Assembly (NCBI GenBank): GCA_947258815.1
Contig: CAMYJW010000011.1
Span: 96,831-160,830 of the forward strand
DNA from: an uncultured Sphingomonadaceae bacterium
GTDB taxonomy: Bacteria > Pseudomonadota > Alphaproteobacteria > Sphingomonadales > Sphingomonadaceae
DNA: 64,000 nucleotides
Reading direction: 5' to 3'
This document shows positions 1 to 64,000 of this stretch, in pieces. The position numbers and the translations under genes were made by a program. The first letter of the stretch is position 1. Each line of letters begins with the position of its first letter. Under the pieces are notes generated by a model that saw only the letters and a program-made list of their open reading frames with translations, made no database searches and was not told the origin of the DNA.

Positions 1-486
1 ACGCAGGATCGCAATTTCATCGAGGATACCACCAGCGAATACTGGGATCGGCTGATGGCGATCAACTTGCGCGGTCCTGCCCTGCTGACGCGCGAGGCCG
101 TGCGGATTATGCGCGCGCACAATATAGACGGGCGCATCGTGAATATTGCATCGAACAGCGCGTTCCATGCCAGCGCGCCCAGCCTTTATGCCTATTCCAC
201 CTCCAAGGCAGGGGTTGCCGGGCTAACGCGCGCCGCCGCGTTGGAAGTGGTGAAAGATGGCATCCGGGTCAACGCGGTATGCCCCGGAAACACCACCACC
301 GAAGGCCAGATGAGCGCATCCGGGCCAGACTTTCCGGCAGAGCAGATCGCGCAATTCGCGCCGCCCGTCGGGCGCACCGGAACGCCAGAAGATATCGCCG
401 GCGCAGTCCTGTTCCTGGTTGGCGATATATCATCCTATATGACCGGCCAGACACTGGTGATAGACGGCGGCTGGCTGACTTGCTGA
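1..486 (+). CDS. SDR family oxidoreductase, C-terminal part (5' end lies outside the window)
   Basis: Frame 1 is open from base 1 (TQDRNFIEDTTSEYWDRLMAINLRG...). It has the catalytic YSTSK (YxxxK), NAVCPG and a C-terminal IDGGW, all typical of classical SDRs. Stop TGA at 484-486. Confidence 0.85.
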   Translation, partial: TQDRNFIEDTTSEYWDRLMAINLRGPALLTREAVRIMRAHNIDGRIVNIASNSAFHASAPSLYAYSTSKAGVAGLTRAAALEVVKDGIRVNAVCPGNTTTEGQMSASGPDFPAEQIAQFAPPVGRTGTPEDIAGAVLFLVGDISSYMTGQTLVIDGGWLTC

Positions 487-488
487 GC

Positions 489-2081
489 ATGAACGGGCCT
501 TTCGATTATATTGTTGTCGGCGCGGGATCGTCGGGCTGTGTGCTGGCAAACCGGCTTTCGGAAAATCCCGCACATCGCGTGCTGCTGATCGAATGCGGGC
601 CGGACGATAAAAGCCCGCTGATCCGCATGCCGCGCGGCGTGGGCAAACTGTTGCACCCGACCAATCCTCATGTTTTTGCATATCAGGTCACGCCTGCGGG
701 CAACCAGCCGGCAGAAGTCTGGCTCAAAGGGAAAACCGTTGGCGGCTCCAGCTCGGTCAACGGGATGGTCTATATGCGCGGTGCGCCGCAGGACTATGAC
801 GATTGGGAACAGGCGGGCTGCGCCGGATGGGGCTGGGACAGGATCGGACAGCACTTCGTGGCGCTGGAAGATCATGTGCTTGGCCCGGCCCAATGGCGCG
901 GCACCGGCGGCCCGCTGAAAATCTCGCGCCCCGAACCCGACGGCCCGTTGCCCGATGCGATGCTCGATGCGGCAAGAGAAATGGGTGTGCCAACCGTCCC
1001 CGACGTGAACGCCATCGACGTGGTCGCCGATCAGGGCATGGGCCATCAGGTGACGACGACATGGAAAGGCGAACGCTTTTCCGCCGCGCGCGCCTTTGTC
1101 GATCCGGTCCGCAATCGCCCGAACCTGACGATCCTGACCGGCAAACGCGTCGATCGGGTTCAATTTAAGGGCAAACGTGTTTCGGGCGTCCTTGTAGAGG
1201 GTGAGACAATCGCCTGCCGGGGCGAAGTGATTCTCAGCGCGGGCGCGGTGGAAAGCCCCAAACTGCTGGAACTCTCCGGCATTGGCGACTGTGCGCGCTT
1301 GCAGGCGCTGGGGATCGACACGCTGGCACACAGCCCTCTGGTGGGAGAAAACCTGCGCGAACATCGCCATCTGTCGGTTGACTGGCGCGTTTGCGCGCAC
1401 AGCGCAAACCAGAAATTACAGGGGCTGGGCCTCCTTGGATCGATCCTGCGTTATCTGCTGTTCCGCAAAGGCGCGATGAGCGGCGCCGCGCATGAAGTGG
1501 GCGGATACATCAAGACCGAGCCGACGCTTGACCGGCCGGACGCGCAGGTCGGCTCTATGATGGTCACCATGCAGCAGGACGAAGCAGGCAATCTGACACT
1601 GGACAAGTTCCCCGGCATGCGTCTGATCGGTTATTTTACCCGCCCGCAAAGTCGCGGCTCCACACACATCGCCGCGCCCGATCCTGCAGCGCCGCCGATT
1701 ATCAACGCGAACCATTTCGCAGAGGAAGTGGACCGGCAAAGAACCCTTGCCCTGTTCAAATGGATCCGCCGGTTCGGACAACAGCCCGCGCTGGCCCCAT
1801 GGATTGTCGAGGAAACCGGGTTCGCGGCCGGTGTCCGTTCGGACGAGGAAATTCTCGCGAATCTGGTAAAGCTGAGCGGCACCGCGTTTCACATCGCCGG
1901 AACCGCAGCGATGGGTGCAAGCGCGCACGATGTGCTCGATCCGCAATTGCGTGTGCGCGGCGTTGAAGGTTTGCGCGTGTGCGATACCTCTATCATGCCG
2001 TCGCTTGTTTCAGCGAACACCAACGCGCCCGCGATGGCCATGGCCATGAACGCGGCTGACATGATCCAGGGTAAGGACTGA
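489..2081 (+). CDS. GMC family FAD-dependent oxidoreductase (choline/alcohol dehydrogenase-like)
   Basis: N-terminal FDYIVVGAGSSGCVLANRLSE FAD fold starts at ATG 489, directly after the SDR stop. The ~530 aa length and the C-terminal HIAGTAAMG...VCDTSIMP are typical of GMC enzymes. The listed ORF start at 279 overlaps the upstream gene in another frame and is Arg-rich junk. Confidence 0.85.
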   Translation: MNGPFDYIVVGAGSSGCVLANRLSENPAHRVLLIECGPDDKSPLIRMPRGVGKLLHPTNPHVFAYQVTPAGNQPAEVWLKGKTVGGSSSVNGMVYMRGAPQDYDDWEQAGCAGWGWDRIGQHFVALEDHVLGPAQWRGTGGPLKISRPEPDGPLPDAMLDAAREMGVPTVPDVNAIDVVADQGMGHQVTTTWKGERFSAARAFVDPVRNRPNLTILTGKRVDRVQFKGKRVSGVLVEGETIACRGEVILSAGAVESPKLLELSGIGDCARLQALGIDTLAHSPLVGENLREHRHLSVDWRVCAHSANQKLQGLGLLGSILRYLLFRKGAMSGAAHEVGGYIKTEPTLDRPDAQVGSMMVTMQQDEAGNLTLDKFPGMRLIGYFTRPQSRGSTHIAAPDPAAPPIINANHFAEEVDRQRTLALFKWIRRFGQQPALAPWIVEETGFAAGVRSDEEILANLVKLSGTAFHIAGTAAMGASAHDVLDPQLRVRGVEGLRVCDTSIMPSLVSANTNAPAMAMAMNAADMIQGKD

Positions 2082-2086
2082 ATTTC

Positions 2087-3577
2087 ATGACGATCGCTTT
2101 TACGCATCTTGACCGGATCTATATTGATGGCGCGTGGCATGCGCCGGGCGGCGGAAGCGATCCGGTGATCAATCCGGCCACCGAAGCCACATTTGCACAC
2201 GCGCCTGTCGCCAATGTCGATCAGGTGGACACCGCAATTGCCGCCGCGCGCGAAGCCTTCGACAATGGCCCGTGGCCACGCATGAGCATGAACGAACGCG
2301 CCGACGTGATGGCCGATATGGCCCGCGCGCTGAGAGCGCGGCAAAGCCAGATTGCAGAACTGATCATTGCCGAAGTCGGCTGCGCGCAGCCGATCACACA
2401 CGGCATGCAGGTTGATAATCCGATCCGCCTTCTGGAAGCGGCAATTGGCCATGCCCGGCGGGATGAGCCGGAGCGGCTGCCGATCACGATAACGCCAAAT
2501 GCCTTCGCGCCGGACGGGCCGCAAGCCATCGGAGGGACCACCGTGGTGCGCGAACCGTTTGGCGTCGTCAGCGCGATCACCGGCTATAATTTCCCGTTTC
2601 TGCTGAACCTTGCCAAAATCGGCCCTGCCCTGCTGGCCGGCTGCACGATGGTGCTCAAACCTTCGCCGTTCACGCCGTTTTCGGCGCTGCTGTTTGGCGA
2701 AATTGCCGAGGAAATCGGCCTGCCCAAAGGCGTTCTCAACATCGTTACCGGCGGCATCGAAGAAGGCCAGTTGCTGTGCACGGATGAACGCGTGGACATG
2801 ATCACTTTCACTGGATCGGAAACTGTCGGCGCGTCAATAATGGCGCAGGCCGCACCCACGCTGAAGAAAGTCCATCTCGAACTGGGCGGAAAATCGGCGA
2901 TGATCGTGCGCGAAGATGCCGATGTGCAGCGTGCGGCGGGCATGGCGGCGATGATGCTTTCGGTCAACGCCGGTCAGGGCTGCGCAATCCCTACGCGCCA
3001 CCTTGTCCATAACAGCTTGCGCCCGGCATTTGCCGCAACCGTTGCCGCGATTGCCGGGCAGCTCAAAATCGGCGATCCGGCAGACCCTTCGGTTGCGATG
3101 GGGCCGCTGATCCGTGAAAGCCAGCGCGCCAAGGTCGAACACTATATAAAGCTGGGCCACGATGCCGGCGCCACGTTGCTGTGCGGCGGGAAACGGCCAG
3201 ACGGGCTGGACAAGGGATACTTCACCGAACTGACGTTCTTCGACGATGTTACCAACGATATGCAGATCGCCCAGGACGAAATTTTCGGCCCCGTCGGGTG
3301 CATCATCGGCTTTGACACCGACGAAGAGGCGATCCGGATTGCCAACGATTCGCGCTATGGCCTGAACGGCGCGGTGGAAACCGCAGACGCTGCCAAAGGC
3401 TATGAAATGGCGTTGCAGATTCGCGCGGGCAGTGTGGCGCTTAATGGCGGCACCGGCATGATGAGCGATGCACCGATCGGCGGCTACAAACGCTCTGGCA
3501 TCGGGCGCGAATATGGGCCGCATTGGATTCGCGAATATCAACACGAGAAATCGGTTTTTTACCCGATCGGCAAATGA
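2087..3577 (+). CDS. NAD(P)-dependent aldehyde dehydrogenase
   Basis: 496 aa. ALDH motifs are HLELGGKSA (catalytic Glu region) and NAGQGCAIPTR (catalytic Cys). It starts 5 nt after the GMC stop. Confidence 0.9.
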   Translation: MTIAFTHLDRIYIDGAWHAPGGGSDPVINPATEATFAHAPVANVDQVDTAIAAAREAFDNGPWPRMSMNERADVMADMARALRARQSQIAELIIAEVGCAQPITHGMQVDNPIRLLEAAIGHARRDEPERLPITITPNAFAPDGPQAIGGTTVVREPFGVVSAITGYNFPFLLNLAKIGPALLAGCTMVLKPSPFTPFSALLFGEIAEEIGLPKGVLNIVTGGIEEGQLLCTDERVDMITFTGSETVGASIMAQAAPTLKKVHLELGGKSAMIVREDADVQRAAGMAAMMLSVNAGQGCAIPTRHLVHNSLRPAFAATVAAIAGQLKIGDPADPSVAMGPLIRESQRAKVEHYIKLGHDAGATLLCGGKRPDGLDKGYFTELTFFDDVTNDMQIAQDEIFGPVGCIIGFDTDEEAIRIANDSRYGLNGAVETADAAKGYEMALQIRAGSVALNGGTGMMSDAPIGGYKRSGIGREYGPHWIREYQHEKSVFYPIGK

Positions 3578-3603
3578 TAAACGCCAACGCTTGAGGAGAT
3601 GAG

Positions 3604-3906
3604 ATGATGGGCAATACCGTAACCGTAACACTGGAACTGGCGCTGAAACCCGAAGCGGTGGAAGATTTCTGCACGCAGATCCCCGAAGTGCTCAAGGAAA
3701 CGCGCAAGTTTCCCGGTTTCGTCGATATTGCCGTTCACCGCCATGCGGACGATCCGAACCGGGTGATCCTTGTCGAAGAATGGGAAACACGCGCCGCTTA
3801 CGAAGCCTATATCGCGTTTCGCACTGAAACCGGGTTCATGGATGCGCTGGCCGAAACCATCACCGAACCGCCGCGCCTCAATTACTGGGATGCCCGCGTC
3901 GCCTGA
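3604..3906 (+). CDS. Antibiotic-biosynthesis-monooxygenase (ABM) domain protein
   Basis: 100 aa ferredoxin-like alpha+beta protein (VTLELALKPE...ILVEEWETRAAYEAYIAF). RBS GAGGAG lies upstream. Confidence 0.7.
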   Translation: MMGNTVTVTLELALKPEAVEDFCTQIPEVLKETRKFPGFVDIAVHRHADDPNRVILVEEWETRAAYEAYIAFRTETGFMDALAETITEPPRLNYWDARVA

Positions 3907-3953
3907 GGCGCACTTCAAAACTCTTCAGGATCAACAGGATCGGCCCGATCGGG

Positions 3954-4985
3954 TTACAGCGCGTGGACAGCAGGCAAAACCTGCGCCGCGAAGCAATCCA
4001 TCGCGGCTTCGCGCTGATGTGGATCGCCAACGCCCCACGCCAGATCGACCACGCCCACGCCGCAATCGCGCAAGGTCTCAAACCGGCCTTTAAGCGTTTC
4101 TGGGCCACCAACGAAATACGGCTCGGTGATCATCGGCACCACCGGCGGCCCACCCATCGTATCCTGCTTGATCTGCGCCTGCTCTGCCGCGCGTTTGCCG
4201 AAATAGGCGCCCATATCTTCTTGCGCACGCGCGTCGCTGTCGGCTGCATAGGCAATACCGCGATAGATGACGTGTTCCGGGCCGGGCTGCCAGCCCTGTT
4301 TTTCCGCTTCGCGATGGAACAGCGCCACCCAGTCACGCACCGTATCGACCGGCGCAAACGAAAACGCGATGCCCATCTTGCGCTCAGCTGCAAACCGCAC
4401 TGATTCCTCGCTGTTGCCCGAGCCATAGATCGGCGGATGCGGGGTTTGCAGCGATTTGGGCCACACGGACACGGTTTCGAAATCATACTGATCGCCAGAC
4501 CACGCGAAACTGCGATCCTGGGTCCACGCCTTGCGGATCAGATCGATCCCTTCTTGTGTCATCGCGCGCGTTGCATCGGCATCGGTGCCATAAGTGCGAT
4601 GTTCATTGGGCGTGCCGCGCAGGAACAGCACAACCAGCCTGCCGCCCGACATGACATCGATCATCGCCAGCTCTTCGGCCAGACGCACCGGATTGGTGAG
4701 CGGCACCAGTGGCCCGAGCAACGCAATTTTCGCGCGGCTGGTCACCTGGCTGAGCGCGCCCGCCATCACCGCGGGATTGGGCGTCATGATATAAGGGGCA
4801 TAGTGGTGTTCAGACAGGCTGACCCAGTCAAACCCCAGCGCATCAGCCTTTTTCGCCATGGCGATGCTGTGATCGAACGAAGCCTTTGCCGTATCGCGAT
4901 CGCAAAATACCGGGTCCGCCGGCCAGATTTCGATACCCGGCGCGGGCCCGTCATAGCCGGTCATGCACAAGCTCGATACAAGCAT
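3954..4985 (-). CDS. LLM-class (luciferase-like) flavin-dependent oxidoreductase/monooxygenase
   Basis: Luciferase-like TIM barrel pattern (FDWVSLSEHHYAPY...GGRLVVLFLRGT...). AAGGAG RBS (4992-4997, minus strand) lies 6 nt upstream of the ATG at 4985. An ATG at 4991 is the alternative start. The listed start at 5060 is an unlikely extension. Confidence 0.8.
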   Translation of the reverse strand: MLVSSLCMTGYDGPAPGIEIWPADPVFCDRDTAKASFDHSIAMAKKADALGFDWVSLSEHHYAPYIMTPNPAVMAGALSQVTSRAKIALLGPLVPLTNPVRLAEELAMIDVMSGGRLVVLFLRGTPNEHRTYGTDADATRAMTQEGIDLIRKAWTQDRSFAWSGDQYDFETVSVWPKSLQTPHPPIYGSGNSEESVRFAAERKMGIAFSFAPVDTVRDWVALFHREAEKQGWQPGPEHVIYRGIAYAADSDARAQEDMGAYFGKRAAEQAQIKQDTMGGPPVVPMITEPYFVGGPETLKGRFETLRDCGVGVVDLAWGVGDPHQREAAMDCFAAQVLPAVHAL

Positions 4986-5098
4986 CGTCATCTCCTTCTT
5001 GCGTGTGCGATGCAACGCGCCGACTTCGCCCGCCCCTACCCGAAGAAGGGCCAGCCACATTGCAAAACCGGTAGTCTGGGTGGCGGAGAGAAAATGCC

Positions 5099-5527
5099 AT
5101 GAACCAGATCAGCCACCCCGGAACCGGGCTGAGCGCGCAGGACGAGCGCGCGATCCACGCCGTTTTGATCGCTTATGCAACAGGCATCGATCAGCGCGAC
5201 TGGTCGTTGTTTCGAAACTGTTTCACCAACGATTGCCTCTGCGAATACGGAGATTTCGGAACATGGCACGGCGCCGCCGAGATCACCGCTTTCATGAAAG
5301 AGGCACATGCCGGGCTTGGTGCAACCATGCATCGGATCACCAACATCGTCATCCGCACTGCGGGCGAAGCGGTCCATGCGCGCAGTTATGTCGATGCTTT
5401 GCTTTGCCCTCAGAATGAAGGCGGCCCCATTCATCGCGGGATCGGAATTTACGAAGATCGGTTGCTGCGCACCGGCAAAGGCTGGCAGATCGCGCAGCGC
5501 AAATTTGAAGCAGTTTTGATAGAGTAA
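5099..5527 (+). CDS. SnoaL-like / NTF2-fold protein
   Basis: 142 aa with the typical NTF2/SnoaL-like cone pattern (AIHAVLIAYATGIDQRDWSLFRNCFTNDC...). Confidence 0.7.
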   Translation: MNQISHPGTGLSAQDERAIHAVLIAYATGIDQRDWSLFRNCFTNDCLCEYGDFGTWHGAAEITAFMKEAHAGLGATMHRITNIVIRTAGEAVHARSYVDALLCPQNEGGPIHRGIGIYEDRLLRTGKGWQIAQRKFEAVLIE

Positions 5528-5538
5528 CGGGAGTAATC

Positions 5539-6261
5539 ATGAGCCTTTCGGGAAAAACAGCAATTGTCACCGGCGCATCGGCGGGAATCGGCGAAGCAAC
5601 AGCAAGGCGGCTTGCTGGCGCAGGCGCAACCGTGATGCTGGTTGCACGGCGCGAAGATCGGCTGAAAGCTCTGGCCGCCGAAATCGGTGGTGGCACACAG
5701 GTTCTGGCGCTTGATCTGTCTGAAACCGAAGCTCCGCAGGCGCTGCTCGATGCCGCAACCGAGCAATTGGGCAAGGTCGACATTCTGATCAACAACGCCG
5801 GCATCTTGCGCACCAGCCATTTCGCCGATTTCGATCTCGCAGAACTTGAGCCGATGATCGCGCTCAATTATTCCGCCGTCGTGCGTTCAAGCATCCTGTT
5901 TGCGCGCCACATGAAAGCAAATGACAGTGGCCAGATAATCAACCTGTCCAGCATCGGCGCGGGCCTTACCGCTGCAACCAGCGGCGTTTACGGTGGCCTG
6001 AAAGCGGCACTTGAGCGTTTCACCGATGTTTTACGGATTGAACTGGCCGGCAGCGGCGTGCGCGTTGGCATTATCGCGCCGGGCACCACCGGCACCGAGA
6101 TTTTCGACGACATGAAATCCCGAGGCGAACCGGGCTGGGACGAATTTACGCCACCGATGCAGCCGGATGATATCGCCCGCGCAATTCAGTTCATGTGCGA
6201 ACAGGAAGGCAATGCAAACGCCGCGCGCATGCACATTTATTCAACCTCCGAAGGGTTCTGA
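5539..6261 (+). CDS. SDR family oxidoreductase
   Basis: TGASAGIG cofactor motif, NNAG, and catalytic YGGLK (YxxxK). 240 aa. Confidence 0.9.
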   Translation: MSLSGKTAIVTGASAGIGEATARRLAGAGATVMLVARREDRLKALAAEIGGGTQVLALDLSETEAPQALLDAATEQLGKVDILINNAGILRTSHFADFDLAELEPMIALNYSAVVRSSILFARHMKANDSGQIINLSSIGAGLTAATSGVYGGLKAALERFTDVLRIELAGSGVRVGIIAPGTTGTEIFDDMKSRGEPGWDEFTPPMQPDDIARAIQFMCEQEGNANAARMHIYSTSEGF

Positions 6262-7407
6262 TCAGTCCAGCCTGCCATAGGCGGTCATATCGAAGGGATG
6301 GAAAGGTTCGCCGTTGCGGACTTTTCCGATCCAGTCCGCATCCATCAGCACGGCCCGTCCGATGGCGGCAAAATCAAATTCGCCAGCATCGAAGCGGCGC
6401 GCGACTTCTTCGAGGTTATCGACCGCTTCGGTTTTCTGGGTGAAGGAATCGGCCAGATCCTTGTCAAAACCGATACCGCCCACGGTCATCGTCGGCTTGC
6501 CGGAAAGTTTGCGGATCCAGCCTGAAAGGCCCATGTCCGAACCATCAAAGGCGGGCGCATCGAAGTGGCGTGTGGAAACGTCGAATATATCGACTCCGGC
6601 ATCGACCAGCGCACCAACAACGATTTCCAGCTCTTCCGGCGTCTGCCCAAGTTTCGCGCTGTAATCCTGCAACTTCCACTGCGAAATGCGGTAAATCACC
6701 GGCTTGTCCGCCGGGATTTCCGCACGCACCGCGCGGACAACCTCGCTGGCAAGCCGCGTGCGTTTAAGAATGCTGCCGCCCCAATCGTCTTCGCGCCGGT
6801 TGGTACCTTCCCACAAGAAGCTGTCCAGCAGATAGCCATGCGCGCCATGCAGCGCGATCGCATCAAAACCCAGCGCATGGGCATGGGCCGCACTACGCCC
6901 GAATGCGGCGATCACATCCAGAATGTCCGCGTCGGTCATCGGCTCAGTCGGCGCGCTAACTTTTGCAAGGTAATCGGGCGGGACCATCGCTTTTTCGGTC
7001 GGCCCCCAGATGCCGGACGGACGCAGCGAAGGCGCATCGGGCGACGGGCCGGTTCCGGCAATACGGATCGGCCCCATATGCCACAGCTGGGGCGCAATCT
7101 TGCCACCCGCGGCGTGCACCGCATCAACCACTTTTTTCCACCCGGCCAGCGCGGCTTCGCCATGCATCACGGGTATGGCAACACCGCCCGTTGTGCCATC
7201 GCCAACGGCTGCGGGATGATCGGGGCCAACGCCTTCGGTGATGATCAGGCCCATATGTGCGCGCCGCGCATAATACGCCGCGACATCCTCGCCGGGAATG
7301 CCACCGGGGCTGAAATTGCGGGTCATCGGCGACATGACGAACCGATTTGCGACGCTCAGCGAGCCGCATGTAAATGGGGTGAAAAGCGGTTCAAGTTCGC
7401 TGCGCAT
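6262..7407 (-). CDS. NADH:flavin oxidoreductase, Old Yellow Enzyme family
   Basis: 381 aa. N-terminal FTPFTCGSLSVANRFVMSPMTR and internal GFDAIALHGAHGYLLDSFL are OYE-family signatures. Its stop abuts the stop of the convergent SDR. Confidence 0.85.
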   Translation of the reverse strand: MRSELEPLFTPFTCGSLSVANRFVMSPMTRNFSPGGIPGEDVAAYYARRAHMGLIITEGVGPDHPAAVGDGTTGGVAIPVMHGEAALAGWKKVVDAVHAAGGKIAPQLWHMGPIRIAGTGPSPDAPSLRPSGIWGPTEKAMVPPDYLAKVSAPTEPMTDADILDVIAAFGRSAAHAHALGFDAIALHGAHGYLLDSFLWEGTNRREDDWGGSILKRTRLASEVVRAVRAEIPADKPVIYRISQWKLQDYSAKLGQTPEELEIVVGALVDAGVDIFDVSTRHFDAPAFDGSDMGLSGWIRKLSGKPTMTVGGIGFDKDLADSFTQKTEAVDNLEEVARRFDAGEFDFAAIGRAVLMDADWIGKVRNGEPFHPFDMTAYGRLD

Positions 7408-7504
7408 CGAGTCCCTCCGTCTGGTGGCCTGCGCTTTAAACCGGCGGCGCGAAAAGCGAACCTTTCAGCGGGTAGGTCTGGCCAGCCAGTTTCAACCGTC
7501 AGGC

Positions 7505-7526
7505 GCGATTGATCTGCGTCAATCGC
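7505..7526. promoter_or_regulatory. Perfect inverted repeat GCGATTGA-N6-TCAATCGC in a divergent promoter region (candidate operator)
   Basis: Read directly: gcgattga tctgcg tcaatcgc. It lies between the OYE gene start (7407, minus) and the globin-like gene start (7579, plus). Confidence 0.35.
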
Positions 7527-7578
7527 AAGTCGCCCGCGCGCGTGAATAACGTGCAGCGCGAACGCGAAAGGACAGAAC

Positions 7579-7992
7579 ATGGCGCAGACCGCAGCCGACA
7601 CCGCAGACATTCTTGAACAGGCGCTGATGGCGGTTGCCGAAGCGGACGAGGATATCACCCCGCATTTCTTCAGGCGCCTGTTTGAAAGGCACCCCGAACA
7701 GCAGGCGTCATTCTATCACCCGACCGTTACCTGCGGAACGATGGTCAACGAAATGATCGAATTGCTGATGGCGCTTGGCGCGGAAGAACGGTGGGTGGAG
7801 AATTCCACGCAAAGCCTGGTTATGGCGCACCGCTGTTATGGCGATATTGCCTTGCCGCTTTACGGCGAATCGCTTGACCTGCTGATCGACACATTCGCCG
7901 ATCTCGCCGGGAACCGCTGGACTCCCGAATTTGACAGCGCCTGGCGCAATGTGGCCCGGCGCTTCAAGACGATCATAGAACAGGCTTACTGA
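7579..7992 (+). CDS. Globin-like (single-domain, sensor/protoglobin-like) protein
   Basis: 137 aa all-helical protein. HFFRRLFERHPEQQASF resembles the globin B/C-helix pattern. MAHRCYGDIALPLYGESLDLLIDTF resembles the proximal-His F/G-helix pattern. The family call is by eye only. Confidence 0.55.
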   Translation: MAQTAADTADILEQALMAVAEADEDITPHFFRRLFERHPEQQASFYHPTVTCGTMVNEMIELLMALGAEERWVENSTQSLVMAHRCYGDIALPLYGESLDLLIDTFADLAGNRWTPEFDSAWRNVARRFKTIIEQAY

Positions 7993-7999
7993 TCGACCC

Positions 8000-8031
8000 G
8001 GCGCACCTCATCCGGTTGCGAGGGGTGCGCC
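8000..8031. terminator. GC-rich hairpin between convergent genes (putative bidirectional terminator)
   Basis: ggcgcacc (8000-8007) pairs with ggtgcgcc (8024-8031). It sits between the globin-like stop (7992) and the ferredoxin stop (8042). Confidence 0.5.
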
Positions 8032-8041
8032 GAAACACCGA

Positions 8042-8254
8042 TCAGGCCGGGACAACCTTCAAGGCCGCCTGCGGACACGCATCCGCGCCTTCGCGGGCGG
8101 CGGCTTCGAACCCTTCGGGCACGATTTCATCGTCAACATAGACGATCCCGTTCTCATCCAGCTTGTACACTTCAGGGCAGATTTCCGCGCAAACGCCATA
8201 GCCGCAGCACGCCGGTTTGTTGATTTCAACCTTCAGCTTACCCTCACCCGACAT
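8042..8254 (-). CDS. Small single-cluster ferredoxin, probably [3Fe-4S]
   Basis: 70 aa from MSGEGKLKVEIN.... Cluster motif C-x2-Y-x2-C-x3-CP plus a distal CP (CCGYGVCAEICP...DACP), with Tyr at the second ligand position. AAGGAG RBS (8261-8266, minus strand) lies 6 nt upstream of the ATG at 8254. The listed start at 8314 is an extension. Confidence 0.8.
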   Translation of the reverse strand: MSGEGKLKVEINKPACCGYGVCAEICPEVYKLDENGIVYVDDEIVPEGFEAAAREGADACPQAALKVVPA

Positions 8255-8295
8255 CAGATTCTCCTTCTTCGATTCAATAATTGTGCACTTACATG

Positions 8296-8324
8296 TTGAA
8301 CATATATCATTCAATATGTATAAC
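8296..8324 (+). promoter_or_regulatory. Sigma70-like promoter TTGAAC-N17-TATAAC overlapped by inverted repeat ACATAT-N8-ATATGT (8300-8319)
   Basis: Read directly in the AT-rich 110-bp divergent region between the ferredoxin and Rieske alpha genes. The -10 lies about 40 nt upstream of the ATG at 8365. Confidence 0.4.
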
Positions 8325-8364
8325 GAGAATCAATCGTAAAAAATATATCGGAGAAGAGGCTGTC

Positions 8365-9753
8365 ATGCTCCAAAAATCAAAGCTTACCTTGCGCGACGGG
8401 ACATCGCTTGACGATCTGATCAAGCGCGAATCGAATGAAGTTTCGCTTCGGGTGATGACCGATGAGGAACTCTACCATCTTGAGATGGACAAGATTTTCG
8501 CCAAAACATGGCTGCTGCTGGGGCATGAAAGCGAAATTCCGAATTCGGGTGATTTCATCGTCCGCGATATGGCCGAAGACAATGTCATTGTTGCGCGCGA
8601 TCGCGAAGGCAACGTCAACGTTTCGCTGAATGTCTGCCCCCACCGCGGCATGCGCGTTTGCCTTGGCGAAGCGGGCAACAAGCCTATTCACCAGTGTGTC
8701 TATCATGGCTGGGCATTCAAGCCGAACGGCGATTTCATCGGTGCGCCGGTTGAGCGTGAAAAGATGCACGGCAACGATGTCGATAAAGCCACGCTGGGTC
8801 TGAAAAAGGCAAAAGTCGCCCTTTACGGCGGTATGATTTTCGCCACCTGGAATGTCGATGGCCCATCGTTCGATGAGTATCTGGGCGACATCAAATATTA
8901 TCTGGACCAGCTGTTCTGCCGGACCGACAATGGCCTTGAACTGCTTGGCCCGCCACAGCGGTTTGTGCTGCCCTGCAACTGGAAGGTTCCGGGTGAGCAA
9001 TCAGGCTCTGACGGTTTTCACACGCTGACGCTGCATCGCTCGCTGATGGAAGGCGGCGTGATGGGCGGAACCGCGGAATCGATCTACGATCAGGCGCCGG
9101 GCATGTATGGGGTCGATGTTTCGTGCGAACAGGGCCATTCGCTGCGCTGCCTCGAAGCGGAAAAAACCTTCAAGATGTTTGCCGATGTGCCATTTGAAGG
9201 CAAATCGACGCGCGAACGGCTTGAACTGCTGACCCCGCCGGGCATCACCAAGGAAATGATCCCCGAACTGTTCAATAACCTGTCCGAAGATCAGGTTGAG
9301 CAGCTGGCGACCATTCCGCCGCAGGTGGGTGGCATGTTCCCCAACATCCTGATCGCGTTTATCTTTGCCCCGCGCACCGATGGCGGCGCTTCGGGCGCTT
9401 TGTCGCTGCACACGTATGTGCCCAAGGGTCCGGACAAGGTGGAGTTCGTCAACTTCATTTTCGCCGAGAAAGACGCCCCCGAGCAGATGAAGCGCGACAT
9501 GCTGCAAAACGCAGTCTGGAACACCGGCACATCGGGCATGATCGAGCAGGACGATGCCGATGTCTGGCCTGTGATCATGAAAAATGCGCGCGGCGGCGTC
9601 AGCAAGGACGTTACGCTCAAATATCAGGCACTGCATGGCCATGAACGGCCCGAAGGATGGAAAGGCGATGGCCTGCTCTATCCCGGCTTCACCAAGGATG
9701 ACACGCAGTGGAACTGGTGGATGGCCTATTACGACCTGATGGACGAAGTTTGA
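8365..9753 (+). CDS. Rieske ring-hydroxylating oxygenase, alpha (large) subunit
   Basis: Rieske motif CPHRG-x17-CVYHGW. Mononuclear iron motif DGFHTLTLH (D-x2-H-x4-H). GGAGAAGAGG RBS lies before the ATG at 8365. 462 aa. Confidence 0.9.
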   Translation: MLQKSKLTLRDGTSLDDLIKRESNEVSLRVMTDEELYHLEMDKIFAKTWLLLGHESEIPNSGDFIVRDMAEDNVIVARDREGNVNVSLNVCPHRGMRVCLGEAGNKPIHQCVYHGWAFKPNGDFIGAPVEREKMHGNDVDKATLGLKKAKVALYGGMIFATWNVDGPSFDEYLGDIKYYLDQLFCRTDNGLELLGPPQRFVLPCNWKVPGEQSGSDGFHTLTLHRSLMEGGVMGGTAESIYDQAPGMYGVDVSCEQGHSLRCLEAEKTFKMFADVPFEGKSTRERLELLTPPGITKEMIPELFNNLSEDQVEQLATIPPQVGGMFPNILIAFIFAPRTDGGASGALSLHTYVPKGPDKVEFVNFIFAEKDAPEQMKRDMLQNAVWNTGTSGMIEQDDADVWPVIMKNARGGVSKDVTLKYQALHGHERPEGWKGDGLLYPGFTKDDTQWNWWMAYYDLMDEV

Positions 9754-9775
9754 GACGCGCGGGAGGATTATAATA

Positions 9776-10357
9776 ATGACCTGGGAAACAAAATCGACCG
9801 CTGCGCCTGATTCCACCACGATCATTCGCGGGCTCGTTTCAGCCAAGCGCGTGCCGCTGGGTTCGGAAATATACAATCGCCTGCTGGAAACGCTATACGA
9901 TGAAGCCGCCGCTCTGGATGAGCGCCGGTTTGATGACTGGGTGGCGATGCTGACCGAAGACCTTGTCTATCAGGCACCGATCCGCCTCACCCGCACCGGC
10001 CCGAACCGCGATCGCGATGTGATGCGCACGATGTTTCACTTCGATGAGGATTACGGTTCGATCCAGATGCGCACGGGCCGGCTGGAAAAAAGCGCATGGG
10101 CGGAAGATCCCCCTTCGCGCTGCCGCCGTTTTGTCACCAACGTACGTATTGGCGAATGCGATGCGGCAGGCGAATACGAAGTGGTGAGCTACCTGTTTCT
10201 TGAACGCAGCCGCGGCGACAGCCCGGACAACGAAAGCGCAACGGCGGAACGCCGCGATGTGTGGCGCGAAGTGGATGGTGCATACAAGCTGTCCCGGCGC
10301 GAAATCATCGTCGATCAGTCAGTGCTTGGCATGTCCAACTTTGCGGTCTTCCTCTGA
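9776..10357 (+). CDS. Ring-hydroxylating oxygenase, beta (small) subunit
   Basis: 193 aa NTF2-fold small subunit directly downstream of alpha. It is a paralog of 25148-25714 (C-termini DQSVLGMSNFAVFL vs DQVVLGMPNLAIFL). Confidence 0.85.
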   Translation: MTWETKSTAAPDSTTIIRGLVSAKRVPLGSEIYNRLLETLYDEAAALDERRFDDWVAMLTEDLVYQAPIRLTRTGPNRDRDVMRTMFHFDEDYGSIQMRTGRLEKSAWAEDPPSRCRRFVTNVRIGECDAAGEYEVVSYLFLERSRGDSPDNESATAERRDVWREVDGAYKLSRREIIVDQSVLGMSNFAVFL

Positions 10358-10362
10358 CCGCA

Positions 10363-11529
10363 ATGACGCAAGAGACTGCACCTTCGATCGTTGTCGTCGG
10401 CAGCGGGCTGGCTGGCTTTGGCGTTTTGCGGGAGCTGCGCAAGCTCTCCCCCGAAGCACGGCTGGTGCTGGTGACGCTTGAGGATGGCCATTTCTATTCC
10501 AAACCCGCGCTTTCGACCGCGCTGGCCAAAGGAAAAACCGCCAAAACACTGGTGACGACGCCGGCTGAAAAGATGGTTGCCAACCTCAAGCTCGATGCCC
10601 GTATCGGGCGCGAGGCAGAGGCGATTGACCGCGCCGGAAAAGCGCTGCTGACCACCGGCGGTCCGATCCGTTATGATTCGCTGGTGCTGGCGACGGGCGC
10701 GCTGCCGTTTCGTCCGCAGATCGGCGGAGAGGCGGCACACCGGGCCATCGCGGTCAACCAGCTCGATCATTATGATCGTTTCCGCACCGAACTGCCCGAT
10801 GGCGCGCGCGTGCTGATCTTGGGCTCCGGCCTTGTCGGCACCGAATTTGCCAACGATCTGGTGACAAACGGATATAAGCCGATTGTCGTCGATATGCTGC
10901 CGCTGCCGCTGGCGCAGCTCGTTCCCCCCGCCGTGGGAGAGAATGTGCGTGATGCGCTGAGTGCCGAAGGGGTGGAATGGCACCTTGGCCGGAAAGTCGA
11001 AACGATAGACTATCTGCAACCCGCGCCCGGCTATGTGGCGACACTGGACGATGGAACGGTGATCGAGGCCGATATCGTGCTTTCAGCGGTTGGCCTGCGC
11101 CCCAATGTCGCGCTGGCGAAGGACGCCGGGCTGGACATCGGCATGGGCATCAAGGTCAACGAATGTGGCCAGACCAGCGATCCCGATATTTATGCGATCG
11201 GCGATTGTGCGGAATATCAGCATGGGCTTGCCGCCTATGTCACGCCGATCATGGCCGCCGCGCGCGGCATCGCGCCTTCCGCGCTGGGCACGGCAACCGA
11301 AATTCGCTTTCCTCCGTTATCGGTGCAGGTGAAAACCACGCTGCATCCGATAAACCTTCTGCCCCCGAAGCGTGATCTGCCAGGCGAATGGCAAGTGGTT
11401 GCAGATGATGCGGCAGGCAGTAAACACGTTTTCGTCGATCAGGATGGCATCGTGCGCGGCTATGTGCTGACACGGGATAAATGCGAAGAGCGGATGGAAA
11501 TGGATAAACTGGTGGGGGAACCGGCATGA
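10363..11529 (+). CDS. FAD-dependent pyridine nucleotide-disulfide oxidoreductase (glutathione-reductase-type ferredoxin reductase)
   Basis: Two dinucleotide folds, IVVVGSGLAGFG (FAD) and VLILGSGLVGTEFA (NAD). AIGDCAEY motif. The ATG at 10363 lies 5 nt after the beta-subunit stop. The listed start at 10261 overlaps the beta gene. Confidence 0.85.
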   Translation: MTQETAPSIVVVGSGLAGFGVLRELRKLSPEARLVLVTLEDGHFYSKPALSTALAKGKTAKTLVTTPAEKMVANLKLDARIGREAEAIDRAGKALLTTGGPIRYDSLVLATGALPFRPQIGGEAAHRAIAVNQLDHYDRFRTELPDGARVLILGSGLVGTEFANDLVTNGYKPIVVDMLPLPLAQLVPPAVGENVRDALSAEGVEWHLGRKVETIDYLQPAPGYVATLDDGTVIEADIVLSAVGLRPNVALAKDAGLDIGMGIKVNECGQTSDPDIYAIGDCAEYQHGLAAYVTPIMAAARGIAPSALGTATEIRFPPLSVQVKTTLHPINLLPPKRDLPGEWQVVADDAAGSKHVFVDQDGIVRGYVLTRDKCEERMEMDKLVGEPA

Positions 11530-12341
11530 GCGGTCTGCTCGAAGGTAAAATTGCTATTGTTACAGGCGGAGCCAAAGGGCTGGGCTATGGCATTTCGCGC
11601 CGCATGGCGCGCGAAGGCGCATCGCTGCTGATCACCGGACGCGATGGCGCGGCGACCGAAAAAGTTGCCGCCGAAATCCGCGATGAATTTGGCACCGCGG
11701 CTGTCGGCATGTCTGCCGATATGGGCGTCAAGGAAGAAGTTCTGGGAATGATCGAGCGTGCCGTCGATGAATTTGGCGGACTTGATATTCTGGTCAACAA
11801 CGCATCGCTGCTTTCTGATAACGTTCTGCTTGAGCACAAGACGGACGAAATGCTGAAACGCACGCTGGAAATCGGCGTGTGGGGTTGCTGGTGGGGCATG
11901 AAAGCCGCGCTGCCGCACATGAAAAAACGCGGTGGCGGATCGATCATCAATTTCCACAGCATCGACGCGCAGACCGGCGCCTGGCTCCACGGCGATTACA
12001 ACATCAACAAGATGGGCATCATGGGGCTGACCCGCAGCGCCGCCGTGGAATGGGGCCGCTTTGGCATCCGCGCCAACGCAATTGCGCCCACCGGACTGGG
12101 GCAGGTTTTTGCCGATCTGGTCGAAAACGTGCCCGGCTTTCTGGAACAGGCAACCGCCAACAACCCGATGAAACGCGCAGGCGACCCGGAAAACGATATC
12201 GGGCCGGTGATCGTGTTCCTGGCATCGGATATGTCACGCTTCGTGACCGGCGAGATGATCAACGTCGATGGCGGCCAGCATCTGCCCGGATACGTCAGCA
12301 TCCCGCACAATCTGGAAGAACTGGAGAAGAGCGGCGCATGA
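11526..12341 (+). CDS. SDR family oxidoreductase (position fits a diol/alcohol dehydrogenase of the oxygenase operon)
   Basis: TGGAKGLG, NNAS, and YNINK (YxxxK). There is a 4-nt ATGA overlap with the reductase stop. Confidence 0.85.
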   Translation: MSGLLEGKIAIVTGGAKGLGYGISRRMAREGASLLITGRDGAATEKVAAEIRDEFGTAAVGMSADMGVKEEVLGMIERAVDEFGGLDILVNNASLLSDNVLLEHKTDEMLKRTLEIGVWGCWWGMKAALPHMKKRGGGSIINFHSIDAQTGAWLHGDYNINKMGIMGLTRSAAVEWGRFGIRANAIAPTGLGQVFADLVENVPGFLEQATANNPMKRAGDPENDIGPVIVFLASDMSRFVTGEMINVDGGQHLPGYVSIPHNLEELEKSGA

Positions 12342-12970
12342 AATTCCAGCCCGATCAGCCCCAGCCGGACGACACGCCATCCCTGCCAGATGAGCTTGTT
12401 TCCTCGCCCAGCGTCATCAAGATTCTTTCGGGCGCGCTCGATGCAATTGCAGAGAGGGGTGTCCGCCGCCTTTCCATGAGCGACATCATCGAAGCGAGCG
12501 GTGTTTCGCGCGGCACGCTCTATCGCTATTTCTCGAACAAGGACGATGTGCTTGCGGCAGTGTCCGAGTATGTTTGTGTCGGCTTTGAGAACGGCATCAG
12601 GAACGCGGCCGAGGAATCCTCCGATCCGATGACGCGCTTTCGCAACGTTATCGAGTTTTATGCGCGCTACACCCACGAAAATTCGCCGGATCGGGTGTTT
12701 GAAGTGGAACCGCGCTTCCATCTTGAATTCTTTCGCAACCGGTTTTTGCGCTACAAGATTGCCTTGCGCGAAGCGCTGAAGATTTCGATTGACTATATCG
12801 ATCAGGTGCTTGGCCAGCCGATTGACCGCGATGGTTTCGTCGAAGCTCTTGTCCGCCTGCAATTGAGCACGCTTGTGGTTCCCGCCGACGATGACTGGCT
12901 GGAACGGTGGAATCGCATTCCGGACAATATTGAAAGCTGGGCACTGAAATTCGCCCGCCAGTTTGTATAA
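12338..12970 (+). CDS. TetR/AcrR family transcriptional regulator
   Basis: HTH region SMSDIIEASGVSRGTLYRYFSNKDDVL. The ATG at 12338 overlaps the SDR stop (ATGA). The listed ORF start at 11879 is an out-of-context extension across the SDR gene. Confidence 0.85.
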   Translation: MKFQPDQPQPDDTPSLPDELVSSPSVIKILSGALDAIAERGVRRLSMSDIIEASGVSRGTLYRYFSNKDDVLAAVSEYVCVGFENGIRNAAEESSDPMTRFRNVIEFYARYTHENSPDRVFEVEPRFHLEFFRNRFLRYKIALREALKISIDYIDQVLGQPIDRDGFVEALVRLQLSTLVVPADDDWLERWNRIPDNIESWALKFARQFV

Positions 12971-12996
12971 GATTCACAAGAACAGGACGACTTGAA

Positions 12997-14220
12997 ATGG
13001 CTACAACACTAGAAGCACCCACGGGTCAGACATCTGCCTGGGCAGATTCGACTGTCGCTGACAAGCTGGTGGAACGCGCCAGGGAATTGCGCCCGTTCCT
13101 TATGGAACAGGCCCCTGCCGGTGAAAAACGCCGTAACCCGACGCCCGAAGTGGACAAGATGCTGAAGGACGAAGGTTTCCTGAAGATGCTGCTGCCCGCG
13201 CGGCTGGGTGGTCTTGGTCTTTGCCCGACAGACTTTTCACGCGTGCAGATGGAAGTTGCCAAAGGCGATCCCGCGGTCAGCTGGGTTATCCAGATCATCA
13301 ACGGCACATCGTGGATCACCAGCCTTGCGCCTGACAGCGTGCAGGACGCGGTGTTCGGCGATGGCCCGCAGCCGGTTTGCGGCGCCTACAACCCGCCCGG
13401 AAAAGCCCGCAAAGTCGATGGCGGATGGATCATCAACGGCGCATGGCCTTATATGTCGGGCTCGCGTCAGGCGACATGGGCACAGCAGGGCGTGGTGCTG
13501 GAAGATTATGACGGCCCCGTCGTTCCCGGCATTTCCATGTGCTACATCCCGATGGACCAGTTCGAAATCAAGGACACCTGGTTTGTCAGCGGCATGCAGG
13601 GCACCGGCTCTGACACGGCGATCGGCAAGGACATTTTCATTCCCGATGGCCAGATGGTGCTGATGGATGAACGTGCCGGCCAGATTGACCCGACCAAGAA
13701 GCATTTCGGCGCACCTTCCGATCTCATGCCCGCGGTTCCCGTGGTGCGGACAACGGGCATTGCCCAGTTGATCGGCGCGGTTGAAGCAATGCTTGAAATC
13801 GTCACTGCCGATTCCGGCAAGCCGGTCATCACCACCACAATCGGCCCGCGTCGGGGTTCGGGCGCGCTGATGCACGATCTGGGCGAAGCGGCGGCGCTGG
13901 TCCACACGGCCAAGACGATCCTGTTCAACCTCACCGGCAAACTTGATCGCGTGGGTCTGGGTGAAGAGTTTACGCTGGAAGAAAAAGCCCGTGATCGCGC
14001 GGCTGGCGGTCAGATGATCGACGCCATTCACAAAGCCAGCGAATCGCTGATGTTTCAGGCGGGCTCTTCGGCATTCTCGCTGGATAAACCGATCAACCGT
14101 TACTGGCGCGATATCTCAATGGCGCTGCGCCACATCCAGAACATTCCGACCATCGGCTATGAAATCCACGGCCGGATGCTGGGCCAGGGCGATCCGATCG
14201 CACCTCCGGGCGCTTACTGA
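12997..14220 (+). CDS. Acyl-CoA dehydrogenase-fold flavin-dependent monooxygenase (oxygenase component, HsaA/HpaH-C2/DszC-like)
   Basis: 407 aa with ACAD-type 2 architecture and GMQGTGSD in the middle beta domain. It is a paralog of 27197-28432. A monooxygenase rather than dehydrogenase role is inferred from context and family resemblance. Confidence 0.7.
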   Translation: MATTLEAPTGQTSAWADSTVADKLVERARELRPFLMEQAPAGEKRRNPTPEVDKMLKDEGFLKMLLPARLGGLGLCPTDFSRVQMEVAKGDPAVSWVIQIINGTSWITSLAPDSVQDAVFGDGPQPVCGAYNPPGKARKVDGGWIINGAWPYMSGSRQATWAQQGVVLEDYDGPVVPGISMCYIPMDQFEIKDTWFVSGMQGTGSDTAIGKDIFIPDGQMVLMDERAGQIDPTKKHFGAPSDLMPAVPVVRTTGIAQLIGAVEAMLEIVTADSGKPVITTTIGPRRGSGALMHDLGEAAALVHTAKTILFNLTGKLDRVGLGEEFTLEEKARDRAAGGQMIDAIHKASESLMFQAGSSAFSLDKPINRYWRDISMALRHIQNIPTIGYEIHGRMLGQGDPIAPPGAY

Positions 14221-14237
14221 GTTCCAGCGATCAAAAG

Positions 14238-15041
14238 CTAATCCTCGATCAGGCTCGTGCGGAAAAATTCGATTATTTCGTCACGGGCCTGAACGGTGGG
14301 CTGGCCTTCCTCATCAATGAGATGCAGCGTCACCACGCTGTGCGGCGTCTTGAGCGGCGAATCGGGATTGGCCGCGCTATCCGGCAGAACAGTGCCGACA
14401 AAGCGATCGCCCAGCGCCTCCTGATAGGCGGCAAAGCGTTCTGCCGTGCAAAAGGTATCGCCTTCAAAACGATACGCCCGCACGGTCAGATCCTCATCTT
14501 CCAGACGTTTCCTGACAGCAGCCAGTTCATCAGGCGCAATATGCAGGCCTGCAGGATTGTTCATCGGCAACGAAGGCTGCGACAGCACCGGCGCGATCAT
14601 CGATTTTTCAAGCATCATCGACAGGCCGAAATTGCCGGTAAAACACATGCCGATAGAGCCGACGCCCCTGCCGCCGCATTCCTTGTGCGCCTGTGCCGCC
14701 AGCGCGCGCAGCCATTGCGTAACCGGGCTGGACGAATTGGCCGCAAACATCCGAAATTCACGGCTGATGCAGGCCTTTGCAAGGGTTTTTACCGCACCAA
14801 GATGCCCCGGAAGCACGCCATCCCTGCCAAACAGCGAGGGCATATAAACGGTCAGCCCGGCATCGCGCACCCACCGCGCAAACCGCGCGACATATGGGCT
14901 GATGCCCGGCATTTCGGTCATCACGATCACCGCCGGCCCGGTGCCCGCAATATAGACATTCTTGGTCTTGCCCTGCAGCGTGATCGCACGCTTCTCAAAA
15001 TCGTCGAGCGGATCGACCGTATCGGGCGTAATTGTGTCCAA
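14238..15041 (-). CDS. Dienelactone hydrolase family protein
   Basis: 267 aa alpha/beta hydrolase with a Cys nucleophile elbow (GSIGMCFTGNFG), as in the DLH family. Confidence 0.75.
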   Translation of the reverse strand: MDTITPDTVDPLDDFEKRAITLQGKTKNVYIAGTGPAVIVMTEMPGISPYVARFARWVRDAGLTVYMPSLFGRDGVLPGHLGAVKTLAKACISREFRMFAANSSSPVTQWLRALAAQAHKECGGRGVGSIGMCFTGNFGLSMMLEKSMIAPVLSQPSLPMNNPAGLHIAPDELAAVRKRLEDEDLTVRAYRFEGDTFCTAERFAAYQEALGDRFVGTVLPDSAANPDSPLKTPHSVVTLHLIDEEGQPTVQARDEIIEFFRTSLIED

Positions 15042-15073
15042 CGTTCTTCTCCCCCGCCCAGCCGCGCCCGAAA

Positions 15074-15643
15074 TCAGGCGATCCTGCAGGCCTTGTCAAA
15101 GTCCAGCCTCGGATTGCGCGGAAACAGGCTTTCGCGCTTGCCATAACCCATTGTGCAGATGAAATTGGCTTGCCACCTGCCATCGGGAAAGAACGCAGCG
15201 TTGGTCTTCCCGGCATCGAAACCCGACATCGGCCCGCAATCAAGCCCCAGCGCGCGCGCGGCAATGATCATATAGGCCCCTTGCAACGGCACATTGCGCG
15301 CCAGCAGATCGGCGACCGCCGCTTCGTTGTCGACGAAGATCGAACGAAAATCGCGCGATGGAAACAACGTGGGCATTTCGTCATAAAACCGGCTGTCAGC
15401 CGCGATGATCGCCGTGACAGGGGCGGACTGAACCTTCGCCACATTGCCTTCGTTCACGCATTCCACCAGCCGCGCCTTTGCTTCTGGCGAGGTTACGAAC
15501 ACGAACCGGGCCGGGCAACTGTTTGCCGCCGTCGGCCCCCATTTGAGGTGATCGTAAATCCGGCGCAGCAGATCCTCGTCAACCGGGCGGTCTTCATATT
15601 CACTGAACGATCGGGCGTCGTCGAATATGCGTGCAATTTCCAT
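15074..15643 (-). CDS. Nitroreductase family protein, RutE/malonic semialdehyde reductase-like
   Basis: 189 aa. N-terminal ARSFSEYEDRPVDEDLLRRIYDHLKWGPTAANSCPARFVFV matches the RutE-like nitroreductase pattern. Confidence 0.8.
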   Translation of the reverse strand: MEIARIFDDARSFSEYEDRPVDEDLLRRIYDHLKWGPTAANSCPARFVFVTSPEAKARLVECVNEGNVAKVQSAPVTAIIAADSRFYDEMPTLFPSRDFRSIFVDNEAAVADLLARNVPLQGAYMIIAARALGLDCGPMSGFDAGKTNAAFFPDGRWQANFICTMGYGKRESLFPRNPRLDFDKACRIA

Positions 15644-15646
15644 AAG

Positions 15647-16018
15647 TCAGCCTTTGTCGTGTCGCGCCCTGCTGCCATAGCGCTCCCACCATGTCATCAG
15701 CGATCTGATCGTCGGTTCAAGCGCCTTGGTTGCGTCGGTCATGGCATATTCGACGCGCGGCGGCACTTCTGCATAAACGGTGCGCGTTATCAGACCATCG
15801 CCTTCAAGCTCACGCAACTGTTTCGTCAGCATATGTTGCGAAACGCCTTCGATTGTGCGCTGCAATTCGCCGAACCGGTGCTTGCGGTGATAGAGCAACC
15901 ATAAAATCTCAAGCTTCCACTTGCCGGAAATCAGCGTCAGCGCCTGCCGCAGTTCGGCGTATTCCTCAGCCTGAACGTCGCGCCCTTTTCTCATAGTCAT
16001 TTTTTTATGACTTACCAT
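15647..16018 (-). CDS. HxlR family transcriptional regulator
   Basis: LISGKWKLEILWLLYHRKHRFGELQRTIEGVSQHMLTKQLRELEGDGLITR is a canonical HxlR winged helix. The start could also be the ATG at 16000 or 15994. Confidence 0.8.
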   Translation of the reverse strand: MVSHKKMTMRKGRDVQAEEYAELRQALTLISGKWKLEILWLLYHRKHRFGELQRTIEGVSQHMLTKQLRELEGDGLITRTVYAEVPPRVEYAMTDATKALEPTIRSLMTWWERYGSRARHDKG

Positions 16019-16134
16019 ATGAAATTCATCCTACTTGTCCTGTTTCAGGCTAGGCGATAAATACCGGGTTTGAAAGTGCAGCGCGCGATTGTTGGCACGC
16101 CGCCCCTAAGAAAAACGCAGCCCGGAGCCGGATC

Positions 16135-17367
16135 ATGCAATTCGAACTACCCGAACCAACCATTCCCGATCACGTTCCCGCATCCGCGGTCAAACAGTTT
16201 CCGTTCGTGTTCGGAACCACAACAACGGCAGACCCTTATACCGACTGGGTGCCGGATATTCATCGCAACATGCCCGACATTTTCTATGCACCCCATGCCT
16301 ATCCGGGCGCGACCCCGGCCTGGGTGGTCCGCCGGACCGAGCTCCTGCGCGAAATCTATTTCGACACCGATACGTTTTCGAGCAAGGATTTCTCGCCCTT
16401 CGCCAAGCTGATCGGCGAAACATGGACGAACACGCCCGTCGAAGTCGACCCGCCCGAGCACGCCAAATACCGCAGCTTCATCAACCCGCTGTTCACGCCA
16501 AAGGCGGTGGGCAAGCTGGATGAAAAGATCCGGCAGTATGCGATCGATTATGTCGAGGCTTTTCGTGAGCGCGGCAGCTGTGAATTCATGAGGGAGTTCG
16601 CGTTCGAGTTTCCGATCAAGGTGTTTCTTGAACTGATGGATTTCCCGCTCGAAAACACGAAGCAGTTTCTCGAATGGGAATACGGGCTGCTGCACGAAAT
16701 GGACATGATGAAGATCGCCGAAGCCACGCGCAACGTGGTGGGCTTCCTGCGCGATCAGATTGAGGACCGGCGCCGGAATCCGCGTGACGACGTCATCAGC
16801 TATGCGCTGTCGGTCGATGTTGAAGGGCGCAAGCTGAACGACGATGAACTGGTCGGCTTTACATTCAACCTGTTTATCGGCGGCCTCGATACCGTGTCCA
16901 CCAACATGGGCCTGCAATTCCTGCATCTGGCGCGCCATCACGATGACCAGCAGTTTCTGAGAGAGCACCCTGAGGAAATTCCGCACGCGCTTGACGAGCT
17001 GATGCGCGCATATGCGCCGGTGACGACATTCAGAACCTGCACGCGCGAGGTTGATTTTCATGGCGTGAAGATGATGCCCGGCGATAAAGTGATGGTCAGC
17101 ACCACGCTGGCCGGACGCGATCCGGCCGAGTTTGAAAACCCGCAGGACGTGCGCTTCGATCGCCGCTCTCGCCATGTCTCGTTCGGCTTCGGCCCCCACA
17201 TGTGCGTTGGCATGCACCTTGCGCGGCGCGAAATGCGGATCGCACTGGAAGAATTCCTCCAGCGCATTCCCGAGTTCAGTGTCAAACCCGGACATCAACT
17301 GGAATATCACCTCGGCATGATCCAGCCGGTCACGCTGCCGCTGGTGTGGGACAGCGCCAAGGCCTGA
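16135..17367 (+). CDS. Cytochrome P450 (CYP101/CYP111-like class I bacterial P450)
   Basis: Heme-thiolate loop FGFGPHMCVGMHLARRE. I-helix LFIGGLDTVS. ExxR (ELMR). GGAG RBS lies 8 nt upstream. It is a paralog of 23898-25118. Confidence 0.9.
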   Translation: MQFELPEPTIPDHVPASAVKQFPFVFGTTTTADPYTDWVPDIHRNMPDIFYAPHAYPGATPAWVVRRTELLREIYFDTDTFSSKDFSPFAKLIGETWTNTPVEVDPPEHAKYRSFINPLFTPKAVGKLDEKIRQYAIDYVEAFRERGSCEFMREFAFEFPIKVFLELMDFPLENTKQFLEWEYGLLHEMDMMKIAEATRNVVGFLRDQIEDRRRNPRDDVISYALSVDVEGRKLNDDELVGFTFNLFIGGLDTVSTNMGLQFLHLARHHDDQQFLREHPEEIPHALDELMRAYAPVTTFRTCTREVDFHGVKMMPGDKVMVSTTLAGRDPAEFENPQDVRFDRRSRHVSFGFGPHMCVGMHLARREMRIALEEFLQRIPEFSVKPGHQLEYHLGMIQPVTLPLVWDSAKA

Positions 17368-17405
17368 CCGCCTCTCGCGCGTTCGCCAACGCCGCAATAG
17401 TCCTT

Positions 17406-17438
17406 CGCGCCTGTGCGGCCGGTCACCGCGCAGGCGCG
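17406..17438 (+). terminator. 12-bp GC-rich stem-loop downstream of the first P450 (putative terminator or REP-like hairpin)
   Basis: cgcgcctgtgcg (17406-17417) pairs with cgcgcaggcgcg (17427-17438), with one G-U pair and a 9-nt loop. It has no clean U-tract. Confidence 0.4.
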
Positions 17439-17450
17439 ATGTTGCACCTC

Positions 17451-17476
17451 CATATTTGCGATCCACATTTGCGATC
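17451..17476. repeat. Tandem 13-mer CATATTTGCGATC / CACATTTGCGATC
   Basis: Read directly. The two adjacent units are 12/13 identical and lie in the 345-bp gap between two P450 genes. Confidence 0.7.
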
Positions 17477-17712
17477 GGTCAATTCAAAGCCTTCCGGTTT
17501 GCCGCACACGGCGTTGGGCGCATTCGCGTGCCCGGTTGAACACCCGGCGCGCGAGCGGGCCGACATATCGTCAGATAGGTGGAGGCAAACAGCGAAACGG
17601 CTTTACGAACGTCAAAATCCCGCAGTTCAGAAACCTGATCAATTGCGCTAGTTCTGTGGGAAACACGTCGGTCGCCGGACGCCAGACGATCTATCCGGAT
17701 TGGAGAATTGCA

Positions 17713-19005
17713 ATGACTAGCAAATACGATGCCATGCTTGACCAGATGGTTGAAGACTATTCACTGGTAACCAACGGCTATTCAGGGGCCGCGCCGGCAA
17801 ACCCCTATCCGATGTTTCAGGAAAAGCGCTCGCAATGCCCGGTGATGCAGGGCGATCTGCTGATCCAGCACAGCATCCCCAGCATGGCTGACTATATGAT
17901 GACCGGTCGGCCCGTTGTCACCTTGTTCAAATACAAGGACATTCACTCGGTCCTGATGAACCCGGATGACTGGCTCAGCCATATCGTCGGCGACGGGTTC
18001 GGCGCTGCGGTGGACAATATGCTGCTGACCGCAATGGACGGCGAAGAGCACGACAAGTTCCGCGCCACGCTGCAAAAACCATTCATGCGCGGCGCGATCC
18101 GCAAGCTGATGGACACGCTGATCCGCCCGGTTGTGGTTGACGAGTTCGTCGAAAAACTGCGTCCCAAAGGCAAGGCCGATCTGCTGCGCGAATTCGCGCT
18201 GCCTTTTCCGATCCGCGCGATGTATGCCTATTTCGGCTTCCCGCATGACGAAGATCTGCTGGGCAACCTCGCCAGCTGGGCGATCAAGGTTGTGGCCGCG
18301 CCGCAAACCGATCCCGAAGTTGCCAAGATCACGATCCCGCAATCGATGGTTGCCGGCCAGTCGATGTACGACACGTTGCTGCCGATCATCAAAGCCTATC
18401 GCGAACGCGGCGAAATGCGCAACGACATCCTCGGCTACATGATGGAAGTCGAACATGAAGGCGAAAAGTTCAACGATGAGGAAATCACCGCTTTCATCCG
18501 CATGCTGCTGCTGGCGGCGGGCGAAACCACCACGCGCAGCTTTGCCAACATGATGGTGCAGCTGCTCGAATTTCCAGAAGTGATGGAAGAAGTCCGGCAG
18601 GATCGTTCGCTGATCCCGAAGGCCGTGATGGAAACCATGCGCCGCGATCCCACCGCGGGCGCAGTTGCCCGGATCGCCGCACGCGACATGGAAATCGGCG
18701 GCATGTCCATTCCCAAGGGAACTGCGGTGCTGTGCTCGATCGCTTCGGCCAACCGCGATCCTGAAACTTATGAAGACCCGGACCGGCTGTGGCTCAAGCG
18801 CCCGATGCGCCCGCTGCTGAGCTTCGGCTTCGGCCCGCACATGTGCATGGGCATGCATATGGCGCTGACCGAAATGGAAGTGGCGCTGGACGAAATTCTC
18901 AAGCTGCCAAACCTGCGCTTCGACCCGGACTATCCCAAACCCGAAGTGCGCGGCCTTAACATGCGCGGCCCCGATGCGCTTCCTGTTGTGTGGGATGTGG
19001 ACTGA
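17713..19005 (+). CDS. Cytochrome P450
   Basis: Heme loop FGFGPHMCMGMHMALTE. I-helix LLLAAGETTT. ExxR (ETMR). TGGAGA RBS lies before the ATG at 17713. The listed start at 17413 has no homology-like N-terminus. Confidence 0.9.
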   Translation: MTSKYDAMLDQMVEDYSLVTNGYSGAAPANPYPMFQEKRSQCPVMQGDLLIQHSIPSMADYMMTGRPVVTLFKYKDIHSVLMNPDDWLSHIVGDGFGAAVDNMLLTAMDGEEHDKFRATLQKPFMRGAIRKLMDTLIRPVVVDEFVEKLRPKGKADLLREFALPFPIRAMYAYFGFPHDEDLLGNLASWAIKVVAAPQTDPEVAKITIPQSMVAGQSMYDTLLPIIKAYRERGEMRNDILGYMMEVEHEGEKFNDEEITAFIRMLLLAAGETTTRSFANMMVQLLEFPEVMEEVRQDRSLIPKAVMETMRRDPTAGAVARIAARDMEIGGMSIPKGTAVLCSIASANRDPETYEDPDRLWLKRPMRPLLSFGFGPHMCMGMHMALTEMEVALDEILKLPNLRFDPDYPKPEVRGLNMRGPDALPVVWDVD

Positions 19006-19021
19006 CCGCACCCCGCGTGCA

Positions 19022-19049
19022 GAGCCGGTCGCGTGATGTCGGCCGGCTC
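19022..19049 (+). terminator. Hairpin after the second P450 (weak terminator candidate)
   Basis: gagccggtcg pairs with cggccggctc (10 bp including one G-U) with an 8-nt loop. It is followed by AUAAAAA rather than a U-tract. Confidence 0.3.
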
Positions 19050-19121
19050 ATAAAAACCGTGATCGCGGCAGGCTCCTGAGCCTGACTGCGGCGCGTTGAG
19101 CCATGGGGGAGAAATGTTGTC

Positions 19122-21473
19122 ATGATGAAGCGCACATTGCGAAGATTGGGGCTGCTCGCTGCCGCGATCACAACCTGTTCGGCTTCCATCATGGCCACGC
19201 CGCCAACGCCCATTGATCGCACGGTTCTGCCCATCCCGGCGCCCGAATTTACCGGAAAGATGGAGCCGTCGCTCGAACGATCAGTCTCGGTCTGGCCCGA
19301 TCTGGTCAAAGCACCGGAAAATGCGCCCAACATCCTGCTGATCCTGACTGACGATGTCGGGTTCGGGGCGGCCAGCACTTTTGGCGGCCCGGTGCCTACG
19401 CCCAATCTTGACCGGCTTGCCGCGCGCGGCGCGGTTTACAACAATTTCCACACCACCGCGATGTGTTCTCCCACCCGGGCTTCACTGCTGACCGGGCGCA
19501 ATCACCATGCGGTCGGCACAGGCGCGCTGACCAACGTGGCGATGGGTTTTCCCGGATATGACGGCATCATGCCGCCTCAATCCGCTACCATTGGCCGCAT
19601 CCTGCAAGGCAATGGCTATTCCACCGCATGGATCGGCAAGGATCACAATGTCCCCAATCAGGAAACCGGCGAAACCGGCCCCTTCACGCGCTGGCCGACC
19701 AACAAGGGTTTCGACGAATTTTATGGCTTCATCGGCTCAGAGACGGACCAGTTCAACCCGACACTCTATCACGGCACCAGCCGGGTTTCGGCACGCGGGC
19801 GCGATGCGGGCCTGCTGCTAGACAAGGAACTGGCCGATCACGCGCTATCCTGGCTTCGTCAGCAGGATGCCGATCACCCAGACCGGCCGTTCTTCCTTTA
19901 TTACGCCCCCGGCTCCGCCCATGCGCCGCATCAGGCCCCGGCTGACTGGATTGCGCGTTTCAAGGGCAAATTCGATGGCGGGTGGGATGCGCTGCGCAGG
20001 CACACGTTCGCACAGCAAAAACGCGAAGGCATCGTTCCGAAGAACACGCGGATCACGCCGCGCCCTTCCGACATTCCCGCATGGGCCAGCCTGTCGGCAG
20101 ACCGGCAACGGCTTTACGCGCGCTATATGGAAGTGTTCGCGGCGATGCTGGCCTATCAGGATCATCAGTTCGGACGTATCCTCGATGAGCTGGAAACGAC
20201 GGGCGAGATCGACAACACGCTGATCGTTTTCGTTCAGGGCGATAACGGCGGCAGCGGCGAAGGCGGTCTGGAAGGCAGCCTTAATGAGCTGATGGGCGTC
20301 ATCGGACAGCCCGATCAGAGCTTTGCCGAACAGCTTTCCAACATTGATAAGATGGGCGGCCCGGAAACGTATCAGGTCTATCCCGTTGGCTGGGCATGGG
20401 CGACAAACACGCCATTCCCGCTCTACAAGCAAATCGCATCGCATCTTGGCGGCACGCGCAACGCGCTGGTTGTTTCATGGCCCGGGAAGATCGCAAAACC
20501 AGCCGGGCTGCGCGATCAGTTCCACCATGTGATCGACATCGCGCCAACCATTCTGGAAGCTGCGGGCATTGCGCAGCCCGATATGGTGGACGGCACAAGG
20601 CAAGACCGGTTTGACGGGATCAGCATGACATATACGTTTGCCGCGCCCCAGGCCGAAAGCCGCCGGACTGTTCAGTATTTCGAACTGCTGGGCAACCGCG
20701 CGATCTATCACGATGGCTGGATGGCTTCGACCAATCCGGGCCGCATGCCATGGCAAGGCAGATCGGCAATAGACCCGGCAGACTTCAGCTGGTCGCTCTA
20801 CAATCTGAAGCGCGATTTTGCGCAGGCAAACGATCTGGCAGACCGGAAACCGGAAAAGCTGGCCGAACTGCAAGCATTGTTTGATCGCGAGGCGCGCCGC
20901 TACGATGTCTATCCGCTGCGTGCCAGCCTCGATCCGGTGACTGCGGCAAAACTGCGCAGGCCGCAGGCGCGCCGCAGCGAATATGTCTATCGCGGCAATG
21001 ACATTCACATTGCCTGGTCCGAACAGCCAATGCTTGCAGGCGCTTTCACGATAGAGGTTGCCTATTCGGGCGAAGGACCGCTGAACGGCGCTATGCTGGC
21101 AACGGGCAGCGCGCTCAGCGGGTGGGCGTTCGCCCTGGAAAACGGCGTTCCCGTGGTCAAACACGCAGCCTCAAGCGCGGCAGCGGATCAGTATGTCATC
21201 CGCGCCAACGCCGCGCTGCCATCGGGCGATGGCACTGTCCGCTTCCGGTTTGAGCCGGAAAGCGCCAAACGCTTTGCGCCCGGAAACCTCTCCATCATCG
21301 CCAACGATCAGGTGATCGGCGCGGGCCGGATCGCGCGGATCGGTTTTCTGACGATGGGGCCAACCGAAACTTTCGATGTTGGCGATGATACGGGACGGCC
21401 GGTGATGGCCTATCCGGGCGGCGCCCCGTTTACCGGCATGATAGAACGGCTCACGCTTCGACTTGGAAAATAG
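19122..21473 (+). CDS. Arylsulfatase (formylglycine-dependent sulfatase family), secreted
   Basis: The N-terminal signal peptide is MMKRTLRRLGLLAAAITTCSASIMA. The sulfatase signature is CSPTRASLLTGR (CxPxR). LILTDDVGFG metal site. 783 aa with a long C-terminal extension. Confidence 0.9.
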   Translation: MMKRTLRRLGLLAAAITTCSASIMATPPTPIDRTVLPIPAPEFTGKMEPSLERSVSVWPDLVKAPENAPNILLILTDDVGFGAASTFGGPVPTPNLDRLAARGAVYNNFHTTAMCSPTRASLLTGRNHHAVGTGALTNVAMGFPGYDGIMPPQSATIGRILQGNGYSTAWIGKDHNVPNQETGETGPFTRWPTNKGFDEFYGFIGSETDQFNPTLYHGTSRVSARGRDAGLLLDKELADHALSWLRQQDADHPDRPFFLYYAPGSAHAPHQAPADWIARFKGKFDGGWDALRRHTFAQQKREGIVPKNTRITPRPSDIPAWASLSADRQRLYARYMEVFAAMLAYQDHQFGRILDELETTGEIDNTLIVFVQGDNGGSGEGGLEGSLNELMGVIGQPDQSFAEQLSNIDKMGGPETYQVYPVGWAWATNTPFPLYKQIASHLGGTRNALVVSWPGKIAKPAGLRDQFHHVIDIAPTILEAAGIAQPDMVDGTRQDRFDGISMTYTFAAPQAESRRTVQYFELLGNRAIYHDGWMASTNPGRMPWQGRSAIDPADFSWSLYNLKRDFAQANDLADRKPEKLAELQALFDREARRYDVYPLRASLDPVTAAKLRRPQARRSEYVYRGNDIHIAWSEQPMLAGAFTIEVAYSGEGPLNGAMLATGSALSGWAFALENGVPVVKHAASSAAADQYVIRANAALPSGDGTVRFRFEPESAKRFAPGNLSIIANDQVIGAGRIARIGFLTMGPTETFDVGDDTGRPVMAYPGGAPFTGMIERLTLRLGK

Positions 21474-21495
21474 CGCGCAGGGCCGGTTCGCATGG

Positions 21496-22698
21496 TCAGA
21501 CGCGCTCCAGCAACAGCGCGATGCCCTGCCCCACGCCAATGCACATTGTCGCCAGTGCATAGCGACCGCCGGTCCGGCACAATTCCTCTGTCGCCGAAAG
21601 CGCGATCCGCGCGCCCGACATGCCGAGCGGATGGCCAAGCGCAATCGCGCCGCCGTTGGGGTTTACGCGCGGATCATCGTCGGCAATGCCCAGAGCGCGC
21701 ATCACCGCCAGACCCTGCGCGGCGAATGCCTCGTTCAGTTCGATCACATCAAGATCGGCCACCGAAAGCCCAACGCGCGCAAGCAGCTTTTCAGTCGCCG
21801 GAGCCGGGCCGATCCCCATAACGCGCGGTGCCACGCCGGCGCTCGCCATGCCGACGATCCGCGCCCTTGGGGTCAGCCCGTGTTGGTTGGCCGCCGCCTC
21901 GGTCGCGATCAGCATTGCCGCCGCGCCATCGTTCACCCCGCTGGCGTTGCCTGCCGTCACTGTCCCGCCTTCGCGGAACATAGGCTTCAGGCTGGCCAGC
22001 TTTTCCAGCGTTGTTGCGCGCGGATGCTCATCCTTGTCGATCACCAGCGGATCGCCTTTGCGCTGAGGGATCGTTACCGCGCAAATTTCAGCTGCAAGCC
22101 GCCCGGAAGCCTGCGCAGCGGCGGCCTTTTCCTGACTGCGCAGCGCAAACGCATCCTGATCCTGGCGCGAGATGCCATGATCCTCGGCCACGTTTTCCGC
22201 TGTTTCGGGCATCGAATCGGTGCCGAACGCGGCATGAAGGCGCGGATTGACGAAACGCCATCCGATCGTGGTATCGTAAACTGTGTTATCGCGGGCAAAC
22301 GCGCTGGTTGCCTTAGGCATAACGAAAGGCGCGCGGCTCATGCTTTCGACACCGCCTGCGATCATCAGATCGGCGTCGCCGGCCCGGATCGCCTGCGCGG
22401 CATTGCCCACCGCGTTAAGGCCAGAGCCGCACAGGCGATTGACCGTCGCCCCGCCCACACCTTCGGGAAGCCCGGCAAGCAGCGTGGCCATCCGCGCGAC
22501 ATTGCGATTGTCTTCCCCGGCCTGATTGGCGCACCCTAACACAACATCGTCGATCGCGTTCCAGTCCACTCCCGCATTGCGTTCAACCAGAGCTTCAATC
22601 GGTTTTGCGGCCAGATCATCGGCCCGCACGGCAGACAACCCGCCCGCATAACGCCCGATCGGTGTGCGAATTGCATCGCAAATAAAGGCCTCGGCCAT
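21496..22698 (-). CDS. Acetyl-CoA C-acyltransferase (thiolase), 3-oxoadipyl-CoA thiolase (PcaF/PaaJ)-like
   Basis: 400 aa. N-terminal [19 protein letters not shown]. Active-site regions [18 protein letters not shown] and CIGVGQG. Confidence 0.9.
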
Positions 22699-22833
22699 AA
22701 TCCCTTGATCTCCTCTGGAATGTCAGAAAGCACGGCAAAAGCCCGCGCTGGTTGAACGTGTGCGGGCCATGTGGCCCAACGCCTCACCGGGACGCAAGCG
22801 CTTTTGCACCGATCTTTCGGCGCGAACGGCGCG

Positions 22834-23760
22834 TCAGCCGCCCATCCCCAAAAGCCGAGCGACTTTCTGATGTGTGGGAACCGATAGCCCCGTCTCTGCC
22901 GCCAGCCGGATAACCGCGCCGGTCAGATGCGCATATTCCGATGGCACCCCTGCCATCAGATCGCGCTGGAGCGAACTGGTCGCCGATGGCGGAAAGCCCG
23001 ATACGAAGGCAAGCGTGGTATCGACGCAGCCAACGCGAAGCGTAACCCCGCGCGATGCGGCCAACGTGGCCACTTCGGCCATCGCATCGCCTAACATCCG
23101 CCAGTGCGCCGGATCGTTTTTGAGCTGACCGACCGGAACACCAAGCGCCGCGCCAACACCACCAATCGTTGCCGCAAGCAGGAACTTCTCCCACAGCACG
23201 CTTGCCATGTCGGCAGGCTGCGAACAGGCAATTGCGGCCGTATCGAAACTTGCGGCAAAGCGTTCGGCGGCGCGCGATCGCGCGTGCTCAAGCGAACCCA
23301 GCGCAACCGAAGGCTCCACCCCGACATGGCGCACAACATCGCCTTCCATCTCAAAAAAGCCGTGAACCCGCGCGGCGATCACTTTGGCATCGGGCAACAG
23401 CGCGCTGACGATCCCGGGCGCTTCCACCCCGTTCTGCACTGTCAGCACCCCCGGCCCGGCAGCAACGCATCCTTCAAGCTGACGCGCGGCATCCTCAAGA
23501 TCGAATGTCTTGGTGGCGATGATCGCCAGATCGGGCGGCGGCAGATCGGCGGCATGCCCGGCCACCGCGACATGGATGGTCTGGCGCGTGCCCGAAAGCT
23601 GCATCTGCACCCCGTCTCGCGCAATGCGGGCCAGCCGATCCCCGCGCGCAACCAGCCCGACCGGAAATCCCGCGTGCGCCAGCTTTGCCGCGAAGAACAG
23701 GCCCATCGCGCCCGCGCCGATCACCGTGAAACGCGGCAAAGCAGCCGGCTGTTCAGGCAT
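22834..23760 (-). CDS. 2-dehydropantoate 2-reductase (ketopantoate reductase/ApbA) family oxidoreductase
   Basis: N-terminal Rossmann fold FTVIGAGAMGLFFAAKLAHAG. ~308 aa with the KPR-family layout. A true panE function is not implied. Confidence 0.7.
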   Translation of the reverse strand: MPEQPAALPRFTVIGAGAMGLFFAAKLAHAGFPVGLVARGDRLARIARDGVQMQLSGTRQTIHVAVAGHAADLPPPDLAIIATKTFDLEDAARQLEGCVAAGPGVLTVQNGVEAPGIVSALLPDAKVIAARVHGFFEMEGDVVRHVGVEPSVALGSLEHARSRAAERFAASFDTAAIACSQPADMASVLWEKFLLAATIGGVGAALGVPVGQLKNDPAHWRMLGDAMAEVATLAASRGVTLRVGCVDTTLAFVSGFPPSATSSLQRDLMAGVPSEYAHLTGAVIRLAAETGLSVPTHQKVARLLGMGG

Positions 23761-23897
23761 CGGCTGCCCGGCCTTGATAAACGGCCCGCTTCGATCCCAT
23801 CATTTTTCCAGCCTCGCAACGCCTGCATTGCAAGGCCGGATATCGCGCGCGCGCGATCAGGTCCAGCGCTGTTGCGAGGGCGTGATTGGCTGTGCGT

Positions 23898-25118
23898 CTA
23901 CCAGACCAGCGGCAAAGCCAGCGGCTGGATCAGGCCCAGATGAAATTCAACCTGCGCGCCCGGCGCAAGGCGGAACTGCGGCACATCTTTCAGGAACTGG
24001 CGGATCGCAAACGCCAGTTCGCGGCGGGCAAGATGCAGGCCAAGGCAAAGATGCGGCCCCGTGGCGAAGCTGACATGCTGTGGCCGCCGCGTGAAATCGA
24101 GCTTCGCGGGATTATCCCACGCCGCCGGATCGCGCCCGGCCAGCGTGGTCGACATGATCACCTTGTCGCCCGGCATCATCGTCACACCGTTGATTTCAAC
24201 CTTGTTGGCCACCGTGCGGAACGTGGATACCGCGGCATAAGCGCGCAGCATTTCTTCTATCGCATCTGGCACCAGATCGGGATCGGCGCGCAGCGCGGCC
24301 TGATCTTCGGGATGCGTTGCCAGATGCCAGAATTGCAGACCAAGATTGGTGGACACCGTATCGAGCCCGCCGATAAACAGATTGAAGGCAAAGCCCAGCA
24401 TCTGATTGTCAGTCATCCGCACGCCATCGACTTCGGCATTCACCGCGAATGTCAGAAGGTCTTCGCGCGGCTTGCGTTTGCGATCCTCGATTTCACTGCG
24501 AAGATAGGCGACGACATTTTTCGTGGCCGCCGCGATCACATCGAGATCATGGCCATGCAACAAATCGTTTTCCCAGGCCATGAACTGATCGGTCATGTCC
24601 TGCGGCAGGCCGATCAGATCGAGGATCACCTTGATCGGAAACTCAAACGCAAATTCACTCATGAACTCGCATTCGCCCTTGTCCTTGAACTGGTCGATAT
24701 AATGGCTGGCATAACCCGCTACCTTTTCCTCCAGCGAACGCACCGCCTTGGGCGTGAACAGCGGAAATATCATCGAACGATAGCGGCCATGTTCAGGCGG
24801 ATCGAGCTCGGCGGGCACAAGGCACCAGTCTTCCCCCGTCAGCATCGCAAACGGCGCAAAACCGGCGTTCAGGAAATTGACGTTATCCTTGTAAATCGCC
24901 GAAACATCTTCGCACCGCCGCACCACCCATGCCGGCTGTCCGCCGGGATAGGCATCGCGGGTGAAGAAGATATCGGGATAGCTGGCGTGAACCGGATCGA
25001 CCAGATCGACATAGGGATTGCCTATATGCGTCGTGCCGAACTGGAATGGCCAGTCACGGATCATATCATCGCTGACATGCGCCGGGATAGAGCGATCGAC
25101 TTCGATTGTCAGAACCAT
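23898..25118 (-). CDS. Cytochrome P450 (paralog of 16135-17367)
   Basis: Heme loop FATGPHLCLGLHLARRE. I-helix LFIGGLDTVS. It aligns over the whole length with the P450 at 16135 (e.g. PDIFYAPHAYPGATPAWVVRR vs PDIFFTRDAYPGGQPAWVVRR). Confidence 0.9.
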   Translation of the reverse strand: MVLTIEVDRSIPAHVSDDMIRDWPFQFGTTHIGNPYVDLVDPVHASYPDIFFTRDAYPGGQPAWVVRRCEDVSAIYKDNVNFLNAGFAPFAMLTGEDWCLVPAELDPPEHGRYRSMIFPLFTPKAVRSLEEKVAGYASHYIDQFKDKGECEFMSEFAFEFPIKVILDLIGLPQDMTDQFMAWENDLLHGHDLDVIAAATKNVVAYLRSEIEDRKRKPREDLLTFAVNAEVDGVRMTDNQMLGFAFNLFIGGLDTVSTNLGLQFWHLATHPEDQAALRADPDLVPDAIEEMLRAYAAVSTFRTVANKVEINGVTMMPGDKVIMSTTLAGRDPAAWDNPAKLDFTRRPQHVSFATGPHLCLGLHLARRELAFAIRQFLKDVPQFRLAPGAQVEFHLGLIQPLALPLVW

Positions 25119-25147
25119 CGCGATGTCCTCTCCGTTTTACCGCGCGC

Positions 25148-25714
25148 CTAAAGGAAGATGGCAAGGTTAGGCATGCCCAGCACGACCTGATCGAGCAGGA
25201 TCGAGCGTTTGACGATCTTGAAGCCGTCTTTGGTCATGCGCAGCCGGTCGTTGCGTTCCGCGCTCAGCTGTTTGTAGTCCTTCGCTTCGGCGCGGTTGCG
25301 GGTGAGAAACAGATAGCTCGATACTTCATACTCGTCCGGCTCGTCCGTTTCCCAGACCGAAACGTTGGTGATGAAACGGCGCACGCGCGACGCCGGATCT
25401 TCCGACCAGGCGTTGTTCGTGGTCGTCAGCCGCACGATACGTACCATCATCGAATCGTGATCGTCGTCGAAATGGCCCATCGTGCCGAACTCTTCATCGA
25501 ACTGCTGAACACGGCGCGTCATGCGCACGGGGCATTTGTATTCCAGATCCTCGGCCAGCATCTCACCCCAGGCTTTGAGATCGCGATGATCGAGCAGCCG
25601 GGCTTCCTTGATCAGGAAAGTCATGATGCTGTTATAGACCGGCGAACCATAGGAAATTTCATCGCGGCGCTGGTCTTCGCGGGTGTAGTTGATCGTTGCA
25701 GTTGTGACAGTCAT
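25148..25714 (-). CDS. Ring-hydroxylating oxygenase, beta subunit (second copy)
   Basis: 188 aa NTF2-fold protein downstream of the second alpha subunit. It is a paralog of 9776-10357. Confidence 0.85.
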   Translation of the reverse strand: MTVTTATINYTREDQRRDEISYGSPVYNSIMTFLIKEARLLDHRDLKAWGEMLAEDLEYKCPVRMTRRVQQFDEEFGTMGHFDDDHDSMMVRIVRLTTTNNAWSEDPASRVRRFITNVSVWETDEPDEYEVSSYLFLTRNRAEAKDYKQLSAERNDRLRMTKDGFKIVKRSILLDQVVLGMPNLAIFL

Positions 25715-25746
25715 CGTCTCGTTCCTCTCGAAAAGCGTTTGCGCAC

Positions 25747-27126
25747 TCAGCTATCGGCGGTCATCAGCCTGTTGTAGGCAAGCCACCATTCCCACTGCGC
25801 ATCGTCCTTGCCGAAGCCTTCGTAGACCTTGGCCTTGTCGGGCCAGTCAGCCGGGCGGTTTTCGCCCAGAATCGCCTGATATTTGAGCGTTTCGGTGCGC
25901 CCGATCACGCCCTTGGCGCTTTCGGTCATATGCGGCCAGGTATCGCTGTCATCCTGTTCGATGATGCCCGATGTGCCGGTGCCATGGGTGGCGGCGGCGC
26001 GCATCATTACCTTCACGTTTTCGGGTGTGCCCTTCTCGGCGAAGTAATAGGTCGTCCACTCAAACTGGTGCGGGCCTTTGGGCATGATCGTGTGCAGAAC
26101 CAGCGCCGAACCCAGCGTGCCATCGCGCAGCGGGCTGTAGATGAAAAGGATGTTCATGTTGGGGAACATCCCGCCGACAACCGGCGGTGCTTTCGCCAGA
26201 ACGTGAAGCTGCTCCGCGCTCATCTTCTTTTTTAGTTCAGGCAGCAGTTCCTTGGTGATGCCCGGCGGCGGGAAAGCCTCAAGGCGTTCATCCGGGGTCA
26301 GATCGCCCTTGCCATGCGCCAGCGACCAGCTGGTGTCCGCAGGAATGCAGCGCAGCGAGTGGCCATTGCCCGAAAGGTTGATGCCATACATCGCGGGCGC
26401 GCTTTCATGCTCGGTATCGGATTCGCCGCCCATCGCGCCGATATCAATCACCGAACCATGCAGCGTCAGCGTGTGAAACCCGTCGCAGGCGGACTGTTCG
26501 CCAGCCGTCTTCCAGTTGGCGTCAATCGTCAGGCGTTGGGGCGGGCCAAGCACTTCAAGGCCGTTTTCGGTGCGATCGAACAGCATTTCATAATAGAACT
26601 TCATGTCGCCCAGCCACTCATCCAGACTGGGGCCTTCGTGGTTCCATGTGGCGAAGATCAGCCCGCCAAACAGCTCGACGCGCGCCTTCTTCAGGCCAAG
26701 CTGCTCCTTGGTCTTGATGTTGCCGTGCATCTGTTCCTTTTCGACCGGCGCACCGATGAAACTGCCATCGGGGCGGAAGGCCCAGCCGTGATAGATGCAT
26801 TTGTGAACGCGGGCGTTGCCGGAATCGGCCAGGCAAACATGCATTGCCCGGTGCGGACAGACATTGAGCGAGACATGCACTTCACTATCGGCGGCGCGCG
26901 AAACGATCACCTGATCCTCACCCATCAGCCGCACGACATAATCGCCAACGTTGGGAATCTCGGTTTCGTGTCCGATCATCAGCCAGGCCTTGGCGAAGAT
27001 CTGCTCCAGTTCCAGTTCATAGAGATCGGGATCGTTCAGCGCCGCGACAGACACTTCGCGGTTTTCTGTATCGATCAGTCTCGACATGGCGTCGGCCATG
27101 AAATCTTTGCGTGGGTTCAAGCGCAT
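25747..27126 (-). CDS. Rieske ring-hydroxylating oxygenase, alpha subunit (second copy)
   Basis: Rieske motif CPHRAMHVC...CIYHGW. Iron site DGFHTLTLH. GAGGAG RBS lies 8 nt upstream of the ATG at 27126. Long identical runs with 8365-9753. Confidence 0.9.
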   Translation of the reverse strand: MRLNPRKDFMADAMSRLIDTENREVSVAALNDPDLYELELEQIFAKAWLMIGHETEIPNVGDYVVRLMGEDQVIVSRAADSEVHVSLNVCPHRAMHVCLADSGNARVHKCIYHGWAFRPDGSFIGAPVEKEQMHGNIKTKEQLGLKKARVELFGGLIFATWNHEGPSLDEWLGDMKFYYEMLFDRTENGLEVLGPPQRLTIDANWKTAGEQSACDGFHTLTLHGSVIDIGAMGGESDTEHESAPAMYGINLSGNGHSLRCIPADTSWSLAHGKGDLTPDERLEAFPPPGITKELLPELKKKMSAEQLHVLAKAPPVVGGMFPNMNILFIYSPLRDGTLGSALVLHTIMPKGPHQFEWTTYYFAEKGTPENVKVMMRAAATHGTGTSGIIEQDDSDTWPHMTESAKGVIGRTETLKYQAILGENRPADWPDKAKVYEGFGKDDAQWEWWLAYNRLMTADS

Positions 27127-27196
27127 GATGATGCTCCTCTCTCGAAAATCGTGTGTGGCAGCCGGAAAACGCGAAGCCCGGTCCGCCGGTCAAAAG

Positions 27197-28432
27197 TCAG
27201 ATAAAGTCAGGGTGTGCGATGTTCGGTTCGATCCCGAGCAGCGATTTGCCGAGGATTTCATAACCGACATAAGGAAGGTTCGCGGTGTGCCGCATCGCGA
27301 ACAGCGAATCGCGGTAGAGCCGCTGCAGCGGGTTCGCATCCGCAAACGCGCTCGACCCGGCAAGGAACATCAGCTGATCGACGCCCTGCGAAAGCAGATC
27401 GACCGCCAGCGAACCTTCGCCTTTGGCAAGCGCGCGCTCGTCTTCCGAAAGCCGCCGTTGTTCAAGCCCTGCCTGATCGATCATGTCGCAGTGCTTCAAG
27501 GTCAGCGTGGTTGCCGCCGAAATACGGGCCGCGGCTTCGCCAATCTCTGCCTGTGCCAGCACCGCATCGGCCTGTTTTGTGTATGTCGTGTAAACGATCG
27601 GGCGGCGCTTGGAGGCTTCCATCACGCGCTCAAGAATTTCCGCCGCCGCGCCTGCAACAACCGCATGGGCCGTGGCCCGCAAAAATGGCATGAACGGCCA
27701 GAAATCCGAAGGTTCGCCAACGTGGCGCTTGCCCGGCTCGTGCCCTCCAATGCCGGTCAGCGAAACGTTGAAAAACTGCTCGGTGGGAATGAACACATCC
27801 TTGGCAACGATCGTGTCCGATCCGGTGCCCTTCATGCCCATCATGTGCCAGGTGCGTTCGATCTCATACTGCTCGCGGCGCAGATAGGCGAAGCCGTGTG
27901 CGTGAGTGCCATCGGGCAAATCCCCGGCAACCCCAAGTTGCGCCCAGCTGGCGTGATGCGAACCCGATGCATAAGGCCACCGGCCATTGACGATGAAGCC
28001 GCCGTCAACCGCAACCATGGTGCCCGGCGGATTGGCGATGCCGCAGATCACCGGATGATCATCGCCCGCGCCGAAAATCGCTTCCTGCAATGCATCGGGG
28101 CCAAGGCTGGCCACCCATGTCGTCCCGTGCAGAACGGTATAGACCCAGCCCACCGAGGGATCGGCCTTGGCCAGTTCATGGCCGACCAGCGACATGCAAC
28201 GCGCGCTGGTGCCCAGCCCGCCCCAGCGGCGCGGCGCGGCCATCGCCCAGAAACCGGCATCGCCCAGCGCCGCAAACACATCGGGATGCAAGGTTCCGTG
28301 TTCGTCGCCATAGGCGGCGTGTTTTTCAAGCAGGGGTTTCAGCTCGCGAGCGCGGCCTACCATTTCGGTTTCGGCCTGTTCGTTATAGCCCGAAAACTGG
28401 TTGTCCGACTGCGGTTTGAGTTGCGTTGCCAT
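27197..28432 (-). CDS. Acyl-CoA dehydrogenase-fold flavin-dependent monooxygenase (second copy)
   Basis: 411 aa paralog of 12997-14220 (GMKGTGSDT vs GMQGTGSDT; RHTANLPYVGYEILG vs RHIQNIPTIGYEIHG). It is the first gene of the minus-strand operon running 28432 to 21496. Confidence 0.7.
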   Translation of the reverse strand: MATQLKPQSDNQFSGYNEQAETEMVGRARELKPLLEKHAAYGDEHGTLHPDVFAALGDAGFWAMAAPRRWGGLGTSARCMSLVGHELAKADPSVGWVYTVLHGTTWVASLGPDALQEAIFGAGDDHPVICGIANPPGTMVAVDGGFIVNGRWPYASGSHHASWAQLGVAGDLPDGTHAHGFAYLRREQYEIERTWHMMGMKGTGSDTIVAKDVFIPTEQFFNVSLTGIGGHEPGKRHVGEPSDFWPFMPFLRATAHAVVAGAAAEILERVMEASKRRPIVYTTYTKQADAVLAQAEIGEAAARISAATTLTLKHCDMIDQAGLEQRRLSEDERALAKGEGSLAVDLLSQGVDQLMFLAGSSAFADANPLQRLYRDSLFAMRHTANLPYVGYEILGKSLLGIEPNIAHPDFI

Positions 28433-28741
28433 CTCGATCCTTCCTCTCAGGTTCGATACGATTTGATCGACTCATTGAATACTTATTGTCCAATGTGTCT
28501 CTTTGAGCAGATTTCGGATCGCTCGAATTTGATTCAGGTCAAGTCTGGCAAACGAACTTGTTTCCGCCCGACAGCACCGCCGGCGAATTAGTGCTTGCCC
28601 AAATGGTACGCGGTATAATAAACTACCGCTCTACAATCAGACTGCCCGTGGTTCAGTGCCCAATCGGGCGATGGAGCGATGAAACCGCGATACCGATGAT
28701 CGGTGCACATGGCAGCTTGGTTGCAGCAAGGAGAACAATCC

Positions 28742-29482
28742 GTGGATGAGGATACCAAAAGAAAGCTGGGCCTGGCGGCGGCGTGGTGTGGCCCGCTGTT
28801 CGTGGTCACCTACACCATCTTCTGGGGGATTATGGGGCACAACATCCCACCGCCAAACATGATGGGGCTGTCTCCCGAACAACTGATTTCGGAATATTAT
28901 GGCAAGTATCAGCAGGATATCCTGATCGGGATGATCGCATGCTGCGCAGCAGGCGGGTTTTACCTGATGTTCTCGTTGCAACTGGCATCAATGATGCGCG
29001 ACGAGGATGGCCAGCTGGGGCTTACGGCAATGATGGAGCTTGGCGGAGGCGTGCTGACGTCCTGGTCAGTCATCTTCTGTCCGGCCTTGTGGGCAACAGC
29101 GGCGATTTTCGCAGTCAGCAACGCCGATCCGATAACGATCAAGATGCTGCATGTCGCAACCTGGATCATCTACGATTGTACGTTCATTATCACGACGATT
29201 CAGTGCGCCGGTGTTGCGCTGTTCACGATCCTGAACAAGAAGCAGACCATGTTCCCAACGTGGGTGGGCTGGTGCGCAATGGCGACCGGAACAGTGTTTG
29301 TCGGCGTGGTGTTCATTCCGTTCGTGACCGAGGGGCCGTTCGTGGTTTCGGGTCTGTGGAATTTCTACATCGTGTTTGGCGTCTGGCTTTTGGCATTTTT
29401 CCTGCCGTACAGCTATTTCGCGATCAAGGCGCTTTCAGGGCGCCGCGATGAGATGCCGGCGCAAAGATACAGCCAGGCCTGA
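28742..29482 (+). CDS. Integral membrane protein of unknown function (about 6 predicted TM helices)
   Basis: Hydrophobic segments run throughout (LAAAWCGPLFVVTYTIFWGIMG, ILIGMIACCAAGGFYLMFSL, and others). AAGGAG RBS lies before the GTG at 28742. The listed start at 28703 lacks an RBS. Confidence 0.6.
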   Translation: MDEDTKRKLGLAAAWCGPLFVVTYTIFWGIMGHNIPPPNMMGLSPEQLISEYYGKYQQDILIGMIACCAAGGFYLMFSLQLASMMRDEDGQLGLTAMMELGGGVLTSWSVIFCPALWATAAIFAVSNADPITIKMLHVATWIIYDCTFIITTIQCAGVALFTILNKKQTMFPTWVGWCAMATGTVFVGVVFIPFVTEGPFVVSGLWNFYIVFGVWLLAFFLPYSYFAIKALSGRRDEMPAQRYSQA

Positions 29483-29622
29483 GTGCAAGAGATTGGCGCG
29501 GGGCGCGGATTTTCCGCGTCCCGTCGAGATCACACGTTTGCTCGGATTGCCAATGATGCGCCGTCTCTGATCTTTGCCTGACACCGCGCTTCAGACAGTT
29601 TGCCGAATTGAGGAGCCTTGAA

Positions 29623-30885
29623 ATGGGAACGAAAGACCTTCGCAACGAGTATCAGGAATTCAAACCGCCTCAGTCTGACGAGTGGCGCGCGAAAATCGAT
29701 ACGGAGTGGCGTGATTATCTGGAGCCGCTGAACTCGGTTGCGGACCGGCTCTCGGGCTGGCTTGAAAAGCCCGAAGATTCGCAACTGCGTCATGAATTTT
29801 ACAAGACGATCCTGCTCAACGCATCGAGCGGCTATCTCGCCTGGCTCTATGCGGATGACCAGCACCCCGATTTCTATCCTTTCATCTCGATTGCTCACAA
29901 CAGCTACGTGCCCAATCCCGACTTTGTGTACAGCCATTCACCGCTAAGCGATGACGGTGTTTACCGGATTTCCGGCTTTCGCGGCACTGTGAAAGGCGTC
30001 GATTTCCAGCTTGGCACCGGTCAGCTGATGGCGCGCGGTGTGATCGATGGCAATTTGCTAGGCGTAGCCAAAGCCAACTACGATCTTGATGACCATGCGA
30101 CCCTGGGAGACGATGGCAGCTTTGATGTTGTTCTCAGCCCCGAGCGCCCCGAAGGCTATGATGGAGACTGGTGGCACCTGCCACCCGAAACGAGCCATAT
30201 CATGGCGCGGCAGATGTCATACGACTGGCTGAACGAAGTGGACGGGCGGCTTGCGATCGAACGGCTTGACCGTCCGGCGATCAAGCCACGCCCCACGACC
30301 GAACAACTGGCCACGCAAATTCGCGGTATGCTGACGTGGACTGAATCGATCGTCGATGTCACGGCGGACTGGTCTCGCCGGTTCACCGGCCATGCCGATG
30401 TCAACAAGCTGGAATATGCAACGCCTGCCGAATTCGCGCTGTTGCAGGGGCAGCGATATGCATGGGGCCGCTTTGAACTGGCGGATGATGAAGCGCTGAT
30501 CATCGAAGCGAAAGTGCCGGACGAAGTGCGTTACTGGGGCATCGATCTGCACGATGATCTCAACATCGTTATCGACTGGATGAACCGCCAGTCATGCCTC
30601 AACGGTTTTACCAGCACGCCCGACAGCGATGGCTATGTCCGTTATGTCGTATCCGCAAAAGATCCGGGCGTCCCCAACTGGCTCGATAACGCAGGATATG
30701 GGAAGGGCATGATCTGCGCGCGCTGGCAGCGCTGTGACGAATACCCGGAACATGCGACCAAAGTGGTGAAACTTTCCGAACTGCGCGATCACCTTCCTGC
30801 CGATACGCCGGTTGTTTCCGCAGAGCAGCGCGATGCCGATATTCGCCTGCGTCGCAAGGGCCTGCAAATGCGTCGGCGCTGGTAA
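29623..30885 (+). CDS. Hypothetical protein, possibly DUF1214-like
   Basis: 420 aa. GAGGAG RBS lies 7 nt before the ATG at 29623. Segments such as NPDFVYSHSPLSDDGVYRISGFRG and RYWGIDLHDD...NWLDNAGYGKGMICARW resemble DUF1214 proteins. This is from memory only. Confidence 0.55.
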   Translation: MGTKDLRNEYQEFKPPQSDEWRAKIDTEWRDYLEPLNSVADRLSGWLEKPEDSQLRHEFYKTILLNASSGYLAWLYADDQHPDFYPFISIAHNSYVPNPDFVYSHSPLSDDGVYRISGFRGTVKGVDFQLGTGQLMARGVIDGNLLGVAKANYDLDDHATLGDDGSFDVVLSPERPEGYDGDWWHLPPETSHIMARQMSYDWLNEVDGRLAIERLDRPAIKPRPTTEQLATQIRGMLTWTESIVDVTADWSRRFTGHADVNKLEYATPAEFALLQGQRYAWGRFELADDEALIIEAKVPDEVRYWGIDLHDDLNIVIDWMNRQSCLNGFTSTPDSDGYVRYVVSAKDPGVPNWLDNAGYGKGMICARWQRCDEYPEHATKVVKLSELRDHLPADTPVVSAEQRDADIRLRRKGLQMRRRW

Positions 30886-30919
30886 TACCGCGCATAAGCG
30901 CCGGAAATCTGGTATATGT

Positions 30920-31618
30920 TCAGGGGCGCAAGGCGTGCGGTGAAAACTCTTTCGTCGCATCAAGGAACAACGCATCAACCCGTTCCTTCAGCGCCCCTTC
31001 GACTACGCCTGAGATCATCAGCAGCGTGCCATACATCGCGTGGGAATGCAGGCCTTCCACGTCCACTTCGCCGTGCACCCAGTATTCCAGCAGGCCCAGA
31101 AAGTGCGTTTCCGCAGCATGGGCCAGCATGTCGCGCTGTGCATCGGTGCGAAGAAACCGGCTGCGCGGCAGGAATTTCACAGCACTGCGCCAGTAGCTGA
31201 GCGATCGCCTCATAAACAGCGGGCGGTGAACCGGATCGTTGACCCCCAGCAGAACCTTGTAGAGCGGTTTCAGAAAATCCGGGTCGGTTGCGAACATATC
31301 AACCGCGTTCGACGTGGCGGCAATAATGGTGAGTGCGGGATTATCGGGCTGGAATTTGGAACCTTCCTCCGAGGTGACGTAATCGATTGTCCGGTCAAGA
31401 AGCGCATAGAGCAGCCCCTCTTTCGAACCGAACAGATTGTAAGGCGTGGTCGGGCTGACTTCTGACAAAGACGCCAGCCTGCGGACCGAAAAATCGGTCC
31501 CTTGCGTCTTGCGGATAAGTCGCTCCGCCGTATCGAGAATGCGTTTGCGCCGCGCAAGGGTCTGTTTTTCACGCAGTTTCACGATATTCGGCCTAACATC
31601 GAACGCGCCGGGCAGCAA
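30920..31618 (-). CDS. TetR/AcrR family transcriptional regulator
   Basis: HTH region FSVRRLASLSEVSPTTPYNLFGSKEGLL. 232 aa. It lies directly downstream of the sulfotransferase gene on the same strand. Confidence 0.85.
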   Translation of the reverse strand: MLPGAFDVRPNIVKLREKQTLARRKRILDTAERLIRKTQGTDFSVRRLASLSEVSPTTPYNLFGSKEGLLYALLDRTIDYVTSEEGSKFQPDNPALTIIAATSNAVDMFATDPDFLKPLYKVLLGVNDPVHRPLFMRRSLSYWRSAVKFLPRSRFLRTDAQRDMLAHAAETHFLGLLEYWVHGEVDVEGLHSHAMYGTLLMISGVVEGALKERVDALFLDATKEFSPHALRP

Positions 31619-31656
31619 TATCCGTTATGTTGTACTGCCCGGCGATGGAAACGCGG

Positions 31657-32937
31657 CTATTCGATCTCGTCAGGGACGCCGAAGTAGGACTGATAGCGCG
31701 CATAGGCCGCGCGCTCTGCAGTAAGATCGCCCCAGTTTTCAGGATACTGGTGTGCGGGCCTGCTCGATCTGGGATGCTGATCGAGATACTGCTGCATGCC
31801 CGCGCGGCCATTCTCGGTCATTTCGATATCGAAGTAGGCGTAGATCTTTTCCACCATTGCCATCGGATCGCCAACGAAATCGAGATACTGGATGTTCAGG
31901 ATCTGCTCTTGCGGGATCACGCCGGTTTCGATCCACCGGATCGGCATGTCGAGCAATTGCGCGCTTGCTTCGGCAGTGGTCAGCGCCTCGAACCCGTCGA
32001 TGAACGGCGTTTCACTGCGCGACCAGTGAAGCGTGCCGACCATGTTCACCATCGATGCCAGCGCCTTTACCGGATCGCGGTGCGGCCAGATGAACGATAC
32101 GTCGGGATGCACTTCGCGGATCGCGGGCATATCGGGCAGGCACAGCGGCGATTTCATGATCCAGTGGCGGCGCGGGTTTTTCCACTGGAGGTATTTCATC
32201 ACGCGCTTTTCATACTCGTAAACCGGCACCATCGATTTGTCGGCCATGTAGGCGCTGAACGAAGGCACTTGTGCGTATGTTGCCGAAATCCAGCCGGGGC
32301 TGCCGAATGTGAGACACTGGACATGCGCGCTCTCGGTGGGAACATCGGTGGAGTATTCGTGCAACGACTCCATTTCGGGCACGATCCTGTTGATCTGCCC
32401 CGCCAGCGCGCGAACCTGTTCTATCCGGGGGTCGGAAAAGTATGTGGCCTTTTCCGGCGCGGGAACCGGCATCATCAGTTCCCAAGCCCTTGGCGTGCCG
32501 TTGTTGGGATCGGCCGAAAGCAGATTTTGCAGAAATGAGGTTCCCGAGCGCCCCTGACCGACAATGTAAACGGGCCGGGATATAACTTCGTCCTCGATTT
32601 CGGGATGCCGTTTATACTGATCCTCGATCAGCAGGCGGGATTGCAGAAATGTCAGCATTTCCGAGCGGTTTGTCAGCCGCCCCAGCAGATTGAGCCCGGA
32701 CTCCTCATCGAACGACTTGCACAAGATCCGAAAGCGTTCGCGCCATTCATCGTCGCCAAAATCGTCCAGCCCGGTGTTGGCCTTCGCGGTTTCGATAAGC
32801 GAGTTCTCGTCAAGCGGAACCAGGCTCTTGATGTCCATGCACCGGCCTTCTTCGTTCACGCGGGCCACCCATTCGGGCCGGGGCTTTGGCGTAAACGCAT
32901 TGCGCCGCGCTGCCAGGGCTGGGTCTTGCTGGTTCAT
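31657..32937 (-). CDS. Sulfotransferase family protein (PAPS-dependent type)
   Basis: 5'-PSB-like loop VGQGRSGTSFLQNLL. 426 aa from MNQQDPALAARRN.... GGAGAG RBS lies before the ATG at 32937. The listed start at 33075 is an extension. Confidence 0.75.
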   Translation of the reverse strand: MNQQDPALAARRNAFTPKPRPEWVARVNEEGRCMDIKSLVPLDENSLIETAKANTGLDDFGDDEWRERFRILCKSFDEESGLNLLGRLTNRSEMLTFLQSRLLIEDQYKRHPEIEDEVISRPVYIVGQGRSGTSFLQNLLSADPNNGTPRAWELMMPVPAPEKATYFSDPRIEQVRALAGQINRIVPEMESLHEYSTDVPTESAHVQCLTFGSPGWISATYAQVPSFSAYMADKSMVPVYEYEKRVMKYLQWKNPRRHWIMKSPLCLPDMPAIREVHPDVSFIWPHRDPVKALASMVNMVGTLHWSRSETPFIDGFEALTTAEASAQLLDMPIRWIETGVIPQEQILNIQYLDFVGDPMAMVEKIYAYFDIEMTENGRAGMQQYLDQHPRSSRPAHQYPENWGDLTAERAAYARYQSYFGVPDEIE

Positions 32938-33010
32938 CTGTTCTCTCCGACGATCCCCCTTATCGCGCCTGCGACCTGTTGGCTCGTCAGACACCGGGAT
33001 TTCATTATGC

Positions 33011-33032
33011 CATGATACACCAATGTATCGTG
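33011..33032. promoter_or_regulatory. Inverted repeat CATGATACA-CCAA-TGTATCGTG (candidate TetR operator)
   Basis: The core is GATACA-N4-TGTATC (33014-33029), perfect and flanked by 2 more pairs. It lies in the divergent region between the sulfotransferase-TetR operon and the SMR gene. Confidence 0.35.
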
Positions 33033-33128
33033 AAACACCTTTCTGGAGCGGAACCGAATGCCATGTCAATGGCAATCGCTTATGTGTTAGTCATTGCGCG
33101 GCCGGACCATCCGCGCCGGGGAGCAGCC

Positions 33129-33458
33129 ATGCCGTATCTGTATCTTGCCATTGCAATCGTCGCTGAAGTTTGCGGAACATCTTTTCTGAAGCTGTCCGAT
33201 GGTTTCACGCGGGTTGTGCCTTCAACGATAACCATCGTTGGCTATGCGGTTTCGTTCTACTTTCTTTCGCTAACCCTCAGATCGTTGCCAACGGGCATCG
33301 CCTATGCGATCTGGTCTGGCGTTGGCATCGTCCTGATTTCCGCGATCGCGTGGTTCTTTCAGGGGCAAAAGCTGGATGCACCCGCGATCATCGGCATGGC
33401 GCTGATCATCGCGGGGATCACGGTGATGTACACCTTCTCGAAAACCTATACCGCCTGA
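33129..33458 (+). CDS. SMR family small multidrug/quaternary cation efflux transporter (EmrE/SugE-like)
   Basis: 109 aa with 4 TM helices and a conserved membrane Glu in TM1 (AIAIVAEVCGTSFLK). GGGGAG RBS lies before the ATG at 33129. Confidence 0.85.
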   Translation: MPYLYLAIAIVAEVCGTSFLKLSDGFTRVVPSTITIVGYAVSFYFLSLTLRSLPTGIAYAIWSGVGIVLISAIAWFFQGQKLDAPAIIGMALIIAGITVMYTFSKTYTA

Positions 33459-33473
33459 TCGGCGCCCCGGTTG

Positions 33474-34130
33474 TCACGCCGCGTCAGACGCGGCAGAGCC
33501 GGCTGCATCGGGAAACACGGTCACAGCATCGCCGGGTTTCCAGGGCGGCAGTTTCCCCATGATCGCAGCGAAAGTCTGCGAACTGAGATGGCCGTCAAGC
33601 CAAACATGCAGATGCGGCAGCGGTTGCGCATCGAACCAGCCCCTGTCGGTGGCCGCAAACTGGCGCACAAAAGGCATGATCGCCATATCGGCGATACCGG
33701 GCCGCGGGCCGCAAAGCTGTCCGCCGTCGGCCAGCCGCGCATCGAGCCGGGTAAGGAAAGTCAGGCCGTTTTGACGGTGTGCCGTTGCATCGCTGCCGTG
33801 GCGGTCCGGGTATTTATAGCGATCGAGATCATGTTTGAACCGGCCGTCGTTTTCCGCGATCAGCGCCGGATCGTCACGCGTCAGCCAGCCATGCGGATCG
33901 TTGCGACCAAGGCTCCAGCGCATAATCTCAAGGCTTTCATCAATCACCGTCCCGTCCGGCAACACAAGCACCGGCACGGTCGCCTTGGCCGATGCTTCAC
34001 GCAGCGCATCGGGCTTGGCCGAAAGCTTGACCTCGCGCAGTTCGCACGCGGTGCCGCTTGCCAGAAGCGCCAGTCTTGCCCGCATCGCATAAGGGCAACG
34101 ACGAAAACTGTAGAGTATCGGCAGTGCCAT
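33474..34130 (-). CDS. Glutathione S-transferase family protein (Cys-type, Grx2/GSTO-like N-terminal domain)
   Basis: N-terminal thioredoxin-like domain ILYSFRRCPYAMRARLAL...VPVLVLPDGTVIDESLEIMRW. 218 aa. Confidence 0.8.
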   Translation of the reverse strand: MALPILYSFRRCPYAMRARLALLASGTACELREVKLSAKPDALREASAKATVPVLVLPDGTVIDESLEIMRWSLGRNDPHGWLTRDDPALIAENDGRFKHDLDRYKYPDRHGSDATAHRQNGLTFLTRLDARLADGGQLCGPRPGIADMAIMPFVRQFAATDRGWFDAQPLPHLHVWLDGHLSSQTFAAIMGKLPPWKPGDAVTVFPDAAGSAASDAA

Positions 34131-34135
34131 CGCGC

Positions 34136-35110
34136 CTAGGCCCCGGTTTCCGAAGATTTGCCTGAAGGCATTTCCGCGCCGAGATGGGCACGGCCTTTTC
34201 GCGCCGCCAGCGTCTGCTGCAGGTGCCGCTCGCGATAGCGCGCGCGCTGTTCGTCGGTTCGCGCATCGTGGCAGGCCGGGCAGCTCACACCCTTTTCATA
34301 AAGCGGCGAAGCACAGTCCGCCTCGCTCAGCGGACGACGACAGGCATAGCACAACGCATATGTCCCCGGCGCCAGCCCATGGCCAACCGATACCCGCTGA
34401 TCGAATACAAAGCATTCGCCCTGCCAGAGGCTTTCCTCTTCGCGAACCGTCTCAAGATATTTGAGAATGCCGCCTTTCAGGTGATAGACTTCGTCCACAC
34501 CTTCTTCCTTGAGAAATGCGGTCGATTTCTCGCAGCGAATGCCGCCAGTGCAGAACATCGCGACTTTGGGTGTCTTGCCCTGCCCCAGAAGCCTGTCTCG
34601 CTCCCGCCGGAACCAGCCGGGAAACTCGCGAAAGCTGCTGGTGCGTGGATCGATCGCACCGGCAAAACTGCCGATCGCGACTTCATAATCGTTGCGCGTG
34701 TCGATCACGATCGTATCCGGATCGGAAATCAGCGCATTCCAGTCTTGCGGGGCAACATAACGCCCGACACTGGCCAGCGGATCGATATCCGGCTCCCCCA
34801 TGGTCACGATCTCTTGCTTGACGCGCACTTTCAAACGATGAAACGGCATTGCCTGGGCACCGGAAAACTTGACGTCCAGATCGGCACAGCCGGGCAACCC
34901 GCGAATATGATCAAGCGCGCGCGCAATGCCCTGATGCGTGCCCGCGATCGTCCCGTTTATGCCTTCCTTCGCCAGAAGCAGCGTGCCCCTGATGCCTTCG
35001 GCGCGGCAACATTGCTCAAGCGGCATGCGCAAGCCTGCGCAATCCTGGAAAGGCGTGAAGCGATAAAGCGCCGCCACGCAAACGGCGGAAGAGTTGCTGT
35101 TGTGATTCAT
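34136..35110 (-). CDS. trhO: Rhodanese-domain tRNA uridine(34) hydroxylase TrhO (YceA family)
   Basis: 324 aa from MNHNSNSS.... UPF0176 N-terminal domain (AALYRF...[10 protein letters not shown]). Rhodanese active loop [12 protein letters not shown]-terminal Cys-rich tail. The listed 788-aa ORF continues upstream only as antisense of the next gene. Confidence 0.85.
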
Positions 35111-35335
35111 GGCAGGCCCCATAGCGCGATTTGCGGCCGATTGGCACCGCAATCCCTTGGCAATCCCTTGGCATTCTCTTGACAGGCCTGCACGTTCAAC
35201 CGCGAACACGCCCCGCAAGACCATGCATCGCGATCCCCACGATGGAACCACGAGCGAGCCTGCCCATCCAAATGCGCTGTTGCAAGTGGCGCGCGTGGCC
35301 GGATAAACCAAGGCAGCGCAACAACTGGAGTTCAT

Positions 35336-36580
35336 GTGCACCAGATCAACATAGATCGGATCGAAAGCGACATAACCGCGCTGTCCCGGTTCGGCTTCAA
35401 CGAAGAAGATCGCGGCGTCTACAGACAGGGTTTCAGCACAACCGACATGGCCGCCAGAGCATGGTTGCGCGATCGTTTCGATGAACTTGGCATGGCGCAT
35501 CGGATGGATGGCGCGGGCAACGTGATCGGTCGGTTCGGCCCGGCGGACAAGCCCTGCATCATGATCGCGTCTCATCTCGACAGTGTGCCCGCGGGGGGTA
35601 TTTTCGATGGCGTGCTGGGCGTTATTGCCGGGCTGGAATGCGTGCGCACGATGAAGGAAAACGGCATCGAACCGGCCTTCCCGATCGAAATTGTCGGCAC
35701 CAGTGAGGAAGAGGGGCGCTTTGGCGGCATGTTGGGGGCGCAGGCAATGACCGGCCGCCTCACGCGCGAATGGCTGGACAGCGCTACGGACGAGCATGGC
35801 TATGCACTGAAAGACGCGATGGCCGCTGCGGGCCTTGATCCCTATGATGCCCTGCACGCCTATCGGCGGCCAGAAGAGATCAAGGCTTTTCTGGAACTCC
35901 ATGTCGAACAGGGCCCGGTGCTCGACATGGAAAAGGTCACGATTGGCATCGTCGAAGGAATCTCGGGCGTTTTCAAATGGAACTGCCGCCTCATCGGCAA
36001 GGCGGACCACGCCGGAACCGCTCCGATGCATATGCGCAGCGACGCACTGATGGGGATGGTCGATTTCGCGCACGAGATTCAGCGGATTATCGATGAGGAA
36101 GGGACAGACAAAAGCCGGATCACCATCGGCCATGTCGCCTGCAAACCGGGCTTTCCGCACACCGTTCCGGGCGAAGTGGATTTCACCATAGTCGGCCGCG
36201 ATCTCGATGAAACGGTGATGACGGCGCTGGCCGGAGCGTGCGAGCGTGTGCTGGCCAGCATCGCGCGCAGACACAAGCTGAAGTTTGAATACGAACAGAT
36301 GAGCTGGCTGAAACCGGCACACTGCGACGCCGATCTGATGCGGCTGATCGAAGCGAAAGCGAAGAATCTGCAGTATAGCTACAAGGTCATGCCATCGGGC
36401 GCGGGCCACGATGTGCAGTTCTTCTGCGATCACACCAAGGCGGCGATGTTCTTCGTGCCCAGCGTCGGCGGGGTATCCCACGCGCCGGACGAATGGACCC
36501 ACTGGTCAGACATCGAACGCGGCACGCAGTTGCTGCTCGAATGCGTGCTGGAACTGGCCTGCGAAAAGGTGGAAGCCTGA
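35336..36580 (+). CDS. M20 family Zn-dependent amidohydrolase (allantoate amidohydrolase / N-carbamoyl-L-amino-acid hydrolase / beta-ureidopropionase type)
   Basis: [18 protein letters not shown] and [11 protein letters not shown] metal-site motifs of the AmaB/AllC/HyuC group. GTG start at 35336 with GGAG 5 nt upstream. 414 aa. Confidence 0.8.
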
Positions 36581-36661
36581 ACGGAAAACGCGCTAAGCCC
36601 GCGCGGCGTATGAGCGTTGCTTTTCCGTTCGCGCCAACCTGAACGGAAAACGCGCTAAGCC
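36576..36661. repeat. Perfect 24-bp direct repeat CCTGAACGGAAAACGCGCTAAGCC (36576-36599 and 36638-36661) flanking a complementary TTTTCCGTTC arm
   Basis: Read directly. Copy 1 contains the TGA stop of the plus-strand amidohydrolase. Copy 2 contains the TAG stop (cta, 36655-36657) and last codons of the minus-strand AsnB-like gene. GAACGGAAAA in either copy can pair with TTTTCCGTTC (36621-36630). Confidence 0.85.
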
Positions 36662-38598
36662 AGCAAATCACCCATCGCGTGCAGCGCGATGGCATGATTG
36701 AGGATGATGTCCTTGCGCGTGTTCTGGGTGTGATCGTCGCTCTGGCGGTAATCTTCTATCGAGGCGCGCAGTTTTGCCTCGTCGAAAATGCCGAGCTCTG
36801 CGATTTTGGGCGATGAAAGCCACTTGTCGATCAGCTTGTTGATCTCTGCGGTCTTGGCCTCGTCCGTGTGCGCGGGCGGAGCCATGAACGCAAACTTTTC
36901 GCGCTTGTAGAGCACTTCGGGCAGAACATGCTTCATCGCCTCGCGCACCACCCATTTTTCTACCCCGTCGCGAATGCGGACGTGCGGCGGAATGCGCATC
37001 GCCAGTTCGGCAACATGATGATCAAGAAACGCGGGGCGGCTTTCAAGGCTGTTGGCCATATCCACCCGGTCTCCGCCCCAGTTGAGGATCTGGCCTTCCA
37101 GCATCGTCTTGATCCACGAATACTGCACCTTGTCGAGCGGGTGTCGGCCATCGAGCATCGCCGGATCAAGGCTTTCGGCAATTGCGGCGATCGGATCGTA
37201 ATCGCCCAGCTTTGTCTTGAATGCCTCGCTCAGAAGCGGCTTCACACGCTCAAGCACCAGCATCCACGGCTGAATCCAGCTGGGCGTGAACCCCATCACT
37301 TTTTCGAAGGCCGGGTGGCTGATCTGCTTTTCCGCAAGAACCGAGCCGGAGAAAAGCGCATTGCGCTGTTTCATTTCATCGCCGGCGGCGGTTTCGGAAT
37401 AGGCCGGATCGTGGAGGAAATAGTCCGCCTTGAACTGGGCATAGCCGCCAAACAGCTCGTCCGATCCTTCTCCGGTGATGACCACTTTATAGCCAACTTC
37501 GCGGACGTGCTTGCTCATCAGCATTTTGGCGACACCCAGCGTGTTGTAAAAAGTGCGCTCGGAATAGTACACCGCGTCTTCGAAATTCTGGCCGTAAAGA
37601 TCGAGAGCCTTCACATTCAGGATATCCTGATCGGCCCCGGCCTTTTGCGCCATTTCAGTGGCGATGTGCGCTTCATCGTAGCGCGTGTCATCAAAACTGA
37701 TGGTGAACGCCTTGACCGGCGACTGCTGAATCGCTGCTGCCATGCCGATAATCGAACAGCTGTCGATCCCGCCAGAGAGATAACAGGCCACCGGCACATC
37801 GGCCTCCAGCCGGAACGTGATGCTTTCCACCAGCGCGGCGCGGACATTTTCGATATGCTCTTCATCGGGCAGATCGTCATGTTCGCCGTCCAGCGGGAAC
37901 GCCGCATCCCAATAACAGCGATCCTCAACCTCAAAACCATCGCCCTTGCGCGAAACGATCAGCATGTGGCCGGGCCGCAACGCCTCTATCCCTTCGAACA
38001 GCGTCATCCCCGGAACCATCACCTGCATCATCTGATGCAACTGCGCTTTGGGGCACATCGTGCGCGGCACGGCAGGATGGGCCAGCATCGCCTTCATTTC
38101 CGAAGCCCAGAAAAAGCCTTCCTCGCCATGATGGAAAAACAGCGGCCTGATGCCAAAGCGATCGCGCACCAGGATCAGCTGCTCTTTTTCCTCGTCATAG
38201 ATTGTGAACGCAAATTCGCCGCGCAGATGATCCACGAAATCCAGCCCGTGCTTGCGATAAAGCTTAAGCGCGATTTCACTGTCAGACTTGGTGTTGAACT
38301 CAAATCCATCCGTGCGCAGCAGGCCGCGCAGGCGCTTGTAATCGTAAAATTCGCCATTGGCGGTCAGCACCAGCCCGCCGGTTCCATCGCTTTCGTTCCC
38401 GTGGATCGGCTGGTCGCCCGCATCGAGGCCGATGATAGACAGCCGCGTGTGGGCCATCGCCAGACCATGCTGCCTGGCAATATGAAATCCGCGCCCGTCC
38501 GGCCCGCGATGATAGAGCGTATCGGCCATCTTTTCGGCCAGCGCCATGTCTGCATGTTCGGGGGCGTTTGGGCTCCACAGCCCGGCAATGCCGCACAT
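36655..38598 (-). CDS. Asparagine synthase (glutamine-hydrolysing) family amidotransferase (AsnB-like)
   Basis: N-terminal nucleophile MCGIAG (Cys2, Ntn glutaminase). PP-loop YLSGGIDS. 647 aa. AAGGA RBS lies upstream. Confidence 0.85.
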   Translation of the reverse strand: MCGIAGLWSPNAPEHADMALAEKMADTLYHRGPDGRGFHIARQHGLAMAHTRLSIIGLDAGDQPIHGNESDGTGGLVLTANGEFYDYKRLRGLLRTDGFEFNTKSDSEIALKLYRKHGLDFVDHLRGEFAFTIYDEEKEQLILVRDRFGIRPLFFHHGEEGFFWASEMKAMLAHPAVPRTMCPKAQLHQMMQVMVPGMTLFEGIEALRPGHMLIVSRKGDGFEVEDRCYWDAAFPLDGEHDDLPDEEHIENVRAALVESITFRLEADVPVACYLSGGIDSCSIIGMAAAIQQSPVKAFTISFDDTRYDEAHIATEMAQKAGADQDILNVKALDLYGQNFEDAVYYSERTFYNTLGVAKMLMSKHVREVGYKVVITGEGSDELFGGYAQFKADYFLHDPAYSETAAGDEMKQRNALFSGSVLAEKQISHPAFEKVMGFTPSWIQPWMLVLERVKPLLSEAFKTKLGDYDPIAAIAESLDPAMLDGRHPLDKVQYSWIKTMLEGQILNWGGDRVDMANSLESRPAFLDHHVAELAMRIPPHVRIRDGVEKWVVREAMKHVLPEVLYKREKFAFMAPPAHTDEAKTAEINKLIDKWLSSPKIAELGIFDEAKLRASIEDYRQSDDHTQNTRKDIILNHAIALHAMGDLLA

Positions 38599-38637
38599 AT
38601 TCAGTAAGTCCTTGTTCGCAAAATCAGGGGGCGGGGT

Positions 38638-39732
38638 TCAGCCAAGAAACGTGCTGGGCACGACATCGCGCACCCGGCCAAAGATCGAAAGCAGCAAAGC
38701 CTGCCTGATCCAGACCGCTCCATCCGCCTGGTTGAAATAGAGATTGTGCTGCGAAGCATCGAGATCGAGCCCCAGTTCCGCGCCGCGCGCCAGCGGGTGC
38801 AAAATCACCGTGTCCGGCTTCAGTTTACTATCACCGTCCAAAGCAAACTCGGTTCCCAGATGGCGATAACCATCGCCCAGAAAGGCGATCGCGTTCAGAT
38901 AAATCACATCCAGATACTCAAGGCTGCCCTGCAGATCCTGCGAAAAATTGATGCCGACGGGGCTGGCATTGGTCAGCTCGCGAATTTCATCGCCCAGCGG
39001 ATCGGCCATTTCGGAAAAAATGGTGATGTGGTTGATGTTTTCATGGAATAACAGCGCCAGCGTGAGAAAGCTCTTCACCGTGCGCATGTTGCCCGGCGTG
39101 CCGATAATACCGATGTTCAGGCGGAATTCCTCGGGCAACTTGCCAAAGGCGATTTCGGGCCGCCACTTCAGCAGCGCATACCAGTCAGCCAGTGCCTGCG
39201 TTGGATGTTCGTCCGATCCATTGCCGCCGTTGATCAGTGGAATCTTGAGATATTCGGTCAGGTCTTCGATCGCGCGCTGTTCGGTGTGGCGAACAACCAC
39301 AACATCGGCATAGGAATTGAACATCTGTCCGATATCGCGCAGCGATTCTCCTTTGGCGACGCCGGTTGTCTTGGCGTCGGCGACGCTGATGGTCTTGCCG
39401 CCGACCCGCAACATCGCGCTTTCAAACGACAGGCGCGTGCGCGTGCTTGGCTCAAAAAAGGCTGCGGCGAGGATTTTGTCTTCCAGCGCGTGTCCGGCGG
39501 GAAACTGTCGCAACTGAAGATAGGCGGCAAGCTTGGCCAGCTCGACAAGCAGCTCGTTATCAAATTGCGTGGCCGAAAGGACCGAACTGTCTTGCAGCCG
39601 ATCAAGCACAGGCGCGCGCAGCATGGGCGAATGCTCAAGCAAGGCCGCGGGATTTGGCCGATTGCCGAGGATGCCTTCGCGACGGTCGGGATCGGCATCG
39701 TGGCTGACCTGCGCGGCGGAAAGGTCGCTCAC
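38638..39732 (-). CDS. Aspartate/ornithine carbamoyltransferase family protein, ATCase-like
   Basis: Carbamoyl-phosphate site FFEPSTRTRLSFE. EHPTQALAD. ATCase-like HPLAR near the C-terminus. The start is uncertain. GTG 39732 has GGGGA upstream and a high-GC3 frame. ATG 39624 would give a canonical ~328 aa ATCase length. The listed start is 39798. Confidence 0.7.
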   Translation of the reverse strand: MSDLSAAQVSHDADPDRREGILGNRPNPAALLEHSPMLRAPVLDRLQDSSVLSATQFDNELLVELAKLAAYLQLRQFPAGHALEDKILAAAFFEPSTRTRLSFESAMLRVGGKTISVADAKTTGVAKGESLRDIGQMFNSYADVVVVRHTEQRAIEDLTEYLKIPLINGGNGSDEHPTQALADWYALLKWRPEIAFGKLPEEFRLNIGIIGTPGNMRTVKSFLTLALLFHENINHITIFSEMADPLGDEIRELTNASPVGINFSQDLQGSLEYLDVIYLNAIAFLGDGYRHLGTEFALDGDSKLKPDTVILHPLARGAELGLDLDASQHNLYFNQADGAVWIRQALLLSIFGRVRDVVPSTFLG

Positions 39733-39847
39733 CACACATCCCCGCGCGCAGCATCGCGCAGCAAACACCCGGCAAGGCCAAGCGCGGAAACGGCGCACCA
39801 GATCAGCGCGCCATAGATAATCAGGTTCAGAAAGCCGCTGGAAAACG

Positions 39848-41272
39848 TCATGCTGTTTCTTTCAGCTTGGCCCAGTCAAACCGGGGCTTTGCAATCAAGG
39901 CGCAGCCCAGCACCCAGATCATGGAAACGGCGGTGGCGATCAGTGTCGCCACGTACCAGCCGATCGCGAAATAGCAGACGAGGCCAACGCCTGCACCCAA
40001 CAGCATCCCCCCGACCGCGCCGACGCTTGTTGCACTGCGCCAGTATAGACCGGTGACGATCGGCCATATCATTGCCCCGACAAGCGGACCGGCGAAAAAC
40101 AAAACCGTCGCCAGACTACCGATACGGGGCAGGCAAACCGCCCAGGTGAACACACCCAGTGCCACTGTCACATATTGCGCAATCTTTTTCAAATTTTGCT
40201 GCGGTGCAGCAGGGTTGATCATCCGCCGGTAGATATCTTCGGTGACCAGATCGGACGTCGCCGCGAGCAGACTGTCAATGCTGGATGCCAGCGAGCAGAA
40301 TACGATCACGAAGATCGCAACCGCGCCCGCCATCCCCAGCACGTCTGCAATAACCAGCGGCCCGACCATGTCCGGCGCCGGAACCGGAACGTTCAGCGCG
40401 CCCGATGCCAGCGCAATGAAGCCCGCGGCGATCGGGATGGGGAGCCAGACCAGTCCGCCCAGAGCAAACGCCTTGCCCGCCACGCCTTCGCGAAAGGCAA
40501 ACGCGCGGCTCCACCAGACGTTGTTGTGAAACACCTCTCCCAGCCCGAACAGCAGGTTGTTGAATATCGCCATGATCGCGGCGGGGAACAGCACGTCAAG
40601 CAGTGCAGGCCGCTCTGCCGCAAGGTTCGCGTGAATCTCCTCAACCGATACATGGCTGAGCACGGCAAAACCCACCACGACGATGCCGACGATGATAATC
40701 AGGCTCTGAATGAAATCCGTACCGATAACCGCCGCCAGTCCGCCGCGCATGGTGTAGATCACACACACCGCCAGGATCACGCTCATCCCCCAGACATAGG
40801 GTATGCCCGACAGCGCATTGAGCACGATGCCGCCTGCCATCGCCATGCTGACCAGCCAGGTGAGCGAATAGAACAGCGTGAAAACCAGAAAGATCGCCCA
40901 GGCCAGCTTGCCATAGCGCAGCCGGAAAAAATCGCCGCTGGTATAACCCTTGGGCATCAACGCGCGAATGCGATTGGCCATCGGCGCAAACAGCAGCAGC
41001 CCGAACGAGGCGGTGGAATAAGCGATCATGCCCCAGATTCCCAGTTGCAGCGCGAATTGCGGCGCCAGCATCGTGGTGTTGGAAGTGATCCAGGTCGCCG
41101 CCGCCGTCGCGGTGCCAAGCGCCAGCCCGATATTGCGCCCGGCAAGAGCATGATCCTCGAAGCTCTTGTTGCGTCGCCCCCAGTAAACGCCCAGCGCAAT
41201 CCACAGCACGCTGAACAACGCCAACAGCAGCCATGCCGTGTTGGCAGGCAAAATCGCGTCGGCGCTACTCAT
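39848..41272 (-). CDS. Sodium:solute symporter (SSS) family transporter
   Basis: 474 aa with about 12-13 TM helices in the SSS-like pattern. Its ATG overlaps the upstream gene by 8 nt. Confidence 0.8.
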   Translation of the reverse strand: MSSADAILPANTAWLLLALFSVLWIALGVYWGRRNKSFEDHALAGRNIGLALGTATAAATWITSNTTMLAPQFALQLGIWGMIAYSTASFGLLLFAPMANRIRALMPKGYTSGDFFRLRYGKLAWAIFLVFTLFYSLTWLVSMAMAGGIVLNALSGIPYVWGMSVILAVCVIYTMRGGLAAVIGTDFIQSLIIIVGIVVVGFAVLSHVSVEEIHANLAAERPALLDVLFPAAIMAIFNNLLFGLGEVFHNNVWWSRAFAFREGVAGKAFALGGLVWLPIPIAAGFIALASGALNVPVPAPDMVGPLVIADVLGMAGAVAIFVIVFCSLASSIDSLLAATSDLVTEDIYRRMINPAAPQQNLKKIAQYVTVALGVFTWAVCLPRIGSLATVLFFAGPLVGAMIWPIVTGLYWRSATSVGAVGGMLLGAGVGLVCYFAIGWYVATLIATAVSMIWVLGCALIAKPRFDWAKLKETA

Positions 41273-41690
41273 CGCGCGCGCCCCGCAGGATCGTCAGCAC
41301 GATCGCCAGCGTAACAAGCATGCCGATCGCCGACAGCCAGATTGCGCGCTGCAAGGACTGGTGCATAACCTCAAGCCGGACCGGGGCCGAAACGGCGCCG
41401 CTTTTGCCTTCAAGGCGAAAATAGTATTCGCCATTGGCCAGGCCTGACAGAAAATAACCGGCCGCCGATCCGCGATAGACAGTGCGCGCGTCGGAGAAAT
41501 CCGAACGGGTTGCGATCAGCATCGAAACCGGCTCGTCGGATTGCCATGCCAGCGACACGTAACCGGCATCGCTGGTCAGGTCATCGGGCCCGCTGAACGC
41601 CGGAGCCGGTGTCGCCGCCAAGGCCGGTGCCGCCAACGCGAACAGCGCAGCCAGACAGACGCACGCGAGCCCCCGCCGACGCGCAGCCAC
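41265..41690 (-). CDS. Secreted/membrane-anchored small protein: signal peptide, beta-sandwich (FN3-like?) domain and a C-terminal TM helix
   Basis: GTG start. The signal peptide is AARRRGLACVCLAALFALAAPALA. The middle part GYVSLAWQSD...YRGSAAGYFLSGLANGEYYFRLE is FN3-like. C-terminal TM helix AIWLSAIGMLVTLAIVLTIL. Translationally coupled to the symporter. The domain call is by eye. Confidence 0.5.
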   Translation of the reverse strand: MAARRRGLACVCLAALFALAAPALAATPAPAFSGPDDLTSDAGYVSLAWQSDEPVSMLIATRSDFSDARTVYRGSAAGYFLSGLANGEYYFRLEGKSGAVSAPVRLEVMHQSLQRAIWLSAIGMLVTLAIVLTILRGARDE

Positions 41691-41737
41691 AGCACTTCGC
41701 CAGTATCGAAAGATGGAAAAAACGGAACATCCGGCGA

Positions 41738-41768
41738 TCCGGCGCGCGCCGGACCTGCGATTATCGCA
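41738..41768. promoter_or_regulatory. Two palindromes in the operon leader: TCCGGCGCGCGCCGGA (41738-41753) and TGCGAT-T-ATCGCA (41756-41768)
   Basis: Read directly, 48-78 nt upstream of the GTG at 41690 on the minus strand. A run of six T (minus strand, 41717-41722) follows the GC palindrome. Confidence 0.3.
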
Positions 41769-41905
41769 ACTGAAGAGGATTGTTCGTTGTCCGTCCTGCC
41801 GGCCGTCGTGCCGGTGCGCCTGCTGATTAGGTTAGCATGCAACCCCTAACAAACCCGCCCGCTCTTGTGAACCGCCCGGACCGGATCAACCGCGCCAGGC
41901 GTTGC

Positions 41906-42223
41906 CTAGTGCGTTCCGCCATTTTTCTTCAGGCTCTCCTCCATCCGGGCGAGCTGTTCGGGCGTGGCCTCGGTCTGATACGCAGATTTCCACTGATCGA
42001 ACGGCATCCCGTGAATAAGTGCGCGCGCGGCGGCCTTATCGCCTTCGTATCCGGCATCGCGAATCCAGTCCGCCAGACAATTGCGGCAAAACCCGGAAAG
42101 CCCCATCAGATCAATGTTCTGAGCGTCATGCCGATGCCGCAGGTGGCGGACAAGACGGCGAAAGGCAGCCGCGGCGGTGGCATCGTCAAGCGTGTCGAGC
42201 GGATCGTTTTCGGTCATAGTCAT
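41906..42223 (-). CDS. DUF1244 domain-containing protein
   Basis: 105 aa. The FRRLVRHLRHRHDAQNIDLMGLSGFCRNCLADW core is the conserved DUF1244 pattern. Confidence 0.8.
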   Translation of the reverse strand: MTMTENDPLDTLDDATAAAAFRRLVRHLRHRHDAQNIDLMGLSGFCRNCLADWIRDAGYEGDKAAARALIHGMPFDQWKSAYQTEATPEQLARMEESLKKNGGTH

Positions 42224-42293
42224 TCAATCTTCCTTGGTCTTTTGCATACTGCTTTGCCATAGGTTGTGACGAATCGAAAAGGGGTATCATCCG

Positions 42294-43763
42294 TTGAGCA
42301 GAACCAACCCGCGCGAACGTATTACCAGAGCGCGAAAGGTGAAGATTCTGGCAACGCTTGGACCTGCCAGCGCCAACCGCGAAACCATAACCAGACTGAT
42401 GCGCGCCGGAGCAGACGCATTTCGCGTCAATATGAGCCATGGCGAACATGAAACCCACGCCGAAACGATCGCGCACATCCGTGCGGTTGAGAAGAAAAAT
42501 GGTCGTCCGCTGGGCATTCTTGCCGATCTGCAAGGCCCGAAGCTGCGCGTGGGCGAATTTGCAGGCGGCAAGGCCTTCATCCGCCATGGCGCGCATTTCA
42601 CGCTCGATCGCAATCCCGAACCGGGCGACGATACCCGCGTGTGCCTGCCTCATCCCGAGCTGTTTGAAGTTCTCGATAAAGGCGAGCGCCTGCTGATCGA
42701 CGATGGCCGTCTGCGGCTCAAGGTTACGCGGGCTGGCAAGGACGAGATCCTGTGCACGGCGGAAGTCGGTGGTCCGATCTCTGATCGCAAGGGCGTCAAC
42801 GTCCCCGATTCGGTCATCCCGGTGCCGGCGATGACCGACAAGGACCGCCGCGACCTGGCATTCGCGATCGAGCAGAAAGTTGACTGGATAGGATTATCGT
42901 TCGTCCAGCGACCCGAAGATGTGGCCGAAGCACGCCGCCTGATGGGTGGCTATGGCGCGCTGATGGCGAAGATCGAAAAGCCATCTGCAGTGGATCAGCT
43001 GGACGAGATATTAGAGCTTTCCGACGGGATCATGGTGGCGCGCGGCGATCTGGGGGTTGAGCTTGCGCCCGAGGATGTTCCGCCGCTGCAAAAGCGCATC
43101 GTCGAAACCGCGCGCGCCACGGGCAAGCCGGTCGTGGTCGCCACGCAAATGCTCGAATCGATGATTTCCAGCCCAACCCCGACGCGCGCCGAAGTGTCCG
43201 ATGTCGCCAATGCGGTTTACGATGGCGCCGATGCAGTGATGCTGTCCGCCGAAACCGCGGTTGGCGAATGGCCGGTTGAGGCAGTGACGATCATGGACCG
43301 GATCGCCGGACAGGTTGAAGGCGATATTACCTACAGCGAACGCATTCACATCGCCGATACGCCGCCCGATCCGACACTGGCCGATGCGCTGGCGCTGTCA
43401 TGCGCACGCATTGCCGATACCCTGCCGATCGAAGGCATCATCGTGTTCACAGGTTCGGGATCAACGGCGCGGCGCGTGGCGCGGGAGCGGCCTTCGGTTC
43501 CGATGCTGGTGCTGACGCCATCGATCAGCACCGCGCGCAGAGTGGCCCTGTTGTGGGGTGCCCATGCCGTCCAGACAAAGGACATCGGCAGCTTCGAAGG
43601 CATGATCGGCAAAGGCAAGCGCATGGCTCTGCGTCACGGATTTGGAGAGGCGGGATCGCGCCTGATCGCGCTGGCGGGCGTTCCGTTTGGCACGCCGGGC
43701 GCGACCAACCTGCTCCACGTCGTCACCCTGGCGGGTAATGAACTGGATCAGCAGAAAAGCTAA
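42294..43763 (+). CDS. pyk: Pyruvate kinase
   Basis: KILATLGPAS, RVNMSHG, MVARGDLGVE and ATQMLESM motifs. TTG start with an AAAAGGGG RBS. 489 aa. Confidence 0.9.
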   Translation: MSRTNPRERITRARKVKILATLGPASANRETITRLMRAGADAFRVNMSHGEHETHAETIAHIRAVEKKNGRPLGILADLQGPKLRVGEFAGGKAFIRHGAHFTLDRNPEPGDDTRVCLPHPELFEVLDKGERLLIDDGRLRLKVTRAGKDEILCTAEVGGPISDRKGVNVPDSVIPVPAMTDKDRRDLAFAIEQKVDWIGLSFVQRPEDVAEARRLMGGYGALMAKIEKPSAVDQLDEILELSDGIMVARGDLGVELAPEDVPPLQKRIVETARATGKPVVVATQMLESMISSPTPTRAEVSDVANAVYDGADAVMLSAETAVGEWPVEAVTIMDRIAGQVEGDITYSERIHIADTPPDPTLADALALSCARIADTLPIEGIIVFTGSGSTARRVARERPSVPMLVLTPSISTARRVALLWGAHAVQTKDIGSFEGMIGKGKRMALRHGFGEAGSRLIALAGVPFGTPGATNLLHVVTLAGNELDQQKS

Positions 43764-44440
43764 ACCGGCTGCGATTGTTGTGCTCTTGCGCCAAACAGCG
43801 CGCTGCCCACGCGCACATGCGTTGCGCCCAGCATCACGGCAGTTTCATAATCGCCGCTCATCCCCATGCTGAGCTGTGACAGCCCGTTATCATCGGCAAT
43901 TTTAGCCAGCAGCGCGAAAAAAGGCGCGGGCTCTATGCCAAGCGGAGGAACGCACATCAGGCCGATCACCGGAACATCGGCACCGCGCGCCTGATCGAGC
44001 AACGCCGGAACATCGCCGATGGCGCAGCCGCCTTTCTGCTCTTCCTCGCCGATGTTCACCTGAACGAAACACAGCACCTGCTTTCCGGCCTTGTCCATCG
44101 CTTTGGCCAGCGCTTTCACCAGTGAGGACCGGTCAAGCGAATGGATGCAATCGAACAGCGCAACTGCATCGTCCGCCTTGTTCGATTGCAACTGGCCTAC
44201 AAGGTGGAGCGCGATATCATCATGTGCCGCGATCAAAGCAGGCCACTTGGTTTGCGCTTCCTGAACCCGGTTTTCGCCAAACACGCGCTGGCCTGCAGCG
44301 ATCAGCGGTGTGATCGCATCTGCCGGGTGCGTCTTGGAAATCGCGATCAGTTCGATGTCGTCTGGATCGCGCCGCGCGATCTTGGCGGCCCTGGCGATCG
44401 AATCGCGGACATCGGACAAAGCGGAGGCTGGCTGGATCAT
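43760..44440 (-). CDS. yggS: YggS family pyridoxal-phosphate homeostasis protein
   Basis: 226 aa with the alanine-racemase N-terminal-like barrel (LIAISKTHPADAI...FGENRVQE...HLVGQLQSNK...LSMGMSGDYETAV). Confidence 0.85.
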   Translation of the reverse strand: MIQPASALSDVRDSIARAAKIARRDPDDIELIAISKTHPADAITPLIAAGQRVFGENRVQEAQTKWPALIAAHDDIALHLVGQLQSNKADDAVALFDCIHSLDRSSLVKALAKAMDKAGKQVLCFVQVNIGEEEQKGGCAIGDVPALLDQARGADVPVIGLMCVPPLGIEPAPFFALLAKIADDNGLSQLSMGMSGDYETAVMLGATHVRVGSALFGARAQQSQPV

Positions 44441-45044
44441 GGCGCGCTGCTATAGCGATTCGATGCCGAAGAGCCAGCCGTCCCTGCACATGCATGTTCC
44501 CGACGTCTGGATTGTCAGCGATGCGCGCAACGACGCCGCGCTTGAAACCGCACTGCATAGCGCACCGCGCGGTTCGGGATTCATTTTCCGGCATTACCAT
44601 CTGCCGCAAAACGAACGGCGTGCGCGTTTCGCGATATTGCAGCGGGTGGCAAAGGCGCGTGGCCATACCGTTGTTCTCTCCGCATCGCCGGGCGAAGCGC
44701 GCAACTGGGGGGCGGACGGCGTTTATGGCTCACCTGCGCAGATTGGATCCGGCCCCGCGATGCTGCGTCTTGCAACGGCCCATTCGCTGGATGAGATCGG
44801 GCAGGCCTTGTCCGCACGCGCCAACGCAATTCTGCTTTCCCCGGTTTTCCCGACCCGCACGCATCCCGATGCGAAAACTCTGGGAAACATCCGGTTTCGC
44901 CTGCTGGCGCGCCACGCGCCTCTCCCCATCATCGCCCTGGGCGGCATGAATGCATCCCGTGCGAAGCGCCTTGGAGCGCGCAAATGGGCGGCTATCGACA
45001 GTTTTTCCGATAAAGCGACTCGCCGGATTTCCAAGGATTCTTGA
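44439..45044 (+). CDS. Thiamine phosphate synthase (TMP-TENI) family protein
   Basis: C-terminal half (AHSLDEIGQA...ILLSPVFPTRTHPD...IIALGGMN) matches the ThiE/TenI fold. The start is uncertain (ATG 44439, 44463 or 44490). The listed start at 44310 is antisense to yggS. Confidence 0.6.
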   Translation: MARCYSDSMPKSQPSLHMHVPDVWIVSDARNDAALETALHSAPRGSGFIFRHYHLPQNERRARFAILQRVAKARGHTVVLSASPGEARNWGADGVYGSPAQIGSGPAMLRLATAHSLDEIGQALSARANAILLSPVFPTRTHPDAKTLGNIRFRLLARHAPLPIIALGGMNASRAKRLGARKWAAIDSFSDKATRRISKDS

Positions 45045-45096
45045 CGAAGAGTCACCCTTGGGCGCATTATCGGTTTCTGATTAGGGGAAATGAAGC

Positions 45097-47451
45097 ATGG
45101 CATCACGCGCAGTATCGTCTGGAAGGCGTCGTTCCTCGCGGCCCGACTGGCGCGCGGTTCTGCGCCGGAGCGTGCGCCGCGCGGCGGAACTGGGCGGCGC
45201 GGTCGTGCTGTTCGGGGCGATGATCTTCCTTGCCCTGTCGCTCGTCTCCTATCACCAGACCGATCCTTCGGCATCAACCGCAGCCGCCGGAGACGTGCAG
45301 AACTGGATGGGCGCTGCCGGGGCATGGCTGGCCGAACGCGCGCTGTTCCTGTTCGGTCCGGTTTCGATCCTGTTGCTGCCGCTGTTGTATGTGTTCGCGC
45401 GCAAGCTGTGGCGTCTGGCCGAAGTGGATGATGGCCTTGTTGAACCGTCTGACCAGCGCTGGTGGCGGCCGGTGGGCATCCTTGCTTTCGCCATGACATT
45501 GCTTTCCACCGTGCTGTCCCTTTCATTCACACAGCCCGGCGGATCGCTGCCAGCCTCAATGGGCGGGATTTCGGGCTTGCTGGGTGCCAAGACAATCACC
45601 GCGATCGCCGGTCTGCTGCCCGAGGCCGCCGAAAGCTGGGCCGTATTCGGGCTTGCGCTTGTCTGCCTTGTTGCCGGTGCGGTTCTTGCCGGACGGGTGT
45701 TCGCGCTTGACTGGGGTGCCTTGCTGACATTGCCGGGACGCCTTCGCGCAATTCCGGGATTTGGCGTTCGCGACGAGCAGGTTCCGGCGCTGATGCGCAA
45801 ACCCGAAGCCAAAGCGGCCGAAGCATCGCAACCGGCACCTCTGGCGGAACCGCGCAAGGCGCCGCAGATCGTCGACCCGACCAAACCCGCGCGACCCGCG
45901 CAACTGAATGCCAAAAGCCGTCAGACCGACCTGTTTGACGAATACGAACTGCCCAGCCTCGATCTGCTGGCCGATCCGCCTGACGGATCAAACAAGAAGA
46001 TCGACAAACTTTCGCTGGAGCGCAATGCCCGGCTGCTGGAAACCGTGCTTGATGATTTCAACGTAAAAGGCGAGATAACCGCGGTGCGCACCGGGCCGGT
46101 CGTCACGATGTACGAACTGGAGCCTGCGCCGGGCATCAAATCGGCGCGCGTTATCGGACTGGCCGACGATATCGCCCGCAACATGAGCGCGATTTCCGCC
46201 CGTGTCTCATCCATTCCGGGGCGCACGGTGATGGGCATCGAGCTGCCCAACGCGGATCGCCAGATGGTGATGCTCAAGGAGCTCATGGCCTGTGAGGCTT
46301 TCGCGCATCACAAGGGCCTTCTGCCGATTATTCTGGGCAAGGACATCGCTGGCGAGCCGATTGTCGCCGATCTTGCCACGATGCCGCATCTGCTTGTCGC
46401 CGGAACGACCGGATCGGGCAAATCGGTTGGCCTGAACTGCATTCTGCTGTCGTTGCTTTACCGCCTGACGCCGCAACAGTGCCGCCTGATCCTGATCGAC
46501 CCCAAGGTGCTCGAACTCAAAAGCTATGATGAGATACCGCACCTGCTGTCACCCGTCGTCACCGAACCGCCCAAGGCAATCCGCGCGCTGAAATGGGCGG
46601 TTGAGGAAATGGAAAAGCGCTATCGCATGATGAGCGAAATCGGCGTGCGCAACCTTTCCAGCTTCAACGAAAAGGTTCGTGCAGGCGCCGCGAAGGGCAA
46701 ACCGCTGGGCCGGCGCGTACAGATCGGTTTCGATCCCGATACCGGCGAGGAACTGTATGAAGAAAACCAGCTCGATTATGAAGTGCTGCCGCAGATCGTC
46801 CTGATCGTTGACGAACTGGCCGATCTGATGGTCACCGTCGGCAAGGAAATCGAAGTCCTGATCCAGCGCCTTTCACAGAAAAGCCGGGCGGCGGGCATTC
46901 ACCTTATCATGGCAACACAGCGCCCCTCGGTCGACGTCATCACCGGGGTCATCAAGGCCAATCTGCCCACCCGGATCAGCTTTGCCGTCACCAGCCGGAT
47001 AGACAGCCGCACGATTCTGGGTGAACAGGGCGCCGAGCAGCTGCTGGGCAAGGGCGACATGCTGTTCAAGCCCAACACCGATCCGATTACCCGGGTTCAC
47101 GGCCCGTTCGTCAGCGACGAGGAAGTGGAACAGGTTGCCGAATACTGGCGCACCCAGGGCAAGCCGGACTATATCGATTCGGTGACGGAAGAGCCTGAGG
47201 ATGGCGGCTTTGGCTTCGATGACATCGATGCCGCCTCCGATAATCCCGAAGAGCGCAAGTATCGTCAGGTTTGCCAGCTGGTGTTTGAAAACCAGAAAGC
47301 CTCGGCAAGCTGGATTCAGCGGCAGATGAGCGTGGGCTATAATACCGCATCGAAATGGATCGAACGCATGGAAGCCGATGGTCTTGTCGGCCCTGCCAAC
47401 CATGTTGGCCGCCGCGAAATCTACCGCGACGAATTCGGCAATCCGCTTTAG
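45097..47451 (+). CDS. ftsK: DNA translocase FtsK
   Basis: N-terminal TM segments and a Pro/Ala-rich linker. Motor domain with Walker A AGTTGSGKSV. The C-terminal gamma winged helix is ASASWIQRQMSVGYNTASKWIERME. Confidence 0.95.
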   Translation: MASRAVSSGRRRSSRPDWRAVLRRSVRRAAELGGAVVLFGAMIFLALSLVSYHQTDPSASTAAAGDVQNWMGAAGAWLAERALFLFGPVSILLLPLLYVFARKLWRLAEVDDGLVEPSDQRWWRPVGILAFAMTLLSTVLSLSFTQPGGSLPASMGGISGLLGAKTITAIAGLLPEAAESWAVFGLALVCLVAGAVLAGRVFALDWGALLTLPGRLRAIPGFGVRDEQVPALMRKPEAKAAEASQPAPLAEPRKAPQIVDPTKPARPAQLNAKSRQTDLFDEYELPSLDLLADPPDGSNKKIDKLSLERNARLLETVLDDFNVKGEITAVRTGPVVTMYELEPAPGIKSARVIGLADDIARNMSAISARVSSIPGRTVMGIELPNADRQMVMLKELMACEAFAHHKGLLPIILGKDIAGEPIVADLATMPHLLVAGTTGSGKSVGLNCILLSLLYRLTPQQCRLILIDPKVLELKSYDEIPHLLSPVVTEPPKAIRALKWAVEEMEKRYRMMSEIGVRNLSSFNEKVRAGAAKGKPLGRRVQIGFDPDTGEELYEENQLDYEVLPQIVLIVDELADLMVTVGKEIEVLIQRLSQKSRAAGIHLIMATQRPSVDVITGVIKANLPTRISFAVTSRIDSRTILGEQGAEQLLGKGDMLFKPNTDPITRVHGPFVSDEEVEQVAEYWRTQGKPDYIDSVTEEPEDGGFGFDDIDAASDNPEERKYRQVCQLVFENQKASASWIQRQMSVGYNTASKWIERMEADGLVGPANHVGRREIYRDEFGNPL

Positions 47452-47476
47452 CCATTTCGCGGCGACAGAAAGGCAC

Positions 47477-49561
47477 TCAAACCGGCACGCCCATCTGCCA
47501 CAGAATGAACGCAAATTCCTCCGCCGTTTCGCGCAAACTTTCAAACCGGCCCGATTTGCCGCCATGGCCCGCGCCCATATTGGTCTTGAGCAGCAGTTCG
47601 TTGTCGTCCGTCTTCAGTTCGCGCAGCCTTGCCACCCATTTTGCCGGCTCCCAGTAAGTCACGCGCGGATCGTTAAGCCCTGCGGTCACCAGCATCGGCG
47701 GATAGGCCTGCGCCCGCACGTTGTCATACGGGCTGTATGACAGGATCAGCTCAAACGCGGCCTTGTCCTCGATCGGATTGCCCCATTCGGGCCATTCGCC
47801 CGGCGTCAGCGGCAGCGTGGCATCAAGCATCGTCGCCAGCACATCGACGAACGGCACATGCGCCGCCACCGCGCCAAACAGCTCGGGGTCTGAATTGACG
47901 ACAGCGCCCATCAGCTCTCCCCCAGCCGAACCGCCCGAAATGCTGATCCGGCCCGCTTGCGTATGCCCACGCGCGATCAGATCTTTGGCGACATCGACGA
48001 AATCGTTGAAGGTGTTGGTGCGCTGCTCCAGCTTGCCTGCCTTGTACCACGCGCGGCCCAGATCGTCCCCGCCCCGGATATGCGCGATCGCATATGCAAA
48101 CCCGCGATCGACAAGGCTGAGCCGCGATGTGGAAAAGCCCGGCTCCATCGCGATACCATATGCGCCATAACCATAAAGGTGCAGCGGGCCGCCTGCCTGG
48201 CGATCCTTGCGCATCACGATACTCACCGGAACCGCCGTGCCATCGCGCACGATGATTTCAAGCCGCTGTGTTTCATACAGCGATGCATCGTATCCTGATG
48301 GAATCTCCTGCACTTTAAGCGTTTCAAGCGTGCGCGCGTACACATCGTAATCATAAACCGTGGCCGGGCTGACCATCGATTCATACGAAAGCCGCAAGGT
48401 ATCCATCGCCCATTCGGGGTTGTCGCCCAACCCCGCCGCATAGCTCGCTTCGGGAAATGCAATCGGCTCAACCCGGCCCGGATCATCGTAATAACGCACT
48501 TCGATCTGATCGAGCCCGGCCTTACGGCCTTCGATCACATAAAAATCGCGGAACAGGTCAACCCCGGTCAGATAGAACGCATCGGACCCGGCAATCAGCG
48601 TCGTCCATTCGTCCGGGCGATCGACCGGCGCGGTGGCGAGGCGGAAATTCTCATGCGTGTCGTTGGTGTGAATATAGAGCAGCCCGTCACGCTCATCGAC
48701 ATCGTATTCGATGCCCTTTTCGCGCTTTCTGACAAGGATCGGCGTTGCCAGCGGATCGGCTGCGGGCAAAAGCCGCACTTCGCTGGTCTCGTGGTCGCTG
48801 GCACCGATGACAACCCATTTTTCGTTTGCAGACAATGCGCTACCAACACGAAAGCCTTCATCATCCTCATGGTAAAGCTCAATGTCGCTTGAGGTTTTTT
48901 GCCCCAGCCAGTGCAGTCTGACGTTGTCCGTGCGCCAGTTCTCGTTGGCCAGCGAATAGATCAGCCCGGTATCGCCCGCCACCCAGACAAGCGCCGACAG
49001 AACGCCGGGAATTTCATCGGGCAATGGTGCGCCGGTTTCCAGATCGACGATCCGCACCGTGAAACGCTCAGACCCGTTGTCATCAACAGAATAGGCCAGC
49101 AATTTGCCGTTCTGGCTGACAGACAATGCGCCAAGCCGGAAATAGTCTTTCCCTTCTGCCAGAGCCACTTCGTCCAGAATAAGCTGATCGGCGCTGGCAT
49201 CGGCGGGCGCGCCAACCGGTCGTCGCCACCATTTCTTGTATTCCGCGCCTTCCTCAAATTCGATCCAGTAAAGAAAATCGCCGTCCTTTTGCGGAACCGA
49301 GGTATCGGCTTCCTTGATCCGGCCGCGCAGTTCGCCAAACAGGTTCGCGATGGTTTCCTTGTGTGGCGCCATGCGCGCCTCAAACCACGCATTTTCAGCC
49401 TCCAGATGCGCCAGAATTGCCGTATCGCTGACATCGGGATATCCGGGATCGCGCAGCCAGGCATAATCATCGGCAACGGTTATGCCGTGATGGGTGGAAC
49501 TGTGGGATTTCTTTGCCGCGACGGGCGGTTTAACACTTGCGGTATCTGCCATCGCTCGCAT
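47477..49561 (-). CDS. S9 family serine peptidase, oligopeptidase B (protease II)-like
   Basis: 694 aa. N-terminal beta-propeller region (DDYAWLRD). Catalytic GGSAGGELMG Ser elbow and C-terminal Asp/His region. ATG 49552 is an alternative start. Confidence 0.85.
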   Translation of the reverse strand: MRAMADTASVKPPVAAKKSHSSTHHGITVADDYAWLRDPGYPDVSDTAILAHLEAENAWFEARMAPHKETIANLFGELRGRIKEADTSVPQKDGDFLYWIEFEEGAEYKKWWRRPVGAPADASADQLILDEVALAEGKDYFRLGALSVSQNGKLLAYSVDDNGSERFTVRIVDLETGAPLPDEIPGVLSALVWVAGDTGLIYSLANENWRTDNVRLHWLGQKTSSDIELYHEDDEGFRVGSALSANEKWVVIGASDHETSEVRLLPAADPLATPILVRKREKGIEYDVDERDGLLYIHTNDTHENFRLATAPVDRPDEWTTLIAGSDAFYLTGVDLFRDFYVIEGRKAGLDQIEVRYYDDPGRVEPIAFPEASYAAGLGDNPEWAMDTLRLSYESMVSPATVYDYDVYARTLETLKVQEIPSGYDASLYETQRLEIIVRDGTAVPVSIVMRKDRQAGGPLHLYGYGAYGIAMEPGFSTSRLSLVDRGFAYAIAHIRGGDDLGRAWYKAGKLEQRTNTFNDFVDVAKDLIARGHTQAGRISISGGSAGGELMGAVVNSDPELFGAVAAHVPFVDVLATMLDATLPLTPGEWPEWGNPIEDKAAFELILSYSPYDNVRAQAYPPMLVTAGLNDPRVTYWEPAKWVARLRELKTDDNELLLKTNMGAGHGGKSGRFESLRETAEEFAFILWQMGVPV

Positions 49562-49589
49562 CTATGGCGTTGGATCAAGGACCGCAACC

Positions 49590-51428
49590 ATGCTGATGAA
49601 GACTCACAAATCCCGCCTCGACGCACTGCGCAAGGAACTGCGCGCGCAGGCGCTTGACGGGTTCGTTATTCCGATTTCCGATGAGCATATGTCCGAATAT
49701 GTCGGCGCTTATGCGCAAAGGCTGGCGTGGCTGACCGGGTTTGGCGGATCGGCGGCAAGCGTTGTGGTGCTGACTGATGAAACACGCGATCCCGCCGCGG
49801 CGATCTTCGTTGACGGGCGTTACACCCTGCAAGTGCGCGATCAGGTGGACGGCGATCTTTATACCTATGAGAATGTGCCCGAAACCAGCCCCGCCAAATG
49901 GCTGAGCGAACAGGCCGGGAAAGGCGCGCGGATCGGGTTCGATCCTTGGCTGCACGGCAAACGCTGGGCAAGCGCGGCGCACGATCAACTTGCCAAAGCG
50001 GGTGCCGAACTGGTCGCCGTCAGCGCCAACCCGGTCGATGCGATATGGGCCGACCAGCCCGCGCCATCCGATGCCGCCGCGATCATCCATGATGAACGCT
50101 TTGCAGGCCAGTCAAGCGCCGCCAAACGCGCGCAGATCGCGGATTGGCTGAAAGATCGCCAGCTTGACGCCGCGATCGTATCGGCACTCGATTCAATAGC
50201 CTGGCTGTTCAACATCCGAGGCAGCGATATCGATCGCACGCCGGTTACGCTTTCGTTCGCGATCATCCATGCCGATGCACGCGCAGACCTGTTCATCACG
50301 CCGGGCAAAGTCTCGGCGGACCTGCGCGCCCACCTTGGCGATGATGTCCGCATCGCGCCGCGTCAGGACTTTGAAACCGCGCTGTCGCGCTTTGCCGAAA
50401 AGCGTGTCGGTGTCGATCCAGACAGCAACGTGCAGGCAATCTTTACCGCTCTGGAACAGGCGAACGCAACGCTTGTCGAAGCGAGCGATCCCTGCATCCT
50501 GCCCAAGGCCACCAAGAACGCCGCCGAACAGCAAGGCCACCGCGATGCACAGGCGCGCGATGGCGCGGCGGTCTGCCGGTTCCTGCACTGGCTTTCGGTT
50601 GAAGGCCCGTCGGGCACCGTCACCGAAATGTCCGCGTCCGACCGGTTGCACCAGTTTCGCCGCGACACCGGAGACTTGCGCGATCTTTCGTTCGACACGA
50701 TCTCGGGCAGCGGCCCCAACGGCGCAATCGTGCATTACCGCGTTACTGACGAAACCAGCCGCGTGCTGGAGCCGGGCAGTGTCTATCTTGTCGATTCGGG
50801 CGGGCAGTATCCCGATGGGACAACCGACATCACCCGCACCGTCTGGATCGGCACGCCAGAAGAAACGGACGGTGCTCCACCAGACGAGGTGAAAGACCGA
50901 TACACCCGCGTGCTCAAGGGCAATATCGCGCTGGCACAGGCGGTGTTTCCCGCCGACACGCGAGGCAGCCAGCTGGATGTTCTGGCGCGCCAGTTCCTGT
51001 GGGATGCGGGGTTGGACTATGCCCATGGCACCGGCCACGGGGTCGGCAGTTTCCTCTCGGTCCACGAAGGGCCGCAACGCATCGCAAAACCTTCGCGGAT
51101 AAACACCGGCGCCGAGCCGGACCTGCAACCCGGCATGATCCTGTCCAACGAGCCGGGCTATTACAAAGCCGGAGAATACGGCATTCGCATCGAAAACCTC
51201 CAGCTGGTCGAAAAGCGCGATATAGCGGGTGCGGAAGGCGAATTTCTGGGGTTCGAAACGCTGACACTGGTGCCGATAGACCGCACGCTGGTAAACTTCG
51301 ATCAGCTGACACCGGGCGAACTGGCATGGTGGAACGCCTATCACGCCCGCGTGCTGGACGTGATCGGCCCGCAGCTTGATGGCGAAGCGCTGGCCTGGCT
51401 GAAAACCCAGTGCGCACCTGTTTCATAA
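49590..51428 (+). CDS. Aminopeptidase P family (M24B Xaa-Pro aminopeptidase), long form
   Basis: Creatinase-like N-terminal domains and an M24 pita-bread domain (YLVDSGGQY...TDITRT...HGTGHGVG...SNEPGYY...IRIENL). The ATG at 49590 is chosen because the listed start at 49494 overlaps the divergent peptidase gene. Confidence 0.85.
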   Translation: MLMKTHKSRLDALRKELRAQALDGFVIPISDEHMSEYVGAYAQRLAWLTGFGGSAASVVVLTDETRDPAAAIFVDGRYTLQVRDQVDGDLYTYENVPETSPAKWLSEQAGKGARIGFDPWLHGKRWASAAHDQLAKAGAELVAVSANPVDAIWADQPAPSDAAAIIHDERFAGQSSAAKRAQIADWLKDRQLDAAIVSALDSIAWLFNIRGSDIDRTPVTLSFAIIHADARADLFITPGKVSADLRAHLGDDVRIAPRQDFETALSRFAEKRVGVDPDSNVQAIFTALEQANATLVEASDPCILPKATKNAAEQQGHRDAQARDGAAVCRFLHWLSVEGPSGTVTEMSASDRLHQFRRDTGDLRDLSFDTISGSGPNGAIVHYRVTDETSRVLEPGSVYLVDSGGQYPDGTTDITRTVWIGTPEETDGAPPDEVKDRYTRVLKGNIALAQAVFPADTRGSQLDVLARQFLWDAGLDYAHGTGHGVGSFLSVHEGPQRIAKPSRINTGAEPDLQPGMILSNEPGYYKAGEYGIRIENLQLVEKRDIAGAEGEFLGFETLTLVPIDRTLVNFDQLTPGELAWWNAYHARVLDVIGPQLDGEALAWLKTQCAPVS

Positions 51429-51440
51429 CCGGAGAAATCA

Positions 51441-51596
51441 ATGGCTGAAACGCGCCTGCTTCGCACGAACCGCGTTCATCCGGGGCTGAATACGCGCGCC
51501 ATTGCCCAGCCAGAACTTTCCGGGCCGGATTGGGCACGCTGCACCGCGAAAGGCGATACCTTGCGCGCCCATGAACCCGAACTTGCATGGGCATGA
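51441..51596 (+). CDS. Candidate 51-aa small ORF (hypothetical)
   Basis: ATG lies 12 nt after the pepP-like stop, with GGAGA 6 nt upstream. It encodes MAETRLLRTNRVHPGLNTRAIAQPELSGPDWARCTAKGDTLRAHEPELAWA. It is too short for the supplied track and I recognise no homology. Confidence 0.25.
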   Translation: MAETRLLRTNRVHPGLNTRAIAQPELSGPDWARCTAKGDTLRAHEPELAWA

Positions 51597-51612
51597 ACCG
51601 CGGCGCGATAGT

Positions 51613-51661
51613 GCGACAATTAGCGACAAATTCGCCTTCATGCGGGATAAATGCGCGACAA
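51613..51661 (+). promoter_or_regulatory. Three phased copies of GCGACAA (51613, 51623, 51655): candidate OmpR-family response-regulator site
   Basis: Read directly. Copies 1 and 2 are 10 bp apart and copy 3 is 32 bp further. The site lies 110-160 bp upstream of the EF-hand gene that precedes the RR/HK pair. Confidence 0.3.
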
Positions 51662-51771
51662 TGCAGGGTTATACAGGTCTCAGAAAGTCGCAGGGCAAGT
51701 GTTTCCCCTCCTTCCCTTCCGCTCTGCGGCTTTCGCCGAATATTCCCTGGGTTCACTAATTGGAGAGTAAC

Positions 51772-52332
51772 ATGAAAAAGATTGCACTTGGCCTTTCGGC
51801 AGTCGCACTGCTCGCAACCGGCACCGCATTTGCCGCACACCACGGCGGCCAGATGCGCGGCGATACCGATAACGACGGCGTTATCAGCCGCGCCGAAGCA
51901 CAGGCGCAGGCCAGCACGATGTTTGAACGGCTCGATGCCAACGAAGACGGCAAACTCGATCAGTCAGACCGCGCAGAGCGCAAGGAGCAGCGACGCAGCA
52001 AAATGTTTGCCGCGCTTGACGGCAACGGCGATGGCCAGATCAGTCGTGAGGAATTCATGACTTTCCAACACGATGGCAAGCGCGGCGGCCCCGGCAAGGG
52101 CCATCGCATGGGCCAAAAGCGCGGAAAGGCCGGCATGGAAATGATGCGGCGCGCCGATACCAACAACGACGGCGAAGTGAGCAAAGCGGAATTCACATCG
52201 GCGGCGATGGCGCGCTTCGACAGAACCGATACGGACAACAACGGCGAAGTAAGCAAGGCAGAGCGCAAGGCCGCGTTTCAGGAAACGCGCCTCAAGTGGC
52301 GCGAAGCAAAGCGTGGCACCGCCGGGAACTGA
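51772..52332 (+). CDS. Secreted EF-hand calcium-binding protein (five EF loops)
   Basis: The signal peptide is MKKIALGLSAVALLATGTAFA. The five 12-residue loops are DTDNDGVISRAE, DANEDGKLDQSD, DGNGDGQISREE, DTNNDGEVSKAE and DTDNNGEVSKAE. TGGAGAG RBS lies before the ATG at 51772. Confidence 0.85.
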   Translation: MKKIALGLSAVALLATGTAFAAHHGGQMRGDTDNDGVISRAEAQAQASTMFERLDANEDGKLDQSDRAERKEQRRSKMFAALDGNGDGQISREEFMTFQHDGKRGGPGKGHRMGQKRGKAGMEMMRRADTNNDGEVSKAEFTSAAMARFDRTDTDNNGEVSKAERKAAFQETRLKWREAKRGTAGN

Positions 52333-52359
52333 TCGGTTGGCACGCGGAGCGTCCGGCGC

Positions 52360-53094
52360 ATGAGCGACTCCGCGCCTGACCGGCTGCTCCTTGTCGATGA
52401 CGAGGCAGCCTTGCGAGAACCCCTGGCAGAGTATCTCTCGCGCCAGGGGTTCGAGGTTTGCGAAGCGCAAAGCGCCGCACAGGCGCGCAGCCAGCTTCGC
52501 GAAACGACACCCGATCTGGTTTTGCTGGATATCATGATGCCGGGGGAGGACGGACTCTCGTTATGCCGCCACCTTGTTGAAGCGCGCGACATTCCGGTTA
52601 TCCTGCTTACCGCGAAAGGCGAAGCGACAGACCGGATCGTCGGCCTCGAAATCGGTGCGGACGATTATGTCGTCAAACCCTTTGAGCCGCGCGAGCTGGT
52701 CGCCCGGATCCGCAGCGTTTTGCGCCGCGCGGGCCGCGCAGCGCCATCACCTAGCGAAGACGAACTCCTCCTGTTCGAAGGCTGGACGCTCGATCCGCTC
52801 AAACGCAGGCTGACCGATCCCGAAAGCGCGGTGGTGACAATCTCGTCAGCGGAGTTCCGCCTGCTGATGGCGTTTCTGGAAAACCCGCGGCAAGTGCTGG
52901 ACCGCGATCTTCTGCTCGACAAGGTTCAGGGACGCGAGGCGCACCTGTTTGACCGCGCGGTCGATAATCAGGTCAGCCGTTTGCGGCGCAAGATCGAAGC
53001 CGACAGCCGCAATCCGCAACTGATCCAGACTGTCTGGGGTGGCGGCTATATGCTGGCCGCCGATGTAGAACGCACCGCAAGGGATGCGCCCTGA
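52360..53094 (+). CDS. OmpR/PhoB family response regulator
   Basis: Receiver domain (LLVDDE...LVLLDIMMPGEDG...LTAKG) plus a winged-helix output domain (VVTISSAEFRLLMAFLENP...VDNQVSRLRRKIE). Confidence 0.9.
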   Translation: MSDSAPDRLLLVDDEAALREPLAEYLSRQGFEVCEAQSAAQARSQLRETTPDLVLLDIMMPGEDGLSLCRHLVEARDIPVILLTAKGEATDRIVGLEIGADDYVVKPFEPRELVARIRSVLRRAGRAAPSPSEDELLLFEGWTLDPLKRRLTDPESAVVTISSAEFRLLMAFLENPRQVLDRDLLLDKVQGREAHLFDRAVDNQVSRLRRKIEADSRNPQLIQTVWGGGYMLAADVERTARDAP

Positions 53095-53107
53095 TGGCGA
53101 ACGGAGC

Positions 53108-54511
53108 ATGAGTCGATTTCTGCCGCGCAGCCTGATCGGCCAGATGCTGCTTGCCGTGGCGATCGCTCTGCTTCTGGCACAAGGGCTGGGCGCGTTTCTG
53201 CTGTATCGCGCGCAAGACCAGATGCGGGAAAACGCGCTTGTCCATGCGGCCGCGTTCCGTTTGATTACGGCGTCGCGAAATGCCGAAACCGTCCCGCGAC
53301 TGGAACAAGGCAGGCAGCATCGGCCGCCCGGATTGCGTCGCGGCAGGCACGGCATCCCGGTCGAAGCGTCAATGGTCACGCCGTTGCGAACCGGAGAAAT
53401 GCGCCTCAACGGGGCCGAGGCCCGGCTAAAGCATGTGCTGGCCGATCAAAGCTTCGATGCGGCTGAAATCGTCGTCGTCATTCGCCCGGTTGCCGATGAT
53501 CCGGTCGGCGCGGCATATGTCGCCCGGCACGGTCCTCTTTTCGGAAGGCTGAACCGGCAACGCGTCACGAACCTGTTGGTCGCGGGCGTGAAGTTTGAAG
53601 GCCGGGATCGCTGGACGATCGCGCGCATACGCGCGCCCGAGCGCAGAATGGATCTTGCCCGGCCCCTGATCCTGCAAACCCTGCTTATTTATCTGGTCCT
53701 GATCGGCGCGGTGGCGCTGATCCTGCGGCGCATTTCGCGCCCGCTGGCCGCGCTGACCAGCCGGGTCGAACGATTTGCGCAAACCCGCGATGCACATGAC
53801 CAGCTTGAACCGGAAGGCCCGGACGATATTCGCAAGCTGATCGAAGCACATAACGCAATGGAAGCGCGCATCTGTGCCATGCTGGATGAAAAAGACGTAA
53901 TGCTGGGTGCCATCGGCCACGATCTGAAAACACCGCTTGCAGCCTTGCGCGTGCGTATCGAATCGGTCCCCGATGAAACCGAACGACACCGCATGGCCGC
54001 CACCATCGAAGACATTGTCCGAACGCTTGACGATATCCTCTCTCTCGCGCGTGTTGGCCGTTCCGGCGATCCGGCGGAACAGTGCGAGCTGGCCGCGCTC
54101 GTCGCGTCGGTTGTTGAAGAGTATGAGGATATGGGCAAGCCAGCGGAACTTGGCGAAACCGAAAGGATCGTCCTGAACCTTCGCCCGACCTGGTTGCGCC
54201 GGGCACTGCGCAATCTGATCGACAACGCAATCCGCTATGGAAACGGCGCGCGCGTTTCGCTGAGCCGCGAAAACGGGCAGGCTATCGTGCGGATAGACGA
54301 TGACGGGCCGGGCATCCCCGAAGATGAAATCGACGCCATGACCAACGCCTTCACGCGCGGCGATCCTTCGCGCAACAGCGCAACCGGCGGCGCGGGGCTG
54401 GGCCTTGCGCTGGCGCGCGCCATTGCCGAACAACATGGTGGATCGCTGCACCTGCACAACCGTGCCGAAGGTGGTCTGCGCGCGGAAATCCGGTTGCCCT
54501 GCAATAGCTGA
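53108..54511 (+). CDS. Sensor histidine kinase (two TM helices, HAMP, HisKA and HATPase_c)
   Basis: H-box AIGHDLKTPLAALR. N-box NLIDNAIRYG. G-boxes DDGPGIP and GGAGLGLA. The ATG at 53108 has an ACGGAG RBS. The ATG at 53084, overlapping the RR stop, is the alternative. Confidence 0.85.
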   Translation: MSRFLPRSLIGQMLLAVAIALLLAQGLGAFLLYRAQDQMRENALVHAAAFRLITASRNAETVPRLEQGRQHRPPGLRRGRHGIPVEASMVTPLRTGEMRLNGAEARLKHVLADQSFDAAEIVVVIRPVADDPVGAAYVARHGPLFGRLNRQRVTNLLVAGVKFEGRDRWTIARIRAPERRMDLARPLILQTLLIYLVLIGAVALILRRISRPLAALTSRVERFAQTRDAHDQLEPEGPDDIRKLIEAHNAMEARICAMLDEKDVMLGAIGHDLKTPLAALRVRIESVPDETERHRMAATIEDIVRTLDDILSLARVGRSGDPAEQCELAALVASVVEEYEDMGKPAELGETERIVLNLRPTWLRRALRNLIDNAIRYGNGARVSLSRENGQAIVRIDDDGPGIPEDEIDAMTNAFTRGDPSRNSATGGAGLGLALARAIAEQHGGSLHLHNRAEGGLRAEIRLPCNS

Positions 54512-54579
54512 TCAATCGCAGCACCGGCCCGTGGTTGTTTGCTCTTCGTTGTTTTTCAGCCAGCCTCAGCCGATCGCAT

Positions 54580-56154
54580 TTACCGCATCAACCCGCCGAT
54601 GATATTGCGCGCAAAACTGCCCAGCATGCCGCCGCCAAGCTGTGTGGCGATAGAGCCAACCGCAGCCGTGGCAGCGCGTTTGGCAGGGTCTGACCGGGAT
54701 TTGCGGCCAGTGATCTTGGCGGCGATCACCAGAGCGGCAGAACTGGCGGCGGCCTTTGCCGCTGCGGTTCCCGCCTTTTCCCACATCGATTTTGTCTTGC
54801 GCGGCTTCTTGCGCACTTCCTCTTCGCCTTTCTCGGCGACTTCTTTGGCGGTTTCGGCGGCATCGGCGGCTTTGGCCAGCAACACTTCCTCCGCGCTTTG
54901 GCGGTCCACCAGTTCCTCATACTTGCCTTCATGCGGACTGATCGAATTGATGATGGCGCGTTCCTTTTTGGTCACCGGCCCCAGCCGCGATCCCGGCGGC
55001 GCGATCAGCGTGCGCTGAACCACGGTTGGCGCGCCTTCGTCATCCAGTGTCGAAACCAGCGCTTCGCCAACTTTCAGCTCTGTAATTGCTTCCACCACAT
55101 CGAGATCGGGATTGATGCGGAACGTATCGGCTGCGGCCTTGATCGCCTTCTTGTCGCGCGGAGTGAATGCGCGCAGTGCATGCTGCACCCGGTTACCAAG
55201 CTGCCCGGCAACATCTTCGGGAATGTCGATCGGGTTTTGCGTAACAAAGAACACGCCAACACCCTTGGAGCGGATCAGCCGCACAACCTGTTCGATTTTC
55301 TCTTCCAGCGCCTTGGGCGCATCGTCGAACAGCAAGTGCGCTTCATCGAAGAAGAACACCAGATTGGGCTTTTCCGGGTCGCCCACTTCGGGCAGCGTCT
55401 CGAACAGTTCAGCCAGCAGCCACAACAGGAACGTGGCATACAGCTTGGGGCTGCGCATCAGCTTGTCGGCAGCCAGCACGTTGATGATGCCTTTGCCGTT
55501 TTCATCGCGTTCAAGGAAATCATCAATCTCAAGCGCCGGCTCGCCGAAAAACTGCCCTGCGCCCTGACTATCCAGCGAAAGCAGCTGGCGCTGGATCGCC
55601 CCGACGCTGGCTTTGGAGACATTGCCGTATCTGGCGGTCAGTTCTTTCGCGTTTTCAGCAGTATAGGCCAGCATGGATTGCAGATCATCAAGATCGAGCA
55701 GCAGCAGGCCTTCCTCGTCGGCATAGCGGAACACGATGTTGAGCACGCCTTCCTGCGTATCGTTGAGATCAAGCAGCCGGGCCAGCAACAGCGGCCCCAT
55801 TTCCGAAATCGTCGTGCGGATCGGATGGCCCTGTTCGCCATAAAGATCCCAGAAAACGGCCGCGTTATCGCCGTAGGAATAATCTTCCAGACCGATTTCC
55901 TTCGCGCGCCCTTCAAGCTTGTCGGCATGCTTGAAATCCGGGCTTCCGGCCATCGAAACGCCCGACAGATCGCCTTTCACATCGGCAACGAACACCGGCA
56001 CCCCGGCATCCGAAAACTGCTCGGCGATGGTTTGCAAGGTCACGGTCTTGCCGGTGCCGGTTGCGCCCGCAATCAGGCCATGGCGGTTCGCCCGGTCAAG
56101 ACGCAAAACCTGCCGCTGACCATCCGCGCCCAGCCCAAGGAAAATCTCCGACAT
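54580..56154 (-). CDS. DUF853 / HerA-like P-loop ATPase (YjgR family)
   Basis: N-terminal [23 protein letters not shown] Walker [11 protein letters not shown] Walker B. Ala/Lys-rich C-terminal tail typical of YjgR-like proteins. Confidence 0.85.
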
Positions 56155-56277
56155 GCATTGCTCCCAGATAATTGACTGACGTGTGATAATGGGCCGGGCA
56201 CGCCGGTGCGAGGGAAATTTTGCAAGAGTTTCGCAGTAAGGCTAGGGATTTGGCAAAACCGGAAAATCCATCAGCCC

Positions 56278-58110
56278 ATGCCCACGCCTTTCATTCTCCT
56301 TGATGACGCGCGCGAAACAAACGCTGCCGATGCGCGGCTCTATCGCGATCCGGTGGAGATCGTGGTGGCGCATCACCCGGCCGAGGTGGACGATGCGCTG
56401 AAACGCATTGAAGCGCTGAATCGGCAAAGCCTGCATCTGGCCGGTTATCTGGCATACGAGGCAGGTTTGTGCCTTGAACCACGTCTGGCCAGCCGCGCGA
56501 TGGCAAGCGCGGGGGCAGACGGGCCGCTGATCTGGTTTGGCGCCTTCGAAGACTATGAACGGATAGCCGCCGATGATGTGCCGGGCTGGCTGCGCGCCAA
56601 TGCCGAAAGGCCGCAGGCGGGCATCGGACCGCTGGAACCGCAAGTTTCAACCGGCACCTATCAAACCGCGTTCGAGACGCTGAAAAGCGCGATCCGCGCA
56701 GGCGATATCTATCAGGCCAATCTGACATTCCCGATGGCGGGAAGCTGGCATGGCGATCCCGTCGCGCTTTATGGCGCGATCCGGCCTGCCGCGCGCGCGG
56801 GATACGGCGGCATCGTATTTGACGGGTCGCACTGGCTGCTCAGCTTTTCGCCAGAGATGTTCTTTTCGCTCAAAGGCGGATCGGCAATGGTCAAACCGAT
56901 GAAGGGCACCCGCCCGCGCGGCCGCTCACCAGCAGACGATGCCGCACTGGCGCAAGAGCTGGCACAGTCAGAAAAAGACCGCGCGGAAAACCTGATGATC
57001 GTCGATCTGATGCGCAACGATCTTTCGCGCGTGGCGGTTCCCGGTTCGGTCAGGGTCGAAAAACCGTTTGCGGTCGAAACCTATCCGACCGTGCACCAGA
57101 TGGTATCGACCGTGCGCGCCGATCTGAAGCCGGGGCTTGGCGCGATGGATATGATGCGCGCGCTGTTTCCTTGCGGCTCGATCACCGGCGCGCCGAAAAT
57201 TCGCGCGATGGAGATCATCGACACGGTCGAAAGTGCTGCGCGCGGACCTTATTGCGGCGCGATCGGGCGGATCGATGCGCCACGCGCAAATGGCGCTGGT
57301 GACGCGGCATTCAATGTGGCAATCCGAACCTTGCGACTGTCTCCCGGCAAAAACGGGTCGACCGCAACAGGCGGACGGGCCGTTCTGGGCGCGGGTTCGG
57401 CGATAGTCGCAGATTCCGAAGCGCTTTCCGAATGGCGGGAGTGCCTGATCAAGGGAGGATTCGTGCGGCAATCGGCGCCAGACATTACTGCGGCGAAGTT
57501 CGATCTGATCGAAACGATGGCGTTCTCGCCGGAAAGCGGGATTGCGCTGCTTGAGCTGCATCTGGAACGGATGAAGGCCAGCGCGACGCAGTTGGGCTTC
57601 GGTTTCGACCGGCACGCCGTGCGCAATGCCATTCAGGCGCTGTGTTTTGAGGCTGATACGCCGTCGAAACTGCGCCTTGTCGCCTCGCGCAGCGGCGCGT
57701 TCAGCCTTGAGCTATGCGATATGCCTCCCGCGCTGCCCGAACCGGTAAGTTGCGCGGTGCTGCGCCTGCCGGTGGATGAAGGCGACTGGCGCTTGCAGCA
57801 CAAATGCTCTGACCGCTCATTTTACGAGGCTGGGCTGGCCGCAGCAAAAGCCGCCGACGCGAACGAGGCGATCTTCGTGCGCGACGACGGGCTGGTGACC
57901 GAAGGCAGCATCTCCAATATCTTCGTGGAGCGCGATGGACGCCTGCTGACACCGCCCGTTTCGCTGGGGCTGTTGCCCGGTGTGCTGCGCCGCTCGCTGC
58001 TTGATGAAGGCCGCGCACACGAACACGAACTTACGCTGGACGACCTTGCCGAGGGCTTTTTCATCGGCAACGCCGTTCGCGGACTGATGAAAGCCAGATT
58101 GCGCCCATGA
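56278..58110 (+). CDS. pabB: Aminodeoxychorismate synthase component I fused to an aminodeoxychorismate lyase-like class IV aminotransferase domain (PabB-PabC)
   Basis: Chorismate-binding domain motifs are PMKGTRPRG, SEKDRAENLMIVDL, GSITGAPK and RGPYCGAIG. A C-terminal ~200 aa class IV fold follows (LVTEGSISNIFV...LLTPPVSLGLLPGVLR). The ATG at 56278 is chosen over the listed 56206. Confidence 0.8.
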   Translation: MPTPFILLDDARETNAADARLYRDPVEIVVAHHPAEVDDALKRIEALNRQSLHLAGYLAYEAGLCLEPRLASRAMASAGADGPLIWFGAFEDYERIAADDVPGWLRANAERPQAGIGPLEPQVSTGTYQTAFETLKSAIRAGDIYQANLTFPMAGSWHGDPVALYGAIRPAARAGYGGIVFDGSHWLLSFSPEMFFSLKGGSAMVKPMKGTRPRGRSPADDAALAQELAQSEKDRAENLMIVDLMRNDLSRVAVPGSVRVEKPFAVETYPTVHQMVSTVRADLKPGLGAMDMMRALFPCGSITGAPKIRAMEIIDTVESAARGPYCGAIGRIDAPRANGAGDAAFNVAIRTLRLSPGKNGSTATGGRAVLGAGSAIVADSEALSEWRECLIKGGFVRQSAPDITAAKFDLIETMAFSPESGIALLELHLERMKASATQLGFGFDRHAVRNAIQALCFEADTPSKLRLVASRSGAFSLELCDMPPALPEPVSCAVLRLPVDEGDWRLQHKCSDRSFYEAGLAAAKAADANEAIFVRDDGLVTEGSISNIFVERDGRLLTPPVSLGLLPGVLRRSLLDEGRAHEHELTLDDLAEGFFIGNAVRGLMKARLRP

Positions 58111-59276
58111 AACAGGTTTCCACCGCGCTTTCGCGCATTTCGCCTTCGCAAACATCTGCGATGACCGACCGCGCAACGCAATTGCGCACAGAAGGGCACG
58201 ATATCATCTCGCTATCCGTGGGCGAGCCCGATTTCGCCACGCCGGGCCATGTGATCGAAGCCGCCAAAGCCGCGCTCGACGCCGGAGAAACGCGCTATAC
58301 GCCCGTTGGCGGAACCGCACGGATGAAGCAGGCTGCTGCGCTTCATTTCACGCGCGATCTGGGGATCGAAGTCCCCCTCAGCCAGATCACGGTCAGCGCC
58401 GGTGGCAAGCAGGCGATTTTCCATGCACTGATGGCAACCATCAGCGCCGGTGAAGACGTTATCGTTCCCGCGCCGTGGTGGGTCAGCTATCCCGAAATCG
58501 TCCGGTTTGCAGGCGGAAACGTGGTCCCGCTGGTCACACATGCCGAGGATGGCTTTCGCTTCACCCCTGCTGCGCTGGAAGCGCAGATCGGGCCGCGCAC
58601 GCAGTGGCTGCTGCTCAACAGCCCCGGCAATCCGACCGGCGCGGTCTATCCGGCGGACATGCTGCTGGGCATTGGCGAAGTGCTGCGCCGCCATCCGCAC
58701 GTGATGGTGATGAGCGATGATATCTATGCGCCGCTGAACTACACCGGCCAGGGTCATGCCACGCTGGCAAATCTGTGCCCCGATCTGGCAGACAGGATCG
58801 TTACCGTTTCTGGCGTTTCGAAAAGCCACGCGATGACGGGGTTTCGGATCGGCGTTGCGGCGGGGCCCGAATGGCTGATTTCCGCGATGACCAAGCTGCA
58901 ATCGCATTCATCGGGCAATCCGTGTTCAATCAGTCAGGCAGCGGCGGTGGCCGCATTTGAAGGCCCGCAGGATTTTCTGTCCGATTGGAGAGAGCGCATG
59001 CGCGAACGCCGCGATCGTGTGGTGCGCGCGATCAATGCCATCGAAGGGCTGTCCACCCCGGTGCCCGATGGCGCGTTTTACTGCATGGTCGATGCAGCGC
59101 CACTGATTTCCCGGTTCGGCGATGACCAGAAGCTTGCCCTGCACTTGCTGGAAGCCGGCGTCGCCATCGTTCCGGCTTCGGCGTTTGGCGGGAAAGACGG
59201 GTTCCGCATCAGTTTTGCCGCCGACGAAGTGCAACTGGCAGAAGCAACCGGGCGGATCGCGGCGGCGCTGGCCTGA
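58107..59276 (+). CDS. Class I pyridoxal-phosphate-dependent aminotransferase (aspartate aminotransferase-like)
   Basis: LSVGEPDF, NSPGNPTG, and the PLP-lysine region SGVSKSHAMTGFRIG. ATGA overlap with the pabBC stop. Confidence 0.85.
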   Translation: MKQVSTALSRISPSQTSAMTDRATQLRTEGHDIISLSVGEPDFATPGHVIEAAKAALDAGETRYTPVGGTARMKQAAALHFTRDLGIEVPLSQITVSAGGKQAIFHALMATISAGEDVIVPAPWWVSYPEIVRFAGGNVVPLVTHAEDGFRFTPAALEAQIGPRTQWLLLNSPGNPTGAVYPADMLLGIGEVLRRHPHVMVMSDDIYAPLNYTGQGHATLANLCPDLADRIVTVSGVSKSHAMTGFRIGVAAGPEWLISAMTKLQSHSSGNPCSISQAAAVAAFEGPQDFLSDWRERMRERRDRVVRAINAIEGLSTPVPDGAFYCMVDAAPLISRFGDDQKLALHLLEAGVAIVPASAFGGKDGFRISFAADEVQLAEATGRIAAALA

Positions 59277-59929
59277 TGGACATTGAAATCCTTTATGAAG
59301 ACGGCGAAGCACTGGTGATTGACAAGCCAGCGGGCCTGCCGGTGGATCGTCCGCGTGCTGGCGGCGAATGTCTGGAAGACTATCTGCCATCGCTCCGCCT
59401 CGGCTTTCAGCGCAAACCGCTTCCGGTGCACCGGCTCGATCGCGATACATCGGGCAGTCTGTTGCTGGCCCGCAATCCCAAGGCGCTCAAGCGGTTTGTC
59501 GCCGCGTTCGAGGCGCGCACCGTGTCAAAACGGTATCTGGGACTTGTTGCCAAAGAGATCGAAGGCGCAAGCGGCACGTTTGACATGGCGCTCAGCAAGA
59601 TCAGCTCGGCTGAGGAAGGCTGGCGCATGGTGCCCGATTCCTATGGCAAGTCGGCTGTCACCCATTGGCGCAAACTGACCGTGCGCGATGGCCTGACGAT
59701 GGTCGAATTCCATCTGGAAACCGGCAGGACACATCAGATCCGCGTGCACGTTGCTTCGGGCTTTGGCGCGCCGCTGCTGGGCGATCCGGTCTATGGCGAT
59801 GGATCGGGCGCGCGCCGCACGATGCTGCATGCCGCGGGGATCACGATGCCGCGGGCTGGCAAACGCGATGTTTCAGCGACAAGCCCTTTGCCAGCCGATT
59901 TTACCGCCATGGGTTTTGCCGATGGATGA
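59276..59929 (+). CDS. RluA family pseudouridine synthase
   Basis: Catalytic HRLDRDTSG, plus YLGLV and TGRTHQIRVH motifs. Its start overlaps the upstream stop. Confidence 0.85.
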   Translation: MDIEILYEDGEALVIDKPAGLPVDRPRAGGECLEDYLPSLRLGFQRKPLPVHRLDRDTSGSLLLARNPKALKRFVAAFEARTVSKRYLGLVAKEIEGASGTFDMALSKISSAEEGWRMVPDSYGKSAVTHWRKLTVRDGLTMVEFHLETGRTHQIRVHVASGFGAPLLGDPVYGDGSGARRTMLHAAGITMPRAGKRDVSATSPLPADFTAMGFADG

Positions 59930-60329
59930 AATCATCGAACGCGCGCTGTCAAACGCAAGCGAAAGCTTCATCGCCGCAACCGGGCCGGGTGGTCAGAATG
60001 TCAACAAGGTCGCAACTGCGGTGCAGCTGCGCGTCGATCTGTTCGCGCTGCGGCTGCCACCCGACATGTTTCGCAGATTAAAAGAGCTGGCCGGAAGCCG
60101 CATGACCGGCAAAGGCGAACTGGTGATCACCGCCCGGCGGTTTCGCACCCAGGAAGCAAACCGCGCCGATGCGCGCGAGCGGCTGACGGAACTGATCGAA
60201 AATGCCGCGCGGGTGCCCGAAAAACGCAAGAAAAGCCGCCTCAACCGCGTTGGCAAAGTCAAACGCCTGAAAGCCAAGAAACAGCGTAGCGACGTGAAAG
60301 CCAATCGCGGCAAAGTGCGGTTCGATTAG
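59922..60329 (+). CDS. arfB: Alternative ribosome-rescue factor ArfB (peptidyl-tRNA hydrolase, ICT1 family)
   Basis: GGQ motif in GPGGQNVNKVATAV. Basic C-terminal tail KRKKSRLNRVGKVKRLKAKKQRSDVKANR. The ATG at 59922 overlaps the rluA end by 8 nt. Confidence 0.85.
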   Translation: MDEIIERALSNASESFIAATGPGGQNVNKVATAVQLRVDLFALRLPPDMFRRLKELAGSRMTGKGELVITARRFRTQEANRADARERLTELIENAARVPEKRKKSRLNRVGKVKRLKAKKQRSDVKANRGKVRFD

Positions 60330-60340
60330 TTCTGCTCAGG

Positions 60341-60577
60341 TCAGTCGGACCGGGATTCGGGATTGCGATTATCATCACGGCCTTCAGATGCGTTGGCTTT
60401 ATCCTGCCCGCCGGGCCGCAAGGTGTCTTCGGGCAATCGTCGTTCCTCAAGCATCTTGGCCGCTTCATCAAGCGCGCGCGCTTCGCCCACCGTTACCCCG
60501 CCGGGGCCGGGATCGGTATCCGCCGCGCCACAGGCACTCAGCAACAGCAAGGCAGGAACCGCTGGCAAAACCCGCAT
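60341..60577 (-). CDS. Small lipoprotein, hypothetical
   Basis: Lipobox LLLSAC after a short signal sequence. The mature part is low-complexity and acidic. 78 aa. Confidence 0.5.
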   Translation of the reverse strand: MRVLPAVPALLLLSACGAADTDPGPGGVTVGEARALDEAAKMLEERRLPEDTLRPGGQDKANASEGRDDNRNPESRSD

Positions 60578-60587
60578 GGACGGCGCC

Positions 60588-61040
60588 CTACCCTTCGATC
60601 ACTTTCGTGTGTGGATGGTGTTTATCGAGATATTTGCGGATGATCCGCAGATTCCGGCTGTTTGAGCGGAAAACAAAGTCAAACAGATCGCCCGCGACGG
60701 GAACCGCGCCAACGATCGTATCAAACCCGACATTGGCGGCCATCCGCGCCAGATGCCATCGCGACATGCCCAGATTGCGCGCTTCCCAGACCAGATACAT
60801 CCCCATGGCAGCCGCCAGAAGATCACCCGCCACCGGAATCAGCCCCAGCACGGCATCAAGCCCGACCACCTTGTTCAGGCCCGGCACCGGGATGGATCGT
60901 TCGAGAATTTTCTCCAATGCTTCAACACGTTGGCGAATGGCAGCGGGATCGCGGCCAACCGGTAGTTCAAACTGCATCGGACGCGCCGTGCCTTGCTGTG
61001 CCATCGTGATCGTCAACTCCGGTATAATTGCAAACGACAC
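60588..61040 (-). CDS. DUF4112 domain-containing membrane protein
   Basis: Duplicated GLIPVAGDL / GAVPVAGDLFDFVFRSNSRN motif, characteristic of DUF4112. The start is either GTG 61040 (3 nt after the upstream stop) or ATG 61004. Confidence 0.7.
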   Translation of the reverse strand: MSFAIIPELTITMAQQGTARPMQFELPVGRDPAAIRQRVEALEKILERSIPVPGLNKVVGLDAVLGLIPVAGDLLAAAMGMYLVWEARNLGMSRWHLARMAANVGFDTIVGAVPVAGDLFDFVFRSNSRNLRIIRKYLDKHHPHTKVIEG

Positions 61041-61043
61041 GTA

Positions 61044-62528
61044 TTATCTGGGTATTAGAGCCATCGGCATCAAGGGGTGCCAACCCCACGCATTGGTCGC
61101 AAACCCTTCCACATCGCCGCGCACCAGCGACCAGCGGATCGGCGAGCCGAACGGAATGAACAGGTTGGATTGGGTCAGTTCCGCCTCTGCTTCCGCCAGC
61201 AGCGCGGCGCTTTCCGCCACATCCTGAGATTTCATAGCCTCCCTCACCCGTTCATCGGCATCGCGATTGCAAGGCAGTTTGCTGGTCCGGCAGTTCAGAC
61301 GATTGAGAAACCAGATGGGATGCGGATAGCGCGCAACCGTGTCGATCAGCCGCAGATCAGACGGATCTTTCGGGTCCACGCGCTCTGCCTCAAGCCCCAC
61401 GGTGGCAAGATCCTTGGACAGCCGATCGAAGATTATGTCGGCGCCCGGACCTTCCGGCATTGCGATCCGCAATCGCACGGCCTCGCCCGATTCGAGCCCG
61501 CCACGCCAGCTGGAAATGCGCTGGGCCGCAAGCAATTGGCGGTCCTGCATGGTCATTTCCGTCCAGCGCTCGCCAATGGTTCCGATATCGCCGTCCAGCC
61601 CTGGCCGGACGATACGGGTCGATGGAAGCCAGCCGTCAAGCGAGAATGGCGTGATCAGCGCTTCGCGATCGATCGCCATGGCAATCGCTTCACGATTTGC
61701 GGCTTCGGCCAGAAAGCCATCGGTATGCGCGACCCGCAGACCGAACAGACCGATCACCGGATCGAGCTGGATCGTGCCGCGCAGAATGCCAACAGAGCTT
61801 GAATATGGAAAATCGACGACCGTCCCGCCAAGCACGAGATCGGCACCGCCGCGATTGAACGCCTGCACCGCCTTCTCTCCGGAAAGCGCCAACAGCCGCA
61901 CCGGGCGAGCGCGTTCCTCCCAGTTCGGGATCGTCGGCATGCCCAGATCCTCCGGCCTGATCGGTGACAACACCGCGACATCGCCCTCGCGCTCCACAAT
62001 CATCGGTCCGGCACCCCCGTCGCGCGGGATCAACCCCAGCTCGGGCTGCGCCAGAAGCTGAAGAAAATGCGGCATCGGTCTTGAGAGCCGGACCTCGACC
62101 ACTCTGCCCGCCATCTCGCGGATTTCATCAATCGCCGCCAGATCAAGGCCCAGAGACGTTCCGCGCAGCGCCCGGATCGCAGAGCGCAGCGCCCGCTGCG
62201 CCGATCTGGCCGAAAGATCCCGACCATCGCGCCATGTGCCGTCGCGCAGACGGAAAATATAACTCTGACCATCGTCGGTAACGATCCAGCGATCGGCAAG
62301 CGCGGGAATGACCCGACCCTTTTTATCGAAAGACACAAGGCCTTCCGCAGTCGAAGCCCGCGCAAGCTGTCCGGCAAGTGAAAGCCGCACGCCCTTTTCG
62401 AACGGATCGTCTTTATCGCCGATAATCGCGACGGTGAATTCCGTCGAACCCGAATTGTCGCAGCCGGCAACGGCAATCGCCAGAAGCAAAACGGTCAGAC
62501 CGGAAATGAGGCGGGAAAAGGCGTTCAT
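61044..62528 (-). CDS. ABC-transporter substrate-binding protein family 5-like lipoprotein (orphan)
   Basis: Lipobox LLAIAVAGC. ~494 aa with SBP_bac_5-like segments (GDKDDPFEKGVRLS...ALADRWIVTDDGQSYIFRLR). No permease or ATPase genes are adjacent. Confidence 0.7.
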   Translation of the reverse strand: MNAFSRLISGLTVLLLAIAVAGCDNSGSTEFTVAIIGDKDDPFEKGVRLSLAGQLARASTAEGLVSFDKKGRVIPALADRWIVTDDGQSYIFRLRDGTWRDGRDLSARSAQRALRSAIRALRGTSLGLDLAAIDEIREMAGRVVEVRLSRPMPHFLQLLAQPELGLIPRDGGAGPMIVEREGDVAVLSPIRPEDLGMPTIPNWEERARPVRLLALSGEKAVQAFNRGGADLVLGGTVVDFPYSSSVGILRGTIQLDPVIGLFGLRVAHTDGFLAEAANREAIAMAIDREALITPFSLDGWLPSTRIVRPGLDGDIGTIGERWTEMTMQDRQLLAAQRISSWRGGLESGEAVRLRIAMPEGPGADIIFDRLSKDLATVGLEAERVDPKDPSDLRLIDTVARYPHPIWFLNRLNCRTSKLPCNRDADERVREAMKSQDVAESAALLAEAEAELTQSNLFIPFGSPIRWSLVRGDVEGFATNAWGWHPLMPMALIPR

Positions 62529-62607
62529 GCGCCAGAGCCTAGCCTATTCGTTTCACTTCCGAAATGCGCAAACGCGCAAGGCTGCGCAGTCGGCGCGATC
62601 GGGACGG

Positions 62608-62982
62608 TCAGATCTTGCGGAGATTTCCGCCAGACGGCGTCGTCGCCATTGACCGTCTGCTGTATTGCGGCCTGAACAGCTCTTCATCGTCGCTGGGGAT
62701 CATTGAAGCACGGGCCACTTTCGGATCGATCTCATCGCAAAAAGCAACGCCGAAACGGTTATCCTGAACCCAGGCAATCGAACCTTCAACCCAGCCAACG
62801 TTCCGAATGCTGACATTGACAATCGCACCGCGTGAAACCCGGACAGGGCCTTCGCCCATCATGCCACCGGCCGAGAGATTGCGAACCTTTATCCGGTGTT
62901 CCCCATCGGCACCATCGACGCGCATGTCGGCCATGAGGAACAGGCTGTCGCGTCCGATGTGCCTATTTTCATTTGCGTCCAT
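62608..62982 (-). CDS. PilZ domain-containing protein (putative c-di-GMP receptor)
   Basis: RxxxR (RHIGR) and N-x-S-x-x-G (NLSAGG) motifs at canonical spacing. 124 aa. Confidence 0.75.
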   Translation of the reverse strand: MDANENRHIGRDSLFLMADMRVDGADGEHRIKVRNLSAGGMMGEGPVRVSRGAIVNVSIRNVGWVEGSIAWVQDNRFGVAFCDEIDPKVARASMIPSDDEELFRPQYSRRSMATTPSGGNLRKI

Positions 62983-63135
62983 GGTTTCGTCCGGGTTCGC
63001 TCAAGGTGAAACACGTTAACTGCGGCCTGACATGCAGTGCACGCCGTTCGACCACTTCGAGCCCGAACCACTAAAGCAAACTGGCAAAAGAATGCTTAAC
63101 GCAGCCGCGTCGCCAGGGGCGGTCACGCCATACCG

Positions 63136-63594
63136 TCAATCGTCGCGCGAAATCTTCTCGCGTCGTTCATGCGCTTCCTGGGATTCAACCGTCATCGTCG
63201 CGATCGGTCTGGCGATCAGCCTGCCCAGGCCGATTGGCTCGCCGGTAACCTCGCAAAAGCCATATTCGCCTTCATCGATACGCCGCAGCGCCGCGTCGAT
63301 CTTGGAAATAAGCTTTCTCTGCCGATCCCGCGTGCGCAGTTCGATGCCCCAGTCCGTCTCGCTCGATGCGCGATCGTTGAGATCGGGTTCGCGGATAGGA
63401 CCGTCCTGGAGCTGCTGCAATGTGCCTGCGGACGCATCCAGAATCAGATGCTTCCAGGCATTCAGCAATTTACGGAAATATTCCTGATGTGCTTCGCACA
63501 TATAGGTTTCGTCATCGCCGGGGCTGTATTCGCCACCGATCTCGCGCCGCGCTTTCGCCAGCACGTCAATCTCATCAGACAGGGACGTTGCCAT
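63136..63594 (-). CDS. dksA: RNA polymerase-binding transcription factor DksA (one-Cys variant)
   Basis: Coiled-coil region with the DxxDxA-type tip (DLNDRASSETD). The C-terminal region YGFCEVTGEPIGLGRLIARPIATMTVESQ aligns to the DksA zinc-finger region but keeps only one Cys. Confidence 0.85.
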   Translation of the reverse strand: MATSLSDEIDVLAKARREIGGEYSPGDDETYMCEAHQEYFRKLLNAWKHLILDASAGTLQQLQDGPIREPDLNDRASSETDWGIELRTRDRQRKLISKIDAALRRIDEGEYGFCEVTGEPIGLGRLIARPIATMTVESQEAHERREKISRDD

Positions 63595-63881
63595 TCAGAA
63601 ACTCCGCCGAATCCTTTGCTGGATCGCCACGTCCTGCAGTTCCGGGTGTTCCCGATAACCCCAGCGAACCATCGTTGTGTGGGGCCTATAGTTATGGGCA
63701 CTCACCTACACAAGCGGCAATAGCGGTCAGCCGGTGAAAAAGGCGCCACAGGCCGCTATTTCAGGACATTACAGGCGAAAACGGAAAATTCTTGGCCGCG
63801 TTAACCATTTGTTGACCATAGAAGACGAACTTGGCCTCAACCGGCGAGCAAAGGGGGCTCGTCATCAAGGGGGTAAATGAC

Positions 63882-64000
63882 ATGAGTTCTGCCTGGATCA
63901 GCAAAGACAGCCTTACAAATGCACAGGCTGCGGATACCACAAGCGAAGATATGCTCGTCGCCAATTGTCTCGCCGCTGCCGCTCAAGGCGATGTATCGGC
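63882..64000 (+). CDS. 5' end of an unidentified ORF running off the window
   Basis: ATG at 63882, 7 nt after AAGGGGG. The frame is open to the window end (MSSAWISKDSLTNAQAADTTSEDMLVANCLAAAAQGDVS...). A sigma-70/ECF-like N-terminus is only a guess. Confidence 0.3.
   Translation, partial: MSSAWISKDSLTNAQAADTTSEDMLVANCLAAAAQGDVS

Follow-up and report, generated by a model that had tools for sequence, protein, structure and literature searches.

Among the closest described systems to the gene cluster studied here is that of the osmolyte NAGGN in Sinorhizobium meliloti and Pseudomonas aeruginosa. There, a glutamine amidotransferase of the AsnB family converts to an amide the carboxylate of an amino-acid derivative whose nitrogen is blocked, and the N-blocking enzyme (GNAT/ATP-grasp Ngg) is encoded adjacent to the amidotransferase. 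The NAGGN operon consists of asnO, a GNAT gene and an M42 peptidase gene, and some genomes add the MarR regulator PA3458 (PMC8070244). Ectoine clusters give a second precedent, in which synthesis genes are genetically coupled to uptake of the same solute: the ect genes are flanked by the importers Ehu, Tea or EctI (PMC13342039). What is more, N-alpha-carbamoyl-L-glutamine 1-amide, from Ectothiorhodospira marismortui, is listed in the literature among bacterial osmolytes. It is exactly glutamine with one carbamoylation of the amino group and one amidation of the alpha-carboxylate, and the literature searched mentions no genes for it.

How does the present locus compare with these systems? In the window, a stretch of 64,000 nt from an uncultured Sphingomonadaceae bacterium, an operon encodes a small membrane protein, a Na+/solute symporter (SSS), a mini-protein, a carbamoyltransferase (CT) and an AsnB-like amidotransferase, and it faces an M20 hydrolase. 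As in the NAGGN system, the N-blocking enzyme is encoded beside the amidotransferase, a metallohydrolase goes with them, and a MarR regulator is found in only some genomes. Here, in contrast, the blocking enzyme is a carbamoyl-phosphate-dependent transcarbamylase, the hydrolase is of the M20 type (with an isochorismatase-family enzyme in other phyla), a dedicated three-part SSS transporter belongs to the operon, and the AsnB-like enzyme reaches 287 bits where the NAGGN AsnO equivalog requires 570. The enzymes and chemistry of ectoine are unrelated, and in the present cluster the transporter lies inside the operon, apparently coupled in translation to the first enzyme. We suggest, with a probability of roughly 40%, that the cluster is a module to make, take up and break down an N-carbamoyl amino-acid amide, a small, uncharged, nitrogen-rich solute, on a plan like that of the NAGGN system. 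A literature search found no paper describing this cluster, and the gene set appears to be previously undescribed.

Gene order, transporter and distribution

All five ORFs of the initial annotation, four on the minus strand and a convergent one on the plus strand, are present where it had placed them. The first gene of the operon (41265..41690, minus strand) encodes a 141-aa protein whose N-terminus resembles a signal peptide and which has a putative FN3-like beta domain and, at its C-terminus, a transmembrane helix; a homologous small ORF lies 5' of the SSS gene in 75 of 84 loci. The protein matches no Pfam or NCBIfam family, and its earlier label of beta-sandwich protein should be used tentatively: hhalign against fibronectin 10Fn3 gave a probability of 55%, and an AlphaFold single-sequence model (pLDDT 62) has an N-terminal helix, four strands and the C-terminal transmembrane helix. 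The gene does overlap by 8 nt, as had been reported, with the SSS transporter gene (39848..41272, minus strand; 474 aa). The transporter passes Pfam SSF with 85 bits (cutoff 22.8) and scores under the PutP, PanF and ActP equivalog cutoffs, and its gene adjoins CT in 83 of 84 loci.

The space between SSS and CT had been taken for an intergenic gap of 115 nt. This was wrong, as 39729..39851 on the minus strand encodes a conserved membrane mini-protein of 40 aa with a single helix, MTFSSGFLNLIIYGALIWCAVSALGLAGCLLRDAARGDVW. Its ATG overlaps the SSS stop as ATGA, and its stop codon shares the GTGA with the start of CT; judging by its sequence, the mini-protein is translationally coupled to both. 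It is kept in 80 of 83 related loci, and 78 of the 80 copies end in Trp. The entropies at the three codon positions (1.33/0.90/1.66) and the substitution pattern are those of coding sequence, and the spacing between SSS and CT varies from 112 to 129 nt in steps of 3. The mini-protein has no match in Pfam or NCBIfam. YhdT with PanF, and YjcH with ActP, are small single- or double-pass membrane partners of SSS permeases. The present transporter resembles these pairs in being encoded with small membrane partners, but its two partners, the FN3-like 141-aa protein and the Trp-terminated 40-aa protein, match no described family.

Upstream of the operon, an element at 41791..41873 (minus strand) is kept in Sphingomonadales loci and has no match in Rfam. 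It comprises a candidate promoter-like motif, GGTTCAC-N-TTTGTTAGGGG (41843-41873, minus strand), and, between this motif and the operon, a candidate conserved palindrome or leader hairpin, CACCGGCACGACGGCCGGCAGGACGG (41791-41816, minus strand), the stem of which carries one compensatory change in one locus (L011). At the other end, terminator-like hairpins on both strands occupy 36588..36620, within the 74-nt spacer of the convergent AsnB-like and M20 genes.

Is the operon an orphan, as first described? The synteny extends far beyond Alphaproteobacteria. The order small protein, SSS, mini-protein, CT and AsnB-like is found again in about 84 genomic loci, which span more than 10 phyla, and the part from SSS to AsnB-like is invariant. 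The loci belong to Sphingomonadales, Nitrosomonas, Nitrospira, cyanobacteria, Spirochaetota, Bacteroidota, Verrucomicrobiota, Planctomycetota, Myxococcota, Calditrichota and others. The module is thus widespread. The sharing of one order by so many loci suggests more than chance, and the module is probably self-contained and horizontally spread. No carbamate kinase or other conserved partner was found at the cluster loci.

The place of the transporter allows another explanation, in which it takes up an external amino compound. CT and the AsnB-like enzyme would modify this compound so as to trap, detoxify or assimilate it, M20 and the isochorismatase-family enzyme would complete its conversion, and the whole would be a route of salvage or catabolism. 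The transporter is universal, stands at the head of the operon and is coupled to CT through the mini-protein; CT has an N-terminal extension of about 45 aa, absent from PyrB and UGTCase, that is confined to transporter-linked members; many of the hosts are heterotrophs associated with algae, and sulfatase genes occur near some loci. Against the make/take/break reading, the leading position of the transporter, the coupled chain and the extension could mean that the transporter feeds CT with imported substrate. We regard the salvage route as rather improbable, since the module also occurs in obligate chemolithoautotrophs and cyanobacteria, steps that consume ATP and carbamoyl phosphate are unusual for catabolism, and the carbamate kinase needed to exploit the reverse CT reaction is lacking. 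Moreover, a rare sister clade (P0242/P0393) has the CT-AsnB pair without any transporter, and at one of its loci a carA-carB-CT-AsnB operon stands beside a GT20 plus sucrose-phosphatase-type osmolyte synthase. This sister operon and the lack of carbamate kinase point to a biosynthetic direction, which would favour the make/take/break reading.

Sister clusters in actinomycetes recall specialised metabolism. The cluster around the sister CT of Actinophytocola (P0240) contains CT, AsnB, JmjC, TenA, kinases, and dCMP-deaminase-like and ThyA-like genes, that around another sister CT (P0244) resembles a nucleoside biosynthetic gene cluster, and a JmjC/cupin-8 gene precedes the cluster in Nitrospira. 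CT and AsnB could accordingly supply a ureido-amide block for a pyrimidine-like or nucleoside-type bioactive compound or antimetabolite. For the main family this is very improbable, because cyclase, tailoring and export genes are all missing from it, the partners that it conserves are one importer and two hydrolases, and its uniform spread over more than 10 phyla is unlike that of a specialised-metabolite cluster.

Specificity of the carbamoyltransferase and the amidotransferase

The CT gene (38638..39732, minus strand) encodes 364 aa with domains OTCace_N and OTCace; its GTG start was placed at 39732 because homologues measure 363-364 aa. Is CT simply the housekeeping aspartate carbamoyltransferase? 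With PyrB and UGTCase it has in common the fold and the carbamoyl-phosphate site (STRTR, HPTQ, HxLxR), and the PDB entries that match it best, at about 199 bits, are ATCases. The motifs FFEPSTRTR, EHPTQ and HPLAR are there as previously read. In ATCase, R229 and Q231 anchor the beta-carboxylate of aspartate while R167 and K84 position the alpha-carboxylate; the motif definitions used here come from the same source (PMC4581275). Among 84 members of the CT family, STRTR is found in all, and HPTQ and the R167 equivalent in 83 each; the K84 equivalent is also kept in CT. The 240s loop RxQxER of PyrB, in contrast, is found in none, being replaced by Y-x-N-(S/A)-I-A-F-L-G-D-(G/S)-Y. Where ATCase has HPLPR, CT has HPLAR, and the UGTCase motif H(T/S)LP is likewise found in 0 of 84. 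As RxQxER is missing throughout, CT is neither PyrB nor a ureidoglycine transcarbamylase. The carbamoyl-phosphate and alpha-carboxylate sites appear intact, the means to bind aspartate appears to be gone, and CT would form a new specificity class, a distinct clade on the ATCase branch.

These results agree with the initial annotation, which had set CT apart from the housekeeping enzyme. The opposite view, that CT is pyrB and its neighbour an asparagine synthetase, standing beside an unrelated transporter by chance, draws on the many database records that name CT 'aspartate carbamoyltransferase' and on the generic TIGR01536 cutoff, which the AsnB-like enzyme passes (405 bits, cutoff 267). It is scarcely credible. 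Besides the loss of the aspartate loop, CT scores under every pyrB and argF NCBIfam cutoff (169.5 vs 237); pyrC, pyrI or purine-catabolism genes were never found beside it; the five-gene order is fixed across phyla; and the family is rare, with about 7 clusters at 50% identity above the pyrB background among 1.8 billion representatives, compared with about 1000 ATCase-like clusters.

The AsnB-like gene (36655..38598, minus strand; 647 aa) follows CT after the expected gap of 39 nt, and lies 3' of CT wherever the locus reaches far enough. The enzyme has GATase_7 and Asn_synthase domains, and its closest solved structures are 7YLZ and 1CT9. MCGIAG, with Cys2, and SGGIDS were confirmed and NGE was found as well; in the family, all 75 members have SGGxDS and 68 of them have MCGI. 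From the conservation of Cys2, NGE and the PP-loop, the enzyme is judged a true amidotransferase. Amidation and ring closure had both been proposed for it; since the glutaminase nucleophile is kept, amidation stands and ring closure of the beta-lactam-synthetase type falls away.

The M20 hydrolase and its partner

The M20 gene (35336..36580, plus strand; 414 aa) is convergent with the operon. Its product passes TIGR01879, the hydantoinase/carbamoylase amidase family (334 bits, cutoff 204), as well as NF006771 (505.6, cutoff 399), and its closest PDB entry is 3N5F, an L-N-carbamoylase, which bears out its assignment to the hydrolases of N-carbamoyl amino acids. It is under the cutoffs for ErtE (371, cutoff 520) and for the AllC equivalog, although ErtE (N-carbamoyl-L-glutamate amidohydrolase), AllC (allantoate amidohydrolase) and 3N5F all belong to the same amidase family. 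No hydantoinase, allantoinase or ergothioneine genes were found near M20. Unlike the enzymes of hydantoin or N-carbamoyl-amino-acid utilisation, M20 here is linked to a carbamoyl-adding enzyme.

In 43 of 84 loci the cluster has an orthologous M20 within 7 kb, placed and oriented in several ways, so the suspected functional link between the operon and the facing gene is real. In other phyla M20 usually comes with an isochorismatase-family amidase, whose nearest matches, weak ones, are BiuH and RutB; a MarR regulator sometimes joins them. Of 20 metagenome loci that extend at least 6.5 kb to either side, 18 have this M20-Iso pair within the CT cluster or next to it. Such a fixed pair of matched hydrolases, one of them L-N-carbamoylase-like, would fit the make/take/break reading.

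Could the carbamoyl group instead be a protecting group? The N-acetyl and N-succinyl blocks of arginine and diaminopimelate synthesis are removed by the M20 enzymes ArgE and DapE, to which the present M20 has weak matches. By the same logic CT would put on a transient N-block, the AsnB-like enzyme would amidate, and M20 would deprotect to give a free amino-acid amide or derivative. In many phyla the genes for making and breaking are indeed co-directional in one operon and even interleaved (SSS-CT-M20-Iso-AsnB, small-M20-Iso-SSS-CT-AsnB). About half of the loci, autotrophs included, have no M20 within 7 kb, the M20-Iso unit is separable, often divergently transcribed and sometimes found alone, and the isochorismatase-family amidase would be left without a role save undoing the AsnB step. 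A protecting group is thus unlikely, but worth bearing in mind. The co-directional genes also tell against the make/take/break reading, as they would make a futile cycle without further control, and a single linear pathway fits them equally.

Proposed pathway and physiological role

What would the make/take/break module do? The sequences show which genes are present, their conservation and linkage, and their active-site motifs; the chemistry of each step, the way in which the transporter works and the role of the solute are inferred. From sequence features and family chemistry we infer that CT joins carbamoyl phosphate to an L-amino acid, giving an N-carbamoyl amino acid. The acceptor should have a free alpha-carboxylate but lack a beta-carboxylate of the aspartate type; the obvious candidates are glutamine, glutamate and asparagine. 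With ATP and glutamine-derived ammonia, the AsnB-like enzyme would then convert a carboxylate of this product to a carboxamide. The symporter and its two single-pass partners, co-translated with the enzymes, would import or recapture the solute, or possibly a precursor. For breakdown, M20 would strip the carbamoyl group and, in other phyla, the isochorismatase-family cysteine hydrolase would remove the amide, the two together returning the amino acid, NH3 and CO2. The carbamoyl-glutamine amide would suit such a route and is a possible product, but among the matches listed there is no homologue from Ectothiorhodospira or other gammaproteobacteria.

Two host patterns bear on the role of the product. 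Autotroph loci (Nitrosomonas, Nitrospira) have the make and take genes only, and many heterotroph loci carry the break genes as well, a pattern of lifestyles that speaks for the make/take/break reading. The named hosts are overwhelmingly marine or saline taxa, which also argues for it. Against it, some hosts are non-saline (Sphingobacterium from faeces) and no salt-responsive element was identified. Rhodopirellula baltica carries the complete cluster, and the only solutes reported for it in a study by NMR are sucrose, glutamate, trehalose and mannosylglucosylglycerate (PMC3694870), with no carbamoyl-glutamine amide among them; the product is thus no major osmolyte there under those conditions. 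In saline habitats, the solute pool would most likely help the cells to adapt osmotically, to buffer nitrogen, or both.

Gene organization and upstream region of the operon

A tight operon occupies positions 36655 to 41690 on the minus strand of the window. Its first gene encodes a small membrane protein of 141 aa (41265-41690, -), which starts with a signal-peptide-like segment, is beta-rich in its middle part and ends in a transmembrane helix. It is followed, with an 8-nt overlap, by a sodium:solute symporter (SSS) of 474 aa (39848-41272, -), then by a carbamoyltransferase (CT) of 364 aa with a GTG start (38638-39732, -) and, after a 39-nt gap, by an AsnB-family amidotransferase (AsnB-like) of 647 aa (36655-38598, -). 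Pfam and NCBIfam bear out the family labels that the initial annotation gave to SSS, CT and AsnB-like, and its 8-nt overlap and 39-nt gap are correct, but the gap of 115 nt that it placed between SSS and CT encodes a 40-residue mini-protein with a single helix (39729-39851, -; MTFSSGFLNLIIYGALIWCAVSALGLAGCLLRDAARGDVW). The ATG of this mini-protein overlaps the stop codon of SSS (ATGA) and its own stop overlaps the GTG start of CT (GTGA), each time by 4 nt. Is such a short ORF a real gene? An equivalent mini-ORF lies between SSS and CT in 80 of 83 related loci, in all phyla, and the C-terminal Trp is found in 78 of these 80 copies. The variability per codon position (1.33/0.90/1.66 bits) has a coding pattern, and the distances between SSS and CT fall mainly within 112-129 nt and differ by multiples of three. 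With the mini-protein as a real gene, the operon consists of five genes, and translational coupling is predicted to run from the small membrane protein through SSS and the mini-protein into CT. The mini-protein matches no Pfam or NCBIfam model, and it is mostly overlooked by gene callers, being called only in one Nitrospira metagenome-assembled genome (MAG), L004.

Convergent with the operon is an N-carbamoyl-amino-acid amidohydrolase-type enzyme of 414 aa (M20, 35336-36580, +), and the 74-nt spacer between AsnB-like and M20 contains terminator-like hairpins on both strands. A 332-aa ORF upstream of M20 (34184-35182, +) was rejected as a non-coding shadow ORF; the real gene opposite it is UPF0176/rhodanese (TrhO-like, 34136-35302, -), so that M20 stands alone between two minus-strand units. 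Housekeeping genes unrelated to the operon lie on both flanks. One flank has the TrhO-like rhodanese and a GST; the other has DUF1244, pyruvate kinase, a YggS-like gene and FtsK. The DUF1244 gene (105 aa, 41906-42223, -) immediately precedes the operon, in the same orientation, and is not kept beside the module in other phyla. The closest relatives of the window proteins are from Croceicoccus and marine Novosphingobium, among the matches listed.

A promoter-like motif, GGTTCAC-N15/16-TTTG(T/A)TAGGGG, is common to the Sphingomonadales loci (GGTTCAC...TTTGTTAGGGG in the window). About 25 nt downstream of it these loci have a palindrome or leader hairpin, CCGGC-N6-GCCGG, which carries a compensatory change (CCGAC...GTCGG) in locus L011 and may function as an operator or leader RNA. 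In the window the two elements lie within 41791-41873 (-), the motif at 41843-41873 and the palindrome at 41791-41816. An Rfam scan of the whole window and the leader region gave no riboswitch or known RNA. A general-stress (EcfG-type) promoter upstream of the operon was also considered and rejected, as there is no GGAAC...CGTT match.

Predicted specificities of the enzymes and the transporter

The fold of CT belongs to the ATCase branch, and its best PDB matches are ATCases (about 199 bits). The motifs quoted for it in the initial annotation are all present in the window sequence, which has FFEPSTRTR, EHPTQ and HPLAR. In the family, the carbamoyl-phosphate-site motifs STRTR and HPTQ are kept in 84 and 83 of 84 members, HPL[AV]R at the HxLP position in 81 and the equivalent of R167 in 83; CT has the carbamoyl-phosphate-site pattern of PyrB (SxRT, HPxQ, HxLP). 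In ATCase, R229 and Q231 of the 240s-loop motif RxQxER bind the beta-carboxylate of aspartate, and R167 and K84 position the alpha-carboxylate (PMC4581275). The RxQxER motif is found in none of the 84 CT members, and the loop replacing it is a nearly invariant Y(M/V)N(S/A)IAFLGD(S/G)Y. Because this motif is absent while the carbamoyl-phosphate site and R167 are kept, CT is predicted not to bind the aspartate side chain; it should bind carbamoyl phosphate and the carboxylate of an alpha-amino acid.

Does CT then belong to another characterised transcarbamylase? The hallmark of UGTCase is H(T/S)LP (PMC4581275), which occurs in 0/84 CT members, and there are no purine-catabolism genes among the CT neighbours. 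The signatures of the ornithine branch, to which OTCase, PTCase, DPTCase and DBTCase belong (DxxxSMG with HCLP for OTCase, HDLP for DPTCase and DBTCase), are not found in CT, and its scores against the OTCase NCBIfam models are at most 105, where the cutoffs are at least 281. CT scores 169.5 against TIGR00670 (cutoff 236.95) and 163.9 against PRK00856 (cutoff 263), and it reaches none of the curated cutoffs for pyrB, argF, putrescine and YgeW. From its sequence, CT appears to be a member of the ATCase branch with none of the characterised specificities of that branch. In a cluster library of 1.8 billion representatives at 50% identity, about 7 clusters stand above the general ATCase background, all with the YxN...HPLAR signature; the CT family is a small and distinct clade, mostly labelled 'aspartate carbamoyltransferase' in databases. 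Residues 1-45 of CT (39598-39732, -) form a conserved N-terminal extension, AAxVxH ... G-x-x-P-D/N-P-x-N-L, present in transporter-linked CTs (358-368 aa) and absent in transporter-less sisters (316-333 aa). This extension may serve to dock CT onto the transporter complex.

The motifs quoted for AsnB-like are likewise in the window sequence, which has MCGIAG, NGE and SGGIDS, and in the family MCGIAG is kept in 68/75 members, NGEFY (NGE) in 72/75 and SGGIDS (SGGxDS) in 75/75. AsnB-like passes the generic model TIGR01536 (405 against a cutoff of 267) and is below the equivalogs of E. coli-type AsnB (PRK09431, 261 against 499) and of AsnO from the known osmolyte system NAGGN (TIGR03104, 287 against 570). 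The initial annotation had offered two reactions for this enzyme, amidation of a carboxylate or ring closure. Ring closure of the beta-lactam-synthetase type is excluded by the conserved glutaminase Cys nucleophile; this Cys, NGE and the PP-loop being kept, amidation stands, and AsnB-like is predicted to be a glutamine-dependent amidotransferase and not a cyclase. The motif and cutoff tests leave almost no room for a housekeeping pyrB/asnB identity of the two enzymes; the window has no CT paralogue, and neither the window nor the loci retrieved contain a canonical pyrB.

The assignment of M20 to the carbamoylase group agrees with its passing TIGR01879 (334 against 204) and with its nearest structure, the L-N-carbamoylase 3N5F (230 bits, against 172 bits for an allantoate amidohydrolase). 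M20 also passes NF006771 (505.6 against 399), and it scores below the AllC (261 against 598) and ErtE (371 against 520) equivalogs. For SSS, the Pfam model SSF gives 85 bits against a cutoff of 22.8, the superfamily model TIGR00813 gives 134.8, under its cutoff of 184, and no substrate-specific NCBIfam equivalog is passed. For the 141-aa small protein an FN3-like beta-sandwich is possible: it aligns with FN3 by hhalign at 55% probability (E = 1.2e-4) over 42 columns, its AlphaFold single-sequence model has a pLDDT of 62, and the Nitrosomonas homologue has a weak Pfam match to Pur_ac_phosph_N. Both small membrane partners of SSS seem to fall outside any described family.

Distribution and gene linkage of the cassette

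Although the operon was initially described as an orphan, its cassette recurs across many phyla. The same arrangement was found around all three distant CT homologues inspected, in Nitrosomonas aestuarii, an Oscillatoriales cyanobacterium and a Nitrospira chromosome. A genome scan with one genome per GTDB species and at least 50% identity gave at least 80 loci, which come, among the matches listed, from Sphingomonadales, Rhodothermales, cyanobacteria, Leptospiraceae, Spirochaetota, Burkholderiales and Nitrospira, and also from many Bacteroidota, Verrucomicrobiota, Planctomycetota (Rhodopirellula baltica, Stieleria), Myxococcota, Calditrichia and others. The named isolates with the module belong nearly all to marine or saline taxa. 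A plasmid search for mobile copies gave only one distant record, which is of chromosomal size.

Neighbours were counted in 84 loci by tblastn and all-against-all clustering of the locus ORFs. CT is present in all 84 loci, SSS in 83 and the family of the 141-aa small protein in 75; the AsnB-like gene is in every locus long enough, and the order is always SSS, CT, AsnB. The conserved synteny considered earlier for Alphaproteobacteria is thus kept in these 84 loci, well beyond that group. The suggested link of the operon to the facing M20 also holds, as an orthologous M20 lies within 7 kb in 43/84 loci. This M20 may follow the cluster in the same orientation, precede it divergently, converge on it as in the window, or sit between SSS and CT. 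An isochorismatase-family cysteine hydrolase (Iso), for which biuret hydrolase and RutB are the best, though weak, matches, is found in 26 loci, always directly after M20, and a MarR regulator in 12. We also scanned metagenomes with the Iso gene as anchor and counted those loci that extend 6.5 kb or more to either side (n = 20). M20-Iso is a fixed pair there, and in 18/20 of these loci it lies inside or beside the CT cluster. Consumer-only loci, with the transporter and hydrolases and without CT/AsnB, were not found, the stand-alone M20-Iso pairs having no linked transporter. Autotroph loci (Nitrosomonas, Nitrospira) have only the genes for the predicted synthesis enzymes and the transporter, and the hydrolase genes are additionally present in many heterotroph loci.

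Several loci depart from the common form. In two from Bacteroidota (L040, 8050-10947, and L075, same position) a 965-aa protein is inserted between CT and AsnB, which in its middle portion matches M20 enzymes of the carbamoylase type. In two Oscillatoriales MAGs (L002, 4237-5462; L003, 4238-5462) the cluster M20 is frameshifted into two or three pieces, by either pseudogene formation or assembly error. In the Nitrospira MAG L004 a JmjC/cupin-8 oxygenase gene (4840-5817) is directly upstream of the small-protein gene; this family also accompanies actinomycete sister CTs, and the oxygenase might hydroxylate the module product in some lineages.

What is the core of the cassette? A rare sister pair, which shares about 46% (CT) and about 51% (AsnB) identity with the proteins of the window, has no transporter, and its CT is without the N-terminal extension. 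One locus (L166, 3568-10929) has carA-carB-CT-AsnB in a single operon, 2.4 kb from a synthase of the GT20 plus S6PP (sucrose-phosphatase) type, for trehalose, sucrose or glucosylglycerol-phosphate, and its nearest relative (L171/L172) has CT-AsnB without carAB. By gene content, CT-AsnB is the conserved core. The conserved neighbours include neither a carbamate kinase nor another catabolic partner, which argues that CT consumes carbamoyl phosphate and does not produce it. Distant CT sisters (L165, 8001-17080; L170, 1-16996), one from Actinophytocola and the other from a metagenome contig, are accompanied by genes for JmjC/cupin-8, TenA, APH-type kinases, a ThiD-like kinase, and dCMP-deaminase-like, thymidylate-synthase-like and N-deoxyribosyltransferase proteins. 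These clusters look like modified pyrimidine or nucleoside biosynthesis, and the actinomycete sister clusters give a hint that the cassette itself might serve a pyrimidine-like secondary metabolism.

A proposed module for a carbamoylated amino-acid amide

There is a further question, what product such a gene set could make. The set is symmetrical, with an enzyme adding and one removing a carbamoyl group, a carboxamide maker and a member of an amide- and ureide-hydrolysing family, an importer and sometimes MarR. The simplest and most likely account is a make/take/break module for an N-carbamoyl amino-acid amide, whose chemistry, transport direction and role we infer from the genes. CT would carbamoylate the alpha-amino group of an amino acid other than aspartate, and AsnB-like would amidate a carboxylate of the carbamoylated product. 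The three-part SSS transporter would import or recapture the neutral product, and Iso and M20, where present, would undo the two modifications. This account agrees with the division of genes between autotrophs and heterotrophs, the mostly marine or saline hosts, and the logic of known solute systems. The NAGGN system combines an amidotransferase of the AsnB family with an enzyme for N-acylation and with an M42 peptidase, and a subset of genomes adds a MarR repressor (PMC8070244). The module follows the same logic, having an AsnB-family amidotransferase, an N-blocking enzyme, a hydrolase and an occasional MarR, but it differs in the N-blocking enzyme, in the hydrolase and in not reaching the AsnO equivalog score; of the NAGGN genes, no GNAT/ATP-grasp and no M42 is among its conserved neighbours. 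Ectoine clusters, on their part, are typically flanked by importers (PMC13342039).

Two other explanations bear on the gene order. In many phyla the make and break genes are co-directional, and sometimes they are interleaved, in orders such as SSS-CT-M20-Iso-AsnB and small-M20-Iso-SSS-CT-AsnB, which implies a risk of futile cycling under the make/take/break account. A linear pathway with carbamoyl as a transient protecting group fits equally well. It may also be that the transporter supplies the substrate of CT, since SSS is always first and translationally coupled to CT, and the N-terminal extension of CT is limited to transporter-linked members. For the solute reading, R. baltica is of concern. 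It has a complete six-gene cluster, yet its solutes by NMR were only sucrose, glutamate, trehalose and mannosylglucosylglycerate (PMC3694870); given the complete cluster, this profile counts against a solute. In its salt-shock microarray one SSS gene, RB3967, was mildly down-regulated, with no tie to the cluster established, and the microarray supplements have no carbamoyltransferase or asparagine synthetase entries.

Which compound might the make/take/break module produce? Starting from glutamine, the exact expected product of CT and AsnB-like is carbamoyl-glutamine amide, which the papers searched give as an osmolyte, with no genes named; our literature searches returned no description of the cluster or of genes for this solute. 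We consider it unlikely, with roughly one chance in six, that the module accounts genetically for N-alpha-carbamoyl-L-glutamine 1-amide or a closely homologous compound (e.g. the asparagine analogue), and that this solute is widespread in the sea and no peculiarity of a single phototroph. Among the matches listed by the genome scan and by three protein searches, which started from differing subclades, there are about 350 family members, with neither Ectothiorhodospira nor any gammaproteobacterium among them. Their absence from these listings does not show that such a member is lacking.

The cluster, proposed to serve an N-blocked amino-acid amide solute, seems to bring a new specificity among transcarbamylases and a transporter of new architecture. 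CT and AsnB-like are soluble, belong to well-behaved families and have cheap assay substrates. If the reading is true, the 30-year gap on carbamoyl-glutamine amide genes might come to an end, and more than 10 phyla would make and, by a novel three-subunit SSS transporter, recapture a nitrogen-rich compatible solute which heterotrophs would also consume. This transporter would include two single-pass subunits that had gone unrecognised, the micro-protein of 40 residues being one. The transcarbamylase clade now mislabelled 'aspartate carbamoyltransferase' would gain a function, the N-carbamoylation of a neutral amino acid, and this would add a further substrate class to a textbook enzyme family. 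Moreover, there would be a new small-molecule pool, an osmolyte and/or a nitrogen buffer, with its turnover in marine groups of high abundance (Bacteroidota, Planctomycetota, Verrucomicrobiota, nitrifiers and cyanobacteria).
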